This document shows positions 1 through 64,000 of a DNA stretch of 64,000 nt, piece by piece (the first letter of the stretch is position 1; each line of letters begins with the position of its first letter). The stretch is taken from the NCBI GenBank assembly GCA_001794215.1, contig MGJK01000015.1, positions 23,684-87,683 of the forward strand, read 5' to 3'. The position numbers and the translations under genes were made by a program. Source of the DNA: Candidatus Yanofskybacteria bacterium RIFCSPHIGHO2_01_FULL_44_24 (GTDB lineage: Bacteria; Patescibacteriota; Minisyncoccia; 2-02-FULL-40-12; GWA2-44-9). Below the pieces are notes generated by a model. It did not search any database. It was given only the letters and a program-made list of their open reading frames with translations, and was not told the DNA's origin.

Positions 1-350
1 TCAGGCCGATTGGTAAACTTCCAGAGCGCAACGGTTGCTAAGGATGCCAAGAGGCAACCCCACTGGAAACGATCGAACTCCACGCCTAGTTCGTTCTTGC
101 GATGGAGTGACCACATCAGAACCCCGAGCACGAACCAAATTTCGATTGCGCCCAGAAGCTGTCCAATGTTGCCAAGCCACGTAGGATTCGATGTCTCCCA
201 GTAAGCAAAGTAGCCGATCGTGATAGCAATTGCGGCTATCATCCAACCAGCTGGTGACGATTTGATTCGTCCCAAGTAGATCAGATAGCAGTATCGGATG
301 GTGGCGACCGTAAGAGTTAGGCCCGCCAACCATGATGCGAGTTCTCTCAC
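1..350 (-). CDS. Membrane protein, runs off left edge of window (frame differs from the listed 1..333 ORF)
   Basis: Manual translation from GTG at 350 gives VRELASWLAGLTLTVATIRYCYLIYLGRIKSSPAGWMIAAIAITIGYFAYW... with several TM segments and no stop before the edge; TTGACT..TATAGT promoter-like sequence upstream (~395-424). Confidence 0.6.
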   Translation of the reverse strand, partial: MRELASWLAGLTLTVATIRYCYLIYLGRIKSSPAGWMIAAIAITIGYFAYWETSNPTWLGNIGQLLGAIEIWFVLGVLMWSLHRKNELGVEFDRFQWGCLLASLATVALWKFTNRP

Positions 351-426
351 GATGCCCCCCCCAATCTCCAGTTGTAAACTCAAAACTATTTTAAACTATA
401 CCACAAAAAGTGGTATAAAGTCAAGT

Positions 427-468
427 GCTACGGGACTTGGATTCCCTTCGATAAACTAAGGGTGAACC
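427..468 (-). repeat. Degenerate duplicate of the tRNA-Gln 3' end (att-like), interrupted by a 19-nt hairpin insert
   Basis: gctacgggacttggattc (427-444) vs gctgcgggacttggattc (586-603), 17/18 identical; gaacc resumes at 464 after ccttcgataaactaagggt. Confidence 0.65.
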
Positions 469-586
469 CGTCTTAAGATATAATGTATCCCTTCGGTTTG
501 AAACCTCAGGGACAAATATGAAGACAGGGAAAAATGTACGTCGAAACAGTGCTCGTTTCGACGCGATTTTTACGCTTAAAAATCGG

Positions 587-657
587 CTGCGGGACTTGGA
601 TTCGAACCAAGATACTGGGCTTCAAAGGCCCATGTCCTACCATTAGACGATCCCGCA
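587..657 (-). tRNA. tRNA-Gln(TTG)
   Basis: Reverse complement TGCGGGATCGTCTAATGGTAGGACATGGGCCTTTGAAGCCCAGTATCTTGGTTCGAATCCAAGTCCCGCAG folds as a cloverleaf; anticodon loop CTTTGAA; T-loop TTCGAAT. Confidence 0.95.
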
Positions 658-868
658 AAGAAAATAACAATCCTTGTTTGCGGGTAGTCCTGAGGCTAAC
701 TGGCCGTAGGGCGATCCCGCAATACTACGAAATTATACCTTTAAGTCCGCCCGATTTCAAAATAGTTCTCCCCGGCCTTACGGCCGGGGTATTCGCCTAA
801 GGGCTAATAGAATTCTGATCAAATTTTTTAGCTTTTATGACTTATATCATCTCGGATATTCTGCTATA

Positions 869-1420
869 ATGCTCCTAATGAAGAATGGCCTGATCCGAGA
901 TGGGGCGATAATAATCCTGAGCATCCTTGTTGCCGTTATCCTCGCAAAAACAGGAGCTCTTGAAAGTCTGATCACGTCGACCCGAGAGCTGAGGCTCATC
1001 GGAAGCTTTATCGCCGGAATATTATTTGTTTCCGTTTTTACCGTTGCTCCGGCGACTGTAGCTCTTGGAGAAATAGCTCAGTCAAATTCAGTTTTTGTAG
1101 TGGCTATTTTAGGCGGATTGGGCGCATTGGCGGGAGACTGGATCATTTTCCGTTTTATAAAAGATAAAGTTTCAGAAGATCTAACGGGTCTTCTGAAACT
1201 GGCTAAGCCGGGTAAGCTGACGACCCTTGGAAAAACTAAAGGCCTGCGGTGGCTGATACCTCTGATAGGGGCTCTGATAATTGCCTCTCCCCTGCCGGAC
1301 GAAATAGGGATAGCAATGCTCGGCTTATCTAAAATGAAAAATTCCGTATTTATTCTTCTGTCATTTATTCTGAATTCGGCCGGTATCTTAGTGATTGGGC
1401 TTGTTGCAAAAGCAGTTTAA
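869..1420 (+). CDS. Integral membrane protein (DedA/VTT-like)
   Basis: Multiple TM helices; GxxGAxxGD and SPLPDE motifs. Confidence 0.6.
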   Translation: MLLMKNGLIRDGAIIILSILVAVILAKTGALESLITSTRELRLIGSFIAGILFVSVFTVAPATVALGEIAQSNSVFVVAILGGLGALAGDWIIFRFIKDKVSEDLTGLLKLAKPGKLTTLGKTKGLRWLIPLIGALIIASPLPDEIGIAMLGLSKMKNSVFILLSFILNSAGILVIGLVAKAV

Positions 1421-1459
1421 GAAAGCCCGATTATGTTCCAATAATGAGCATAAAGATCA

Positions 1460-2422
1460 ATGTTAATAGACAATGTAACAATCAGGGTAAAGGCTGGGGA
1501 CGGCGGAAGAGGCGGGGTAGCTTTCAATAAGAACAAAATGGCTCTTGGTCCGGTTGGCGGAAACGGCGGACACGGAGGTAATATTTATTTTGAAGGAGTT
1601 TCGGATTTAAACGCCCTTTCCCAGTTCAGAAACAAGAAAGAGATAAAAACCGATGACGGCGAGAACGGTCGGGGTGATTTCGTCGATGGCCGGGACGGAG
1701 CGGACATGATAATCAAAATTCCTATCGGTACGATGATCACTAAGTTAGAGACGGCGGAGGTCATCGATATCGTTAAAGTAGGAGAGAAAATACTTATCGC
1801 CAAGGGCGGGTATCCCGGAAAGGGCAATTTTCATTACCGATCGTCGACGAATACCAGGCCCAAGCAATTCGGTCCGGGTACGCCTGGGCAAGCGTTTACG
1901 GTTAAGCTGGAACTAAAACTTATAGCCGATGTCGGCCTTATCGGTTTGCCCAATGCCGGTAAGACGAGCTTGCTCAACGAACTGACCGGCACCAAGAGCA
2001 AGGTGGCCAATTACGCCTTCACAACCCTGGAACCAAATCTCGGGGTCTATTATGAATTGATTTTAGCCGATATTCCCGGACTCATAGAGGGCGCCTCAGA
2101 AGGCAAAGGTTTGGGTATTAAATTTCTTCAGCATATAGAAAGAACCCAAACATTGTTCCATCTCGTTTCGGCTGAATCGGAAACTCCCGGGGCCGACTAT
2201 AAGATTGTCAGAAAAGAGCTGAAGAAGTACGGTCCAGAGCTGCATAAGAAAAAGGAGTACCTCTTTCTTAGCAAGTATGACTCGGTTAGTGACAAAGAAT
2301 TAAAGAAAAAACTGTCAGTCCTGAAGAAGCTTAACAAAAGCGTCATTCCCCTATCCATCCATGACGAAGAAAGTCTCAAGAAAGTCCAAGCGGTACTAAA
2401 CAAAATCAAGGAAGAAAAGTAG
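1460..2422 (+). CDS. obgE: GTPase ObgE/CgtA
   Basis: Gly-rich Obg N-domain; GLPNAGKT, YAFTT, DIPGLIEGASEGKGLG. Confidence 0.95.
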   Translation: MLIDNVTIRVKAGDGGRGGVAFNKNKMALGPVGGNGGHGGNIYFEGVSDLNALSQFRNKKEIKTDDGENGRGDFVDGRDGADMIIKIPIGTMITKLETAEVIDIVKVGEKILIAKGGYPGKGNFHYRSSTNTRPKQFGPGTPGQAFTVKLELKLIADVGLIGLPNAGKTSLLNELTGTKSKVANYAFTTLEPNLGVYYELILADIPGLIEGASEGKGLGIKFLQHIERTQTLFHLVSAESETPGADYKIVRKELKKYGPELHKKKEYLFLSKYDSVSDKELKKKLSVLKKLNKSVIPLSIHDEESLKKVQAVLNKIKEEK

Positions 2423-2425
2423 AAT

Positions 2426-2716
2426 ATGATAATGAAAAAGTATATTTACATCTCCTGTTTTATAGTTTTAGGCCTTATCCTCCAGCAATTTATCCATACG
2501 ATTGTTGAGATATGGTATATTGAGCTACTGACGATCAACTTCGATGCATACGGATTCGGCTGGTCGTGGGATACTTGGTTCCTTGTCCATCATATTGGAA
2601 GCGTTATTCTGTTGATCGCCGGCATCTTAACCGGTTATTTCGGCGGCAGATATTTTTGGCCTAAACTATACGACGAGAATGGCAAAGTTCGTTTTCCGAA
2701 GCCCTGGAGGATCTGA
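2426..2716 (+). CDS. Small membrane protein
   Basis: 96 aa, two hydrophobic segments, operonic with obgE. Confidence 0.6.
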   Translation: MIMKKYIYISCFIVLGLILQQFIHTIVEIWYIELLTINFDAYGFGWSWDTWFLVHHIGSVILLIAGILTGYFGGRYFWPKLYDENGKVRFPKPWRI

Positions 2717-2761
2717 TAGATAGCCAATCTAAAACCTAATAGTTAAGTGTGATTTTAAACT

Positions 2762-3556
2762 ATGAATATCTTTTTAAAACTTTTTGCCCTTCTGTATACT
2801 TATTACGTACATAGACTCGAGAAGAAGATCGGATACAGGGTTATATTCACTAAGATTCCGGGTACTTGGATCAACGGTTTAATGACATTAAACATGGAAA
2901 GATCTTGGGCCAGGCAGGGAATTAAGGCTTGGGGCGTCAATTACTGGACAATAGGCTCTTTAACTGAAGAGGGTATTTCTTCAAGATATGACCGCAACCA
3001 AAAACAATACCAGTCGTGGCTGGGAGCATATTTGGTGAAATTTAAAGAAGGCAGGAAGTTCACGCTCCAAGACCATTTTAATCTGGCGGTGGCCGATCAG
3101 AAAAACTGGTTAGAAGATTTTCATGACCCGCATCCGTTTATAGAAATGCCGGCCGAGAATGTAGCAAAATCCGAACCGATAAAGATAGGGGAATATTCGG
3201 GTACCTTGTATGAGTTTGGCTGGGGACCGTCGCATAGTGATGTAGGGAAGAACGTGAGCAATCTTCAGAACAAGATTTTGATGGCCCTTACGGGTTCTAT
3301 GTTTGACGAGTATAACAAACGACTGCATTTAAAAGGAAGTAATTTTATCCCCAAAGATATTCGGACCGACTATGAGACGGTGATTTTAAAAGGATATATA
3401 GCGGTCGTTGAGCTTGAAAAGAACGTAAAGGTCGTTTTGTACGGGAATGGAGCGGAACTTCTTGACCGATACAGCAACGAAGCCAAAGACTACACGCCCT
3501 TATTGAAAGAAGATATACTGATGGCATTTAAGGCGGTGGTGATAAATAAAACTTAG
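2762..3556 (+). CDS. Hypothetical protein
   Basis: 264-aa ORF in co-oriented run; no motif recognised. Confidence 0.65.
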   Translation: MNIFLKLFALLYTYYVHRLEKKIGYRVIFTKIPGTWINGLMTLNMERSWARQGIKAWGVNYWTIGSLTEEGISSRYDRNQKQYQSWLGAYLVKFKEGRKFTLQDHFNLAVADQKNWLEDFHDPHPFIEMPAENVAKSEPIKIGEYSGTLYEFGWGPSHSDVGKNVSNLQNKILMALTGSMFDEYNKRLHLKGSNFIPKDIRTDYETVILKGYIAVVELEKNVKVVLYGNGAELLDRYSNEAKDYTPLLKEDILMAFKAVVINKT

Positions 3557-3558
3557 TA

Positions 3559-4344
3559 ATGAGAATTACGCTTGCCACTTATAATATTCTGCATGGATAT
3601 CATGCCGATTTAATTTTAAAGAACCTGGCTATTTTAGTTGAAAAAAGCGCAAATATAATTTGTATTCAAGAAGCAGACCCTCCGTTTAAAAATTTACTGA
3701 ATGATTTTGTAAGAAATAAAAAATGGCAGGTTATATATTTTTACGATACGAAAGGCTGTAATTTAGCCATCGCTTGGAACCCGGAGTTTCTTCGATTTCA
3801 AGGCTCTGAAAATATTTTACTTCCAATGCCGAGAAAACCGTCCCTAGCTCAGCGCATCATTATCGGTTCCATCGAGAAGTTACAGCGCGGTGCATTATCG
3901 GCCAGTTTTTTAGCGAGCGACAAAGTAATTCGCGTAACTAATGCTCACTTGGCCTGGGAAGGGGGAATAAAGCACACATTACTCCAGCTCGGGCATCTGA
4001 AGTGGCAACTTAATAAACGGCAAAATGACCATGAGGTTTTAGCCGGAGATTTTAATACTTTTGCGCCCAGTATTCTGCGGAAGATTAAGCAAAGGAAAGT
4101 GGAAGAAGTTCTGGGAGAGTGCTGGACGAATCAATTTCCTAATATTTTCTGGACTTGCGATACCTCATATGTTGCTCCTCAAGATGGAGTTACGCCCTAT
4201 GCTAATTTTTTGCGTTCACTCGGAATAAAAATGCGTTCTCGCCTAGATTATATTTTCACACTCAACCTCAATGCTGTTTCTGGGGAGATGTTGGATCTGC
4301 CGGGCTCTGATCACCGGCCGGTAATAGGAATTTTTGAGATATAA
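3559..4344 (+). CDS. Endonuclease/exonuclease/phosphatase (EEP) family protein
   Basis: TYNI, CIQE, NAHL, AGDFN, LDYIF, SDHRPV motifs. Confidence 0.9.
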   Translation: MRITLATYNILHGYHADLILKNLAILVEKSANIICIQEADPPFKNLLNDFVRNKKWQVIYFYDTKGCNLAIAWNPEFLRFQGSENILLPMPRKPSLAQRIIIGSIEKLQRGALSASFLASDKVIRVTNAHLAWEGGIKHTLLQLGHLKWQLNKRQNDHEVLAGDFNTFAPSILRKIKQRKVEEVLGECWTNQFPNIFWTCDTSYVAPQDGVTPYANFLRSLGIKMRSRLDYIFTLNLNAVSGEMLDLPGSDHRPVIGIFEI

Positions 4345-4387
4345 AAAACCGGTTGCTTCATGCAACCGGTATAGTATACTCCGATTC

Positions 4388-5764
4388 TTATTTGTTTCTG
4401 GCGACCACTTTGGGCTGGGTTACTTCGTGGAAACCGAATTTTCCGTGCTCCCGGCCCATGCCCGAGCCTTTGTATCCGCCGAAAGGATTCCATGGCGTGG
4501 TGTAATTAGTTCCATTTATACTGACCATGCCCGACTGAATCTGCCTGGCTACCCTTGTAGCCCTCTTTTTGTTGGCCGTATAGACATACGCTCCAAGACC
4601 GTACGAAGTGTCGTTAGCTAACCTGACCGCCTCATCTTCATTACCGAAACGCAATATGGGGAGTACCGGTCCGAAAACCTCCTGTTTCCAAACAAGCATG
4701 TCAGGCGTTACATCGGTTAAAACGGTTGGTTGGTGGAACGCTCCGCCCATTTTTTTCTCAAGCGAATCTCCGCCGGTAACCGCTTTTGCTCCGCAAACTT
4801 TGGCATCTCGAACCTGTCTGACCAGTAAATCAAGCTGTCGCTTAGAGACTAACGGTCCAAGCTCGGTAGTTTCGTATTCAGCCATTCCGATTCTTCGAGC
4901 CGAAAAGGCGTTAGCAATTTTCTCAACCACTTCATTGAAAACATCTCTATGAACAATGAGCCTCTTCAAGCCGTCGCAATATTGACCGGCATTAGCTAAT
5001 CTGAATTCACAGACACTATTTACGGCAGAATCGATATCCGCGTCATCAAAGATAATTCCCGGAGCGGAACCGCCCAATTCCATAACCGCCCTTATAAATT
5101 TATCGGCCGCTGTCTTGTAAAGAGTTTTACCGGTTTTACAGCTTCCAACGAAGTGAATCAGGTTGATATCTTCATTCACGAGCATACGTCCGACATCCCC
5201 TCCGCCGTAAACTTCGGCAAAAACTTCAAATGACGGCAAGCACTTATGCATAACAGCCTCGATAAACTGACCACTTAAGGGACATTCTTCAGAATGCTTC
5301 AGGATTACTGCGTTTCCGACAATCAAACTCTGGAAAGTGCTCCAGGCAAAATTAAGGAATGGGTAATTCCAGGGAATAATAACACCGGCCACGCCCAGAG
5401 GTTCTCGGAATACCTGATGAATTTCCGTCTCGCTTTCAAAAGTTGTTTCGGGACCCAAGTACTTTTCGGCATTATCAAGGTACCAATTCATAAAATCAAG
5501 CGTCCCGTCATAATCAGCCAGGGCTTCCCTTAAAGGCATGCCCATTTCCTGGGATTCCAAGAGGGCAAATTCTGACTTGAGTTTAGCAAATGCGTCAGTA
5601 ACCCGGCGTAAAATCTTTACCCGCTTTCCCAGACTTAGGTCGGCCCATTCTTTCTGCCCCCTTGAGAGCAACATAACCCTGCCCATAATTTCATCACGAG
5701 TTGAGATTCTAACCTCGCCCAAAACTTGATAATTTGACGGATTGACGGACTTCAGCGTTGCCAT
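4388..5764 (-). CDS. NAD(P)-dependent aldehyde dehydrogenase
   Basis: IIPWNYP, LKHSE, MELGG, NAGQYC (catalytic Cys), EVFGP, PFGGYKGSG. Confidence 0.92.
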   Translation of the reverse strand: MATLKSVNPSNYQVLGEVRISTRDEIMGRVMLLSRGQKEWADLSLGKRVKILRRVTDAFAKLKSEFALLESQEMGMPLREALADYDGTLDFMNWYLDNAEKYLGPETTFESETEIHQVFREPLGVAGVIIPWNYPFLNFAWSTFQSLIVGNAVILKHSEECPLSGQFIEAVMHKCLPSFEVFAEVYGGGDVGRMLVNEDINLIHFVGSCKTGKTLYKTAADKFIRAVMELGGSAPGIIFDDADIDSAVNSVCEFRLANAGQYCDGLKRLIVHRDVFNEVVEKIANAFSARRIGMAEYETTELGPLVSKRQLDLLVRQVRDAKVCGAKAVTGGDSLEKKMGGAFHQPTVLTDVTPDMLVWKQEVFGPVLPILRFGNEDEAVRLANDTSYGLGAYVYTANKKRATRVARQIQSGMVSINGTNYTTPWNPFGGYKGSGMGREHGKFGFHEVTQPKVVARNK

Positions 5765-5910
5765 GGTTGAGACTCTTTTTCAGAGAACTGACGAGAGTTT
5801 ATACTGATAGTAAAAATCAGTCAAGCCGGCCGAAAAAGGTTCCTTAAGAGCCATATATGAACTCGCATCCGTAACAAAAAAACCGACCCCCAAGGTCGGT
5901 TGATTCAAGT

Positions 5911-7002
5911 TCAGTCGAGTCGGGTCTCGACAATAGACATGTTGCGCTTTTTCAGTTCGGCAAAAAATGGCTGAATCGGTACGGCGACTTCCGGCGGCAT
6001 AACTCCGCGCTCTGTGATAGCGCCTTCGGCTATCATCTGAGCGACGATAGACGGCGGACAACCGGTATTAATGTCCCCGGCGCTGGCCCACCATTCAGGT
6101 TTTGACTGAGCATGGCAATCTACCACCAAATTGTCGACTGTTACCCGCGATACTTCATAATCTTGGGGCGGTTGCTTGGGAGAAGTCATTAATTTTTGAA
6201 AGTCGGCCAAAACCCAGCCTGTCTTGTAGCGCCTCATGATTTCTTCGACAAAGTCGGGTTCAAAACTAACTTTAAAGTCGCAGAATTTAACCCCTTGTCT
6301 TTTAAAGCTCAAGGGCAAAGTTGCGATTTCGCTGTGGCGCGTCCAGAGAGTCCAGATTTTGCCGATCGGTTCAGGGAATTCAGTTAATTCCCATCCTGTA
6401 CGCGGAGAAATCTGTTGGAACTTTCCATTGCGGAAAATCCACGGCCGCAAAGTCAGTTCTTCCGTAATTGTCTGGGCAGAATAAGAAAACCATAAATCTT
6501 TACTGGCATTGCCGCTCAAATCTATATTGCCGACTCTAATTTTTATTGAGCGAGCCCTTCCCAGCTTGCTGATGGCGTAAGCGGCCTGTATGTTTGTAAT
6601 TCCCGGAGAACAGCCCATGCCGATCACGGCCGTCAGTCCGGCCCTTCTAAAATGTTTATGCAGCTTTAGCTGTTTACGGGTAAAAGAAAACAATCCGCCC
6701 AGATCAACATAGTGCGTACCGCTAATCAGAGCCGCATTCATAACCGACAAATTAAAATTATGCTGAAGACAGTTAATTACCGCGTTTTGCCCCGACAATG
6801 CATCAATCAAACTTCCAAGAACATTAGCATCAAGGAATCGAGCTGTTACGCGCGGATTATTGAATGATTCGGCCAGTGATAGCGCTGCCGATTCCCTGTA
6901 ATCAGCAATGACGATGCGGTTGTCTTTGTGGGATTCGAATAAATCATGGACGACTATTTTTCCGATCGTACCAGCTCCGCCGAGAACAACAAAATGCCGC
7001 AT
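5911..7002 (-). CDS. Saccharopine dehydrogenase family oxidoreductase (lysine 6-dehydrogenase-like)
   Basis: GGAGTIG Rossmann motif; HYVDLGG; GMGCSPGITN; HSE. Confidence 0.85.
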   Translation of the reverse strand: MRHFVVLGGAGTIGKIVVHDLFESHKDNRIVIADYRESAALSLAESFNNPRVTARFLDANVLGSLIDALSGQNAVINCLQHNFNLSVMNAALISGTHYVDLGGLFSFTRKQLKLHKHFRRAGLTAVIGMGCSPGITNIQAAYAISKLGRARSIKIRVGNIDLSGNASKDLWFSYSAQTITEELTLRPWIFRNGKFQQISPRTGWELTEFPEPIGKIWTLWTRHSEIATLPLSFKRQGVKFCDFKVSFEPDFVEEIMRRYKTGWVLADFQKLMTSPKQPPQDYEVSRVTVDNLVVDCHAQSKPEWWASAGDINTGCPPSIVAQMIAEGAITERGVMPPEVAVPIQPFFAELKKRNMSIVETRLD

Positions 7003-7185
7003 AAAAGCTCCTTCTACCTCGCTTTTTAAAAGTTCTATCCTATGCTTATCACCTTTAGTAATTTAGATCAAGAAATATTATTTTTTACAGAAGTATTTTG
7101 GTTAAGTCAAGGCCTTGACGCCCCCTTTCCATTTGCCATTATAAAGCCATCTAAGTCGCTCTTTTAAATCAAAAGGAGTCCGATC

Positions 7186-8628
7186 ATGGCTAACGGAAGG
7201 AACGGGAACGCAAATCCGGCCAGCTTGCTTCAGAAAGTCGGTAAAATACCGCGCAGAGTTAGGGAAGACTGCTATGCCTGTACTACTGTGATTGACCCGA
7301 ATCTGGCCTGGTTAGACGGCAAAGATTCCCGAATAACCGTTTTTGAAGGGGGCAAACGCCGATCTTTAATTGATGCTTCCGGCGGAGTAAGCACTAAAAA
7401 TCTTGGTTATGGCAATGAAGGAGTCAGAAGGGTTATTCGGCAACTTCTCCGGGATCAAAGGGAAGTTTTCGGATATCCTCACCACGATATGGAGAATGAC
7501 TATGCCTTAAACCTTGCCTGGCTATTAAGCGAGCTGGCACCGCTCAAGGTGGATAAAGAAGTAGTGTTTGCCAATTCTGGCACTGAAGGAATCGAAGCGG
7601 CAATTAAGCTTTGCTATAACGCCAGAGCTAAGTCTTCTGGCCAAAACAGACGTCGCAAAGACTTTGTCGCCTGTTACGGCGCCTTTCACGGCCGCACATT
7701 GGGCTCCTTGTCTCTTACCTGTTCAAAGCCAATCCAGCGGGAGAATTATCCGACCAACGCTTTTACCAATTCCCACATTCATTTTCCCGCCAGACATCCT
7801 TTTTTTGTCTATGATGATTGGGGCGATATTCAATACATTGATTACACGCCGAATGAATATATTGAAGAAGTAAAGCGTGCTTGCCGCAAGGGTCAGATTG
7901 ATATTGATTCTGTTAATGCCGTGGTCTTTGAACTGATCCAGGGCGAAGGCGGAGTCAATGTTGCTTCAAAAGAGGCATTGCAGGATCTGGTGAAGTTTTT
8001 TAAGGATAACGGTGTCTTTGTTGTCATCGACGAAATCCAGACCGGTTTGGGACGGACCGGCAAACTTTTTGCCTTGGAGCATTTTAATATTGATCCCGAC
8101 GTGATCGTGCTTTCCAAGTCTCTGGCTCATGGTTTTCCCTTCAGTGCCGTTGTGTATGATGCGAATATGGGCTGGACGGAAAAGGGCCAGCAGTCTTCTA
8201 CTTTCGCCGGGTCCCCTATGGGATCAGCTATCGGATTGGAAGTGATTTCTCAATTGCTATCAAACGGCTTGCTTCCGCGAGCCTATGATCTTGGCGAGAG
8301 AATACTCGGCCCGGCTTTGCGAACGATAGCCCAGGATTATTCAGAAGTCGTTCATAACGTAAGAGGCATCGGCTTGATGCATGGAATTGAATTCTGGAAT
8401 CCGCATACCAGGAAACCGGCTTCTCAATTCAGAAACGAAGTTATTATCCAGGCCAGGAAAAGGGGGGTTCTCTTTCTTGATGCTGGTATCTCGGCGATTC
8501 GGATTACTCCTCCACTGACAATCGGCAGCGATAGCGAAAATAAATCAGGCAATGAATTAGGCACTATCATTGATGTCTTAACTGAGAGTATCCAGGCATC
8601 AAGAAGAAAAATGAAGCGCATTCAGTAA
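7186..8628 (+). CDS. Class III PLP-dependent aminotransferase (GabT/ornithine/lysine AT-like)
   Basis: NSGTEGIEAAIK, FHGRT, ELIQGEGG, DEIQTGLGRTG, LSKS (PLP lysine), STFAG. Confidence 0.9.
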   Translation: MANGRNGNANPASLLQKVGKIPRRVREDCYACTTVIDPNLAWLDGKDSRITVFEGGKRRSLIDASGGVSTKNLGYGNEGVRRVIRQLLRDQREVFGYPHHDMENDYALNLAWLLSELAPLKVDKEVVFANSGTEGIEAAIKLCYNARAKSSGQNRRRKDFVACYGAFHGRTLGSLSLTCSKPIQRENYPTNAFTNSHIHFPARHPFFVYDDWGDIQYIDYTPNEYIEEVKRACRKGQIDIDSVNAVVFELIQGEGGVNVASKEALQDLVKFFKDNGVFVVIDEIQTGLGRTGKLFALEHFNIDPDVIVLSKSLAHGFPFSAVVYDANMGWTEKGQQSSTFAGSPMGSAIGLEVISQLLSNGLLPRAYDLGERILGPALRTIAQDYSEVVHNVRGIGLMHGIEFWNPHTRKPASQFRNEVIIQARKRGVLFLDAGISAIRITPPLTIGSDSENKSGNELGTIIDVLTESIQASRRKMKRIQ

Positions 8629-8707
8629 ATTGCCACACTAACTGCACAATCGTGCAGTTTTTATGTTTTGCAAGCCGTCTGTAACAAAAAACTGCCCGGA
8701 GGCAGTG

Positions 8708-9052
8708 CTACTTTTTATGACACTTTGCGCAGTTACCCTTGGTCTCGAATGATTTGCCTTGGGCGACATGGCAAGTCGCGCAGGAAGTCTTGTCTTTCTC
8801 AGCCGGTTTGTGCATGCCTGCTTTGTAATTCAGCGGCGCCTTAGAGTCTTTGGGGAAAACTTTGTCGTGGCAGGTATCACACTTCTTTTCCCTGTTGGCA
8901 TGCTGGGCATGAGGGAACTTGACGTCTCCCATCTTGGCTTTGAATACGATCTCAGCCGGAGGTTTGTCGGGAGTGCTTGTCTGAGCCGCTGTCCGGAAAA
9001 CAAACGCTGAAACGAACATCAGAGAGAATAGAACGATTGCATATTTCCTCAT
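8708..9052 (-). CDS. Secreted triheme cytochrome c (c7/c3 family)
   Basis: Signal peptide; FPHAQH; three CxxCH motifs (CDTCH, CATCH, CAKCH); GAGGAG RBS. Confidence 0.88.
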   Translation of the reverse strand: MRKYAIVLFSLMFVSAFVFRTAAQTSTPDKPPAEIVFKAKMGDVKFPHAQHANREKKCDTCHDKVFPKDSKAPLNYKAGMHKPAEKDKTSCATCHVAQGKSFETKGNCAKCHKK

Positions 9053-9177
9053 GGCGGCTCCTCTTGGTGATCATGAGCCTGCACCAATAGATTATGCCGT
9101 TTCTTCAAAATCGTCAAGATTAGCAGTTGAAGGCGGAACTGTCTGTTTTTATGGGACCATGTTATGCTTAGTTTATT

Positions 9178-10437
9178 ATGAGCATTCTCAACTTAGCGAT
9201 AGAGAATCCCTGGTGGAAAAACGCCGTTATCTACGAAGTTTACGCCGATAAATTTGCCAAAAATTTCAAAGGGTTTGCCGATAAATTAGGTTACTTGAAA
9301 GATTTAGGCATAAATTGCATCTGGATTTTGCCCCACTATCCGTCTCCTATGGTAGATGACGGATATGACGTATCTGATTATATGAGCGTCCGGTCGGAGT
9401 TAGGCACATTAGGCGATTTTCGCCGGTTTGCCTCGAAAGCTCACAAGATGGGCATAAAAGTAATCGTTGATTTTGTCTTGAACCATGTTTCTATTAGCCA
9501 TCCGTGGTTCAGGGAACGGCCTGAGTTTTTTATCAGATCGAAAACGGCAAAAGAATTTAAGCAGGCGACAAACCCGTTCTCCCATATGAAATCTTCCAAC
9601 TGGATTTGGGACCCGGAGACTAAAGACTACTACTTTGCCTCCTTTTATCCTCAGCAAGCCGACCTAAACTGGGATAATCCCGAAGTTTTTAAAGCAACAA
9701 TAGAAGTTGTTGATTTTTGGATTGGGCAAGGAGTCGACGGTTTCCGTCTTGATGCCGCGCCTTTTTTGATAAAACGCGAAGGAACTGGATGCGTCAATTT
9801 ACCGGAAACTCATGCAATCATAAAAAAGATACGGACCCATGTTGAATCAAGAAATCCCCAAGTGATACTCTTGGCCGAGAGCAACGGCACCCACGAAGAG
9901 ATCAGGTCGTATTTGAACGGTCAGGAGTGCCACATGGCATTTAATTTTCATCTTATGGCAAAAATATACTTTGCCATAATGACGGAAAATCCGTCCGTAG
10001 CCAAAGAGGCGGCGAAGGTTTTGAATGATCCTCCGCCAGACTGCCAATGGGCAATATTCCTGCGCAATCATGACGATCTTACTCTTTCTCACCTTCCGGT
10101 TGAAGAACGCGACGAGCTCTTAGCTCGGCTCGATCCCAAAGCAAAGTATTTGTTCGAGGGCGGCTATGGAACATCTATGCGATTAGCAACAATTTTAAAA
10201 GGCAATAAGAATAAAATCTTAGAGGCATTCCGTCTGTTACTCAGTTTATCCGGAGCACCGGTGATATACTACGGAGACGAGATCGGAATGGAGAATTTAG
10301 AGTTAGCTGAAAAACCGGCTGACAGCCGGAAATACGTCCGCGGTGAATTTAATTGGAAAGAAGCGGAAAAACAGATCAAAGACCCGGGTTCTCTTTTGAA
10401 CGAACTGAGAACTATTATCAAAAATAGAAAAAGTTAG
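9178..10437 (+). CDS. GH13 alpha-amylase family, trehalose synthase (TreS)-like
   Basis: PWWKNAVIYE, DDGYDVSDY, GFRLDA, LAE, FLRNHDDLTL, YYGDEIGM. Confidence 0.85.
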   Translation: MSILNLAIENPWWKNAVIYEVYADKFAKNFKGFADKLGYLKDLGINCIWILPHYPSPMVDDGYDVSDYMSVRSELGTLGDFRRFASKAHKMGIKVIVDFVLNHVSISHPWFRERPEFFIRSKTAKEFKQATNPFSHMKSSNWIWDPETKDYYFASFYPQQADLNWDNPEVFKATIEVVDFWIGQGVDGFRLDAAPFLIKREGTGCVNLPETHAIIKKIRTHVESRNPQVILLAESNGTHEEIRSYLNGQECHMAFNFHLMAKIYFAIMTENPSVAKEAAKVLNDPPPDCQWAIFLRNHDDLTLSHLPVEERDELLARLDPKAKYLFEGGYGTSMRLATILKGNKNKILEAFRLLLSLSGAPVIYYGDEIGMENLELAEKPADSRKYVRGEFNWKEAEKQIKDPGSLLNELRTIIKNRKS

Positions 10438-12488
10438 GTAATCTTGTGAAATTTCGTTTCCGAAGGCCGAAGGGTGTCGGGATCGATATTATCCTTCTCG
10501 TCTTTTTCAGATAATGGAAATTCTGGAATATCTACACGAGCACCTTCCTTATCGATTACTATCGGAACTATAGTTTTATCTACACCGCTGACATCTATCA
10601 GGCCGAAATAGCGGTGAGCCGGAGTGGAAAACCGGGACAGTATTCTATACATCCTCGCAAGGATATCATTGAATATCGGCACTCCCCTATGGATAACTAT
10701 ATCCTCTTCGCCTATTTCTATGGAGCATCGGTGAATCTCGCCGTAAAGCACGCCCCGGCGCTTTAATTCCCAAAGCACATCTTTAACATTAGGATTTTCC
10801 ATAAATCCGAATTTTACTTGTACGGCTATAATGTTGAAGCCGAAATTTGTAATGGTGTACCTTTCGCCTATGCTAAACGGAGCTTTACCCTGAAGTATAG
10901 AAAGGACGATCATGTGCTTTGGTACCACTCCGTTTCTCTTCAGATAGACGCGCAGAGCAGCCGGCATGCCATCTTCGGGCGCGCTTACGGGATGAGAAGA
11001 CATGAACACAACAACACGGTCTGATTCAACGAGCCATCTTGCCCGGTCGTTCATAATGCCCTTGCTTTCTTCGAGTCGGCGCTTTAAATCTATAAGCCAA
11101 CTCATTTGGCGGGTATCTCCATAGGCGCGATGAGCCGTTCCAACCGCCTTTCTCCCCCATTGCCAGGCCCACATTACGGACAATAATACGAGGGCTACAA
11201 GAATAGGAATATAGCCTCCTTGCAGAAATTTAAGCAAACTGGATCCAAAAAAAGTTAAGTCAAAGAAAAGAAAAATCGTACAGATGGGAATTAATGCCTT
11301 GAGCGGCCATTTCCATCGGTAATTGGCCACGACGAAAAAAGCCAAGGTAGTGATTACCATCGTACCGGCTACGGCTACTCCATAAGCAGCCGCAAGGTTG
11401 CTTGAACTTTTAAAGAAGACGATCAAAATAACACACCCAAGGAATAACGCCCAGTTTATAAAGGGCATGTATATCTGGCCCCTGATATCCGGGTTCGTAT
11501 GTATCGTCTTAACTCTTGGAAAAACTCCAAGAGCCATGGCTTGATGAGTCAGTGAGTATGCGCCTGAAATTAACGCTTGACTGGCTATAACCGTGGCTAC
11601 CGTAGCTAAAATTATCATAGGAAAAAGCGCCCAATCAGGAGACAGAGCATAAAAAAGGTTACCCCCGGGAATTGGCGAGGAGCCAAGCAACATAGCTCCC
11701 TGGCCAAAATAATTCAACAGAAGAGAAGGGTAGACAAAGAAAAACCATGCATTTGTTATCGCCTTTCTCCCGAAGTGTCCCAGATCGGCATACAGCGCTT
11801 CTGCACCGGTAACACAAAGAAATACGCTGCCAAGTATCCATAAAGAACTAAGTCCATGGCTGAGGAGAAATCTAATTCCGTATGTCGGGTTAAGAGCTTG
11901 AAAAACTTCCGGATGTTTAAACAGCTGAGGCATAGCTAAGACGGCAAGAGTCACGAACCACAGTGTCATTACGGGACTGAACAAAACTCCGATTCGAGAA
12001 GTACCCCGTTTTTGCATTTTAAAAAGAAAAAACAGAATAGCAATCGTTATGGGCACCACCATATTAGATAGACCGGGCATGGCGATGCCAAGACCTTCTA
12101 TGGCCGAGACGACTGAAATAGCCGGAGTTATCATTCCGTCACCATACAGTAGCGCGGCTCCAAAGAGCACTAATAGTGTTACCCCCGCAAAAATCTTTCT
12201 TGGAATAACCCCCTGCTCCATTCTGATCAATCCAAGCAAAGCAAATATTCCGCCCTCTCCTTCGTTGTCGGCACGCAAGATAATAAAAATATATTTGAAA
12301 GCGACAATTAAAAAAAGTGACCAGAAAAACAGAGATAGGGCTCCAAAAACGTTGGACGTATTCGTTGCGACCTGATAATGACCGAAAAATATCTCTCTGA
12401 GCGCATAGAGCGGAGATGTACCTATATCTCCGAAAACGATGCCTAAGGAGAGGAAGGGCAGAGCCATGTTTGATAATCTTTTCAGCAT
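10434..12488 (-). CDS. kup: KUP/HAK/KT potassium uptake transporter
   Basis: GIVFGDIGTSPLYA, DNEGEGG, YGDGMITPAISV, GAEALYADLGHFG. Confidence 0.95.
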   Translation of the reverse strand: MLKRLSNMALPFLSLGIVFGDIGTSPLYALREIFFGHYQVATNTSNVFGALSLFFWSLFLIVAFKYIFIILRADNEGEGGIFALLGLIRMEQGVIPRKIFAGVTLLVLFGAALLYGDGMITPAISVVSAIEGLGIAMPGLSNMVVPITIAILFFLFKMQKRGTSRIGVLFSPVMTLWFVTLAVLAMPQLFKHPEVFQALNPTYGIRFLLSHGLSSLWILGSVFLCVTGAEALYADLGHFGRKAITNAWFFFVYPSLLLNYFGQGAMLLGSSPIPGGNLFYALSPDWALFPMIILATVATVIASQALISGAYSLTHQAMALGVFPRVKTIHTNPDIRGQIYMPFINWALFLGCVILIVFFKSSSNLAAAYGVAVAGTMVITTLAFFVVANYRWKWPLKALIPICTIFLFFDLTFFGSSLLKFLQGGYIPILVALVLLSVMWAWQWGRKAVGTAHRAYGDTRQMSWLIDLKRRLEESKGIMNDRARWLVESDRVVVFMSSHPVSAPEDGMPAALRVYLKRNGVVPKHMIVLSILQGKAPFSIGERYTITNFGFNIIAVQVKFGFMENPNVKDVLWELKRRGVLYGEIHRCSIEIGEEDIVIHRGVPIFNDILARMYRILSRFSTPAHRYFGLIDVSGVDKTIVPIVIDKEGARVDIPEFPLSEKDEKDNIDPDTLRPSETKFHKIT

Positions 12489-12656
12489 ATAAAAGCGTTG
12501 GACTAACAGGGTCTCAAAGTATCTTCATATTATAGGATAAATCTCTTAAGATATATAGGGGAGGCAATTTCGGATAGGGCTAAAAATTTAGCTGATAAGT
12601 TAAGAATAGACGTAAAGATGATTCTTTTATAAGATCATGGTATACTGGACTTATAG

Positions 12657-13073
12657 ATGAGAAACGCCATTATTTCCATATTATTAATAAGCGCGTCGCT
12701 ATCAGCTGTTTTGGGCTTGATTGTAATGGACCACATGGGTGGGCAGGGCCATAGTGCGTGCCCCTTTGAAGCGGTGAGAATAACTGATTGTTCGCAGATT
12801 CAAAATTTCATATCTTTTATAGCTTCACATCTTAGGGCTTTGTCCAAATTTTCTTTGGCAGTTCTCACTGATGGTTTTACTAACCTGATATCTCTGCTTC
12901 TGTTGTTATCTTTGGCTATAGGAGTGCTTTTTAATAAGTCGGGGCCGCCCCGATTAAAACCACTGCTATCGGCGAACCGGCTTAGAATAGGCTTCGTTTT
13001 ACCTCAAGAAACTTTATTCACGGGCTGGTTCTCTCTCCACGAGAATAGCCCCACATTCATGGAAGGACGCTAA
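12657..13073 (+). CDS. Hypothetical membrane protein heading the copper cluster
   Basis: Two TM segments; His/Met/Cys stretch MDHMGGQGHSACP. Confidence 0.6.
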   Translation: MRNAIISILLISASLSAVLGLIVMDHMGGQGHSACPFEAVRITDCSQIQNFISFIASHLRALSKFSLAVLTDGFTNLISLLLLLSLAIGVLFNKSGPPRLKPLLSANRLRIGFVLPQETLFTGWFSLHENSPTFMEGR

Positions 13074-13186
13074 CAATAAGTCGTTAGTCCGCCGTTGCTA
13101 AGGCTTTGGCGAGATAAGTCGAACGATTTGTTGTTTTGCGTCGTTAAACCCTGAAAAAGGGATTTTTTGTCTTTAAATTTAATTCT

Positions 13187-13687
13187 ATGAACAAAAAAGT
13201 AATCGCGGGCATCTTCGTTGGGACTCTTGTCTTAATAGGCGGGCTTATCTGGTTAGCGAAACCTGCACCGGACTCTATCGGTGGTCAGGCGGATACTACG
13301 TCAAGCTTGCTAAAAAGCGATGGTACATTCTTTGATTTTGGAACTATCTCGATGAAAGACGGGGATGTCACGAAAGAATTTATCGTAACAAATCCTACTG
13401 ATAAGGATATTCTTGTTACAACACTTGAAACATCATGTATGTGCACCAAGGCTTTTATGGTCAAACCCGACGGTACGGCTAAAGGGCCTTTCGGAATGCG
13501 GAGTATGGGCTATGCCTGGCCGATTAATGAGACAATTGTTCCGGGAGAAAGTCGTACTATTAGGGTTGTCTATGATCCGAACGCACATGGCCCCGCTGGT
13601 GTAGGTTTAATTGATAGATTCGTAATTCTCACAGAAGAGTCTGGAAGTCAGCTTCAGTTAGAAATAAAGGCGATAGTTAAGCCGTAA
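13187..13687 (+). CDS. DUF1573-like Ig-fold protein
   Basis: FDFGTI, TSCMCT, YDPNAHGP; N-terminal anchor. Confidence 0.75.
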   Translation: MNKKVIAGIFVGTLVLIGGLIWLAKPAPDSIGGQADTTSSLLKSDGTFFDFGTISMKDGDVTKEFIVTNPTDKDILVTTLETSCMCTKAFMVKPDGTAKGPFGMRSMGYAWPINETIVPGESRTIRVVYDPNAHGPAGVGLIDRFVILTEESGSQLQLEIKAIVKP

Positions 13688-13691
13688 AACC

Positions 13692-14471
13692 ATGAAGAAA
13701 ACTATAATATTATTGATGGCTGTATTTATTGCAATTATCGGGATAGTATTACTGAAAAACAACCCAGAGACTGCATCGTTTCTGTGGGGTTTAAGCAATG
13801 AGGGCGCGTGGCTTCTGCCTCTTGTTTTAGTCTCCGCACTGCTTGACAGCGTGCATCCGTGTTCATTCTCAATTCTACTCATCACGATTGCGGTTCTGTT
13901 TGGGTTGCAAATATCCAGAAAAAGAATACTACTGGCCGGAGGCGCTTACATTTTTGGTATCTTTGCGTCTTACCTGCTGATAGGGCTTGGGATATTGCAA
14001 GTTCTGCACTTGTTTAATACGCCCCATTTTATGGGAAAGCTCGGCGCCGTCATCCTTGTCTTATTCGGTTTGCTAAATATAGTTGACTACCTATTTCCTC
14101 AATTCCCGCTGAAGCTCAGGATACCTGCAAGCGCCCACTCATCAATGAGCAGGTTAATAGACCGAGCTTCTCTGCCGGCTGCTTTCGGACTGGGCGCCTT
14201 AGTTGGTATCTGTCAGTTTCCTTGTATGGGCGGTCCGTACTTAATGGTTATTGGGTTGCTGCGCGACCAAGTTACTTATCTAAGAGGCTTAAACTACCTG
14301 TTTCTCTATAATATTATCCTTATAATCCCGCTGATCGCCGTACTGATAATCTCAGCAGACAAGATGCTGATAAATAAAATGCAGCAGTGGCAGCAGCAAA
14401 AACGTTCAACTGTAAAAATAGGAGGGGGCATTATAATGATAGCCCTCGGACTGATAATCTATCTGATATGA
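13692..14471 (+). CDS. CcdA/DsbD-like transmembrane protein
   Basis: DSVHPC and FPCMGGPY cysteine motifs in a multi-TM protein. Confidence 0.8.
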   Translation: MKKTIILLMAVFIAIIGIVLLKNNPETASFLWGLSNEGAWLLPLVLVSALLDSVHPCSFSILLITIAVLFGLQISRKRILLAGGAYIFGIFASYLLIGLGILQVLHLFNTPHFMGKLGAVILVLFGLLNIVDYLFPQFPLKLRIPASAHSSMSRLIDRASLPAAFGLGALVGICQFPCMGGPYLMVIGLLRDQVTYLRGLNYLFLYNIILIIPLIAVLIISADKMLINKMQQWQQQKRSTVKIGGGIIMIALGLIIYLI

Positions 14472-14866
14472 AAATAAACATATGCCCAATTTGTGTTCTT
14501 GTCGGCGGAACTTGGCTTACCCTGAGCTTTCTTGTGGCTTGGAGCTATCTGGATCCGGGACGGTTTATTATTCCGATTGCTATTTTAATGGGGGGATCCG
14601 TTGTTGGCATTGCATATCAGGGAGTCCAGAAGATTGAATGGGCGAATAAACATCCCCTGACCTGGAAATTAATGACAATTATTACAGGCATGCCGGTGTC
14701 GTATGCCCTTGTTTTCAACCTTTCAAAGAGTGTAGTTATCTTGGAATTCATATTACTTCTGCTAACAGCTTATTTCTTTTTCGTGGAATGGCAGAAAAAG
14801 CCGCGCGGATCGGGCGAAAGCCAAAAGATACGCGATATCGAAAAAAAAATGAAGCAATGTTGTTGA
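14468..14866 (+). CDS. Membrane protein with N-terminal CPIC and C-terminal CC
   Basis: Start at ATG 14468 overlapping the upstream stop; four TM segments. Confidence 0.65.
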   Translation: MKINICPICVLVGGTWLTLSFLVAWSYLDPGRFIIPIAILMGGSVVGIAYQGVQKIEWANKHPLTWKLMTIITGMPVSYALVFNLSKSVVILEFILLLLTAYFFFVEWQKKPRGSGESQKIRDIEKKMKQCC

Positions 14867-15861
14867 TGGAACATGATGATTCAATAATAAAAAAAAATAA
14901 AGAAACGGATCCGGATTTCGAACAAGATCAAATCTTGGCGGACGATACCGATCTGAATAGAATTTCTGAAGAGTTAAAACCTCAAAATAGTTTTAAGTTG
15001 CTCAGTATTAGTATTGTTGTGGCCTCAGTCATTGTAGGCAGTTCAATAATATTGGCGGGGCGTTTTAGACCTTCAGATGGGATGCTTTCAGCAAAGGCCA
15101 TAGCAAAGATAGAGCAAGCGGTAACTCCTGAAAAAGGCGTTGTCTTACCCGTTGTCTGGGGAGATCTCGGTAAGCGTCTCGTGGAAAGCGGGGTTATAGA
15201 TCAAACGAAGTTTGAGCAGCTGTATGCAGGCAGGGGCGGCATTGACGATAGTACAAAAGATTTGCTGACAGGAAGCAATAACGGAAAACTATTGATCACG
15301 AAGGGGAATGCAAATTTATTGCTCAATCTCCTTTGGGCCCTCGGACTCGGGACTAAAAATGAAATTCTTGAAAAGGGCGAAATGAGCGACCCGCGGTACG
15401 GAGGCGCTGGAAAATTTGCATCAACGGGCGGCTGGACTCTGTCTCGAGGTGCTCCTATGCAGCACTACTCGGCACATGCGCTAATACCATTGACTCCGGA
15501 ACAGCAAAAATTGGTTGACGAAGTTTCAAGAAATATCTATCGCCCTTGCTGTGGAAATTCTACTCATTTCCCAGACTGTAATCATGGTATGGCTATGCTT
15601 GGACTTCTTGAGCTGATGGCATCACAAGGGGTAAGCGAAAACGATATGTATAAAGCCGCTTTGGCAGTTAACTCTTACTGGTTCCCCGATACTTACTTGA
15701 ATATCGCTCGATATCTTGAGTCAAAAGATATTCCGTGGAGTAAATCTGATCCTAAGGGAATCCTCGGTGCAAATTTCTCAAGCTCTGCCGGTTATCAGGC
15801 CGTACTTAAACAGATTCAACCAGCGACTGGTAGCGGCGGAGGAGGTGGTTGCGGAGTATAG
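14866..15861 (+). CDS. Membrane-anchored Cys/His-rich hypothetical protein (putative metal-binding)
   Basis: RPCCGNSTHFPDCNHG motif; C-terminal GGGGCGV; TGATG-coupled start. Confidence 0.7.
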   Translation: MEHDDSIIKKNKETDPDFEQDQILADDTDLNRISEELKPQNSFKLLSISIVVASVIVGSSIILAGRFRPSDGMLSAKAIAKIEQAVTPEKGVVLPVVWGDLGKRLVESGVIDQTKFEQLYAGRGGIDDSTKDLLTGSNNGKLLITKGNANLLLNLLWALGLGTKNEILEKGEMSDPRYGGAGKFASTGGWTLSRGAPMQHYSAHALIPLTPEQQKLVDEVSRNIYRPCCGNSTHFPDCNHGMAMLGLLELMASQGVSENDMYKAALAVNSYWFPDTYLNIARYLESKDIPWSKSDPKGILGANFSSSAGYQAVLKQIQPATGSGGGGGCGV

Positions 15862-15941
15862 CCAAGAAATATAGTGAGATTGCCCGCTCAATAGGCTTTC
15901 AAGAAGGCGAATTATTAAGTATTATAAATTATATTAAAAAT

Positions 15942-16209
15942 ATGGAAAATTTATCACTGAAAAAATATGTTTGGAAATGTGTATTGGGTGCGGAAATAGC
16001 TTACGCGGCCTGCCTGACAGGAGGATTTCTTCCTCTTCGCAGTGTCCGTGGATTAGAATTGCACCACGCTCTATTCGAAACTATTCCCGGTTTTAACCTG
16101 GATTAATTTTGGAAGTGTAGCGCTTGGTGCAGTATATATACTTGTACTTGCGTCGATTTTTGGAGGGTACTATGTCTGGATGCATAATCATAGCTTAGAA
16201 ACATCCTGA
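15942..16209 (+). pseudogene. Small membrane protein (DUF5676-like) with a 1-nt frameshift near 16095
   Basis: MENLSLKKY...ETIPGF then, after removing one A in ttttaacc, TWINFGSVALGAVYILVLASIFGGYYVWMHNHSLETS*. Confidence 0.7.
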
Positions 16210-16213
16210 TCTT

Positions 16214-17965
16214 ATGGAGAATCCCCGATTCAAAAAAGTGAGGCTCAAAATCCACGGCATGCACTGTGCGAGCTGTGAAGTTCTCATAGAGCGGAAACTC
16301 AAAAAAGTTGCTGGAATTGAGAAAGTTCAGGTCAGCCACGGGAACGGAAAGGCTGATATTTTATGTTCCTGCGAACTAAATTTGCGTCAGCTTAACAATC
16401 TGGTGAAGGAAGACGGCTATCGGATATCCTCCTGGGACGATCGGAACGACAGTATCTATCCGGGCGTCCATCGAAACACCGCTAAAAATTACCTGCAGAT
16501 AGGCTGGATTTTTCTTGTAATCGTTTCTCTATACTACATCCTGAAGCAATTTAATTTCCTGCCCGATTTTACCATATCCCAGCGAATGAGCTACGGTCTG
16601 ATCTTCCTGATAGGATTAGTCGCCGCATTATCCTCGTGTATTGCTATAGTCGGCGGTTTACTATTGGCGCTCGCCGGGAGATACAGTGAAGAACATCCTA
16701 ATTTGTCCGGTATTAAAAAATTCAAACCGCATATCTATTTTAACTCTGGACGCATAGCAGGATACACCGCCTTTGGCGCTATTGTAGGAGCTCTGGGATC
16801 AGTAATGACTCTCTCACCGAGGACAAATGGCTATCTCATGATCGTAGTCAGTTTAGTGATGCTCACACTCGGATTTCAGTTGCTTCATCTCTTTCCGGGG
16901 TTACGGAGATTTACTCCAAAGATGCCGAAGTTTATCAGCCACAAGATCCATGATCTCAGCACAAAAGAAGGCAAGAGAGCGTCATTCACGCTTGGTGCTT
17001 TAACATTTTTTTTGCCATGCGGGTTCACCCAGGCCTTACAACTGTATGTTTTAGCCAGCGGAGACTGGAAGATAGGAGCATTAACAATGCTGACATTCTC
17101 ATTGGGAACCCTGCCGGCACTTCTCTCGATTAGCGCTATATCAAGTTTTGCAAAGGGCGCATTCCAGCAGCACTTTTTAAGATTTGCGGGTGTATTGATT
17201 GTCCTCCTGTCGCTCTTCAATATAAACAACGGCTTAACTCTTGCGGGTTACAGCTTTGATCCGGCTTCGGCTTTTTCAACGAAGTCAGATGGTACTCCTC
17301 GATGGGATATATCCCCGGTAAAGATTGAGGACGGAAGACAGGTCATAAAAATGACCGTTAACGGATATAGCTATGAACCGAACAGGTTCATAGTCGTTAA
17401 GGACATACCAGTCGAATGGCAAATAGACGGTGCCAATGCGGCCGGATGCGGTAAAGTTATCGTCATACCGTCTTTAGGCATGAGCAAGTATCTCTCGCCT
17501 CAGGGAATCACCACGGTTACATTTACTCCGGAAAAGACAGGAGATATTCCTTTTAACTGCAGTATGGGTATGATGACGCGCGGTTCAGGATTCACCGTAA
17601 TACCCAACAAAACTGGGATTGTGGGAGCAAAAACAGAACTTAGAGCGGACCCGCAAATATCCGTATGCGATCCTGCCATTGCCAGCTGTCCCGAGGTGCA
17701 GAAACTTGCGATCGAGGTCTCGCTTGAACGAGGCGTGGTTCCCCGGTCTCTTATCGCTAAGAAAAATGTACCGATTGAACTAACTATAGACGATAAAGAC
17801 CCTCTTGGCGGTTGCATGTCCGTATGGGTCATACCCGAATACAACGTCACTATTCCTATGAATGGTACCGTGACTAAGAATGTATTCACTCCTACAGAAT
17901 CGGGAACTATAGACATAACTTGCAGTATGGGCTCGAAATTAGCCGAAATTAATGTTTTAGATTAA
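16214..17965 (+). CDS. HMA + DsbD_2/TauE-like TM + cupredoxin multidomain protein
   Basis: GMHCASC; SSC..GG; FFLPCGFTQ; FNCSMGM and TCSMG. Confidence 0.85.
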   Translation: MENPRFKKVRLKIHGMHCASCEVLIERKLKKVAGIEKVQVSHGNGKADILCSCELNLRQLNNLVKEDGYRISSWDDRNDSIYPGVHRNTAKNYLQIGWIFLVIVSLYYILKQFNFLPDFTISQRMSYGLIFLIGLVAALSSCIAIVGGLLLALAGRYSEEHPNLSGIKKFKPHIYFNSGRIAGYTAFGAIVGALGSVMTLSPRTNGYLMIVVSLVMLTLGFQLLHLFPGLRRFTPKMPKFISHKIHDLSTKEGKRASFTLGALTFFLPCGFTQALQLYVLASGDWKIGALTMLTFSLGTLPALLSISAISSFAKGAFQQHFLRFAGVLIVLLSLFNINNGLTLAGYSFDPASAFSTKSDGTPRWDISPVKIEDGRQVIKMTVNGYSYEPNRFIVVKDIPVEWQIDGANAAGCGKVIVIPSLGMSKYLSPQGITTVTFTPEKTGDIPFNCSMGMMTRGSGFTVIPNKTGIVGAKTELRADPQISVCDPAIASCPEVQKLAIEVSLERGVVPRSLIAKKNVPIELTIDDKDPLGGCMSVWVIPEYNVTIPMNGTVTKNVFTPTESGTIDITCSMGSKLAEINVLD

Positions 17966-17982
17966 AAATATTAAATAATACT

Positions 17983-18198
17983 ATGAAAACTACAACTCTG
18001 ACAATCCGAGGCACTCATTGTAAGGCATGCAAGACAGTTATAGAGGATTTATCTAAAGACATAAAAGGAGTAAAATCATGTCAGGTAGACTTTAAAACCG
18101 GAACGGCCATTATTGAACATGAAAATGACGCCGATTTGGATGCATTCAAAAGAGCAGTTGAAGACCTGGGTCAATATAAACTATCGACCAATTCTTAA
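17983..18198 (+). CDS. Copper chaperone (CopZ-like HMA protein)
   Basis: GTHCKAC in a 71-aa protein. Confidence 0.85.
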   Translation: MKTTTLTIRGTHCKACKTVIEDLSKDIKGVKSCQVDFKTGTAIIEHENDADLDAFKRAVEDLGQYKLSTNS

Positions 18199-18201
18199 CC
18201 T

Positions 18202-18564
18202 ATGGATACGGACAAAATAATACTGACAATTTTAGGAGGTATCGGTATTATCTTTACCTACTGGTTTTTTCTTATGAAAAAAGACCAAGTAGTGAGCGTA
18301 AAAGACGAAATAGAAATCGTAGTCGAGGGAGGCTATTCCCCAGATTCAATCTCTATCCCAAAAGGAAAAACTTCAAGACTGATTTTTTTGAGAAGAGATC
18401 CGAGCGCCTGCCTTGAAGAAGTCGTACTCGGTGATTTTAAGATACGCAGGCAACTGCCCCTGAATCAAAAAGTAACGATCGAACTCACCCCCCAGCAAAT
18501 CGGAGAATTCAAGTACTCCTGCGGAATGGGTATGTACCACGGGAAGATTATAGTAACAAACTAA
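18202..18564 (+). CDS. Membrane-anchored cupredoxin (CupA-like)
   Basis: GGYSP and YSCGMGMYHG. Confidence 0.85.
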   Translation: MDTDKIILTILGGIGIIFTYWFFLMKKDQVVSVKDEIEIVVEGGYSPDSISIPKGKTSRLIFLRRDPSACLEEVVLGDFKIRRQLPLNQKVTIELTPQQIGEFKYSCGMGMYHGKIIVTN

Positions 18565-18566
18565 AT

Positions 18567-20801
18567 ATGCCATACACTAAAAAAATATTAGGCATAAAGG
18601 GAATGCATTGCGCTTCATGCGTTCTGACAATCGAAAAAGCACTCAAGAGGCTGGAAGGCGTACAGAGTGCTGCAGTGAATATTGCCAATGAGAAAGCTAC
18701 GGTGGAGTATGACCCGTCTAAGATTACCGATAAGGAACTATCATCGGCAGTTGCCAATGCAGGCTATAAGGCTTTGATTGATGAGGAAGTACAAACCGAA
18801 GATGAAGAAAAGAAACAAAAACAGAAAGAATTATCCGCCTTAAAGACAAAGGTTACCTGGAGTTTGATCTTCGGCGGAGCCATATTCTGGGGAAGTTTTC
18901 CCGGAATCATGGAGACTGCGCCATGGGTTCTGAAGAATTTTTGGATTCAACTTCTATTGGCAACTCCGGTCCAATTCTGGGCAGGCTGGGAATTTTATCG
19001 AGGCACGACGGTTTCTCTCCGGCACCGAACCGCGAACATGGACACCTTGGTTGCCATTGGCACAACGGTTGCCTACGGATATTCGGCCTTTGTAACGGCA
19101 TTTCCGGGTTTTGTCGAGCGTATCGGTATCGAATCTATGCCTTATTTTGACGTGGCCACCATAGTGATCGGCTTGATACTACTTGGCCGTTACTTCGAGG
19201 CGAGAGCAAAAGCCGGTACTTCGGAAGCCATTAAAAAGCTGATGGGCTTGCAGGCTAAGACGGCTCGCGTCGTACGCGGCGGGAGAGAGTCGGATATTCC
19301 GATAAACGAAGTGATCATAGACGATGTCATACGGGTCCGTCCGGGAGATAAAATTCCCGTCGATGGTATCATTGTCGACGGGGACTCATCAATTGATGAG
19401 TCAATGGTAACCGGGGAAAGTATCCCGGTAGACAAATCGCCGGGCGATTCCATCATAGGGGCGGCTATCAATAAAAGCGGGACATTTACTTTCAAAGCTA
19501 CTCGCGTCGGCTCAGAGACAATGCTTGCCCAGATCATCAAACTCGTTCAAGAAGCCCAGGGTTCTAAGGCGCCAATTCAGCGTTTGGCCGACCTTGTATC
19601 TTCTTATTTTGTTCCTGTTGTTATTATGCTGGCGATAGCCACCTTCGTCATCTGGTATGACATCGGACCGAATCCGGCATTACTTTTCGCCTTATTGAAT
19701 ACGGTTGCGGTGCTGATCATTGCCTGTCCCTGCGCCATGGGCCTTGCAACACCGACTGCCATAATGGTAGGAACGGGCAAGGGAGCGGAACACGGAATAC
19801 TTATTAAGGATGCGGAAAGTCTCGAGATTGCCCATAAAATAAAAACTATTATCTTTGATAAAACCGGCACACTTACAGAGGGAGAACCTAAAGTCACCGA
19901 TGTTATCGCCTATGAAGGATTTACGGAGCAGGATATTTTACGCTATGAGGCCAGCTTGGAAGTAGGCTCGAATCATCCTCTTGCAAAAGCCATAATCACC
20001 GAAACAGAATCAAGGAGAGCGCTTCCGTTGGAACCTATAGAAAAATTTCAGTCAGTTCCCGGCCATGGGATCAGAGCCTTAATACAAGATAAGCATGTTT
20101 TAGCTGGAAAAGAAAAATTAATTTCTGACGAGGGTATTCAAACTAAAAAAGCCAAATCTGACATAGAGAGATTGTCTAACGAGGGTAAGACGTTGAGCCT
20201 GCTTGCGGTTGACGGACAATTGGCCGGGATCATTGCTGCGGCGGATACGGTTAAGCCCTCAGCGAAAGAGGCGGTTGAAAAACTAAAAAAAGCCGGAATA
20301 GAGGTGGTTATGTTAACGGGCGACAATTTGCGTACCGGTCAAGCAATCGCTAAGCAGTTAGGGATCGCCAGAATATTGGCAGAGATTTTACCCGACCAGA
20401 AAGAAGCAGAGGTCAGAAAAATACAAGCTGAAGGAAAAACTGTTGCAATGGTTGGAGATGGGATAAACGACGCTCCGGCCTTAGCCGTTGCTGATGTGGG
20501 TATAGCAATGGGAACAGGCACCGATGTTGCAATAGAAGCGGCGGATATAACACTGATCAATAAAGACCTGCGCTCTGTTTCGGCCGCTATCATTCTTTCC
20601 AAGAAAACAATGCGAACGATAAAGCAGAACCTCTTTTGGGCTTTTGCCTACAATATAATCCTGATACCTGTGGCCATGGGTGCACTGTATCCATTTTGGG
20701 GGATTCTATTGAATCCCATATTCGCTTCCGTAGCAATGGCCACAAGCTCTATTTCGGTCGTTTCAAACTCACTTCTTCTCAAGCGCAAGCGCATAATCTA
20801 A
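18567..20801 (+). CDS. copA: Copper-translocating P1B-type ATPase
   Basis: GMHCASC, TGES, CPC, DKTGT, HP, GDGINDAP, YN, MATSS. Confidence 0.95.
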   Translation: MPYTKKILGIKGMHCASCVLTIEKALKRLEGVQSAAVNIANEKATVEYDPSKITDKELSSAVANAGYKALIDEEVQTEDEEKKQKQKELSALKTKVTWSLIFGGAIFWGSFPGIMETAPWVLKNFWIQLLLATPVQFWAGWEFYRGTTVSLRHRTANMDTLVAIGTTVAYGYSAFVTAFPGFVERIGIESMPYFDVATIVIGLILLGRYFEARAKAGTSEAIKKLMGLQAKTARVVRGGRESDIPINEVIIDDVIRVRPGDKIPVDGIIVDGDSSIDESMVTGESIPVDKSPGDSIIGAAINKSGTFTFKATRVGSETMLAQIIKLVQEAQGSKAPIQRLADLVSSYFVPVVIMLAIATFVIWYDIGPNPALLFALLNTVAVLIIACPCAMGLATPTAIMVGTGKGAEHGILIKDAESLEIAHKIKTIIFDKTGTLTEGEPKVTDVIAYEGFTEQDILRYEASLEVGSNHPLAKAIITETESRRALPLEPIEKFQSVPGHGIRALIQDKHVLAGKEKLISDEGIQTKKAKSDIERLSNEGKTLSLLAVDGQLAGIIAAADTVKPSAKEAVEKLKKAGIEVVMLTGDNLRTGQAIAKQLGIARILAEILPDQKEAEVRKIQAEGKTVAMVGDGINDAPALAVADVGIAMGTGTDVAIEAADITLINKDLRSVSAAIILSKKTMRTIKQNLFWAFAYNIILIPVAMGALYPFWGILLNPIFASVAMATSSISVVSNSLLLKRKRII

Positions 20802-20912
20802 TAATCACCGATACCCCTGATCGTCGAGAGTGTTTTGTCTGCCAATGACCTGAAGAAAGAAAGGAATTATATACTCAAAGGTATTGCTTAGTTTAAGGGC
20901 CCAGTCTTCCAA

Positions 20913-21197
20913 ATGAAAAACGAGAAACCACCTACAACAGAAACCCCGTACTTCCCGGCGCAGGAATTGAAGGCCTGGATCGAGGAAACCTACAAGGATA
21001 GCGATACCTATGGGCAAGAACTTAAAAATGCCCATATCAGAGCTATCGAGGATAAGAATATAGAGGGTTTAAAAAAACTGTCTCGAGTTATGTTTGTCCA
21101 GATATCGCGATTGAGACAAGAGTCTAAAGAGAACTGGGAGATGACCGAAATGATTCATAGGAAGCTTGATAGGTGGTTAGAGCAAAGAGGACGGTAG
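20913..21197 (+). CDS. Hypothetical helical protein
   Basis: 94-aa ORF. Confidence 0.5.
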   Translation: MKNEKPPTTETPYFPAQELKAWIEETYKDSDTYGQELKNAHIRAIEDKNIEGLKKLSRVMFVQISRLRQESKENWEMTEMIHRKLDRWLEQRGR

Positions 21198-21227
21198 CCT
21201 AATAAATTTAGACCCGGCGTTATTCTA

Positions 21228-21318
21228 TTGACATCGCAAACTCTGTTTGTTATACTCAGAACAGTAAAGAACGGGGACGCCCGTTCTTCACCCCGGCTTT
21301 GTCTGGGGGTTTCTTTTT
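21228..21318 (+). promoter_or_regulatory. Sigma70 promoter, hairpin and intrinsic terminator (tiny RNA or attenuated typA leader)
   Basis: TTGACA-17-TATACT; AAGAACGGG/CCCGTTCTT hairpin; CCCCGG/CTGGGG hairpin followed by a T-run. Confidence 0.6.
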
Positions 21319-21542
21319 ATAGTCTTTAAAAGACTATAAAGCATTAAAATTATAGCGTTCAGCGGTTTTATAAAAACTTCTGTGTTTACCTGAGTTCGAG
21401 GCAAAATCGAGTATCAATTCGAGGCGTAGTTAAAGCTACGGCGAGAATTAAACGGAGATTTTAACAAAGAAATCAGTTAAACCTGGAAGGTGCGCCGTAG
21501 GCCTGTAATGACGTAGGCCAGGCTCACACAAAGTTTTAAACA

Positions 21543-23339
21543 ATGGAAATAAGAAATATAGCAATAATCGCCCATGTAGACCATGGCAAAACTACTCTGA
21601 CTGACGCCCTGATGCGCCAGACCGGATTTGCCGTCGAAGGAGCCACTATGGACTCGAACACGCTCGAAAAAGAGCGTGGCATTACGATATACGCAAAGAA
21701 CGCCTCAATTGCCTATAAGGATACCAAAATTAACATAGTCGATACGCCTGGACATGCCGATTTCGGATCGGAAGTGGAACGGGTACTGCGATCAATCGAC
21801 TCGGTACTCTTAGTCGTTGACGCTCAAGAAGGACCGATGCCGCAAACACGCTTCGTCCTCAAGAAATCTCTTGAATTAGGATTAAAGCCGATTGTGGTCA
21901 TCAACAAAATAGACAAACCGGCTGCCGATCCGGTTAAATGCGAGGAACACGTTCTCGATCTCTTTTTAGAGCTTGGCGCCAAAGATGACCAGGCTGATTT
22001 CCCTATCGTTTACACAATAGGCAGGCTCGGAATCGCCAAGAAAAAACTTTCAGACGAGTCCTCTGATCTGACTCCTCTTTTGGACACGATTCTTGAGCAT
22101 GTTCCCTGCGCTTCATCGGATGAACTGATGGATAAAACGTTGATGCTTCAGTCGTTTAACTTAGGCTATGACAACTTTTTGGGCCGTTTGGCTGTGGGGA
22201 GAATTTATCAGGGTACGGTTACCTCCGGTCAAAATGTTTTCGTCAAAAAACCCAGCGGGGACACCCGCTCAGGGAAAATAACTAAAATATTCACCTTCAG
22301 CGGTCTTGAGAAAATAGATACGGATAAGGCCACTACCGGGGATATAGTAATGATAGCCGGGTTACCGGATATTTATATAGGCGAAACGGTAACCGATAAT
22401 GAGAAAGCTTCTCCCTTACCTGCCATTGCAGTGGATGAGCCGACCATTGCTCTTAATTTTTTGGTTAATAACTCCCCCTTCGCCGGCCGGGAAGGCAAAT
22501 TCGTAACTTCAAGACAAATCAGAGAGTATTTAGAGCGCGAGCTCGAAGTTAATGTAGGACTTCATATTGATTTTGCATCAATGGATACCTTTAGAGTGCT
22601 TGGACGCGGAGAACTCCATATCGCTATACTTTTAGAAAATATGAGGCGAGCCGGTTACGAACTTCAGGTTTCCCAGCCCCAGGTAATTATCCGCGAAGAT
22701 AACGGAATTAAAACGGAACCTTTTGAAGAAGTAATCGTGGATACGCCCAAAGAATATCAAGGCACTATAATCGAGCGATTAGGCATGCGAGGATTCATAA
22801 TGAATAATATGTCCGTCAGCGACGAATTAGTAAGGCTATCTTTTGAAGGTCCGACTCGCGGACTCTTGGGCTATAGAAACCAGTTTATTATAGATACCAA
22901 GGGTGAAGGAATTATGTCTTCGCGGGTTGTAGGCTTTAAACAATACGCCGGCGATATACGCAAAAAATCTGTAGGCTCCATGATCTCTATGGCTAACGGC
23001 AAAGCCCTTGGATTCGCTCTCTGGAATCTACAAGACAGAGGGATGCTCTATGTGGGTCCCGGCATTGAAGTATATGAAGGCATGGTTATAGGCAACACCT
23101 CAAAAGGAGAAGAGATGCATGTAAACCCCACCAAGGGCAAAAAATTGACCAATATGAGGGCTTCCGGAGCTGATGAGGCCATAGACCTCATTCCGCCGGT
23201 TCCCCTCACTATAGAGCGCGGACTTGAAGTGATGGCCGAAGATGAATACCTTGAAATAACTCCCCAAAGCGTAAGACTAAGAAAGCAGTACCTTACCGAA
23301 AATGACCGATCAAAAGCCCGAAGAGCACAAAACGAGTAG
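21543..23339 (+). CDS. typA: Translational GTPase TypA/BipA
   Basis: [28 protein letters not shown]-terminal LTNMRASG. Confidence 0.96.
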
Positions 23340-23402
23340 AGCATACATATGCATAATGAACAACCACGGCCGTAAGACCGTGGTTGTTCATATGACCTTA
23401 AA

Positions 23403-24485
23403 TCACTCTGTCAGCTCTATGATCGCCAACTCAAGAGGGAGCTGTGGAATCGGAGACGATTTTATGCCTTCCCGGGCAGAAATAAAAAGATTCAAAATGG
23501 ATGCTATTTTCTTTGGTTCAAGAGATGACGATAGGGCAGCTATAAATTTTACTTCTCCATCCAGCAGATTATCTCCTACGGACGCCAGAGTAGCCGGACT
23601 TACTCTATGCAAAAGGACTTTGCGCAGATAATTTATAAAATTACCGGCAAAGTTATCCAAGTCGATGCCTGATTCATGCATCTTGCTTATAAAATTTAAG
23701 GCCGCCGTCCGGTCATTATTGACAATATAACCAAGCAGTTCGGGATGGTAGCTGAAGGGTATCAGGCCCAGTAGTTCGCCGACATCTTCGGCTGTAACTT
23801 TTTTACCCCGGCTCACAGCTTGTATTTTGGAAAGGGCAACTTCCGGGTCCCGTAAAGCTCCGTCGGAAGAAACGGCAATAGAGACCAGGGCATCGTCGTT
23901 GATACTAATCTTTTCCGTCTTGGCAATTTCTCTTAACTTACCGAGAATTTGTTCGGACGAAAGCCTCTTAAAATCAAACCTCTGAACCCGGGAAAGAACA
24001 GTGAGAGGTATCTTGTGAGCTTCCGTCGTGGCTAAAATAAAAACAACATGCGCCGGCGGTTCTTCTAATATCTTCAGCAGAGCATTGAAAGCGGCCTGAG
24101 TAAGCATATGGACCTCGTCTATTATAAAAACCTTATAACCTCCGCTCGGAGCAGCGACTCCGGCCGAATCCTTAATGTTACGGATTTCATCAATGCCCCG
24201 ATTGGAAGCGGCATCTATTTCTATCAGGTCCAATGATCTATTGGTCGTAATGGCTGTGCATGAGTCACAAGTATTATCGGGATCTCCGTTTACGTCTCTT
24301 TTCTGACAGTTTAGAGCCTTAGCCATAAGACGGGCTATGGTTGTCTTGCCGGTCCCTCGAGGTCCGGTGAATAAGTAAGCGTGACCAGTCCGCCCGCTTA
24401 AAAGAGCCCCGCACAAAGTCTGGATAACATGTTCTTGCCCCACAACTTCAGAGAATTTTTGAGGACGATATTTACGATACAGCAT
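23403..24485 (-). CDS. dnaX: DNA polymerase III subunit gamma/tau
   Basis: LYRKYRP, GPRGTGKT, EIDAASN, IIDEVHML; start reassigned to MLYRKY. Confidence 0.93.
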   Translation of the reverse strand: MLYRKYRPQKFSEVVGQEHVIQTLCGALLSGRTGHAYLFTGPRGTGKTTIARLMAKALNCQKRDVNGDPDNTCDSCTAITTNRSLDLIEIDAASNRGIDEIRNIKDSAGVAAPSGGYKVFIIDEVHMLTQAAFNALLKILEEPPAHVVFILATTEAHKIPLTVLSRVQRFDFKRLSSEQILGKLREIAKTEKISINDDALVSIAVSSDGALRDPEVALSKIQAVSRGKKVTAEDVGELLGLIPFSYHPELLGYIVNNDRTAALNFISKMHESGIDLDNFAGNFINYLRKVLLHRVSPATLASVGDNLLDGEVKFIAALSSSLEPKKIASILNLFISAREGIKSSPIPQLPLELAIIELTE

Positions 24486-24540
24486 GATGATTTTGTCTAT
24501 GAGGAGATCTGACCTTGCGACGAATAGCCACAAAATCATC

Positions 24541-24802
24541 ACCCCGCCCTCTAAGCGCTTATTCTTAGCTTGAGAGCCCTCCAAGCACTACCATAGTGTT
24601 TTAATCTTTTCTCTCTATCTCTTTAATCTTTTCTCTCTATCTCTTTAATCTTTTCAGATAGGTAAGCTTCATAATAGAGTAGAATGGTTTTCTGCTTTTG
24701 TTGATGCTCCTTAATCCGTCTTCTTAAATCGCCTGTATAACCAATATAGAACTTACCCTCATTAAATTTTAATACATAAACAAAATGCATAGAGGGCGGG
24801 GT
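24541..24802. mobile_element. Mini-element: GIY-YIG gene bounded by 13-bp inverted repeats
   Basis: accccgccctcta (24541-24553) and tagagggcggggt (24790-24802) are exact reverse complements. Confidence 0.55.
24551..24790 (-). pseudogene. Small GIY-YIG nuclease with an in-frame TAA inside a 22-bp tandem duplication
   Basis: FVYVL, FYIGYTGDLRRRIKEH, YYEAY; frame continues after TAA(24623) as RDREKRLKHYGSAW. Confidence 0.75.
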
Positions 24803-24826
24803 CAAGGTTCGTCAGCCAAAAATTAT

Positions 24827-25492
24827 CTACTGCTGTGCTAATTTTTGGGACGAGCCCTTGAACACCACTATTCTAAACCCAATAAAGCTAAAAACAAGAG
24901 CAACTGCAGACCCGGCAACGCCCCCTACATTAGCCCATGCCTGCGCGCTGGTTCCGAACAGCGGTCCGACTACGTTCACCAAAAGCGAAGCAACCCCAAC
25001 GTTTACCAAACCCGACATCACAGAAACTGCAATGAATTTGGCAAACTCCGTTCCAGCATGAGCGCTCGTTCCCGAATCGAAAACCCAATATTTATTCCAG
25101 AAGTAGCTATGAAAAGCTGCTAAAGTAAAGGCTGTGCCGACAAAAACAGAATACCAAACTCCCGAAGCTATATCGGAAAAGGCTATCAACAAATTAAGCG
25201 TTCCGGCATAGACGGCAAAATTAGTAAATCCTATAGCGGCAAACCTGCCAAACTGATTGAAGAATCCCATCCATCGGCCCAGAAAATAGCCCAAGTTTAC
25301 CCCAAGAATCCAAACCACTGGAACGATCAGCATAAAAAGCTCGTTAGGAAGGTCGACTGATACGGACAGAAAATTACCCGCCATTAGAAATGGATTTAAT
25401 TTTAAGAAGTCCAGTATTTTCCAGGCTATAAAACCGGTATAAAAACCGGAGAAGATTGCTGAAAATAAATCTTTTTTCGTAAATTTGTTCAT
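24827..25492 (-). CDS. GtrA family protein
   Basis: QFGRFAAIG, SYFWNKYWVF, FAKF motifs; multi-TM. Confidence 0.85.
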   Translation of the reverse strand: MNKFTKKDLFSAIFSGFYTGFIAWKILDFLKLNPFLMAGNFLSVSVDLPNELFMLIVPVVWILGVNLGYFLGRWMGFFNQFGRFAAIGFTNFAVYAGTLNLLIAFSDIASGVWYSVFVGTAFTLAAFHSYFWNKYWVFDSGTSAHAGTEFAKFIAVSVMSGLVNVGVASLLVNVVGPLFGTSAQAWANVGGVAGSAVALVFSFIGFRIVVFKGSSQKLAQQ

Positions 25493-25494
25493 AG

Positions 25495-27861
25495 TTAAAC
25501 TTTGCCGTACTTAAGCCGGGAATTTTCTTTGATTTTCCGGGCAAATTCAGGATCAGACGGCCGCTTGGGTTCAATTTTGATATTGAACGGACGCGTCGTT
25601 TGATTATTAATTAGTAGTTTTATATAGCAATTAAAATTATCTATATTTAAAAGGTCTTGCGGGCTGAAAATCGGTTCAAATTGGTTCTTAAGATACTCGG
25701 CGTCATCGGCTCCTACTCGAAATGTGGAGATTGAACCGACATTTCCAAAAACCGCATCTCTGATCTTATCGGTCAGCTGTCTTATGAACTGATTGGCGAT
25801 CGTCAGATCCAGACGGTATTTTCTCGCCTCAGCTAAAATAGTAGCTATGCTCTCGGTCGTGAAATTCTGAAACTCATCTATGTACAGGTAGAAGTCCGCC
25901 CTCTGTTCTTCAGGAATATCGACTCTTGACAGCGAAGACATTAGGAGTTTGCCGACTATTATCATGCCGAGAAGATTGGCGTTGATATCCCCTATCCGTC
26001 CTTTTGAAAGATTGACCAGCAAGATTTTCTTCTGATCCATGACCTGTCTGAAATTAAATGCGCTCTTTGGCTGGGAAAGTATCGGCCTTAAAAATTCGTT
26101 GGCTATAAACCCGTTGATTTTAGAAGTTATATAAGGAGCCATATTGGCCAAAGCCGCTTCTCCGCCTGCTTTCTCGGCCTCTAATAGCCAAAAATCTCGG
26201 ACTATGGGATTGGTCTCTCTGGTCAGCTTATCCCGGCGGTATTTCTCATCCGTCAGAACCTTGGGAATATTAACCAAAGTCGGTATTTCAAACTGATGGT
26301 CATCCATGAGAAGAAGCATGGCGTTTCTGAAATACTGATCAAACATCGGACCCATTGTTTCCGCCAAAAAAAGCTTCTGAAATATGCCGAGCATCTCGTT
26401 TACTATAAATGTTTTCTGTTCCGGAAATTTCGGATCAAATTCGAGCATGTTAAGACCCAGGGGCTTCGCAACATCGGCCGGATCAAAAACTATAACATCA
26501 TCGATTCTTTCTTTGGGAATAAACCCTAAAATAGCTTCGATGGCCGTCCCGTGAGGATCTATAAAACAAGCACCGTCCCCGTTTACTATGTCCTGATAAA
26601 TCATATTCTCCATGAAGGTCGATTTACCGGTACCGGTCTGGCCTAAAACGTAAAGATGCCTTCGCCGGTCATTTCGAGTAATGCGTACTACGTTATCAAC
26701 ACCCCTGAAAGTATTCTTGCCCAAGATAATGCCTTCTCTCGGCAGGTTAGGGGGCGGTTCAGCCGGTTTGGCTTTTAAGAACTTGATCTTGGGAGCAAGC
26801 GTCGTGGCAATGGGAAGATGATAAAGGCTGGCTAACTCTTCGGTTGATAGAACCATCTTATGAGAATCGTCAAAAAGCCTAAAGGAAAAATTGAACAGCT
26901 GATCCTTAAGAGACAGACCCTTGACCTTAACCGCCTCCAGCGAGTTCATGTCCGGTGCGGCAAATTGAACAAAAGCTCCGTTGATTTCATTTAAAATCTG
27001 CTCGGCCCGGATCTGTTCTTTGGCTGAAACGGCTAAGCGTATGTTTACATCAAATAACGGCCGGGAAGCCTTATTCTGAATTGATTTTATAACCTCCCCC
27101 TCCATCGGAGTCATGATTACTGTTTCTTTGGGCTTTTCTTTGGCCTGTTCTTCCGGAGTCTTGGGCTTGGGAGGACTCTTGGCTCTTGAAACAGCCGTTG
27201 AGAATTTATATCCAAGCTGCATTTCTTTGGCCACTTTCTGGGCTAAATCCTTATAGGTATTGTGGGACGGCCTTATCAGTACCTGAATGGCCGCCCCCTC
27301 GCCCTCCGCTTCCAATTTGGAAAGCGCGGTCGCTAATCCTCCCAAGGGATCGGACTCTAAGTGCTGATAGGTCCTGAATGGCAGCATAAAATTGTCCTTC
27401 AGCTTCAGGTACGCGCCGGCAGCAACCCCGTTAGGGTTGAAAATGTTATAATCCTTAACTCTCTGGATTTCAGCCAAAGGAAAAACTCCATGAACTTGTT
27501 TTTCGAAAATCTGCTCATAGCTCCTTGGCACCGAAACATAGAAGTGAATCTCCTCGCCGATATGATGGACAGACATTTCCAGAGCTATATAGGGTTCTCC
27601 GTAAATAAATTTATTCCAGCCTACCGCATGCAAATTAGCGAAAGAGGAGTACAGCTGTTCCATCACCGAAATCAATTCTTTTTCATTTTTTTGCGATGAC
27701 GACTGTGAAGGGGCGTCTTTGGGAAGAGTAATTAAAAAAAGCGACATATTCAGCGCTCTTGAGATACTCCTCTTTCTCTTAAAAGTTTCATACCAGATAA
27801 AGCCCACGACAAAAAGAGCGACTAAGGAGATGAAGTAAATGATGAGAAAAAACGTGGACAC
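25495..27861 (-). CDS. VirD4/TraD-HerA-like (DUF87) ATPase, CPR type
   Basis: DRRRHLYVLGQTGTGKS, IDPHG, LYIDEFQNF, EARKYRL; N-terminal TM. Confidence 0.85.
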   Translation of the reverse strand: MSTFFLIIYFISLVALFVVGFIWYETFKRKRSISRALNMSLFLITLPKDAPSQSSSQKNEKELISVMEQLYSSFANLHAVGWNKFIYGEPYIALEMSVHHIGEEIHFYVSVPRSYEQIFEKQVHGVFPLAEIQRVKDYNIFNPNGVAAGAYLKLKDNFMLPFRTYQHLESDPLGGLATALSKLEAEGEGAAIQVLIRPSHNTYKDLAQKVAKEMQLGYKFSTAVSRAKSPPKPKTPEEQAKEKPKETVIMTPMEGEVIKSIQNKASRPLFDVNIRLAVSAKEQIRAEQILNEINGAFVQFAAPDMNSLEAVKVKGLSLKDQLFNFSFRLFDDSHKMVLSTEELASLYHLPIATTLAPKIKFLKAKPAEPPPNLPREGIILGKNTFRGVDNVVRITRNDRRRHLYVLGQTGTGKSTFMENMIYQDIVNGDGACFIDPHGTAIEAILGFIPKERIDDVIVFDPADVAKPLGLNMLEFDPKFPEQKTFIVNEMLGIFQKLFLAETMGPMFDQYFRNAMLLLMDDHQFEIPTLVNIPKVLTDEKYRRDKLTRETNPIVRDFWLLEAEKAGGEAALANMAPYITSKINGFIANEFLRPILSQPKSAFNFRQVMDQKKILLVNLSKGRIGDINANLLGMIIVGKLLMSSLSRVDIPEEQRADFYLYIDEFQNFTTESIATILAEARKYRLDLTIANQFIRQLTDKIRDAVFGNVGSISTFRVGADDAEYLKNQFEPIFSPQDLLNIDNFNCYIKLLINNQTTRPFNIKIEPKRPSDPEFARKIKENSRLKYGKV

Positions 27862-27871
27862 AACTATGGCG

Positions 27872-28303
27872 TTAATCTATTTTATCGAGCTTCCTTTTTT
27901 CAATTAAGGCTACATAGAGCTCGTCGCACAGAATAGCGTGAAATGCGTCCATAAGGGCCGGATTGTTCTCTTTTGCCGCCTGTCTGATGCCGTCTTCAAG
28001 ATTGGTATCAAAAACCATCTTAACCAAGTCGTCAACCTTGGCTTTGAGTTCTGGATCTAAATAGCTGAGTCCGCTATCATCGGAAGATCTGGAGGCAGGA
28101 CCTGTGTTTTGATAAGCCGGCACATGCTGGCTGATTTTTTCTTCCAAAATAGACTTAAGAACTTCTTTTTCTCCGTCTTTGACCGATTCGGCCTGTCCTC
28201 CGGAAGGAATTTCTTTGTGCTCTAAAAGAGCCCTCTTCTCTTGAAGCTCTTTTTCTAAATTTGCTATATCTTGCTCGATTGAAGCTGAAGGTGTTTCTAG
28301 CAT
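27872..28303 (-). CDS. Hypothetical protein
   Basis: 143 aa; C-terminal ALMDAFH motif; directly upstream of the ATPase. Confidence 0.65.
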   Translation of the reverse strand: MLETPSASIEQDIANLEKELQEKRALLEHKEIPSGGQAESVKDGEKEVLKSILEEKISQHVPAYQNTGPASRSSDDSGLSYLDPELKAKVDDLVKMVFDTNLEDGIRQAAKENNPALMDAFHAILCDELYVALIEKRKLDKID

Positions 28304-28420
28304 GACTTAGTCATCTAAGACCTCTTAAGTATACCAGAGTTACAAATAGTTGCATCCACAGTACTCAAAAAGGCCTTTCGGCCGTTCTTGATGCTAAGTA
28401 AAGTAGGGATGGGCTGGATG

Positions 28421-28717
28421 CTACGACAATTTTTCTGACCATTTTGCTATCAGTATGTCGACTGCTTTCTGCTGTTCTTTGGCTGCTGCCGCCCACCTCT
28501 TCTCCTGCTCCCGTAAGAACAGCTCTCCTTCAAAAGCAATCTGATCTAATGTCTCTTTTTCGGCTTCCAAGGCGTCTAAAAGGCGAAAAACCATAGACTC
28601 CGGCAGTTTATCCAAATTCTCAATCAGGGAAGATTTAACCTTCCCATCCAAAGGAGAAGCGGCCAGTAGTTTGCCTATTTTGTCTGCTATTTCTTTCTGT
28701 ACTTTTTTTAGAGCCAT
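28421..28717 (-). CDS. Hypothetical helical protein
   Basis: 98-aa ORF. Confidence 0.6.
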   Translation of the reverse strand: MALKKVQKEIADKIGKLLAASPLDGKVKSSLIENLDKLPESMVFRLLDALEAEKETLDQIAFEGELFLREQEKRWAAAAKEQQKAVDILIAKWSEKLS

Positions 28718-28730
28718 AGTATTAAATTAA

Positions 28731-30623
28731 TTAGTAACCCATCGCTCGCATCACTGCCAAGGGAATCTTGATGGCCATCCCAACGGGTAGTGTTCTCGAA
28801 CTAAGAAGATCCTTGACCGCCCCGCCGGTCCACTCTTGCTCGTACATACCATTGGCATCCAGAACTTGCTGGCTAAGATCCATAAGCTGCTGATCGGACA
28901 AAGGTACCTTGGACATGCTTTCTACGGTATGCCAAACATTTTCGTTAAGAATTTGACTGAATGCCCTGGTAGCCGATTCTGTAGCCACGGTACCGGCCTT
29001 ACCTCCTGTAGCTGATATAACCTGCTCAGGACCGGGCATAGCCAAGTATCCTATTCCGGCGCCCCATAAAATTGCTTCGGCCCCGCCCCAGACATAGCGT
29101 CGCCACCATTTCTCATCAAGATTGCCCCGGATTAATTCCTTAAAACTCTTTAGATCTTCGACGACGGCTCCGTATCTTATCTTGTTAAGCTCGGATAGCA
29201 ATTCTTTTCTCACGGCCTTTTTGTTTTCTTCGCTCATGACTTCCTGCCCTGCGAATCCTTTTGTCTTTCTAAGTTTTTCTTCAAGAATCTGAACGGCATT
29301 TTCCACGGCCCGATTGATAAATTCGTCATTTTCCTTATCCTTGGCCTCCACCACGCCCATGAATGCCGCATTCTCTACGCCGCCTCTTCCGACCTCTCCT
29401 CCGACCGCTCTGAAAACGTCCCATGCATATTTCTCCGCTTCCTCGGCGGTAAGGTTTTTGTCTTTTTCTATGTTCTTGGCGTAGGCCTCCACATGCTCGG
29501 CGGCTGTTCCTGTACTGCCTCTGAATTTCTCAGCCTGATAGAATTCCCATATACCGGCGGTGGCAAAACCTTTAGCCCGCTCTTTGATCCAGCCCCAGTT
29601 ACTTTTAACCTTTTCTTTGGCGCCTCTATAGACCTCTAAAACCCGGTCTTTGAAACTTTTGCCCATGCCCTTTTCTAACGACTTAATATCTTTTTCTAAT
29701 CGTTTTATTTCTTTTTTGAGATTTTTTATTTCTTTTTCGACTCGCTCTTTTTCGCTCTGCCAATAGGCCAGTCCATCTACACCAATGCCTATTATCCTGT
29801 TAGAAAATCTGATCTTTTCGGCAATTTCCCCATTTAAATAAGCTTCCTGCTGAACAAGGTTAGCCTCAACGGCCGTCAATTCGTTCTTTGTTGCCTCTAA
29901 TTTACGCAGTGCTTCTTCAGATTTCTGTCTCTCAATAAATTCTTCTTTCTTTTGCTCCCAGTACTCGACACTTTCACCTTTAAGCCCTAAGGTTTGTCTT
30001 TTAGCAAATAGTATCTGTCCTTCTATTTCTTCAAGTGTCATGTCTCGCTCGGGCTTTTCAGTTACTTCCGAATCCGCTGCTTCCAGGGTCTCGGTTGGTT
30101 CTGGTATTCCAAAATCAACGGTGATTTGTGGCCTCTCTGCCGGAATAGTATTGGTAACCGAACCCGTTTCAGGAGACGTCGGAGCCGCCTCCGGTGGTTC
30201 CTCCTGAGGTTGATGCTCCGGATCACCTACGGGCACGCCTTCGGGCCTGTCTTCGGCGCCATCCTGAACTTGAAAGTTAGTTTCGGATCCTTGTATGCCG
30301 GCCTTAAATAAGGTGGCCTCTGTTTGAACGTCTAATAAGCGGTTTCCAAGGTTGGCAATATAATCCCGATCATCTTCTGGCAACTCCTCCCAAGCCTTAA
30401 AAGAAAGTTCTTTCTTAGCCTGCCAATCATTCCTAAGGGTATTATAAAGACCGAGAGTTTCCGGAGTCATTTCTCCGGGCTTTTCTCCTTTACGAAATGC
30501 CGTCATTGCATGAAAAGCCAGCAAGGTATCCCTCTTCTTTTCTAAGGCTTCTAAATACAAAACCTCCGGTGATTTTTCAGCCGGAGATCCCTCCGTTTTG
30601 AGCTCTCTACCCTCGGTAGCCAT
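28731..30623 (-). CDS. Large coiled-coil protein with late TM segment and possible LysM-like C-terminus
   Basis: Pro/Glu linker; heptad region; hydrophobic AILWGAGIGYLAM; C-terminal VWHTV...LPVGMAIKIP. Confidence 0.65.
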   Translation of the reverse strand: MATEGRELKTEGSPAEKSPEVLYLEALEKKRDTLLAFHAMTAFRKGEKPGEMTPETLGLYNTLRNDWQAKKELSFKAWEELPEDDRDYIANLGNRLLDVQTEATLFKAGIQGSETNFQVQDGAEDRPEGVPVGDPEHQPQEEPPEAAPTSPETGSVTNTIPAERPQITVDFGIPEPTETLEAADSEVTEKPERDMTLEEIEGQILFAKRQTLGLKGESVEYWEQKKEEFIERQKSEEALRKLEATKNELTAVEANLVQQEAYLNGEIAEKIRFSNRIIGIGVDGLAYWQSEKERVEKEIKNLKKEIKRLEKDIKSLEKGMGKSFKDRVLEVYRGAKEKVKSNWGWIKERAKGFATAGIWEFYQAEKFRGSTGTAAEHVEAYAKNIEKDKNLTAEEAEKYAWDVFRAVGGEVGRGGVENAAFMGVVEAKDKENDEFINRAVENAVQILEEKLRKTKGFAGQEVMSEENKKAVRKELLSELNKIRYGAVVEDLKSFKELIRGNLDEKWWRRYVWGGAEAILWGAGIGYLAMPGPEQVISATGGKAGTVATESATRAFSQILNENVWHTVESMSKVPLSDQQLMDLSQQVLDANGMYEQEWTGGAVKDLLSSRTLPVGMAIKIPLAVMRAMGY

Positions 30624-30717
30624 TAAGACAAGTATCTCACGCCGGAACTAAAATTCAATACGCCCGTATGTGGACAAGAAAAATAACTTTTTTCTTAAAA
30701 TCTGATAGAATTATCTT

Positions 30718-32250
30718 ATGCTTCACCGGACACTCACTAAAAGGAGAGAGCTCGTTGTCTTTGTCGCAATAGTTCTGACAGCTATCTTCTTCCGTTTTTA
30801 CCAGCTAAACTCTTTTCCTCCCGGACTTTACCCTGATGAGGCTATGAACGGCAACAATGCATTAGAAGCGTTGTCTACCGGGAATTTCAAAGTTTTCTAC
30901 CCCGAGAATAACGGCAGAGAAGGGCTTTTTATCAATATCCAAGCATTGTCAGTTGAGGTGTTCGGTAATCACCCTTGGTCGCTGCGCTTAGTCTCGGCCG
31001 TCATGGGCATACTGACCGTCATTGGATTGTATCTCCTGACCAAAGAGATGTTTGAATGGCGCATAGCCGCCGTCTCCGGCTTCCTGATGGCTATCTCTTT
31101 CTGGCATGTTAATTTTTCCCGAATCGGCTTTAGGGCCATCATGCTGCCATTCGTTCTGGTATTCGGTTTTTATTTCTTCTGGAAAGGTATTAAAAATCTT
31201 CGTTTAAGTGATTTTATACCGGCCGGAATTTTCTTTGGTTTAGGCTTTCACACTTACATACCCTATCGTGTTGCTCCGCTGATCGTACTGATTTTATCAT
31301 TGGTATACTGGTGGAATGTCAGAAAAGATATTGCTTTATCAAAATATAACGAAGTAAAAACAAAGTTTTTCAAAGGCTTTGCCGTCATGATTATCTCGGC
31401 AATCATAATAACCCTGCCTATCGGACTTTACCTTGCAGCCAATCCGGAACAATTTAACAGTCGCTCCGGGCAAGCTCTGTCTGTATTCAGCCAAGACAAC
31501 CCGCTACAGGAACTGGTGTTAAGTACCGTAAAAACCTTGGGTATGTTTACCTTTACCGGAGACTTCAATCAGCGACACAACATTGCCGGCCAGCCGATGC
31601 TGCCTTGGCCGATAGGAATATTTTTCATCATGGGAATCTTCCACGAAATCATCCATTGGTTTAAAAGAAAACATGGGCATTTTTCAACAACACACACTTT
31701 TATTCTATCCTGGTTCTTTGTAATGCTCCTGGCGGGATTTTTATCTACCGAAGCGCCCCATGCGCTCAGGGCCATCGGAGCTATCCCGGTTGTTATGATA
31801 CTGACCGCAAAAGGATTGTGGTGGTCATTTGAAAAAATAAAGATTCTGTACACTCAAGCGTATCCTTATAAAACAAGATATGAATTGCATACCTTCATAG
31901 GTGCCGTAATGATCCTGTTTGTAGTATCGTTCGGCTTTCTTGAATTTAACAGGTACTTTAAGGTATGGGGACCGGATCAGGAAACCGCTGGCGCTTTTAA
32001 TAAAAATTACACGAAAGTAGCCGAGAAAGTTAATGCGATGCCGAATCAAATAAAAAAATATATCCTGGTCAACGCCGAAGGAACCTTAGTTAATGGCGTC
32101 CCCATGCCGTCTCAGACAGTCATGTTCCTAACCGACACCTATACCGCCGAAAAACAAAAAGCCAAAAATATTTTTTATCTTACCCTGGAACAATACCGTT
32201 CCGGTCAGTATGACAAAGGCGGAATTGTAATACCCCTCGAAAACAAATGA
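30718..32250 (+). CDS. GT-C glycosyltransferase (ArnT/PMT-like)
   Basis: PPGLYPDE, SLRLVSA, WHVNFSRIGFR; multi-TM. Confidence 0.85.
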   Translation: MLHRTLTKRRELVVFVAIVLTAIFFRFYQLNSFPPGLYPDEAMNGNNALEALSTGNFKVFYPENNGREGLFINIQALSVEVFGNHPWSLRLVSAVMGILTVIGLYLLTKEMFEWRIAAVSGFLMAISFWHVNFSRIGFRAIMLPFVLVFGFYFFWKGIKNLRLSDFIPAGIFFGLGFHTYIPYRVAPLIVLILSLVYWWNVRKDIALSKYNEVKTKFFKGFAVMIISAIIITLPIGLYLAANPEQFNSRSGQALSVFSQDNPLQELVLSTVKTLGMFTFTGDFNQRHNIAGQPMLPWPIGIFFIMGIFHEIIHWFKRKHGHFSTTHTFILSWFFVMLLAGFLSTEAPHALRAIGAIPVVMILTAKGLWWSFEKIKILYTQAYPYKTRYELHTFIGAVMILFVVSFGFLEFNRYFKVWGPDQETAGAFNKNYTKVAEKVNAMPNQIKKYILVNAEGTLVNGVPMPSQTVMFLTDTYTAEKQKAKNIFYLTLEQYRSGQYDKGGIVIPLENK

Positions 32251-34028
32251 CGAAAATAATTAAAATCCTGCCCGCTCTGATCGTGATTGCCGCTTTAGTC
32301 TTAGCTGTTTCAAGCGTCTGGAATGATTCTCCGATCGTTGACGAAATACCGCACATAGGAGCGGGCTATTCTTATGTAGCTAAGCTTGATTCTCGTCTCA
32401 ATCCAGAGCATCCGCCGTTAGCCAAAGACTTGGCCGGATTCGCATTAAACTTTATGGATTTGAACCAGAGCGCTTTTAACAGCAGGTTCTGGCTTCGAGA
32501 CGTTAACGGCCAATGGGAATTTGGGAGGCACCTCCTTTTTACCTCGGGCAACGATGCCATAACGGCAGTCAGGGTCGCAAAAATTCCTGAACTTTTATTT
32601 TTTGTTTTCTCGGGAATCTTGATATTTGTTTGGGCAAAAAAAATGTATGGAGACAAAGCCGCCGTCTTGGCTCTTTTTCTTTTTTCGTTCTCTCCTACGG
32701 TGATCGCCCACTCTCGGTTTGTTACTACTGATATGCCGGCATTATTCGGAGTATTGCTTGGCACTTTTTTCTTCGTACGCTACCTTAAAAATCCTTCAGT
32801 AAAAAACTTGGTTGTCGCCGGATTAGCCTTGGGCGTAGCCGAACTTACAAAATTTTCACTGTTTCTCCTGATACCGTTCTTTATTCTTCTGGCCGCTTTT
32901 TACGGTTTGCTGATTTTCTCCGAGAAAAGATGGAAAATGACCTTATTTTATTTTAGCCGGACGCTAATAATTGTATTGACGGCCTATATTTTCGTGGTTT
33001 GGCCGATGTACGCTTTGCATGTTAAAAACTACCCTCCAAGCCTCCAGCGTACCCAGACAGAAAATATTTTATCTTCATTCGGAAGGCGTTCTTTAGCCGA
33101 CACGGTTGCCTTTTTTGCGGATAAGCCCGTCATACGAGGTTTAGCCGATTATGGGCTTGGCCTTCTCATGGTTACTCAGCGTTCAGTCGGCGGAAACACC
33201 ACTTACTTTATGGGTGAAGTTAGAAACTACGCCTGGAAACAATATTTCCCCATTGTTTACTTCCTGAAAGAGCCTCTCCCTTTCTGGATCCTGCTGATCC
33301 TGATCTGGCTATTCTGGTCAATGCGGGTACGTTTTGAGAAAAATGTCATTCAACAAGCATGGCATTGGTTTGTAAAATTAGTAAGAAATCACTTCACCGA
33401 ATTCGCCATGCTCTTATGGTTAGCGACCTACTGGTATTCGAGTATAACGGCGAACCTGAATATAGGCGTAAGACATCTCATGCCTACATACGGATTCATT
33501 TTTATCCTTCTTTCCGGTCAATTAGTTAAAATCTATAAATTGGTAGCTCCGAAAAAGCTTTTCGCTTTTACCTTTGCGCTTTACGCTTTACTCGGTTGGT
33601 ACTTATACGAAAACTTATCTATATACCCCTACTATCTGACCTATTTCAACCAAGTAGCCGGCGGACCGGCGGGCGGCTACCGGTACGTTGTAGATTCTAA
33701 TATAGACTGGGGTCAAGATGCTAAGCGTCTTGCCGATTGGGCGGAAGATAACGATGTGAAAAAGATTTACTTTGATTATTTCGGATGGGCCGATGCTCGG
33801 TATTATTTAAAGGATAAATTCATGTGGCTGCGCGGGGGACAATTTAAAAATGCGGCTGAATTTCTCCGAGCCGAACCCAAGGGCGGATATATAGCCGTAT
33901 CGGCGACATTTTTCATGGGCTCTTTCGAGAAACCGGAAACAAGCTATGCTTGGTTGGAGAATTACCCTAAAAAAGCAGTCATAGGCAATAGCATTTTCGT
34001 TTGGTATATTCCTCCAGTCTCGCATTAA
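32247..34028 (+). CDS. GT-C glycosyltransferase (family 39-like)
   Basis: DEIPH, NPEHPPLAK, TTD, DSNIDWGQD. Confidence 0.85.
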   Translation: MTKIIKILPALIVIAALVLAVSSVWNDSPIVDEIPHIGAGYSYVAKLDSRLNPEHPPLAKDLAGFALNFMDLNQSAFNSRFWLRDVNGQWEFGRHLLFTSGNDAITAVRVAKIPELLFFVFSGILIFVWAKKMYGDKAAVLALFLFSFSPTVIAHSRFVTTDMPALFGVLLGTFFFVRYLKNPSVKNLVVAGLALGVAELTKFSLFLLIPFFILLAAFYGLLIFSEKRWKMTLFYFSRTLIIVLTAYIFVVWPMYALHVKNYPPSLQRTQTENILSSFGRRSLADTVAFFADKPVIRGLADYGLGLLMVTQRSVGGNTTYFMGEVRNYAWKQYFPIVYFLKEPLPFWILLILIWLFWSMRVRFEKNVIQQAWHWFVKLVRNHFTEFAMLLWLATYWYSSITANLNIGVRHLMPTYGFIFILLSGQLVKIYKLVAPKKLFAFTFALYALLGWYLYENLSIYPYYLTYFNQVAGGPAGGYRYVVDSNIDWGQDAKRLADWAEDNDVKKIYFDYFGWADARYYLKDKFMWLRGGQFKNAAEFLRAEPKGGYIAVSATFFMGSFEKPETSYAWLENYPKKAVIGNSIFVWYIPPVSH

Positions 34029-34052
34029 CCCGTCTCTCACTCTATTATGAAA

Positions 34053-34874
34053 TGAAAACGCCCGTGGGGTTACCACGGGCAGCGATTCTTTTCCAAGGCT
34101 CGCCGAGCCCGATTTCAAACTAAGTTCAACGCATGGTCTCTCTCCTTCCGGCAGCCTGCCGGACGAGTTTTAGATCCGGCCATTTGTTGTTTGTTTGGTT
34201 TCCCGAAGGCCCCGCGCACGTTTTCAGGCGTGCGCAGGACTCATCCATCGGGAAGGCGTGTCGGGTTAATTTTGGGAACCTTCCACGATCCCCGGTCCGA
34301 CGTCGATACTCCAGCGCTCTGCCAACTGCGCCGGAGGTCCGGGCGAACCCGGACGAGATTTCAACGTGGAGTTTCGCCGAAGCGCCACTCCACGAATGGG
34401 TCTTGATTCTCTTATCGGATCCCCATCTCTCTCCGACAAGAAAGCAATGACATGTCTTCGGTCATCGCTCAGGTAGGCCGAGAGCCGCAATGATGTGAGC
34501 GACCGGCATTTTCACCGGTTCGCCTGATCATCGCAGCACTACGGCCCATTCAGAAGCAGAGGAGGAGTTCTTCGCTCGCGCCACCCGCGTTTCGTCGGCC
34601 GCCGTTTCAGAGCGCTTCTCGCACCCCCCTCTGCCATCTTTTGAGCTCCCTTTCGCCGTTTATAGGCACATAAGGGCTCGAAGCAGCCAACAAACAAGAA
34701 AACTGATAGAGATAGATTCTAACCCTACGATTCTAATCCAGATCCTTTCAGGCCTATTTCTCTTACTTGAATGCCCGGATAGTGGATATTTTGAGGTATT
34801 TGCTGGCTTTTTCGAGCCCTCCACCTTAGTAAAACTAAGGCAAAAGCTCACTTTATGTAAAGAACTGATTCTAC
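34053..34874 (-). ncRNA. Candidate large structured ncRNA (~820 nt)
   Basis: Own promoter and terminator, dense GC-rich hairpins, no credible ORF. Confidence 0.55.
34055..34080 (-). terminator. Intrinsic terminator
   Basis: GCCCGTGG-TAACC-CCACGGGC followed by GTTTTC on the minus strand. Confidence 0.7.
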
Positions 34875-34880
34875 CTTACC

Positions 34881-34908
34881 ATTATAGCAGATAGGTAAAA
34901 TTTGTCAA
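34881..34908 (-). promoter_or_regulatory. Sigma70 promoter with extended -10
   Basis: TTGACA-16-TATAAT preceded by TGC. Confidence 0.75.
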
Positions 34909-35927
34909 ATTTCGCCGACAAACCTCACTTCGGGCTCCAACTTTACCCCGAATTTTCTTTCAACGTCGCTCCCGATAAGAGAAGCGAATTTTTTGATATC
35001 TTGGGCCCTTCCCCGGCCGTAGTTCACTAAAACTAAAGCGTGCTTCTTCGATACCCCGACGCTCCCTATTCTTTTACCCTTCCATCCCGACAGTTCGATC
35101 AGCTGGCCGGCCGACAGTTTAACTAAGTTCCTGCCCGAGATGCGACCCTTAAGTCCGGGATGGAGGCCAATAAGTCGCTTATAGACACCCGAGGATATAA
35201 CCGGATTTTTGAAAAACGATCCGGCCGTGCCAAAAAACTGATCCGGATAAATCAACTTGCTTCTCCTTATTCTGATAACGGCTTCTCTGATTTTTTGTAT
35301 GCTCGGTTCTTTTTTATTTTGAAAATATTTTACCAAATCAGAATAAATAATCTTTGGTTTAGGTTTTTTATCTAACCTTAAAACAGCAGAGAGCACTATG
35401 TAGTTTTTTCCTATCTTATGTTGGAAGATGCTGTCCCTGTAGCCGAATCGGCAGCCTTTTTTTGATAATCTGAGAACTTCTCCTGATTTGATATTCAACG
35501 CATTGACACTATGAAGAACGTCTTTAAGTTCCGTTCCGTAGGCTCCTATATTCTGATGAACTGCCCCGCCGACCGTTCCGGGTATTAACGACAGGTTTTC
35601 AATCCCGCCGAAATTATGCCTAACCGCCCAGGCAACAACTTTATCCCAAATTTCTCCCGCCCCAACCGACGCTAAGACAAATGAACCCTTGTCTCGAAAA
35701 TCCGCGCCCCTGATTAAAAGCCTCAATACCAATCCCCTGACTCCGTCATCGGATATTAGGATATTGCTGCCTCCGCCTAAGACAAAAATTTTAAGCTTAT
35801 TTTTGCGCGCAAATTTTACAGACTCTTTAATCTCTGAGAGGCTTTTTGCTTCGGCAAAAAGCTCTGCCGGCCCGCCGATCCTAAAAGTAGTATAAGGAGC
35901 AAGTTTTACGTTTTTTAGTATCCGCAT
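34905..35927 (-). CDS. murB: UDP-N-acetylmuramate dehydrogenase
   Basis: TTFRIGGPA, GGGSN, IPGTVGG, GSFFKNP, HALVLVN, LEPE. Confidence 0.95.
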   Translation of the reverse strand: MRILKNVKLAPYTTFRIGGPAELFAEAKSLSEIKESVKFARKNKLKIFVLGGGSNILISDDGVRGLVLRLLIRGADFRDKGSFVLASVGAGEIWDKVVAWAVRHNFGGIENLSLIPGTVGGAVHQNIGAYGTELKDVLHSVNALNIKSGEVLRLSKKGCRFGYRDSIFQHKIGKNYIVLSAVLRLDKKPKPKIIYSDLVKYFQNKKEPSIQKIREAVIRIRRSKLIYPDQFFGTAGSFFKNPVISSGVYKRLIGLHPGLKGRISGRNLVKLSAGQLIELSGWKGKRIGSVGVSKKHALVLVNYGRGRAQDIKKFASLIGSDVERKFGVKLEPEVRFVGEI

Positions 35928-35949
35928 CCTCTAAAATCCGTTTAAATTT

Positions 35950-36756
35950 TTATTTATAGTAAACCCTTCCGTCTATCCTGAGATCAATATATTGGGGCCG
36001 AAAATCGACGTTAGACTTATCGTTTAAAAATATTTTAAGCACTTCCACCTGTCCTTCAATATCAGTATCCAGGTTAAAAATCAACCTGTATCCCCCATCG
36101 GCAACTAAATAAAAATCCATGACGGAATCCTCGGGTATCCCGGCTTCCTTAGTGCTAATATTGCGCTTTTTCAGAGTTTCAGCTGCAAGTCTTATCCCGT
36201 TAAAAAAATCTATATCGATTCTCTCCTGATTATCAGATTTCCTTAGGTCATCTATCATCAACAACAAAAATCCGGAAGATCGAACCGGCTCACCCCATAA
36301 GACTCCTTCGGAATCAAAATAACGGCATTTACCGGGATCAAAACACCAGATTCCCGAAGGCATCCTCTCGAAAAAATTGATGATTAATTCGTGTCTCAGT
36401 TTTTTTTCTATTCCGATAGTCTTTAAAACAGGAAACTCGGCCGATAGCTTGGCCGCCAAGGCTTCGCCGTCAAAAAAAAGTATATTTTCCTGCATTCGAA
36501 GATAGCCAAGCGTTTTAACTTCCATCGTTTGCCGTATTTCCCTTAAAACATAATCATCCTCCACCGTTTTTAGGCCGTTAATCGTTATGTTTCTTACATC
36601 GAAAACTTTTGCGAAAAACAAAAGATACGCGACTCCCCCGGTTAAAAACGCTAAGAAGAACAGAAACCCGGCAAACTTCAAAATAAAACGGCGCCGTTTT
36701 CCGCGCGCCAGATTATCACGATAACTGTTGAGGTTTTTGATATTGACCGGTTTCAT
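35950..36756 (-). CDS. ftsQ: Cell division protein FtsQ/DivIB-like
   Basis: Basic N-terminus, single TM, POTRA-like region, C-terminal YIDLR..RVYYK. Confidence 0.75.
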   Translation of the reverse strand: MKPVNIKNLNSYRDNLARGKRRRFILKFAGFLFFLAFLTGGVAYLLFFAKVFDVRNITINGLKTVEDDYVLREIRQTMEVKTLGYLRMQENILFFDGEALAAKLSAEFPVLKTIGIEKKLRHELIINFFERMPSGIWCFDPGKCRYFDSEGVLWGEPVRSSGFLLLMIDDLRKSDNQERIDIDFFNGIRLAAETLKKRNISTKEAGIPEDSVMDFYLVADGGYRLIFNLDTDIEGQVEVLKIFLNDKSNVDFRPQYIDLRIDGRVYYK

Positions 36757-36767
36757 GGCGATTTCGA

Positions 36768-37139
36768 TCAGTCTAAGGCCCTATAATCCCGCCTGCGGGG
36801 CCTTTCTACCGTTTTAACCACAAGAGACCCGTCTTCTTCAACGCAAACAAATCTAAGACCATACGGCTTGTTATAAAAATACCGGGCATCCGAGTATTTG
36901 TTATTAATCCGTCTTATGACCCGCTTTACCGGATCTAATCGAATCTCTTTAGCATCCCCGATTACGAGCCTAAGTTTGCCCTGCCACTCTTCTAAGCTGC
37001 TTGGAATTTCATCAAAACGATCCAATGGTTTCCACCTTTCGATAAACCTTTCGAGGGCATGAGAACTTATCTTTACTTCCGCCCCCCGAAGGTTTTCCGT
37101 AAGCTCCGGACTTTTTTGATAAAGCAACTCTTTTCTCAT
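36768..37139 (-). CDS. Hypothetical protein with SHALERF motif
   Basis: 123 aa; overlaps the serS stop. Confidence 0.6.
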   Translation of the reverse strand: MRKELLYQKSPELTENLRGAEVKISSHALERFIERWKPLDRFDEIPSSLEEWQGKLRLVIGDAKEIRLDPVKRVIRRINNKYSDARYFYNKPYGLRFVCVEEDGSLVVKTVERPRRRDYRALD

Positions 37140-38401
37140 GACTGCTTAATTTCCTTAGTATCCATGTATTTTTGCAGGACTTTTGGAATTTTGATCGTAC
37201 CTTTTTCGGTCTGATAATTCTCAAGAATAGCAATGGGAAAACGGCTTGACACGACTGCCGTCCCGTTGAGGGTGTGGACTAATTCTGCATCACCGTCTTT
37301 CTGGCGGTAACGAATGTTGAGACGCCGCGACTGGTAATCGGTACAGTTCGAAGTACTGGTGATCTCTCCGTAATCGCCGTCAGGATTTGAGTCAGATCTT
37401 TTCATGGTCATCCAAGCTTCTACGTCGTATTTCCTATATGCAGGGCCTCCGAGATCACCGGAAGCGATATCAATTACCCGATAGGGAAGTTCGAGTCCGT
37501 CAACTATCTCTTTTTCAATCTTGAGAATTTCCTCGTGCAGTTTCTCGGAGTCTTCAGGTTTACAATAAATGAACATCTCAAGCTTTGTAAATTGATGCAC
37601 ACGGTACAGACCCTTGGACTCTCGTCCGTATGACCCGGCCTCGGTTCTATAGCAATGAGATAAGGCAACGTACTTCTTCGGCCCTTCAGAAAGGTCTAAT
37701 ATCTCATTGGCATGGTAGCCGCCAAGAGTAATTTCGGCCGTACCAATCAAGCTAAGGTCCGAATTTTCTATTGAATAAACCTGCGTTTCCGGCCCGCGAG
37801 GGTTAAACCCTATTCCCGACAATATCTGATCTTTGGCCAAATCCGGCGTTTCCATAAGCACATAGCCATGCTTAGTAACTATGTCTATGCCGTAATTAAT
37901 CAGGGCTTGGTTGAGCTTTACTAAATCATTTTTTACAAAATAAAACTTAGAGGATGCCACCTTGCCGGCCCGCTCAAAATCAATCAAATCAAGACCGAGC
38001 ATAAGTTCCTCGTGATCCCTCGGCTTAAATTCAAATTTGGGAATTTTCCCGTTTTTTTCAAGAACCTTAAAATTTTCTTCTCCGCCCCTTGGAGCATCGG
38101 GATGAGTCATGTTCGGCACTTTTTTCAGAAGTTCGAGATAGTAAATCTCCAATTCCCGAAGCTCTTTTTCCATCATGGCTATCTCGTCCCCTACTGCGCG
38201 CATTTTCGCTATTTCTTCAGGAGATGGCTTGCCCTCCGAGGCTTTATTTCTAGCGGCCCTAAGCTCCTGAATTTTGGCCATCAGCTCCCGGCGCCTTTCA
38301 TCCAAACCGAGTAATTCGTCGACATCAACATTCATCCCTCGTTCAGCGATGTTTTTCCTTACCTCATCTTTGTTCTGGCGAATAAACCTGATGTCCAACA
38401 T
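37136..38401 (-). CDS. serS: Serine--tRNA ligase
   Basis: MLDIRFIR, LIGTAE, YRTEAG, GLYRVHQF, HTLNGT. Confidence 0.96.
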   Translation of the reverse strand: MLDIRFIRQNKDEVRKNIAERGMNVDVDELLGLDERRRELMAKIQELRAARNKASEGKPSPEEIAKMRAVGDEIAMMEKELRELEIYYLELLKKVPNMTHPDAPRGGEENFKVLEKNGKIPKFEFKPRDHEELMLGLDLIDFERAGKVASSKFYFVKNDLVKLNQALINYGIDIVTKHGYVLMETPDLAKDQILSGIGFNPRGPETQVYSIENSDLSLIGTAEITLGGYHANEILDLSEGPKKYVALSHCYRTEAGSYGRESKGLYRVHQFTKLEMFIYCKPEDSEKLHEEILKIEKEIVDGLELPYRVIDIASGDLGGPAYRKYDVEAWMTMKRSDSNPDGDYGEITSTSNCTDYQSRRLNIRYRQKDGDAELVHTLNGTAVVSSRFPIAILENYQTEKGTIKIPKVLQKYMDTKEIKQS

Positions 38402-38402
38402 A

Positions 38403-39797
38403 CTATTTTATCGAAGCGGTTTTTTTTAACTTTTTGATACCCTGATCGATAGCTTTTTTAACCCCTCCCATTGTTGTACTTCTTATATTCTCTACCTGCC
38501 ACGGATCTACGTTCCGATCCTCCTTCAGAACGTTCTCAATTAACTTGCTGTTAAAATTAACTTCGCCTAATTTTAACTCCACGACCATGAAAACAATGAA
38601 ATTTTTAACTAACGTACCGTAGTCGGGGACGGGATCCTTCTCAATCTTATCGAAATAGGCCACTATCTTGTCGCTATTCACATTCAACTTTTCCAAGGCT
38701 TGCCTTAATTCAACCTTAAAATCATCATAGCTGATCAGTCCATGGTACCATTTTGAAAAAATACTGTCATCGGGTTTGTGGTTTTCCAGTATAGCGCTGA
38801 CGATCGAAGCTATGACTACCCTGCCGTCGTACTCTGAATAGCCGACATAGGGTTTTAATTCCATTTTGGGATATTTCTGATGCAGCATCTGAACGCTTGC
38901 TAAGGTCGTTTCCTGTGCCGAACCCTCCCTGAATATCTGCATCAGATGAGTCCTTCTTCCTTCTATAGCGGCCCTGCTCACGAAACTGCCAGGCTGAAGA
39001 GTGTGGTTCAATTCGTGGATAAAAGCATCTACGAAAGCGTTCATCTCCGTATCCGTCTTACCGCTGAAAGATCGCGGATTAAAGAACATGGCGGGCTGCC
39101 ATTTATCGGGCAGGGGAACTTGTTCATTGGTTGCGTTTATAAGCTCGATGTCTAACTCGCGCGCGTAAGCGCTGCTCGGCGAAATGCTGTGATTTTCAAA
39201 CACCACCGACGGAAAATCGAGATGCTGAATCAAGTCCTCTCTAACCGCTCTTGAGTCATGGACCATCAGGGGACCTAATATTAAGGATCTCATATTATCC
39301 CTGAGCATGGCAATATACCGGCGAAATTGATCCGAGTCCTTCCTTATCGCATCCAAAATCGCGTGGTCAAGATCAATGTGCTTATCGGCGTATTCCTTGG
39401 GCCGTACTTTAAAAACCTGGAGTTCCTCTTCTTTATCCTTGGCCGGGTTTGCAATAAGTATATCGTCTGACAATTCATCCAACTCCTTGTTTACTTTGTT
39501 TTCGAAAGATCCAAGCCAAATAATAAATTCGGGCTCCTCTCTTTTTAACCTTTCCTCGAAAGCTTTTAGTTTCTCTTCCGTCAGCCCGTTTTCGACTACG
39601 AACTGAGGGGCAGAATTTTCTCGTTGAGAAATTTTTAGCTGGTTTGCATAGCTCTCTCTCGTCGTACCCGGACCAAAAGTAAGAAAACCGGCCAAGGCCA
39701 TAGTCATTAGTTTTGAAGAAATTTTGCGACCAAACCTCTCCCACAAGCCTTTTTCGTCGGGAGCTTCCGCTGATCCAATTTTTTCCGGAGTTTTCAT
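38403..39797 (-). CDS. Hypothetical zincin-like protein (HExxH)
   Basis: FIHELNH with a downstream REG. Confidence 0.6.
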   Translation of the reverse strand: MKTPEKIGSAEAPDEKGLWERFGRKISSKLMTMALAGFLTFGPGTTRESYANQLKISQRENSAPQFVVENGLTEEKLKAFEERLKREEPEFIIWLGSFENKVNKELDELSDDILIANPAKDKEEELQVFKVRPKEYADKHIDLDHAILDAIRKDSDQFRRYIAMLRDNMRSLILGPLMVHDSRAVREDLIQHLDFPSVVFENHSISPSSAYARELDIELINATNEQVPLPDKWQPAMFFNPRSFSGKTDTEMNAFVDAFIHELNHTLQPGSFVSRAAIEGRRTHLMQIFREGSAQETTLASVQMLHQKYPKMELKPYVGYSEYDGRVVIASIVSAILENHKPDDSIFSKWYHGLISYDDFKVELRQALEKLNVNSDKIVAYFDKIEKDPVPDYGTLVKNFIVFMVVELKLGEVNFNSKLIENVLKEDRNVDPWQVENIRSTTMGGVKKAIDQGIKKLKKTASIK

Positions 39798-39805
39798 AAC
39801 ACCGC

Positions 39806-41260
39806 TTATTCTTTCGGCCTCATTAACGGGAAAAATACCGTTTCCCTTACCGGCTTATCCATTAAGAAAGCAAAAAATCTTTCTGACATTCCGAATCCCG
39901 CCGTCGGCGGCATTCCGTATTCTAAAGCCTCAACGTAATCCTCATCCAACCTCTGAGCTTCTCTGTCTCCTTTCTCCCTGAGCTTAGTCTGCTCGTTGAA
40001 TCGGTCTAATTGATCTTGGGGATCATTCAGTTCGGAGAAACCCTTGCCCAATTCCGTACCTCCGGCTACAACCTGAAAACGCTCTACGCGGTTAGAATCT
40101 TTCGGCCATCGCTTAGCTAAGGGCTCTATATCTACGGGAGGCAAAATAAGAAATCCGGGATTTATTAAATGAGGCCGGATCTTCTTTTTAAAAATAACGT
40201 CTATCAATCGGCCTCGGCCGATATGCTTTACGGTATCAATCTCCTCTTTTTTGGCATAATCTTTCAGCTGGGATTCCTTGGCCTCGGCCAAATCTATTCC
40301 CGTATGTTTCTGAAAGGCTTCATAGTAATCGACTCTCTCCCACTTCTGCGACCAGTCTACCTCTTTGCCCTGATAATTATGCTTAAAGCTTCCGAGGGTT
40401 TCGTTGACTATGTGCTTAAATAGTTTCTCGATAACCGGCATCAGCTTCTCATAATCAGTGTAAGCCCAATACATTTCCATCTGGGTATAATCCTGAAGGT
40501 GCTCTTTATCTATACCTTCATTTCTGAAAATTCTTCCGATCTCAAAAACCTTATCATAACCTCCTACGATTAACCGCTTCAGATTCAGCTCTAAAGAGAT
40601 GCGCAGATACAAATCGATATTAAGGGCATTAAGATGCGTGGCAAACGGTTCGGCGTCCGCTCCGCCCGGTATCCTTTCCAGCACCGGCGTCTCAACTTCA
40701 AGTCCTCCCTCTTTGAGAAGAAAATTCCTAACCGCCTGCCAAAATTGGGATTTTTTAACAAAAAGTTCCCGCTCTCCCGGATTCATTATCAAATCAAGAT
40801 ATCTTTTACGCAATCTCTCTTCGACATCCTGAAGCCCATGCCATTTTTCGGGCAAAGGCAGAAGGGCTTTTGCAAGGAGAACAAGGCTATCGGCATACAA
40901 AGTCTTTTCCATCTTCTTCGTATCTCTTAACTGTCCCTTGATTTCGATAAAATCACCGATATCGATAGCATCTTCAAATTCTTTATATTTTTCTTTACCG
41001 ATGCCATCTTGTTTTATATAAACCTGAATTTTGCCCGAGCCGTCGTTCAAATCAAGAAAAGTAGAGCCCCCATGCTCTCTTTTAGCCAGAATCCTCCCGG
41101 CTAAGACTATGACCTTATTCTCTTTCCACTCTTCATAATTCTTGAGCGCATCGGCAACGGAGAACTCACGGTTAGAGTCGGCCGGATACGGATCAACGCT
41201 GGATTTACGTAATTCCTTGATTTTGTCTATTTTTGCTTTTCGTATTTCTTCTATGGCCAT
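39806..41260 (-). CDS. lysS: Lysine--tRNA ligase (class II)
   Basis: LPEKWHGL, YLRIS, FRNEG, YGMPPTAG. Confidence 0.96.
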   Translation of the reverse strand: MAIEEIRKAKIDKIKELRKSSVDPYPADSNREFSVADALKNYEEWKENKVIVLAGRILAKREHGGSTFLDLNDGSGKIQVYIKQDGIGKEKYKEFEDAIDIGDFIEIKGQLRDTKKMEKTLYADSLVLLAKALLPLPEKWHGLQDVEERLRKRYLDLIMNPGERELFVKKSQFWQAVRNFLLKEGGLEVETPVLERIPGGADAEPFATHLNALNIDLYLRISLELNLKRLIVGGYDKVFEIGRIFRNEGIDKEHLQDYTQMEMYWAYTDYEKLMPVIEKLFKHIVNETLGSFKHNYQGKEVDWSQKWERVDYYEAFQKHTGIDLAEAKESQLKDYAKKEEIDTVKHIGRGRLIDVIFKKKIRPHLINPGFLILPPVDIEPLAKRWPKDSNRVERFQVVAGGTELGKGFSELNDPQDQLDRFNEQTKLREKGDREAQRLDEDYVEALEYGMPPTAGFGMSERFFAFLMDKPVRETVFFPLMRPKE

Positions 41261-41320
41261 AATGCTTTAATGATACCAAAAACAGCTAAAAAAGCCATGA
41301 AATAGGCTTGTTGGAGTGTC

Positions 41321-41350
41321 TTGACAAATAGGTATAATGTATGCTATAAT
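41321..41350 (+). promoter_or_regulatory. Sigma70 promoter
   Basis: TTGACA-18-TATAAT with TGC extension. Confidence 0.6.
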
Positions 41351-41396
41351 GTTAAGGTAGGGTAGACATTGGGCCCCAGGGCCCGGGAGAAGAACG

Positions 41397-41729
41397 ATGA
41401 ACCTTCGCAACAAGCTCGTAGTCGATCTTTCGTCGGCCGGATCGCCCAAGCTCGCCCGTCTGGAATACCCGAATGGCTGGGTCGGCGTTGAGACGATTCC
41501 GCAGGACATCCTCAAGGACTTTCGTCCGGCCGAGGCCGAGGCAGCCTACCGGGACGACTCTCGTCGAACCGACGAGAACCTCCGCTACGTCCAGTTCGGA
41601 CAGGCCTTCAAAGCCCCGAACGAACGCGGACAGGTGATCACCAAGACGGACAAGCGCGACGGGATGTGGATCCCGGCGTGGCTCCTGAAGGCCGCCGAGG
41701 AAGACAAGGCGGCTAAGAAGGCCGTCTAA
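41397..41729 (+). CDS. GC-rich orphan protein
   Basis: GGGAG RBS; C/G-ending codons; own promoter; hairpin ccggtcccgctt/aagcgggaccgg downstream. Confidence 0.7.
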   Translation: MNLRNKLVVDLSSAGSPKLARLEYPNGWVGVETIPQDILKDFRPAEAEAAYRDDSRRTDENLRYVQFGQAFKAPNERGQVITKTDKRDGMWIPAWLLKAAEEDKAAKKAV

Positions 41730-41826
41730 CACGCACCGCAACTACCCGGTCCCGCTTCTTAACCGAAGCGGGACCGGCGAAAGCGGTGTCTTTTTGTTTA
41801 AACATCGAACGGAGCCTTAACCCGCA

Positions 41827-41932
41827 ATGAAGGGATTTACGGAAAATCATAACGAAGCCTTGGCTTATGAGAGGATTTGCGGAAGCTGACCAAGCTCAGA
41901 GCGAGGGTTTAGCCGATGAAGGGATTTACGGA
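41827..41932 (+). repeat. Three 17-bp direct repeats ATGA(AG/GA)GGATTT(A/G)CGGA
   Basis: Copies at 41827, 41867 and 41916. Confidence 0.7.
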
Positions 41933-42046
41933 GCTCGACCGGAACGAGTAAAAGATGAAATTTCAGCAGAAATTTACATCGTGCCCTTCATTGGCTAAAC
42001 CCGAGTAAAAGTTTATGGCGTGCCCCGAACGGGTTAGGGCGGAGCG

Positions 42047-42505
42047 CTATTTCACCTCTATAATCTTATACTCCGCCGTTCCCTTGGGCGTGAGAACTTT
42101 TACCGTATCTCCTTTTTTGTGGCCGAGAAAAGCGCTTCCAAGCGGAGATTCGTTTGAGATAAAGCCTTTCAGCGGATCCGACTCTGCGGCGCCGACAATG
42201 ACAAAATGCTGAGTTCCGTTTTTTGATTCAACAGTAACGCTCGAACCGACTTCAACCATTCCCTTGCCGGTACTGCCGGTGAATATCTTCGCATTTTCTA
42301 AGGTTTCTTTGATCTCTTCGATCCGGCCCTCGTTGACGGCCTGCGCTTCCTTAGCGCTGTCGAAAGCGGCATTTTCGGATATATCTCCCTCCTCTTTGGC
42401 CTCCTTGAGGCGCCGGGCAATATCCGGTCTTAAAACATTGAGCCTTTCCTCCAGCTCATTTTTTAATTTTTCCAAACCCTCTTTACTGAAATATTGGTTG
42501 TCCAC
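42047..42505 (-). CDS. greA: Transcription elongation factor GreA
   Basis: GDISENA; ISNESPLG. Confidence 0.95.
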   Translation of the reverse strand: MDNQYFSKEGLEKLKNELEERLNVLRPDIARRLKEAKEEGDISENAAFDSAKEAQAVNEGRIEEIKETLENAKIFTGSTGKGMVEVGSSVTVESKNGTQHFVIVGAAESDPLKGFISNESPLGSAFLGHKKGDTVKVLTPKGTAEYKIIEVK

Positions 42506-42643
42506 TATTTAAGTGTAAAGCGTCAAGCGTGAAGCGTAGAATTATATTATTATACCGCCCCTACTCTCGCTCTATAATAATTAAAAGTTAACACATCTTA
42601 CCATGATCGTATCGTACCGACAAGTTAGCTCGCATATCAACCG

Positions 42644-44560
42644 TTAATTATCCTGCGTTTTTACCTTTTCATTTTGCATCCTTTCAAAATACCATTTTAA
42701 TACATTGTTAGCCACCCGAACAGCCAAGCCTTGATTGGAGGCGGACCCCTCGATTAAAACGGTTATTGCTATCTCCGGATTCTCAAGCGGTGCAAACGAA
42801 ACAAACAAGGAATTTATTGATCGACCCTTTACCACTTCGGCCGTTCCGGTTTTGGCGGCGGCTTTAACAGGTAAGCCGTTTAAAAGCTGGGCCGTTCCCG
42901 ATACGACCGCTTCTCTCATATCGTTTTTTATTTCATCTATAAATTCGCTTCTAAAAGGCAGTCTGCCTAATATCTGGATATTCATCGTTTCCAAAACATT
43001 TTTATTTTCATCTATAATTTTATCGACTATTCTCGGCTGATAGAAAGTCCCGCCGTTTGCAATCGCTGAGGTGTAGCTATTCAGCCACAACGGCGTAATC
43101 AGCAAATCTCCCTGGCCTATCGATACATTATAGGTATCGCCTAAATACCAGTTTTCTCCCCTATTGCTTAGCTTCCAGTCTGGCGTCGGTACGAATCCGG
43201 CTTCTTCGCCGGGCAAATCAATACCCAAAACTGAGTCAGCGAAAGCCTTCCCGAGATAACCGGCTATTTTCTCAATGCCCAGACCCTTGATTTTGCCTAA
43301 CCCTCCGCCGACGGCGAAGAAATAGATATTACAGGAGTTAGCTATCGCCTTTTTTAGATTAAACGGCCCATATTCAACCCGCCAGTTACTAAAAGTGCGG
43401 GACAACTCCGGGTTGTAGGGATTTGGGACGGTCAGACTGATGCAATCCTGAATAGTATCTTTTGACGTCACCGTACCTTCTTCTAAGGCCGCAAGCCCCA
43501 TGAACGGCTTTATGGTCGACCCGGGGTTGTAAAGACCGCTTATAATTCTATTGAAAAGAGGCTTGGATGGATTTTCGAATAATCTTTTATAATCGTTGAC
43601 CGAGAGATCGTCATTAAACAGATTGTTGTCAAAACTCGGAAAACTCACTAACCCCAGCACCGCGCCGGTATTGGGATTTTGAATTACCGCCGCCGCCCTC
43701 GACAAATTCGTCTGTCTAAGAACTTCAAAGACCTCATCGTATAACTTTTTCTGAAGGCTGAAATCTATGGTGGTGATCAGGCTATTGCCTACATTCGGTT
43801 CATTGGCGGTGTTGTTGCCCGAGTCATCTTTTATAAAAAAGATATTCCCGTGTTCGCCCCTGAGATACTTCTCATACTGAGCCTCCAAACCGAGGCGTCC
43901 GATCGTATCCGTCGGGAAATAATAATCGTCCCAAAAATCATTTTTACTGACCTGGCCGGTATATCCCACGATCTGGGAAAATTTGTGGCCGTCGACATAC
44001 TGCCTTTTGGTGTTTGAGATGATATAAAATCCTCCCGGATTAAGATATTTTATGGCTAAAGCCTGATCCTTCTCTAAGCCCTTGGCGGCAAAAAACATCG
44101 ATTCTTTTTTAGAACTTTCTGCTATCAAAGCCGCCAAAGAATCTCCGGGCAAGTTCAGGATCTGGGCGACCTTTGAAATGGTTTCGCCGGTATCGTCGGC
44201 ATCCCCTTTCAATTCGCGAGAAACAACTAAAAGATCAAAGCTGGGTACATTTTTTGTCAGCGCCGCTCCGAAATGATCAAAAATAATACCTCTGGGAGGC
44301 GGGATGGCAAAATTAACGGACCGGTTTTTGAGGGCTAAATCCGAGAAATACTTGCCGTCGATAACTCCGATTTTAAAAACAAAAATAAAAACCGCTCCGA
44401 TCAACAAGGCAAAGCCGATAAATGATACCCTGAACACAGAGTCCTGGATGGGTCTTTCCATATCCGCATAGCCGCTGCCCGAGTCCATCAATGTTTCTTC
44501 GGGACCGGACAATTCTTCTTCGTCTACGGATATCCTGTATGTCTTCTTCAATTTAAGCAT
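42644..44560 (-). CDS. mrdA: Penicillin-binding protein 2
   Basis: PGSTIK (SxxK), SCN, KTGTAE; follows mreD. Confidence 0.9.
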   Translation of the reverse strand: MLKLKKTYRISVDEEELSGPEETLMDSGSGYADMERPIQDSVFRVSFIGFALLIGAVFIFVFKIGVIDGKYFSDLALKNRSVNFAIPPPRGIIFDHFGAALTKNVPSFDLLVVSRELKGDADDTGETISKVAQILNLPGDSLAALIAESSKKESMFFAAKGLEKDQALAIKYLNPGGFYIISNTKRQYVDGHKFSQIVGYTGQVSKNDFWDDYYFPTDTIGRLGLEAQYEKYLRGEHGNIFFIKDDSGNNTANEPNVGNSLITTIDFSLQKKLYDEVFEVLRQTNLSRAAAVIQNPNTGAVLGLVSFPSFDNNLFNDDLSVNDYKRLFENPSKPLFNRIISGLYNPGSTIKPFMGLAALEEGTVTSKDTIQDCISLTVPNPYNPELSRTFSNWRVEYGPFNLKKAIANSCNIYFFAVGGGLGKIKGLGIEKIAGYLGKAFADSVLGIDLPGEEAGFVPTPDWKLSNRGENWYLGDTYNVSIGQGDLLITPLWLNSYTSAIANGGTFYQPRIVDKIIDENKNVLETMNIQILGRLPFRSEFIDEIKNDMREAVVSGTAQLLNGLPVKAAAKTGTAEVVKGRSINSLFVSFAPLENPEIAITVLIEGSASNQGLAVRVANNVLKWYFERMQNEKVKTQDN

Positions 44561-45080
44561 ATATTCCGTACTTGGGTTTCGATCTTGTATATTTAAGAAG
44601 ACCGACAACGATAAACGTCTGGATCAGCACAATTATCAGTATCTTATAATTATAAAAATGAAGGCTCCGGGCGTACTCAAGCCCCTCGCCGTGAATAAAT
44701 CTTGCCGCCATAAAAGACAAAGTCTGAAAAATATAAACGAGCCCCGCTACAAGCAAAGTCTCGGGAACTAATCTAAGAATGCCGTCCTGAAAGCGGTATT
44801 GAGCCGATTTTAAACTCAAAAACTTATCCATGCCGAAATATATCAGGGCAACTCCCAAAAATGGCAGTATCAGCGTACCGGTATTAAAACCGCCGATTAA
44901 TTCAGCCGCACCGGAAAATAAAAACCCGGCCAGGAGCATGGAATTATAATCGGCCGTTACGGCAATGGCAACCAGAAGCACGGGAACAATGAGAGTTTCT
45001 TTTGTTCCCGAGAGAGGAAAAAAAACAAAATAATCTGTCAGCAGAGCAAATAAAAATAACAAAATCAGTTTGTAGTTCAT
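44553..45080 (-). CDS. mreD: Rod shape-determining protein MreD-like
   Basis: Multi-TM protein between mreC and mrdA. Confidence 0.6.
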   Translation of the reverse strand: MNYKLILLFLFALLTDYFVFFPLSGTKETLIVPVLLVAIAVTADYNSMLLAGFLFSGAAELIGGFNTGTLILPFLGVALIYFGMDKFLSLKSAQYRFQDGILRLVPETLLVAGLVYIFQTLSFMAARFIHGEGLEYARSLHFYNYKILIIVLIQTFIVVGLLKYTRSKPKYGIYA

Positions 45081-45874
45081 CGAGATGATTTTATAACAAG
45101 TACTCGGCCCAAGTTAATACCGTCTATGGCCGGTTTCAGTTTAACCTTCTTGAATAAACTGACCGGATCAGCTTCAACATAATTAACCGTACCCAAAATC
45201 AGGGCCGGAGGCACAAGATCGCTTCCGTTGGTTACGATAACATCTCCTTCCTTAATATCGTCATCATGGTTTACAAAATCGAGGTAAATACCCTCAGATA
45301 ATCCTCCTCGAGCCATAGCTGATATATCGGATCCCAAGACTTTTACCGTTACTTTGAAATCCGGATTAGTAACTAAGCCTACTTCGGAGTAAGTCTTAAA
45401 AATTTTGCCTATCTGGCCGATAAATACTCCCGTTTCAGAAATTACAATATCTCCGGTTGAAACGTTTTCGGCTGAACCTCTATTCAATAGCATCCTATAG
45501 CCCTGTTGAGAAAAATTGGACCCAAAAACGCCTCCCTCGATAACGATAAACTCCGAGGTAAGGCCCAACCCCAAGGCCTTTTTTAGGAATTCGTTCTCTT
45601 CCCTGAAATCTTCGTGCCGAGCCAATTGATAGGTCAACTCGGTATTTTGATTTTTTAGTTCAATATTGTGGCTGATTAAATTTTTAAAATAAACCAGTTC
45701 CGAAAAAAATAATCTGACATCCGAGAGTTCGGCAACGGCAAAATTAGCCGGCCGCTTAACTGTTCCCATAATCAAGCTGCCGATCATGCCCTTGGTAAAA
45801 TAGAAATTAAAAAAAACGAGCAGCACAGCCGCCGCCATCATTCCTAAGATTAGCTTGAGGGGAGATCGGGACAA
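45077..45874 (-). CDS. mreC: Rod shape-determining protein MreC
   Basis: TM, coiled coil (EENEFLK), LNRGS, GDVIVT. Confidence 0.88.
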   Translation of the reverse strand: MSRSPLKLILGMMAAAVLLVFFNFYFTKGMIGSLIMGTVKRPANFAVAELSDVRLFFSELVYFKNLISHNIELKNQNTELTYQLARHEDFREENEFLKKALGLGLTSEFIVIEGGVFGSNFSQQGYRMLLNRGSAENVSTGDIVISETGVFIGQIGKIFKTYSEVGLVTNPDFKVTVKVLGSDISAMARGGLSEGIYLDFVNHDDDIKEGDVIVTNGSDLVPPALILGTVNYVEADPVSLFKKVKLKPAIDGINLGRVLVIKSSR

Positions 45875-45941
45875 GTCCTAATTGATTTAATTAATCTAAT
45901 TGATCTAATTAGACTAAAATTTTAGGTTAATTATAAATTTC

Positions 45942-46991
45942 CTAAAGGTATCCTTCTCTGTTAGTCGAAACAAGTACAGACTTCAGCTGATCGACATTTT
46001 CCAAAACAAGCCCGCAGCCCCGCGCTACGGCCGTAAGAGGATCCTCGACGATTTTTACAAAAAGTTTCGTCTCCCGAGCTATGGCCTTATCGATTCCTTT
46101 CAAAAGCGCTCCTCCACCAGCTAAAAATATGTGCCTGTTTATCAGGTCGGCGGTCAGCTCAGGAGGAGTCTCCTCGATAGTATTTTTCACAGCCATGACA
46201 ATACTCCGAGTGGATCTGTGCAGAGCCTCTCTCAGTTCTTCTGAGCTGATAGTCAATTCCTTCGGCAAACCGGAAACTAAATCTCTACCTCTAACCCGGC
46301 CCTCCAATTCGTCTTCAAGTTCGTAAGCTGAACCGAGGTGCATCTTCAGCGTTTCAGCAGTGGCCTCGCCAATTAAAAGATTCTTTTCTTCTCTCATATA
46401 GCGTATCAGGTCTTCATTCAATTTATCGCCGGCGATCCTTAAAGACCGGGAAGCAATCATTCCGCCCATTGAGATAACAGCCACCTCGGTTGTGCCTCCG
46501 CCAATATCAACTATGACATTAGCCACCGCTTCCTGAACGGGCAGTCTGGCTCCTATGGCTGCCGCCATAGGCTCTTCAATCAGATAAACCTCGCGGGCTC
46601 CTGCGCTGTAAGTCGCATCTTCTACTGCCCGCTTCTCTACTTCTGTAACTCCTGAAGGTATTCCTATGACAACTCGCGGACGCGGAACCAAAGAATAGCT
46701 TTCCTGATGCACTTTATCGATAAAATACTTGAGCATCTGCTCGGTAACTTCAAAATCAGAAACTACGCCCGAAACCAGTGGACGAGAAACCATGATATGC
46801 CCGGGAGTGCGACCGACCATCGTTCGAGCCTCCGTCCCGATTGCAAGAATTTTGCCGGTTTTCTGGTTAACCGCGACAATAGATGGCTCGTTGATGACAA
46901 TCCCCTTTCCCCGAACATAAACCAAGGTATTGGCCGTACCTAAATCTATACCTATATCTTTTGACCAAAAACCGAATATTTTATTGAACAT
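45942..46991 (-). CDS. mreB: Rod shape-determining protein MreB
   Basis: GIDLGTANT, EEPMAAAIGA, DIGGGTTE, AGGGALL. Confidence 0.96.
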   Translation of the reverse strand: MFNKIFGFWSKDIGIDLGTANTLVYVRGKGIVINEPSIVAVNQKTGKILAIGTEARTMVGRTPGHIMVSRPLVSGVVSDFEVTEQMLKYFIDKVHQESYSLVPRPRVVIGIPSGVTEVEKRAVEDATYSAGAREVYLIEEPMAAAIGARLPVQEAVANVIVDIGGGTTEVAVISMGGMIASRSLRIAGDKLNEDLIRYMREEKNLLIGEATAETLKMHLGSAYELEDELEGRVRGRDLVSGLPKELTISSEELREALHRSTRSIVMAVKNTIEETPPELTADLINRHIFLAGGGALLKGIDKAIARETKLFVKIVEDPLTAVARGCGLVLENVDQLKSVLVSTNREGYL

Positions 46992-47192
46992 GAACGGGCA
47001 GCGAGGAGGATATTAAGTAAGACTCATAATTTGGTTATAGGATAGCAAAATCCTTATCAACAAGCAAAACACTGAAAACAAAAAAACCTCGCCTAAATTT
47101 GACACTACGTAATAACAATATGTCAAATTTAGACAGTTAGAACAGAGACTCCCCCGACGAAGATGATATACTTTATTCTTTAGAGCGAGGTT

Positions 47193-48440
47193 TCAAGGCA
47201 ATTGAGAAAGCAAATCCTTAAGAGACGCAAAAGCAACCTCTTTTTTATTCCTCATTTTAATTTCAACTTGGTCTTTCTCGAGAGTCCTCTTGCTTACGAC
47301 TAACCGGACAGGACAGCCTAATAAGTCCGCATCAGCAAACTTTTCCCCGGCTGTTTTATCTTGTCTGTCGTCATATAGCACATCGATCCCTTTTTTACTC
47401 AAGTCTTCGTAGATTTTATTTGCCACTTCTTGCTCCTTGCTTCTTGCTCCTTGCTCATCAAGCAAAACAAGATGCACCCTGTAGGGCGCGATCGTTTCCG
47501 GCCAGATAATCCCCCGCTCATCATTAGAAACCTCTACTGCGGTAGCCATTAACCGACCGGGGCCTATTCCGTAGGAAGCCATGATAACCGGCTTTTTGGC
47601 GCCGGCCTCATCGGTAAAATCGAGCCCGAGAGCAGAAGAAAACTTAGTACCTAACTTAAAGATATTGCCAACTTCTATAGATTTTTCTTCCGTGAAGCCG
47701 TGTCCGCATTTAGGGCACTTACTGCCCCCCTCAGCATGAATTTCTTTATTCTCGGCATAACCGCATTCAGAACAAACATAAATCAAATCTTCTCCGACAT
47801 CAGCCAAAACCTGGAACTCATCTGAATATTTTGAGAAAAGACCGCCTGAAGCCGAAGTTCTGAGGGCTTTAACGCCGACTCTTTTGAAAATTTTATCATA
47901 AGCAACGGCAACCTCTTCGTAATATCGGTCGAGATCCTCCTGATCAGCATGGAAACTGTAGAGATCCTTCATCAAAAACTCACGGCCCCTTAACAATCCC
48001 GACTTAGCCCTTTCTTCTCTTCGAAACTTAGTTTGTATCTGATAAACGGCCTTGGGTAAATCCTTATAAGAACTGATAAAATGCTGAGCCGCGGCCGTAA
48101 GCGGTTCTTCGTGAGTAAATCCAAGGCCCAATTCTTTACCCGAAGAATCTTTAAATTGATACATCACTTCTTTAGCTCCGTCCCAGCGCTCGGTGGCTGA
48201 CCATATATCTTTGTTTTGAAATACCGACATAAACAACTCCTGTCCGCCTACGGCATTCATTTCTTCGCGGATTATATTATTAATCTTATCCAAGACCCGC
48301 CATCCTAAAGGCATATATTCGTAAACTCCGGCCATTACTTTTGAAATAAACCCTCCCCTGATCAAAAATTGGGCATTCTTTGACGCCTCATCCGCCGGCG
48401 CCTCTCTTAATGTTTTTGTAAAAAGTTTTGATAGTCTCAT
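47193..48440 (-). CDS. proS: Proline--tRNA ligase (short form)
   Basis: THEE, GLLRGREFLMKDLYSF, IEVGNIFKLG, GEKFADADL. Confidence 0.95.
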   Translation of the reverse strand: MRLSKLFTKTLREAPADEASKNAQFLIRGGFISKVMAGVYEYMPLGWRVLDKINNIIREEMNAVGGQELFMSVFQNKDIWSATERWDGAKEVMYQFKDSSGKELGLGFTHEEPLTAAAQHFISSYKDLPKAVYQIQTKFRREERAKSGLLRGREFLMKDLYSFHADQEDLDRYYEEVAVAYDKIFKRVGVKALRTSASGGLFSKYSDEFQVLADVGEDLIYVCSECGYAENKEIHAEGGSKCPKCGHGFTEEKSIEVGNIFKLGTKFSSALGLDFTDEAGAKKPVIMASYGIGPGRLMATAVEVSNDERGIIWPETIAPYRVHLVLLDEQGARSKEQEVANKIYEDLSKKGIDVLYDDRQDKTAGEKFADADLLGCPVRLVVSKRTLEKDQVEIKMRNKKEVAFASLKDLLSQLP

Positions 48441-49582
48441 ATGTTTTTTTTCGGAATTTCTTTTTTTGCGCCTTCTTTCTTTCTGTTTTTCAATCTTTCG
48501 CTTTCTCCTTTGTAGGCGAGGCTAAAACTATCTTGTACCCAGTACCGAGGATGTATAGACTGATGAGGATAATAATATAAGACGTCCTGGAGCCGTATAA
48601 GAGAATTTACCGCCATATCACAGTCGCCGATGAAACTTTTTCTATCCTCATCGCGATGTAAGTCTCTCCGCTCATGCTCCTTAATGTTTTCCACCGAATC
48701 CAAATCTACTATCCTTCCGTCAAGAGTGATATTGTGCGTGGTAAGATAGCCATGAACCCATTTTTTATGATGCATACGGGCAACGTTGACAGCCATCGTG
48801 TCCACAAGCCATTCTATATACTCCTGATCAGTAAATTTATCCGGATCTAACCCTAATTCCTGAGCAACCATAGTTCTCGCATCTTCCAATAATCGTTTCT
48901 GAATCGCGGGTTTACTGAAATTAGCGTCTATATCGCTCAAGCGTGATCTGACTCCGAATGCTCTTATTTCGATAACCGGCTCATCGTTTTCTTTCAAAAC
49001 ACCTTCCTTCTGGGCTTCTTTAATAGACATCTTCCGGCCGTCTCTTCCGACTACTTCTTTAAGATCGATGACGGCAATAACCCTGTGCGTTCTTACGCCG
49101 GCCTTTAAAAATTTCTCAGAAAAATCAACATCTCTACGGATCAGCTCCTGATTAGCAATCCCAGTGGTTCCGGCCCAACGCCATATATGCCTATAAACCG
49201 AATGCCATCCAAGAGGACCCGCCCCGCCTTCATTTCTGTCAGATGGAACATACCCGATTCGACTGTACCCTATTCCCTTCATATCAATATCCCTGTATAG
49301 TCTTCCCTCTTTGTCTTTAAATATGACTCTGCCCAAAATTCCCGAACGAGTCTGGTCCTTGCTTACCTCAACAGGATAAGGATTTTCCCCTTCGTTATTC
49401 GGGGTCAGAAACATGCCTAAGCGAGATTGCTTGCCGACTTCTAATTTGAACGGGGCTTCGATCTTATTATTCACCCACGCCACTTCATTCGCCACTTCAA
49501 CTGCCGGCAACGTCTCCTTGCCTTCATTTAACTTTTCACCGCCTATTCCTGTGGGTAGTTGTCGTTCTAATTTTTCAGTCAT
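48437..49582 (-). CDS. SelO/YdiU-like atypical kinase-fold protein
   Basis: DMKGIG, GVRTHRV, VHGYLTTHNITLDGRIVDLD resemble SelO KGxG, GxxTxR, HGVMNTDN..IDYG. Confidence 0.55.
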   Translation of the reverse strand: MTEKLERQLPTGIGGEKLNEGKETLPAVEVANEVAWVNNKIEAPFKLEVGKQSRLGMFLTPNNEGENPYPVEVSKDQTRSGILGRVIFKDKEGRLYRDIDMKGIGYSRIGYVPSDRNEGGAGPLGWHSVYRHIWRWAGTTGIANQELIRRDVDFSEKFLKAGVRTHRVIAVIDLKEVVGRDGRKMSIKEAQKEGVLKENDEPVIEIRAFGVRSRLSDIDANFSKPAIQKRLLEDARTMVAQELGLDPDKFTDQEYIEWLVDTMAVNVARMHHKKWVHGYLTTHNITLDGRIVDLDSVENIKEHERRDLHRDEDRKSFIGDCDMAVNSLIRLQDVLYYYPHQSIHPRYWVQDSFSLAYKGESERLKNRKKEGAKKEIPKKNI

Positions 49583-49597
49583 CGGATTTATATGTTA

Positions 49598-50797
49598 TTA
49601 AGTATCCTCTTCGGCCGTTATATCCTTCCCCTCTCCTAATCTTCGAAAAGATCCCTTGCCGAAAGTCTCATCTATAAGTCGGGCTAACGGCAATACTTTG
49701 CCCGTAAAAACCGCTTGAGCAAATATCACTGCGACTTCCTGCAGAGAACTGAATCTGCCGGGATTCTTAGAATAAATTTTAACTGTTAAATTATCTAATT
49801 TGAATTTCTCTTCTACGTATCCGGAGAGATGTCTTTCACCTTGGTAATCGCAGTAAAAGCTGATCGCATTTTCTAAAAATGAGGGGTCGCGGCCGGATTT
49901 TTCGTACTCATCCCACAAACGGCCCGCTTCGGGTAGTATAACTGATTGCAGATCAAGATGAAAATAGATTTTCGTAAGTTCGTTAGTTGCTTCGTCGCTC
50001 ATCTTATCTCCTCTCTCTTTAAAATTATACTCCAATCGGGCCATCATTGCCTTGCGCAAAAGCTCTGATTTCTCGAGCTCATCCCTAAGTTCGGGTTTCG
50101 ATATCAAATCATAATTTCTCACGATATGTAAGGCGGATTTCTCTATTATAGCCTCGTCTAAGCCGCTGAAGTAAAGCTGGCCCGGCTGGTTAAATTTTTC
50201 TGCGCTTCCATCGGGTTTTGTTTTTTTCACTCTTTCTATTTGTCTCATGCGTAGCCCCATCCTGCGTTCCGTCAAGAGTTCTTCGTTGCCGACTACGGCG
50301 GGCTGAAGAGTTATGTAGCCCTTGAAGTGAAGCATCTCGTGAATGACCAGATGTAAAAAGGCTATATCATCTTGAGCTTTCTTTTCTCGAATAAATATGC
50401 CCTGATTGGGTGTATGAGCAAAAGCCGCACATCTTTTAGGATTAACTGACGCCCAGGGGTCGATATTGCTTTTTTTAACCAGCATATCAAAGGTCTCTTC
50501 ATTTAATACATGAATATTCTTGGGTCCGATATCTATTTTGGGATCAACGCCTATTCGGGTAAGAAATTCGTTGGTCGTCCTGTTTGCTTTATCCACCAAA
50601 CTTGCCTGTTCGGGAGAAAGTTCGATTTCGCCTCCTTTGATGTCTTCTATGTCCTGCTTTTCAAATCGTTCAATAAAAAAATCTCTTATCTCTTCCTTAT
50701 CCTTAATCGTCATATTTTCTGAAATAACTCCGTCCACAGCCGAAAAGTGCTTAGTACTTTCGGGGTTTTTAGTTTGTGGTTCCTTCAATTCCGTCAT
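49598..50797 (-). CDS. Hypothetical gluzincin-like protein
   Basis: VIHEMLH with a downstream GLDEAIIE. Confidence 0.65.
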   Translation of the reverse strand: MTELKEPQTKNPESTKHFSAVDGVISENMTIKDKEEIRDFFIERFEKQDIEDIKGGEIELSPEQASLVDKANRTTNEFLTRIGVDPKIDIGPKNIHVLNEETFDMLVKKSNIDPWASVNPKRCAAFAHTPNQGIFIREKKAQDDIAFLHLVIHEMLHFKGYITLQPAVVGNEELLTERRMGLRMRQIERVKKTKPDGSAEKFNQPGQLYFSGLDEAIIEKSALHIVRNYDLISKPELRDELEKSELLRKAMMARLEYNFKERGDKMSDEATNELTKIYFHLDLQSVILPEAGRLWDEYEKSGRDPSFLENAISFYCDYQGERHLSGYVEEKFKLDNLTVKIYSKNPGRFSSLQEVAVIFAQAVFTGKVLPLARLIDETFGKGSFRRLGEGKDITAEEDT

Positions 50798-51879
50798 AGG
50801 AATTTCGCTATGTCCTTAACCGTTACATAGACCATCAGTCCTATTAAAAGGGCGAAGCCGGCCGTATTGATCAGGGCCTCGGCCCGTTTATTAAGAGGTG
50901 AGCCTTTCAGTTTCTCGATAATCAACATTAGAGCCCTGCCTCCGTCTAAGGCTGGGAACGGAAGAATATTAAGAACGGCTAAATTCACTGAGATCATGGC
51001 TACGAATTGCATCAGAAAAGTGATGCCGACTCGGGCCGCTTGGCCGGTCAAAGTAGCAATCCCTACGGGACCCGAAACATCAGCTAAAAGCTTACCGGTA
51101 GTGAATAATGTCTTGAATAAAATTCCGTAGCCATAGATCGTATTAACGGTCATCAGATATGCGTTATAAGCGCCCCGCCAAATCGCCTCGTACCACGGAT
51201 AGTGGATCAATCCGGTCAGAGACATCTCAATTCCCATCGCTCCCTCGCCGGCCGGAGGATTCAACCTTGGCTCGAGCTCTTTAGCCAAGGTCTCATTGCC
51301 CCTCTTGACCGTTACAGTTATTGTCTTGCCCAAATTTTTCATTACAAAACCCCTCACATCGGCTGTTTCCGAAACATACGCTATATTGCCTGCCGAGTCC
51401 TCAAAACTGACTATCTCATCAAGCAACATAATGCCGGCTAAATCGGCCGGGCTATCGGGAGAAATTCTGATTATTTGGACTCGTTTATCAGTAGCTTTTT
51501 CGGCCAGAGCCGGATCAGAAATATCAACTCGTAAACCGGAAAAATTACCAAAAGTTAGGAGTACTACCGCTAACATAAAATTCATCACGACTCCGGCAAC
51601 GATAACCTTGAACCGGCTGAAGAAACTTTTGGATCCGAAGCTGTCGGGATTCTCCCTGTGCCCCCCGTCTTCTCCATAAATTTTTACAAATCCGCCGAAA
51701 GGAATCAGATTTATCGAGTAGATCGTATCTCCCTTTTTCTTTCCCCAAATCTTCGGCGGAAATCCGAATCCAAACTCTTCAACTCTCATCCCCGCTTTTC
51801 GGGCCATAACAAAATGCCCCCATTCATGGACAAGGACGAGCACACCTATAACCGCGATAAAAATTAAAAATGTGATCAA
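50794..51879 (-). CDS. rseP: RIP metalloprotease RseP (M50)
   Basis: HEWGH, PDZ domain, NILPFPALDGG. Confidence 0.93.
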   Translation of the reverse strand: MITFLIFIAVIGVLVLVHEWGHFVMARKAGMRVEEFGFGFPPKIWGKKKGDTIYSINLIPFGGFVKIYGEDGGHRENPDSFGSKSFFSRFKVIVAGVVMNFMLAVVLLTFGNFSGLRVDISDPALAEKATDKRVQIIRISPDSPADLAGIMLLDEIVSFEDSAGNIAYVSETADVRGFVMKNLGKTITVTVKRGNETLAKELEPRLNPPAGEGAMGIEMSLTGLIHYPWYEAIWRGAYNAYLMTVNTIYGYGILFKTLFTTGKLLADVSGPVGIATLTGQAARVGITFLMQFVAMISVNLAVLNILPFPALDGGRALMLIIEKLKGSPLNKRAEALINTAGFALLIGLMVYVTVKDIAKFL

Positions 51880-51909
51880 CAGAGTTTATAAAGTTCCGAG
51901 TTGATAAAG

Positions 51910-52254
51910 TTATAAAGTTTTTATCAGACCAGAAATCAACTTAGATATCTCCGAACATAGCATCTTAATAGTCTCAAAATCTTTGTCGTTGATATATGTT
52001 AACTTAACTGCCAAATACGCCATGGATCTTACCTCCCCGCAAGATCCCTTAGCTATGAATAAAAAGTGCCTGAATTCGTTATTGCTTCTTCTCTCAAAAC
52101 CTTCGGCGATGTTGTTACCTATACTGACCGTGGCTCTCTGTATTTGGTCTCTGAAACTATAATCCTTGCTTGCCCTAAAGAGTTTATAGATTAAAACGGT
52201 GAGCTCTTGTGATTTCTGCCAGGATATAATTTCTTCAAAACTATTAATTTTCAT
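51910..52254 (-). CDS. Four-helix-bundle protein (23S rRNA IVP family)
   Basis: SFEEIISWQKS, QIQRATVSIGNNIAEG, FLFIAKGSCGE. Confidence 0.9.
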   Translation of the reverse strand: MKINSFEEIISWQKSQELTVLIYKLFRASKDYSFRDQIQRATVSIGNNIAEGFERRSNNEFRHFLFIAKGSCGEVRSMAYLAVKLTYINDKDFETIKMLCSEISKLISGLIKTL

Positions 52255-52289
52255 TTAAACTTTATGAACTTTATAAACTTGATGAACTT

Positions 52290-52850
52290 TTAACTGTTGA
52301 GGAGCTCCGCTTCTTTCTTTTTCGTAAGCTCGTCAAATTTTTTATTAAGATCGTCAACAATCTTTTGGATCTCCTCCTTGGCTCTATGCAGATCATCTTC
52401 GCGGGCAGTTTTAGCCCGGACTTCGGCCTGAACTTTTTTCAATACATCCTCCCTTACCTGCCTAACCTTTATTCTGGACTCTTCGACTTTCTGATGAAGA
52501 ATGCGAATAAATTCTTTGCGCCTCTCTTCTGTCAGCTGAGGCAGAGTAAGTCGAACGCCGTTTGAATCCGCAGAAGGGTTTAAACCGCTCGAACTTTCCC
52601 GTAAAGCTTTTTCAATCAAAGGTATGGCCTGCTTATCCCAAGGCTGAATAAGTATAACCCGAGGCTCAGGAGTAGTGATCGTAGCCAATTCCTTTATTTT
52701 CAATCGTGAGCCCATATATTCCACAGCCACATCCTCAACCATACTGGCGTTAGCCCGGCCGGTCCTGATGCCGGCAACTTCGCTTCGAGCATGCTCGAAA
52801 GCAGCGTTAAAATCCCCCTTCTTTTGATTAATTAAGTCTTTGTAAGTCAT
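52290..52850 (-). CDS. frr: Ribosome recycling factor
   Basis: IRTGRAN, IQPWD, PQLTEERRKE. Confidence 0.95.
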   Translation of the reverse strand: MTYKDLINQKKGDFNAAFEHARSEVAGIRTGRANASMVEDVAVEYMGSRLKIKELATITTPEPRVILIQPWDKQAIPLIEKALRESSSGLNPSADSNGVRLTLPQLTEERRKEFIRILHQKVEESRIKVRQVREDVLKKVQAEVRAKTAREDDLHRAKEEIQKIVDDLNKKFDELTKKKEAELLNS

Positions 52851-52876
52851 CTTTAAAATATACCACGAATTTTTTT

Positions 52877-52907
52877 AAAAAAAAGCTGGGGGGGGGTTAC
52901 CTCCAGC
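52877..52907 (-). terminator. Intrinsic terminator
   Basis: GCTGGAGG-TAAC-CCCCCCCCAGC followed by T8 on the minus strand. Confidence 0.75.
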
Positions 52908-53413
52908 GTTGATTCGACCGCGGGAGGGATAGAGCTTCGCGCTCTCCCTCCCGCCCCGCGGCCACTGTCGTCTCTTTCTGTTTCTGCTCGCCCGATGATC
53001 GGCGGGTCGCCGCGCCGCTGTCCCGCGCCGCAGGCGACCCGCCCTTCTTTCTTTCTCCGATCTCCGATGGATCTTTTGTTAGAGCTTTGCCCCCGATCAG
53101 GCACTCAACCTGACCGGAGAACGGTCGTCGCTTGAGTGGCGACGGGAGGAAGCCTTGCGCACATCGGCGCTTGGCCCTTGCCTCCAGCTCTGCGATGGCC
53201 CCATCCGGGCACCACCCCTTAACCGCCCTCAACGCCCGGGGATCGCGGCCGCGTTCCGGACACCAAAGAATTAGAGATCACGGGCAGGTCCGCCTGCTTT
53301 TCGAGACAGGCGGACCTCGAGGTTGGCCATTTCGGCGTTACCCCACTGCCCCCGAAAAACCGCTTAAAAAGTAATCTTTCAGGGACAGTGTCAGCTCAAA
53401 GAACGTATATTAC
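52877..53413 (-). ncRNA. Candidate structured ncRNA (~540 nt)
   Basis: Own promoter and terminator; very GC-rich hairpins; no credible ORF. Confidence 0.55.
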
Positions 53414-53419
53414 CCTCTC

Positions 53420-53447
53420 ATTATAGCAAATCTACAGAATCTGTCAA
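53420..53447 (-). promoter_or_regulatory. Sigma70 promoter with extended -10
   Basis: TTGACA-16-TATAAT preceded by TGC. Confidence 0.75.
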
Positions 53448-53506
53448 GCCCCGCTGACAGATTCTCAAAACGATGACACTCTACCGCGATCGTTATATTC
53501 TGTCAC

Positions 53507-54055
53507 TCATAGTTTAAACATTCTTCGAAGGTCTTTATCATATTCGATCTTATCAGTAGTAATCAGCCTCGTATAATGCTTCATCTGCTCTTCAAATAAA
53601 ATTTCTTTCAAAAAATTAGGCACTTTATAGGGATACGCCCAGATGCTCTTTTGAAATTCTTTAAACCCTATAACTTTCAGCATTAAACGTAGTTCGTCTC
53701 GGTATCTTCTCTTCTTTTCCGGTATATCAAAAAATATCATTCTCCACTTACCGTCCCAATTCGTATCTTGCGGAGAATTTTTATCGGTAGATAACCGAAA
53801 ATCTTTCAGTGCACAAAGAAAGGCCTCTTTTTCTCCTAAGGAAGTTAGGCGATAAATTTCTTTGTTCTTATACTGGGTTATAAATCCCCTCCTTCTCAGT
53901 CTGGAAATCGCAACATGATAAGAATTTCGTTTTTCATATCTATTGCCGTAACCGTATTTCTTGGCATATTTTGGATTAAAAAATGCGTTAACGGTTATCT
54001 CTCCGATCTCTCTAACTATCATCAGTATCATGGAACCGACAGATGATATTTGCAT
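53507..54055 (-). CDS. PaaX-like regulator (wHTH plus Cas2-like domain), CPR type
   Basis: YRLTSLGE; WDGKWRMIFFDIPEKKR; GFKEFQKSIWAYP. Confidence 0.8.
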   Translation of the reverse strand: MQISSVGSMILMIVREIGEITVNAFFNPKYAKKYGYGNRYEKRNSYHVAISRLRRRGFITQYKNKEIYRLTSLGEKEAFLCALKDFRLSTDKNSPQDTNWDGKWRMIFFDIPEKKRRYRDELRLMLKVIGFKEFQKSIWAYPYKVPNFLKEILFEEQMKHYTRLITTDKIEYDKDLRRMFKL

Positions 54056-54158
54056 GGTGACACCCTACCACGATCGTAGTATAATGCAAGCGAAGCATTT
54101 TAAAACCTTAAAGTCTCGGGTGGCCTAAGCTGGCTTGATGGTATTTTAAGAGTGGACT

Positions 54159-55046
54159 CTATAAGTTAATAAGAAAATTCTCCAGAGCTAAACGATGATT
54201 GAATTGAGGCTGAGAAATTAGATAATGAAGCTTTAATAAGTTTTTGGCGGCCTCCTTCAATTTAGAAACCGGGATATCTGAGCCGTGCTTTAGCTGGTAA
54301 TGAAGCCAATCCAGCCAAAAATTCACAAGAGCGGGATAGCTTTTTGATTCATAGGCTTTCTTTGCATAAATCATCCTCTCGAAAGTCCCCTCTTTCAGAA
54401 GTTTCTTAAAATCATCGACGGCTCTTTTGGCATCCTTGAGTTCGCCTGATTCTAAAATCTTTTCTATCCAGCCTATCCTTCCGGCCGACATCTGTATCAG
54501 AAAATCAGCATCCTCATTTTTAACTTTTTTAGATTTTATAAAATCTAAGGCCCCTTCAACGGAAGGAATGAAACGAATAAGCTGGCATCGGGACAAAATT
54601 GTTTGCGGCAGAAGCTTGGGAGTGGAAGTTACAAGTATAATAACGGAGAACGGCGGCGGCTCTTCTAAAATTTTGAGCAAGGCATTAGAAGCTTCCGGAG
54701 TAAGAGCGTGGGCGTTATCGATAACGACAAATTTATAAGGACCGAAATTCGGCTTGAGCGACAAGAACAACTTTATTTCTCGTATGTCCTCGATATATAT
54801 CTTGGCCTCACCCTCTGACAACCTCGGAAATATCATCTTAAAATCCAAATCCGAACTTCTGATCTCCTCTCGGCCATTGACGTTACGATAAAGATCAAGA
54901 GCGAATGTTTTTTTACCGATCATCTCCTGGCCCGAAAAAAGATAGGCATGAAATAAAGCACTGTGGCCGGGTGCGCTTGCACTGCTGTTTTTTAAGACAG
55001 TCTCAAAATAAGCCTTATTTTTATTGTGACCGAGAACGCTCCACAT
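54159..55046 (-). CDS. holB: DNA polymerase III delta' subunit
   Basis: HAYLFSG, IEDIRE, SNALLKILEEPP, TILSRC. Confidence 0.88.
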   Translation of the reverse strand: MWSVLGHNKNKAYFETVLKNSSASAPGHSALFHAYLFSGQEMIGKKTFALDLYRNVNGREEIRSSDLDFKMIFPRLSEGEAKIYIEDIREIKLFLSLKPNFGPYKFVVIDNAHALTPEASNALLKILEEPPPFSVIILVTSTPKLLPQTILSRCQLIRFIPSVEGALDFIKSKKVKNEDADFLIQMSAGRIGWIEKILESGELKDAKRAVDDFKKLLKEGTFERMIYAKKAYESKSYPALVNFWLDWLHYQLKHGSDIPVSKLKEAAKNLLKLHYLISQPQFNHRLALENFLINL

Positions 55047-55123
55047 TGAGTTATAAAGTTAAAAGTTTTTAAAGTTCTTAAAGAAAATACCTCAAACTTT
55101 ACGAACCTTATAAACTTTACAAC

Positions 55124-56248
55124 CTACTGACTTAGTAGCTCTTCCGCAATCTTTTCATCGGCGTCGAGCCTGGCAAAAGTTTTGATCTTCTCGCCAACTA
55201 TTCTGTAATTATCCGGCTCGAGAAGAAAGCCGACCCTTTGCATTAAAACATCCCGGGTTAGGTTTCTCTCCTCGATCATCATCGCTCCGTATTTAACAAA
55301 TTCGGAAGCATTGTAAAGTTGATGGTTCGCCGAAGAATTTTCTCTTGGTACGACGATCACGGGCTTACCTAAGCAAGCTAATTCAAAAATTTGTCCTCCA
55401 GCGCGAGAAACTGTAATATCGGCGGCCGCATAGGCCATCGAGAGGGCTTCCTCTTCAAGGAAAGGAAACAGCTGATAATTTTCCTTAATTCTCAGTCCGT
55501 AAGCAGCTCCGCCTTCCTCAATAAACTTATCAGATTCTTTTTTCACTTCCTCATACTGGCCTTGCCCGCATTGGTGAATAATCTGATAGTTTTCGGTCAT
55601 TACCACGAGTGAATTCAAAACTACATCGTTGATCGCTTTCGCTCCCAAGCTTCCGCCTAAGAATAATACAGTTTTCTTGACCGGGCTTAAATTAAAAAAC
55701 CTTGAAGCGGCTTCCCGATCGGCGCCGAATAAATCTTTTCTTACCGGATTTCCAGTAAATAACGTTTCCGTCTTTGGAAAATACTGAGCCGAATCTTCGA
55801 ACGATATGAACGCTTTGCGGGCTATCCGGCCGATCAATCTGTTGGCTAAACCCGGCACAAAATCGGATTCGTGGATGAAAACTGGTATTAAGTACAGACG
55901 GGCCACCAAACAAGGAATGAGAGAGGCATAACCGCCTTTGGCGAAAACAACATTGGGCATGAACCAAAAAATATGCCACAAAGACTGGATAAGGCCTGCC
56001 GGCATTTTAAAAAAATCTATGACATTATCCAAACTCGCGTATCTCCTGAGCTTTCCGGCTATAATTCTTTTAAATGGCAGCTGAGCCGCCATAACGGCCT
56101 TACCGATGAAATCTCCGTCTCCTACGACAAGAATTTCTAAGCTTAGACCTCTTGATGAGGCGATTGTTTTAAGCGTTTTTCCGACCGCGACAAGCGGGTA
56201 AACATGCCCGCCCGAGCCCCCTCCGGCCAAAAGTATGCGATAGCTCAT
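55124..56248 (-). CDS. murG: MurG glycosyltransferase
   Basis: GGGSGGHVYP, HESD, GNPVR, GGSLGA, HQ..NA. Confidence 0.93.
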   Translation of the reverse strand: MSYRILLAGGGSGGHVYPLVAVGKTLKTIASSRGLSLEILVVGDGDFIGKAVMAAQLPFKRIIAGKLRRYASLDNVIDFFKMPAGLIQSLWHIFWFMPNVVFAKGGYASLIPCLVARLYLIPVFIHESDFVPGLANRLIGRIARKAFISFEDSAQYFPKTETLFTGNPVRKDLFGADREAASRFFNLSPVKKTVLFLGGSLGAKAINDVVLNSLVVMTENYQIIHQCGQGQYEEVKKESDKFIEEGGAAYGLRIKENYQLFPFLEEEALSMAYAAADITVSRAGGQIFELACLGKPVIVVPRENSSANHQLYNASEFVKYGAMMIEERNLTRDVLMQRVGFLLEPDNYRIVGEKIKTFARLDADEKIAEELLSQ

Positions 56249-56257
56249 ATGACAATC

Positions 56258-56518
56258 TTAGCACAGTATTCCTTCTTTTTTGAGAATCAAGAGTTTCTTT
56301 TCCGACCCGCGGTTATATCCTCCGGCTTTGCCGTCTGATCTTATAACTCTGTGGCAGGGTACGGCTGAGTCGTAGTTCTTGTTTAAAATGTTTCCGACGG
56401 CCCGGTAAGCCTGCGGGTTTCCGGCAAGCCGGGCAACCTCCTTGTAGGTTAGAATTTGACCCTTGGGTATCCTCCGGACCACGCCCAAAACCGAATCTTT
56501 AAATTTAGAATTTTTCAT
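56258..56518 (-). CDS. MGMT family O6-alkylguanine DNA-binding/repair protein
   Basis: RAVG and PCHRV. Confidence 0.88.
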   Translation of the reverse strand: MKNSKFKDSVLGVVRRIPKGQILTYKEVARLAGNPQAYRAVGNILNKNYDSAVPCHRVIRSDGKAGGYNRGSEKKLLILKKEGILC

Positions 56519-57126
56519 TTATACAAGCCTTTAATGTCCCGGATCAGTTCGGGAAAATCTTCTTGATTGAAATGACCGCGACCGAGGAAGACCCTTCCAA
56601 TACTATTTTTCAAACTCTTCTGATACTTACCGAAATCCGCGAAAGGAACGACGGGATCTTCTTTGCTTTGATATATAAATATCTTACCCGCCTGCTGTTC
56701 TAATTTTTTAAGGCTCTTCGGCAAAATAAAATCAACCAGCGAATATTCGGAATCCTTATCATCGTAAGGAGCGGCGATCAGGAAAACGGCTTTCACTTTT
56801 TTCGAAAGCTTATTTTCTGAAAGGTATTTGGCCAAAAATATACCGCCCATAGAATGCCCGACCATAATTACGCCGGATTTGAAATAAGGAACGAATTTAT
56901 CAAACCATATCTTCCACTCGGAATACTTGGCATTAAAAGAGTTCGGCATGTTGGGAAGAATAACCTGAAAGTCTTTGCCGAGTTTCTTGGCGAGATTTTT
57001 TTTCCAGCCGGCCCTGTTCTGGATATAGTCATCGAAATTTATTTTCCAGCTCCTGAGGAACTTCAAATAATCCCGATAGTTATCGAAAGAATCCCCTCCA
57101 TGAATTACAATAACCTGATTTTTCAT
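56515..57126 (-). CDS. Alpha/beta hydrolase (RBBP9/YdeN family)
   Basis: IHGG, GHSMGG, DPVVP, GHF. Confidence 0.85.
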   Translation of the reverse strand: MKNQVIVIHGGDSFDNYRDYLKFLRSWKINFDDYIQNRAGWKKNLAKKLGKDFQVILPNMPNSFNAKYSEWKIWFDKFVPYFKSGVIMVGHSMGGIFLAKYLSENKLSKKVKAVFLIAAPYDDKDSEYSLVDFILPKSLKKLEQQAGKIFIYQSKEDPVVPFADFGKYQKSLKNSIGRVFLGRGHFNQEDFPELIRDIKGLYK

Positions 57127-57128
57127 AT

Positions 57129-57455
57129 TTATCTTATCCCCGCACCTTCTTTAACTTCTGACTCGGGAATTATAAGAACCGGGCCGTCTTTGTCACTGGC
57201 CGCCAAAAGCATCCCGTTGCTTTCAAGACCCTTAAGGTTCCGGGGCTCCAAGTTTGCCACTACCACAATCTGTTTACCCACAAGAAGCTCGGGGGTATAA
57301 ATGGATCCTATACCAGCAACAATCTGCCTCTTCCCTAATTCTTCTCCTAAATCTATCTGCAGTTTGACTAACTTGTCAGAACCTTCGACCTTTTCAGCCT
57401 CGAGGATCTTGGCTACTCTTAGATCAATTTTTTTGAAATCGTCTATTGTAATCAT
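57129..57455 (-). CDS. tRNA-binding OB-fold protein (MetRS beta/Trbp111/CsaA-like)
   Basis: [31 protein letters not shown]. Confidence 0.9.
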
Positions 57456-57542
57456 GACGTTATAATATGATAAATACTTATTTTTGAAAAGTAAAAGCCG
57501 AGATTAATCTCGGCTTGATACGATATGGTTTTAGTACGAATC

Positions 57543-57788
57543 TTAGTAATCCGCAGGCTGATCCACCTGCCAACCAGGCAGAAATGATCGGACAATATCG
57601 GGATTATACGGGCCAAACCCGTAAGATGTTCCAAAAATTCTCTTTCCCGCAAGATCAGCAATACCTCCTCCTCTTACCGAGGACAAGGGTATGCCATTCT
57701 GCTGAGCGACAGATGAATGAGAATCGTAGTTGTAGTCTATTGACCCGAATATAACTCTCTTATCCGTAACAACAAACTTGACGGTCAT
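57543..57788 (-). CDS. Hypothetical protein
   Basis: 81 aa; AGGAGG RBS. Confidence 0.65.
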   Translation of the reverse strand: MTVKFVVTDKRVIFGSIDYNYDSHSSVAQQNGIPLSSVRGGGIADLAGKRIFGTSYGFGPYNPDIVRSFLPGWQVDQPADY

Positions 57789-58010
57789 TGTTGCCTCCTT
57801 TTTATTAATGTAGCCCAGATAAGCAAAACCGGCCTATCTGGCCGGGGCGTTCTTAGAGTCTCAAAGATATTAGTCGTAACTAATGAAAACCAAAACCGCC
57901 ATGGCCAAAGAAGCCTGAAAAGAGCTCCTTTTTATAGCCATAGCTGTCACTGATTAAATTGTGATCTGGATTTAACATATTTTTATTAATGACGGATAAG
58001 AAAGCCGAGT

Positions 58011-58166
58011 CTATTCAAGCTCGGCCTTAACTTCCTGCCGTATTTTATCCTTCTCGGCGGTTCTTCGGTATTTTCCGCCTTTATCGGCAACATGGAATCC
58101 GCCCGTTTGACGGGGCAAAGGAATCCGTATTTTCTGATAGGCTTTCTTGACTCGTTTCTTCTTCAT
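58011..58166 (-). CDS. Small basic protein (51 aa, not in ORF track)
   Basis: MKKKRVKKAYQKIRIPLPRQTGGFHVADKGGKYRRTAEKDKIRQEVKAELE*; stop lies within a terminator-like hairpin. Confidence 0.55.
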   Translation of the reverse strand: MKKKRVKKAYQKIRIPLPRQTGGFHVADKGGKYRRTAEKDKIRQEVKAELE

Positions 58167-58238
58167 GATTTTCTCCATTTCATTATATCATTTTTAAGGA
58201 GGGTAGTCCGACAAGTCGGACTACCCCATGTTTGAGGC

Positions 58239-58793
58239 CTACCCCTTTGCAAGCCCCATTTCTCTCACGATTTCCGGAAGCGGAATATCCGTCTCCTTGT
58301 GGAGCTGGACAGCCGCCATAAGATCCTTGAGAGAGATCGGCATCAAGGTGTTAATCACTACCGGATCGGTAATGCCTAAACCTAAGAGCAGAGCGGCGGA
58401 TGTCGATGGCCCGCCTATCAAGAACGGAGCCATCAGAGAGATGTAAAGCGGCGACCCGCCGACATCACTGGGAAGCGTGCCGAGAAAATCGGCCACCCTT
58501 TCGATGATTGCACCGCGACTCGTCTCATCGCCCATGATTACGGCATGGCACGCCGCTACCCTGACGATCAGTTCCATCTCTTCCCTTGAACCCTCGAAGA
58601 TTGTGGCATCCTTGCAGCCGAGAACTACCGTCTCGACAACAACCTTGGTTTCAGAGAGATCAGTTACGCTACCTCCGTAGCCAAGTTCGTAAACCACCAT
58701 GCTCTCAAGAGCCGCCATGAGCGGCCGCCGACAACCGCCGATGTCTCTCTTCATTCCTTGACCGTTGTCTCGCAAATTAGTTTGCCGGATCAA
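58239..58793 (-). CDS. Orphan protein (array ORF 7)
   Basis: AGGAGGTG RBS with TTG start; followed by hairpin GGGTAGTCCGAC/GTCGGACTACCC. Confidence 0.65.
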   Translation of the reverse strand: MIRQTNLRDNGQGMKRDIGGCRRPLMAALESMVVYELGYGGSVTDLSETKVVVETVVLGCKDATIFEGSREEMELIVRVAACHAVIMGDETSRGAIIERVADFLGTLPSDVGGSPLYISLMAPFLIGGPSTSAALLLGLGITDPVVINTLMPISLKDLMAAVQLHKETDIPLPEIVREMGLAKG

Positions 58794-58896
58794 CTTACTC
58801 ACCTCCTTTTTAAAGTTCCCTCTTTTAATGACCCGGGATCTGTCATCTACCGATTGAAAGCTCGGCAGAAAGCATGTTGTAGAACCCGCTCCGGAA

Positions 58897-59076
58897 TTAC
58901 TGGAGCGGACCCCAATCGACCTCGACGCCAAGCTCCTTGGCGGCAAGCTCAGTGAGTTCGCGCTTCTCCGCCTCGGAAAGCTGTTTGAGCTCCTCCGAGA
59001 AGTCTTTGAGCGCCTGCCCCGGCTTGTAGCCGAAGTAGTCGCGCAGAATTTTCATTGCTCCCGTTTTCTGGGCCAT
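58897..59076 (-). CDS. Small helical orphan protein (array ORF 6)
   Basis: AGGAGG RBS; MAQKTGAMKILRDYFG..., 59 aa. Confidence 0.7.
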   Translation of the reverse strand: MAQKTGAMKILRDYFGYKPGQALKDFSEELKQLSEAEKRELTELAAKELGVEVDWGPLQ

Positions 59077-59260
59077 AGCGGCCTCCTGTTTCTGTTTTAA
59101 AAAGACAGTACTTTCCCGCCGATCAAAGGCCCGTCGGGTTGCCTGTTGTTTCAAAGAACAGGAGAGAAGCCTTAAAGTCCGGCTGTACAGTGGCCTTCAT
59201 CGTCACATACGGACGCCTCGCCTCATCGTACGTATTGCGCCGGTTTGCTTGTTTACTCCT

Positions 59261-59351
59261 CTCCCGCCAAAACCATCAGCTACCCTTCATGATATATCAT
59301 AAAGGGTATTGAAAACTTTGGTGGGAGTCCCGACCGACGCAAGGCCGGGAC
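59261..59351 (-). repeat. Element A copy 5 (small hairpin plus CTCCCACCAAAG long hairpin)
   Basis: ctcccgccaaa...tttggtgggag abutting gtcccg...cgggac. Confidence 0.85.
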
Positions 59352-59354
59352 GTA

Positions 59355-59407
59355 CAGATTCTGTTGCCAGGCTCTGTAAGGCCCCGTCAGCCCAAAGCTG
59401 ACAGATT
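59355..59407 (-). repeat. Element B copy
   Basis: 52/53 identical to 60801-60853. Confidence 0.9.
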
Positions 59408-59423
59408 AACCGGGTCACAACGA

Positions 59424-59816
59424 TTAGAAGTGTCCGAGGTAGCCGTAGAAGTTGGCTACTTCGGCAAAGTACTCGTCAATACCGGGGATGCCATCCTCTT
59501 CAAGAGGCCGGCCTTCGGTATCAACGGTGCAACTCTCACCGACAGAATAACGGAAACGTTTTCCGGTTCCGTCGGTGCCGACGTAAAATTCGTGAGACGC
59601 GTTATGACCGACGCGCCAGAACTTAACGCCGTTGACGACGTGAGGCTTGTCAATCCACGGAGTATGCGGATTGTTGCCTTTGCCCCAATTGTACATGAGA
59701 TTCAACAGAAGAATCTCCTCCACAACAGGGTCGCCGTTAGAGTTTTCTGAAGCAACTTTTCTGAGTCGCTCCATAGCTCTTTCTTCTCGCTGTTCTTCCC
59801 GCTCTTCTTTTGTCAT
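59424..59816 (-). CDS. Orphan protein (array ORF 5)
   Basis: MTKEEREEQ..., 130 aa; starts just after element A copy 4. Confidence 0.65.
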   Translation of the reverse strand: MTKEEREEQREERAMERLRKVASENSNGDPVVEEILLLNLMYNWGKGNNPHTPWIDKPHVVNGVKFWRVGHNASHEFYVGTDGTGKRFRYSVGESCTVDTEGRPLEEDGIPGIDEYFAEVANFYGYLGHF

Positions 59817-59830
59817 AGGACTGGGGATTT

Positions 59831-59895
59831 CTCCCACCGAAGCCTCATAGACGCAGAAGTATGAGACTTCGGTGGGAGGCCGACATAAGTCGGCC
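59831..59895 (-). repeat. Element A copy 4
   Basis: 59824-59883 is 59/60 identical to 60438-60497. Confidence 0.9.
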
Positions 59896-59985
59896 GGATT
59901 TTTACACTCAGGACGAGTAACCTGTTTTAGCAGAACAGGAACCGCAATCGGCGGGATGGATGTGAGTTGGAAGGACTCACGCTCC

Positions 59986-60014
59986 TTCTGTTGCCAGGCC
60001 GTCGCTCGGCCCCG
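59986..60014 (-). repeat. Element B partial/divergent copy
   Basis: CGGGGCC-GAGCGAC-GGCCTGGCAACAGAA. Confidence 0.7.
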
Positions 60015-60028
60015 CGTCGCAAGATAGA

Positions 60029-60340
60029 TCAGCCGGCAAGGCTGATCCGAAGACCCAGTAAGTCGCTCAAACGAGAAATTGCCTCGTCCGGCTTCCAACC
60101 GCAGTCCTCGAACACCAGGAAGCACGCCTCACGCAAATTGCGGGAAGTCCAGCGATATTTCACGCTGTTTCCAACAAGTTGCATGCGGCGGTCAGCCAGG
60201 GCTATCCTGCTTCTGCACGAATCACAGAACGGATTGCAAAGTCCGGCGACCTCGAACTTGACGGTTTTACCGTCAATGAGAATCCGCCGACCAGTCATCC
60301 ATCCTGCGACATGCACATACAGGCAAGTCTGCTCCATCAT
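60029..60340 (-). CDS. Cys-containing orphan protein (array ORF 4)
   Basis: GAGGAGGTG RBS; CNPFCDSC; 103 aa. Confidence 0.7.
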   Translation of the reverse strand: MMEQTCLYVHVAGWMTGRRILIDGKTVKFEVAGLCNPFCDSCRSRIALADRRMQLVGNSVKYRWTSRNLREACFLVFEDCGWKPDEAISRLSDLLGLRISLAG

Positions 60341-60444
60341 TTCACCTCCTCGATTCTGAAATTCCCCAGAATAACCAACCAGATGTGCCTTCGCACAAAA
60401 TGGCCAGTAAATTAAGGGTACATTTTTTTGAAAGAATGGGATTT

Positions 60445-60512
60445 CTCCCACCGAAGCCTCATAGACGCAGAACTATGAGACTTCGGTGGGAGGCCGAGTC
60501 AGAGACTCAGCC
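60445..60512 (-). repeat. Element A copy 3
   Basis: ctcccaccgaag...cttcggtgggag plus ggccgagtc/gactcagcc. Confidence 0.9.
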
Positions 60513-60592
60513 GGTTGATTTGTTTACGCCGAAAACCATTCAGCGGATGCATTATCTGTTCCCGGGACTGCGATCACACCCCGGTGCAACCT

Positions 60593-60775
60593 TTATTTTG
60601 CACAGATAGGCAAAGTAGGGATACGAACGACCAATTCGCCATCAACCACGAAGCTGAAGAGTTCGCCGTTAATATTGACAGACCATTCATTTCCCAAAGA
60701 GCAGACACTGACTTCTACTCCGATTGCTGCCTTAAGAATCTCTTCGATAAGACTCTCTAATATATTTTTCTCCAT
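60593..60775 (-). CDS. Small orphan protein (array ORF 3)
   Basis: GAGGAG RBS after a boxA-like GTTCTTTGA; 60 aa. Confidence 0.6.
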   Translation of the reverse strand: MEKNILESLIEEILKAAIGVEVSVCSLGNEWSVNINGELFSFVVDGELVVRIPTLPICAK

Positions 60776-60800
60776 CTCTCCTCAAAGAACTCGGGACATG

Positions 60801-60853
60801 CAGATTCTGTTGCCAGGCTCTGTAGGGCCCCGTCAGCCCAAAGCTGACAGATT
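60801..60853 (-). repeat. Element B copy
   Basis: AATCTGTCAGCTTTGGGCTGACGGGGCCCTACAGAGCCTGGCAACAGAATCTG. Confidence 0.9.
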
Positions 60854-60864
60854 GGGTCCAACTC

Positions 60865-61149
60865 CTATTTGAAGAAGTTGGCGAACCATCGCGGCTCGAG
60901 GATCACTACACCCTTTTCGGACATCGCCTCTTTCATGGCGAGAATTTCGTCCTTGAAGGCGCGCTTCACCTCATCGGCGTTCATTGATTCGACTTTGCGG
61001 TAGAATCCCTGAACGGCCACCGAGATGTTCAACGACTCCTGGGGTGTAACTCCAGGAGCGACCCATGAAAAGAGCGGTTTGCTCTTCATGAGAAGGTTGG
61101 GAGATGGTTCTACGCGAGCCACAGGGTTCCATGACACGTCCTGATACAT
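60865..61149 (-). CDS. Orphan protein (array ORF 2)
   Basis: MYQDVSWNP..., 94 aa; starts after element A copy 2. Confidence 0.6.
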   Translation of the reverse strand: MYQDVSWNPVARVEPSPNLLMKSKPLFSWVAPGVTPQESLNISVAVQGFYRKVESMNADEVKRAFKDEILAMKEAMSEKGVVILEPRWFANFFK

Positions 61150-61172
61150 AGATTTTGCGCTACTTCTCCGCT

Positions 61173-61230
61173 CTCCCACCAAAATCTCTTTAAAGAAACT
61201 TTGGTGGGAGGCCGAGTTTTACACTCGGCC
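61173..61230 (-). repeat. Element A copy 2
   Basis: ctcccaccaaa...tttggtgggag plus ggccgagt/actcggcc. Confidence 0.85.
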
Positions 61231-61373
61231 GTAGAGGTGGAAGTGAAAGACAGGGTCATAGCGAACAGCGAGCAACCGTCCGCTTCAGGCTTGTAACCCC
61301 TTCTGTCTTGCTCAAGGACAGCAGACTCACTACTCCGTCATGATCGACGGCGAGTCTGTTTTGCCGCCCTTCA

Positions 61374-61463
61374 CCCCCACCAAAACCTTGTATTCGCATG
61401 TGCGTATTTGTAACGCTATTCGCATACAAAACTTTGGTGGGGGTCCCGGCATAAGGCCGGGAC
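61374..61463 (-). repeat. Element A copy 1
   Basis: cccccaccaaa...tttggtggggg plus gtcccggc/gccgggac. Confidence 0.85.
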
Positions 61464-61471
61464 TGGATGCG

Positions 61472-61813
61472 CTATAAGTAGCGCTTGAAGGCTTGGCGGG
61501 CGGCCTGCTGGCGCTGGACCCGACGCTGCTCCATCTCAACTACCGTCTGCTGGTAGCGATAGAAGCGGAGTCCGGCTTTGCGGCCGAGGGTCGCACAACG
61601 ACCACAGTGGATGTGGTCGGCCAGATCCTTGACCGAGGGCCAACGCCCGACGACCTTGCGGATGGTCGACAGGGCCGGCACCCAGGCCTCGGACTGAGCC
61701 ATCTTCGTCTGACACGGCTTGCCGGGTTTCGGCTCGCCATGACATCCGAAGGGCTTGTCCTGAGCCTTGTCGAGGGACTTCTCCGCCGCCGCTGTCACAA
61801 TCTGATCATTCAT
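61472..61813 (-). CDS. Putative zinc-binding orphan protein (array ORF 1)
   Basis: GGAGG RBS; CHGEPKPGKPC...HIHCGRC; 113 aa. Confidence 0.7.
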   Translation of the reverse strand: MNDQIVTAAAEKSLDKAQDKPFGCHGEPKPGKPCQTKMAQSEAWVPALSTIRKVVGRWPSVKDLADHIHCGRCATLGRKAGLRFYRYQQTVVEMEQRRVQRQQAARQAFKRYL

Positions 61814-62090
61814 ACACACCTCCAAAAATGAAAGAACTGCTGACCGAAAAACAATAATCAATGGAGCTCAAGGTATAAGCTTGTTGCCCCTTTCTGAAAC
61901 AATATGTGAAACATGCCTATTCGCACATATTGCCTCAGAAAGAGGCCGGAGCTTTGATTGTGGGGGCCGCGTTAATTATCTAGACGGCTGATACCACTAT
62001 ATGCTCAAAGCTCCACCGAGCTGAGCTCGGTCAATCCTCTAACTTTGTCTGGCCGGCAACTTTCGATGCCGATTTAACTTAACTGCCAGT

Positions 62091-62118
62091 ATTATACTCA
62101 AATGAAATAATTTGTCAA
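62091..62118 (-). promoter_or_regulatory. Sigma70 promoter of the small-ORF array
   Basis: TTGACA-16-TATAAT. Confidence 0.75.
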
Positions 62119-62267
62119 GCCCCTCGGACAAAAAATAAAAAAATGTTCAAAGTAACGGCTTAAAGCCTTGCTTTTTTGAACATGGCAGGTGTCATGATAA
62201 CCAATAAAATAACCGTGATTGTTTTTTTACAAGAAAAAATAAACGCGATCATTTTTGTCACCCTTTC

Positions 62268-62296
62268 TTGACAAAAATTACGGTAAGGCGTATAAT
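62268..62296 (+). promoter_or_regulatory. Divergent sigma70 promoter
   Basis: TTGACA-17-TATAAT. Confidence 0.75.
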
Positions 62297-62301
62297 AGAC
62301 A

Positions 62302-62550
62302 TGTAGCCTGAGGGCAGGCTACCCTCGACAAGAGGAACCAGCGGGAGAAACGCAGGCCTGTTCCCCGTCGACAGGAGATCGGATCTCAAGCGCGAAAAAG
62401 GGATAGGCCAAATGCCTCCTGCCAAAGGAGGTCCAACGTGGGCTCGAGATGAATTCAATTTTAAGAGCTCAAGAGAACTTTAGAAATTAGTGGTGAAGCG
62501 AGTCATGGGTTTCGGCCGTCCACCCTTTCAGGGGGATGGCCTTTTTGTTT
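62302..62550 (+). ncRNA. Candidate structured ncRNA (~245 nt)
   Basis: Promoter; hairpins such as GTAGCCTG/CAGGCTAC; terminator GGCCGTCC/GGATGGCC plus T-run; no credible + strand ORF within it. Confidence 0.5.
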
Positions 62551-62562
62551 CCCAAGAGAGAA

Positions 62563-63321
62563 TTATATCTTGCCGGAGATATTCCAAATCAAGTTGAGCA
62601 GGTTCCGGAAAGAATTTGCGATTTCTTGGTGCCTGATCATGGCACCGGAAATCTTTCCCTTCAAAGCCGCGATAGCGACAATATCATCATAGACGGTTAT
62701 GTCTACATTAAAAGGCATTTTATCCGGGGAAATATATCGAGCTTCCCGCAACATAGCGGGATCGCTTTCTTTAAATACCGGCCCCTTTGAAGATGTGTAT
62801 ATGGAGCGCGAATGAATACCCTTTTTAACCCTTTTGTCAGAATACGATTCCGAGTCTGGAGAATCAGGAAAAAGCTTAATCACATCATCAAGAGAAGTAA
62901 TACCTATGATTTTCTTTTCTTTGGCCTTTAGAAATTCCCGCTCCATCCTCATCAACCCCTCTTTTCCCTCGAAAAATCTTACTTCAGGCTTTTGATCGCC
63001 CAAACTGAAAACCGTCATAAGCTCGGGCATCAGTTTATTAAGGGTTTCTTTCTTGCCTTCCCAATCTCTCCTTTCCCGTTCAATAACAGACTCTAAGTAT
63101 TCAGGCGACTCAGCTACGAATAGCTGTTTCTTGCCTTTATTTTGAGTGCTTACTAAGCCGAGTTTTTTCAGAGATTCAACCTGGACATAAGCAGTAGGCC
63201 GGTTAATCCCGGCTTTGGCCGATATTTCAAGCATTGTGGCCGGACCAAGCTCAAGCATGGCCAAATACACCTTAGCTTCGTTGTCTGACAAACCGAGATT
63301 TTTTAGCTGGTTAACAAGCAT
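62563..63321 (-). CDS. TrmB family transcriptional regulator
   Basis: LGLSDNEAKVYLAMLELG HTH; PEVRFFEGKEG. Confidence 0.88.
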   Translation of the reverse strand: MLVNQLKNLGLSDNEAKVYLAMLELGPATMLEISAKAGINRPTAYVQVESLKKLGLVSTQNKGKKQLFVAESPEYLESVIERERRDWEGKKETLNKLMPELMTVFSLGDQKPEVRFFEGKEGLMRMEREFLKAKEKKIIGITSLDDVIKLFPDSPDSESYSDKRVKKGIHSRSIYTSSKGPVFKESDPAMLREARYISPDKMPFNVDITVYDDIVAIAALKGKISGAMIRHQEIANSFRNLLNLIWNISGKI

Positions 63322-63401
63322 AGAATTTTATGGTATAATTATACTATAAATTATTGAATATGGCAAGCATAGCAGCTCGGGCCGGGCCTCCCCGAATAGC
63401 C

Positions 63402-63977
63402 CTACCCAAAGAGACGTTTTTTGACCTCAGCCCAAGAAGTAACCTTGGTATAGTGGGGCTGGTGGCTAAAAATATTAAACTGATCAAATAGGAAGCGGCA
63501 CTTAACGCTGTTAAGTTTGCTGATGACTCCTACCTCGTCGTCAATATAATGAGTTACCCCCAACTGAGCCGCCTTAACATCTTTATCTTCTGGTTCAAGG
63601 ACAAAAAAAGCGTTATCTTCATCGAAAAAGTACGGCCAAAGACCGTGTTTTTTTAGTATCCCCTGGGCGATGTGGGGAATCCGCCGGCGGGATATCAGGA
63701 AATAAGGGAAACCGGATTTCTTCACCGCAGTCAGAACGCCCCGAGCTCCCCTCATAAGAGGCGTGGTCAATGCCGTTTCAATGTTGTCGTAAAGATTTCG
63801 CTGCAATTCCCTCAGAACGAGTAAGGGAAGATGCTTAGATATAATTTCGGAGGGAGTTTGTTCCGGTAATAACTTAAAACCAAGCGCCTTGGCCAATCTT
63901 ATTTTAGGCTGAGTATTGTTAACAATGACTCCGTCCATATCAAATCCGATTATTATTTTCTCTTTTTGATCGTTCAT
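63402..63977 (-). CDS. HAD-superfamily nucleotidase-like protein
   Basis: GFDMDGV and YIDD. Confidence 0.75.
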   Translation of the reverse strand: MNDQKEKIIIGFDMDGVIVNNTQPKIRLAKALGFKLLPEQTPSEIISKHLPLLVLRELQRNLYDNIETALTTPLMRGARGVLTAVKKSGFPYFLISRRRIPHIAQGILKKHGLWPYFFDEDNAFFVLEPEDKDVKAAQLGVTHYIDDEVGVISKLNSVKCRFLFDQFNIFSHQPHYTKVTSWAEVKKRLFG

Positions 63978-64000
63978 CTTGGGGTATTGGTTATTTTTCA

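Follow-up and report, generated by a model that had tools for sequence, protein, structure and literature searches.

A chromosomal array of small-gene cassettes with hairpin joints, predicted RNA processing sites, in an ultra-small bacterium

A single promoter is followed by seven small ORFs on the same strand, together with five copies of a hairpin element (A) and B-type trailers. With a probability of roughly 0.55, we interpret this locus as an array of exchangeable cassettes on the chromosome, carrying small genes and ncRNAs behind one promoter that TrmB is likely to repress and jointed by A, with the RNA predicted to be cut at these joints, likely by RNase III, and the cassettes likely swapped inside A by ordinary host recombination. 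In relatives, the joints are kept while the gene content and order between them differ, and A is therefore likely to be both an RNA-cutting signal and a swap point. We found no description of this element, or of an integrase-free cassette system with such joints, in the freely available literature searched. The window, that is, the whole stretch of DNA analyzed, comprises 64 000 nucleotides; its host is an ultra-small bacterium from groundwater.

RESULTS

Organization and transcription control of the locus

The features of the locus are listed in Table 1. An earlier note on this DNA had described a consensus promoter, seven co-oriented small ORFs, mostly with strong SD sequences, and a terminal hairpin; we recovered all of these, the SD sequences in five of the seven ORFs (exceptions ORF2 and ORF5). 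The limits that it had drawn (58199..62118) were too narrow, because the locus extends to trmB and a divergent promoter on one side and to the genes at 58011-58166 and 57543-57788 on the other. No consensus promoter was found inside the array 3' of the array promoter.

Table 1. Features of the array locus (positions in the window)
Feature	Position	Strand	Remarks
TrmB-family regulator gene	62563..63321	-	PF01978, E 5.6e-17
Predicted divergent structured ncRNA	62303..62560	+	no conserved ORF; fold z -4.4
Divergent promoter	62256..62296	+	consensus sigma-70; operator-like TGTC..-N6-TTGACA
Operator-like inverted repeat TGTCCG-N6-TTGACA	within 62091..62130	-	over -35 box
Array promoter TTGACA-N16-TATAAT	62118-62091	-	consensus sigma-70; TTGACA 62118-62113, TATAAT 62096-62091
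Structured leader RNA, conserved	61814..62084	-	fold z -6.5
Leader core GCCGTCTAGATAAT	61988-61975	-
Leader long stem	61946-61886	-
Leader boxA-like site	61837-61831	-
ORF1	61813-61472	-	113 aa; four conserved Cys/His
A1	61367..61467	-
Non-coding module ncZ	61235..61366	-	between A1 and A2; also in related locus L265
A2	61166..61234	-
ORF2	61089-60865	-	74 aa; no strong SD; 9 homologous hits
B trailer copy 1	60792..60853	-	left copy of 62-bp direct repeat
ORF3 with boxA-like site and SD	60593..60790	-	ORF3 60775-60593; 60 aa
A3 with downstream GGGA-GAAA-UCCC alternative hairpin	60438..60516	-
ORF4	60340-60029	-	103 aa; CxxC motif
ORF4 trailer	59903..60028	-	B-type hairpin and two predicted H-type pseudoknots (by eye)
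A4	59824..59902	-	59/60 identical to A3
ORF5	59816-59424	-	130 aa; no strong SD; 42 hits
B trailer copy 2	59346..59407	-
A5	59254..59355	-	loop carries dispersed-palindrome copy 59280-59308
ORF6 and boxA-like site	58897..59159	-	ORF6 59076-58897, 59 aa; boxA-like 59159-59153
ORF7	58793-58239	-	184 aa; TTG start; strong SD
Terminal hairpin	58200-58227	-	fold z -4.7; no U-tract
Extended -10 promoter and small basic protein K	58011..58190	-	gene 58011-58166; 51 aa
81-aa gene	57543..57788	-	homologue is an A-flanked cassette in related genome G047

The trmB gene is the single TrmB copy in the genome. A TrmB-family gene adjoins 14 of 26 related arrays and was not found among the scanned neighbours of the other 12, several arrays ending at contig edges. 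TrmB is likely to be the repressor of the array, and we infer from adjacency that it may bind the TGTC-N8/9-TTGACA motif. Control by LexA was dropped because LexA was not found in the search. The divergent promoter is present in related loci too, and a CCTCC..GGAGG hairpin of the divergent ncRNA recurs in relatives (by eye). The leader RNA showed compensatory changes in 11 of 24 pairs in a 13-sequence alignment and had no match in Rfam. Gene K is the usual 3' neighbour of the arrays, lying directly 3' of an A in some relatives.

Element A as a structured RNA

In element A, a small hairpin stands directly against a long stem, and a boxA-like GTTCTTT often comes next; in the host genome the element is confined to this one locus. 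The repeats reported earlier were all confirmed: five A copies (fold z -6.3 to -9.2), including the 59/60 pair (59824-59883 and 60438-60497), and three B copies, of which two (59346-59407 and 60792-60853) are identical at 59/62 positions overall and 52/53 over the inner part, bounding a 1446-bp block, and the third shares a 14-nt core (59986-59999). There is also a fourth, degenerate B (60555-60566). The proposed order of stop codon, B, variable segment, A, boxA and next ORF holds for some spacers only: ORF1 has no B, the ORF2/ORF3 spacer has B without A, the ORF6/ORF7 spacer has neither, and A1 and A2 enclose a non-coding module. In keeping with the undescribed system proposed in the earlier note, searches of Rfam gave no family for the repeats, with chance hairpin matches only and none at the gathering score except tRNAs. 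The palindrome in the A5 loop is dispersed 13 times in the genome, and such palindromes are often located in A loops.

Indirect evidence for a function at the RNA level comes from covariation, sense-strand asymmetry and an alternative hairpin. In a MAFFT alignment of 18 copies, with the structure set by us from the same copies, pairing reached 94.4% and 13 of 23 pairs showed compensatory changes (0/500 shuffles); the stem has 18 contiguous pairs (95.7% paired), one of which is G-U in 16 of the 18 copies. Element A folds on the sense strand only: 101 stems contained 201 G-U against 34 A-C pairs, and the sense minus antisense energy was -5.8/-6.0 kcal as RNA and -0.9/-1.1 as DNA. The alternative hairpin occurred in 27/83 and 7/44 copies, compared with 2.9 and 2.1 in shuffles, although it was absent from two thirds of copies. 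GTTCTT directly followed A in 16/59 and 17/42 copies against a background of 1.2%, boxA being absent from most copies; the boxA consensus is GYTCTTTAANA (PMC5725501). No U-tract followed A in the copies inspected.

The G-U bias, together with an alternative mini-hairpin that requires removal of the 5' arm, suggests that the RNA is processed at A, with RNase III as the likely enzyme. One long transcript is proposed, on which NusB/S10 would act at boxA-like sites to keep transcription going through untranslated stretches. Cleavage in the 16-24-bp stem would then leave every product with a small hairpin close to the 3' end and, for about one third of copies, with a GGGA-N4-UCCC hairpin at the 5' end; it may also release SD-like sequence that the 3' arm sequesters. 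The only SD-like sequence for ORF5 (GGGAG) sits in A4. Release of an occluded ribosome-binding site by RNase III has a precedent (PMC5371410). RNase III, NusB, RecA and ComEC are encoded in this genome, and RNase III and NusB occur in 101/105 and 99/105 genomes of the order, while A is patchy, so that their presence does not discriminate. The primary sequence of the A stem is conserved beyond what RNase III is known to require, which counts against the cleavage-site reading.

It is possible, but in our estimate unlikely, that A remains uncut as an antitermination, Nus-loading or stabilizing module (nut/put-like, or a segmental stabilizer), shuffling being a by-product of the repeats. The enrichment of boxA-like motifs after A and the presence of NusB agree with this possibility, as does the rRNA leader of relative G092, in which a long hairpin with a TCCCGCC/GGCGGGA base like that of A precedes the boxA-like GAACTTTC. 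However, the rRNA leader of G007 lacks an A-like hairpin, A lies on both sides of non-coding modules, and the mini-hairpin, which competes with the stem base, is best explained by removal of the 5' arm.

Cargo and distribution among relatives

The ORFs had been taken as orphans, yet for five of the seven, homologues occur in related arrays and pN lies well below pS; the search of 20 arrays gave no homologue for ORF3 or ORF7. ORF1, whose Cys/His residues are likely to bind zinc, is the commonest cassette (113 representatives; pN 0.07-0.15, pS 0.36-0.61), and homologues of ORF4 were seen by eye in distant arrays too. Judged from these substitution patterns, the cargo is under purifying selection. 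The spacer forming the ORF4 trailer has a fold z of -8.0. Searches of the seven ORFs gave nothing convincing in Pfam, PHROG or NCBIfam, and the ORF1 and K profiles had no match in a PDB sequence search. In the ESM Atlas, an ORF1 homologue scored 0.86 to unnamed archaeal small proteins, under the 0.9 lead threshold, and ORF4 had no match. ArfA as the identity of K had no Pfam or PDB support. Resemblances to hammerhead for the pseudoknot module, to twister for the leader and ncZ, and to HDV-like or RNase P T-loop structures for B were dropped because no match supported them.

A model of A matched 29/105 genomes of the order, 25/150 others of the class and 0/150 across the phylum. A loose A pattern hit 120 viral stretches; the best E value among the 80 scored with the model was 4.5e-4, and the viral matches are thus likely to be chance.

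That the array is a decayed prophage or foreign island, or that its repeats stem from mis-assembly, is highly improbable and already largely refuted. Its G+C content (0.49-0.56, against 0.43 in the flanks), a phage-type deaminase among the cargo of relatives, and A4, which none of the contigs listed from four public runs bridges, would fit such an origin. Against it, the same locus lies beside trmB across genera, families and orders, the cargo appears to be under purifying selection, viral contigs held no ORF1 relative, and none of the seven ORFs had a PHROG at E below 0.01. Overlapping contigs from the four independent runs tile the array, one run bridging A3 and B1 with both flanks, and A recurs in independent genomes, which argues against the assembly artefact that the earlier note had considered.

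Exchange of cassettes at element A

Neither the gene set nor its order was invariant in relatives: 9 of 22 shared cassette pairs occurred in both orders among 20 related arrays. With 66 copies of A, the left flank tracked the upstream cassette and the right flank the downstream cassette (0/500 each), and the core tracked the genome (1/500) and not the cassette (347/500 and 166/500), which indicates exchanges inside A; effect sizes were small (0.04), the right flank showed a weak association with the upstream label as well (17/500), and significance is inflated because the genomes are related. With these limits, breakpoints fall statistically inside A. Homology of the ORF4 cassette to G045 runs from A3+5 to A4+0. 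Near-identical repeats of 40-210 bp flank unrelated cargo in several arrays, and in G092 five unrelated ORFs lie between repeats of 92-98% identity and up to 212 bp, which reach from the last codons to the SD. Modules swap at B trailers too, and possibly inside ORF1, so A is not the sole joint. In L248, the sequence changes from L267-type to L257-type within a 38-bp identical stretch of ORF1 (a recombinant or an assembly chimera).

If, as proposed, all copies of A are equivalent in function, whole expression units would be inserted, deleted and reordered when copies of A (or B trailers) recombine or undergo gene conversion, new units probably arriving by natural transformation, in line with the presence of RecA and ComEC. 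Most A pairs have only 10-14-nt arms in common, which is short for the homology threshold of RecA.

Breakpoints inside A despite such short homology, and the duplications of 60 and 62 bp, could also be read as marks of an attC- or REP-like single-stranded DNA site on which a recombinase or nuclease from another locus would act (Xer, HUH or small proteins of GIY-YIG/Ssn type), in a cassette system with its integrase in trans. Inverted PIN genes stand at or inside two arrays, and inverted toxin genes are a trait of sedentary integrons. The genome has nine matches to small GIY-YIG genes, besides the palindromes in A loops, and in Neisseria the nuclease Ssn, which cleaves ssDNA hairpins, modulates transformation (PMC11893778). 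We nevertheless regard this possibility as quite unlikely. RYYYAAC was absent from the sense strand of 58199-62118, in accord with the earlier statement that the repeats lack attC ends; the stems are paired along their full length and show no extrahelical bases that are conserved; the strand preference under DNA energies is small; and duplications vary in ends and length (42-212 bp). The single PF00589 gene of the genome, on another contig, is Xer-like (128 bits against an IntI cut-off of 265), and neither IntI nor any shared recombinase or RT was found among 125 proteins neighbouring 26 arrays.

Still more doubtful are retro-copies, for which a borrowed RT would copy the RNAs released by cleavage at A into DNA that then enters a different A. 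Cassette limits match the predicted processed RNAs, the G092 repeats frame ORFs tightly, and there are two RT genes in the genome (contigs C5 and C19). However, one lies beside Avd and belongs to a DGR, the other, on another contig, is partial and of similar type, no RT was found near any of the 26 arrays, and the inverted PIN genes also speak against it.

The comparative data thus support the part of the proposed cassette capture that concerns exchange at A and not active capture by a dedicated enzyme. The earlier note had advised looking for circular cassettes in the reads; one back-joint (61230 to 59355; two runs, low depth) is better explained by a B-A junction of a relative. Only tentatively do we entertain a class-wide, integrase-free capture, in which one hairpin would delimit the unit in RNA as well as in DNA: cutting at A would yield capped mRNA and ncRNA modules that a dedicated activity in trans, either an ssDNA hairpin nuclease or recombinase or a borrowed RT, would re-insert, duplicating the resident copy.

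DISCUSSION

By analogy, the array of exchangeable cassettes would work like PeSL shuffling in T4 combined with T7-style processing (here predicted), being a member of neither system. The promoter-early stem-loop (PeSL) cassettes of T4-type phages (PMC2839356; PMC4122927) likewise have repeated intergenic regulatory elements of ~100 bp around unrelated small ORFans as exchange points, a dedicated recombinase being known for neither system; a PeSL, however, combines a terminator with its own promoter in a phage, and mini-circles have been shown for PeSLs. The present locus has one promoter per array, A without promoter or U-tract, a place beside a regulator on a bacterial chromosome, and ncRNAs among its cargo.

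Integrons, sedentary chromosomal integrons and CALINs have one upstream promoter, promoterless co-oriented cassettes of variable content and order, a single-stranded hairpin per joint and occasional inverted toxin genes. The array shares the single promoter, the co-oriented variable cassettes and the hairpins at joints, but lacks attC R boxes, extrahelical bases and IntI. RNase III reportedly processes the early transcript of phage T7 and rRNA precursors (Dunn and Studier, 1973); the array resembles the former in its long polycistron, long intergenic stems and RNase III in the host, and rrn operons in its boxA-like sites, but cleavage at A is predicted. T7 RNase III sites are not known to be exchange points of a variable array. 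CRISPR arrays also have a leader, boxA antitermination, repeat-delimited units that here are predicted to be processed, and duplication of the resident repeat around new units, but the units here are 150-1300 nt and mostly protein-coding, the repeats diverge, and Cas1 was not found. The NTS/dRS3 repeats of Neisseria, on which the nuclease Ssn acts (PMC11893778), are hairpins clustered around variable genes in a competent organism, and small GIY-YIG genes occur here; unlike those repeats, A is strand-oriented and restricted to one locus, and the dispersed palindromes in A loops are the better NTS analogue.

The locus is a defined, class-wide place where small genes gather and exchange, with the A model as a searchable marker, and it yields a candidate pair of regulator and operator as well as several structured RNAs outside any assigned class. 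Patescibacteria have tiny genomes with many unexplained small genes. With this array, cassette shuffling mediated by repeats is seen on a cellular chromosome and not in phages alone, and the question of how gene cassettes come about in the absence of an integrase can be put to a direct test. The operon may serve as an inducible accessory programme. Should A be cut in the predicted way, it would be a natural portable part for stabilizing and decoupling genes in synthetic operons. If the capture reading is true, episymbiotic Patescibacteria would possess small proteins and structured RNAs as a payload that can be switched and can evolve, and that could affect their hosts.

Anatomy and cargo of the array

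The promoter, the seven ORFs, the five copies of element A (A1–A5), the B repeats and the terminal hairpin were all found at the positions first claimed. The earlier note had also described the spacers as running from stop codon through B, a variable segment, A and boxA/RBS to the next ORF, an order that part of the spacers follow and others do not. A strong SD sequence precedes only five of the seven ORFs, and the sole SD-like sequence of ORF5 sits in the 3΄ arm of A. Of seven segments, comprising spacers and leader, five folded far beyond shuffled sequences (z from –4.9 to –8.3), and the remaining two, both short, folded no better than shuffles (z –0.2); the array leader RNA is conserved and structured. 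G+C content is 0.49–0.56 in the array versus about 0.43 in the flanks. A search of the whole genome (G000; 971 kb, 99% complete; window on contig C15) found no A or B copies outside the array. The stretch is tiled by contigs from four public runs, one of which may be the source data; A3 and B1 are bridged by one run, and A4 by none of the public-run contigs listed.

Because pN is well below pS in ORF1, ORF2, ORF4, ORF5 and ORF6, these are real genes; no family match was found for any of them. ORF1, with four conserved Cys/His residues, has 113 representatives at 50% identity, and the named relatives with an ORF1 homologue include four records labelled Candidatus Yanofskybacteria, which places the G000 chromosome in the Patescibacteria (CPR). 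Annotated cargo of relatives includes dCMP-deaminase-like, Fic and PIN proteins. Module X, which does not occur in the G000 array, is a multibranch RNA of ~280 nt with compensatory changes at 24 of 71 pairs (five genomes); it moves as a cassette and is an unclassified RNA. The small basic protein K (GGxHxxxKGGKYRR; 112 homologues), the usual 3΄ neighbour of arrays, was assigned no family by our searches, and a possible resemblance to ArfA-type ribosome rescue factors found no support in Pfam or PDB.

Coordinates of the array and of other features in the window, G000 and related loci
Feature	Location	Strand
Array	window 58199–62118	–
Protein K	window 58011–58166	
Palindrome with core TATGATATATCATA	window 59280–59308	
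Probable structured RNA from divergent promoter	window 62303–62560	+
Structured tract	window 52880–53447 (with its promoter)	–
Structured tract	window 34050–34908 (with its promoter)	–
Short gene between AT-rich inverted repeats	window 51890–52290	–
DGR genes (RT and Avd), contig C5 of G000	L027:4287–5763	
Module X copies	L025:3004–3335; L026:5120–5451; L164:8081–8412; L165:15221–15552; L203:1546–1877	
Repeat of G092 (one of several)	L223:9330–9380	
Sequence switch inside ORF1	L248:838–875	
Split 16S rRNA gene of G007	L234:350–970	

Element A occurs in related genomes

A covariance model of element A, run on genomes of the order, class and phylum, gave matches beyond G000, as the earlier note had proposed to check. 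In the order, 29 of 105 genomes were matched (E up to 0.01), including a few with a single weak match, and in the rest of the class 25 of 150 sampled genomes (E up to 1e-4). None of 150 other genomes across the phylum was matched, a sample that doubles as the specificity control, and a search of viral contigs gave nothing convincing. Among the distant loci listed, a consensus promoter is typically followed by small ORFs with A in between; in one genome (G131), about ten copies are spread across 9 kb and enclose a PIN gene in inverted orientation. Four genomes of a single genus (L207, L205, L206 and L210) have a further A-bearing locus, placed upstream of rpsF and, where the contig reaches that far, after recA.

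Members of the Patescibacteria (CPR) are reported as parasites of methanogens (PMC10936435).

Cassettes are shuffled between relatives

Recent modular shuffling had been suggested, and the content of the trmB-linked locus indeed differs from genus to genus. With numbers denoting ORF families and X, Y and Z non-coding modules, the order is 1-Z-2-3-4-5-6-7 in G000 and, in four relatives, X-2-1-Y (G014), 4-V-X-W-6-1-Y-5 (G047), 1-5-2-R (G048) and X-1 (G001). In 20 arrays, both orders were seen for 9 of the 22 cassette pairs observed at least twice, and ORF1 and ORF2 occurred five times each way. Near-duplicate metagenome loci (L245, L248, L249, L253, L254, L257, L259, L260, L261, L264 and L267) were left out, as was L252, which has no A-model match. 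Using 66 located A copies from 26 arrays (G092 excluded), we found that left-flank similarity tracks the upstream cassette and right-flank similarity the downstream cassette (0/500 permutations each), and that the A core tracks the genome (1/500) and not the cassette, although effects are small, some labels imperfect and the genomes related. These results make exchange of cassettes at A very probable.

Individual cases fit this picture: the match between the ORF4 cassette and the relative G045 starts at A3+5 and stops at A4+0, and B2-A5 is the continuation of G045's ORF2 trailer. G000 is therefore likely to have gained two nested pieces, a block of 1446 bp flanked by two B copies of 62 bp and, inside that block, a unit of 614 bp flanked by two A copies of 60 bp. 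Near-identical repeats within one array also occur in G047, G092, G109, G174, L251 and L262. Those of G092, up to 212 bp, begin at the final codons of an ORF and extend as far as the SD of the following one; each includes a perfect SD together with a mini-ORF of 9 codons whose end falls in A's small hairpin. In relatives, members of the B trailer family were found after ORF2, ORF4 and short ORFs, so exchange is not confined to A. Inside ORF1 of the metagenome locus L248, L267-type sequence changes to L257-type, reflecting either a recombinant or an assembly chimera.

Element A probably acts as RNA

Element A comprises a 5–9-bp hairpin of variable sequence that abuts, without spacer, a 16–24-bp stem with a conserved base (CYCCCACCRRAG ... 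YTTYGGTGGGAG). In 18 copies, 94.4% of cells were paired, compared with 84% in shuffles and 42–60% in slid controls, the slid control being lenient because the structure was defined on the same copies; 13 of 23 pairs were compensatory, compared with 6.5 in shuffles. A 114-row model-fitted alignment, which takes in opposite-strand and weak matches, agrees with this covariation. The sense strand of 101 stems has 201 G-U versus 34 A-C pairs, and is favoured over the antisense by 5.8–6.0 kcal as RNA and only ~1 kcal as DNA; training of the model on sense copies may add to this bias. Directly 3΄ of the stem, GTTCTT was found in 16 of 59 copies at the level of the order and in 17 of 42 at that of the class, against a background of 1.2%, and is close to the boxA consensus GYTCTTTAANA (PMC5725501). 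Taken together, an RNA-level function for A is probable.

As an alternative, the 3΄ arm can pair through its four final bases with UCCC/UUCC 3–8 nt downstream (27/83 and 7/44 copies versus 2.9 and 2.1 in shuffles), forming a weak hairpin mutually exclusive with the base of the A stem. Mainly because this hairpin is easiest to explain if the 5΄ arm has been removed, we infer that A would be cut in the transcript.

Promoters and a candidate TrmB regulon

TGTC-N8/9-TTGACA occurs at both the array promoter (62113–62130) and the divergent promoter (62256–62273); in all, 4 of the 46 consensus promoters of the genome carry it, every one on C15. G000 has one TrmB gene, and no LexA was found in this genome. 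A TrmB gene flanks 14 of 26 arrays and, syntenic genes aside, is the only recurrent family among 125 array neighbours; these data suggest that TrmB may repress the array. Each of the two further motif promoters is directly followed by a boxA-like site and then by a G+C-rich structured tract of 540–830 nt. The tracts (z –6.8 for 52880–53447 and –8.5 for 34050–34908), which have no Rfam match and no convincing ORF, are candidates for large ncRNAs within this regulon. The probable divergent RNA heads to the end of trmB, and a CCTCC..GGAGG hairpin in this region recurs in relatives.

The short gene between AT-rich inverted repeats (AAAGTTTATAAAGTT / AACTTTATAAACT type) resembles, by eye, four-helix-bundle intervening-sequence cassettes. 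The 16S rRNA gene of the relative G007 is split by an insertion carrying an ORF.

Candidate enzymes and overall reading

The recombinase or RT sought near the arrays did not turn up: the 125 neighbours of 26 arrays included no tyrosine or serine recombinase, no RT and one IS-type integrase. In G000, the sole tyrosine recombinase is Xer-like; of the RT genes, one is beside Avd in a diversity-generating retroelement (DGR) and the other, of similar type, is partial, at the start of contig C19. There are one Y1-type transposase gene and nine GIY-YIG matches, mostly small genes, and Cas1 was not found in G000. The TATGATATATCATA palindrome has 12 other sites in G000; in many genomes, A loops repeatedly contain this palindrome or others.

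RNase III (on contig C20), NusB, RecA and ComEC are all encoded in G000, and RNase III and NusB are near-universal across the order. The array fell outside integrons, CRISPR, Rfam families and the promoter-early stem-loop (PeSL) cassettes of T4-type phages, and our literature searches found no description of element A. A combined model, in which A is cleaved and cassettes are moved by host recombination, seems to us somewhat better than an even bet (about 0.55). On this model the array would work like PeSL shuffling (PMC2839356; PMC4122927) joined to T7-type processing, with cleavage being the step predicted here.
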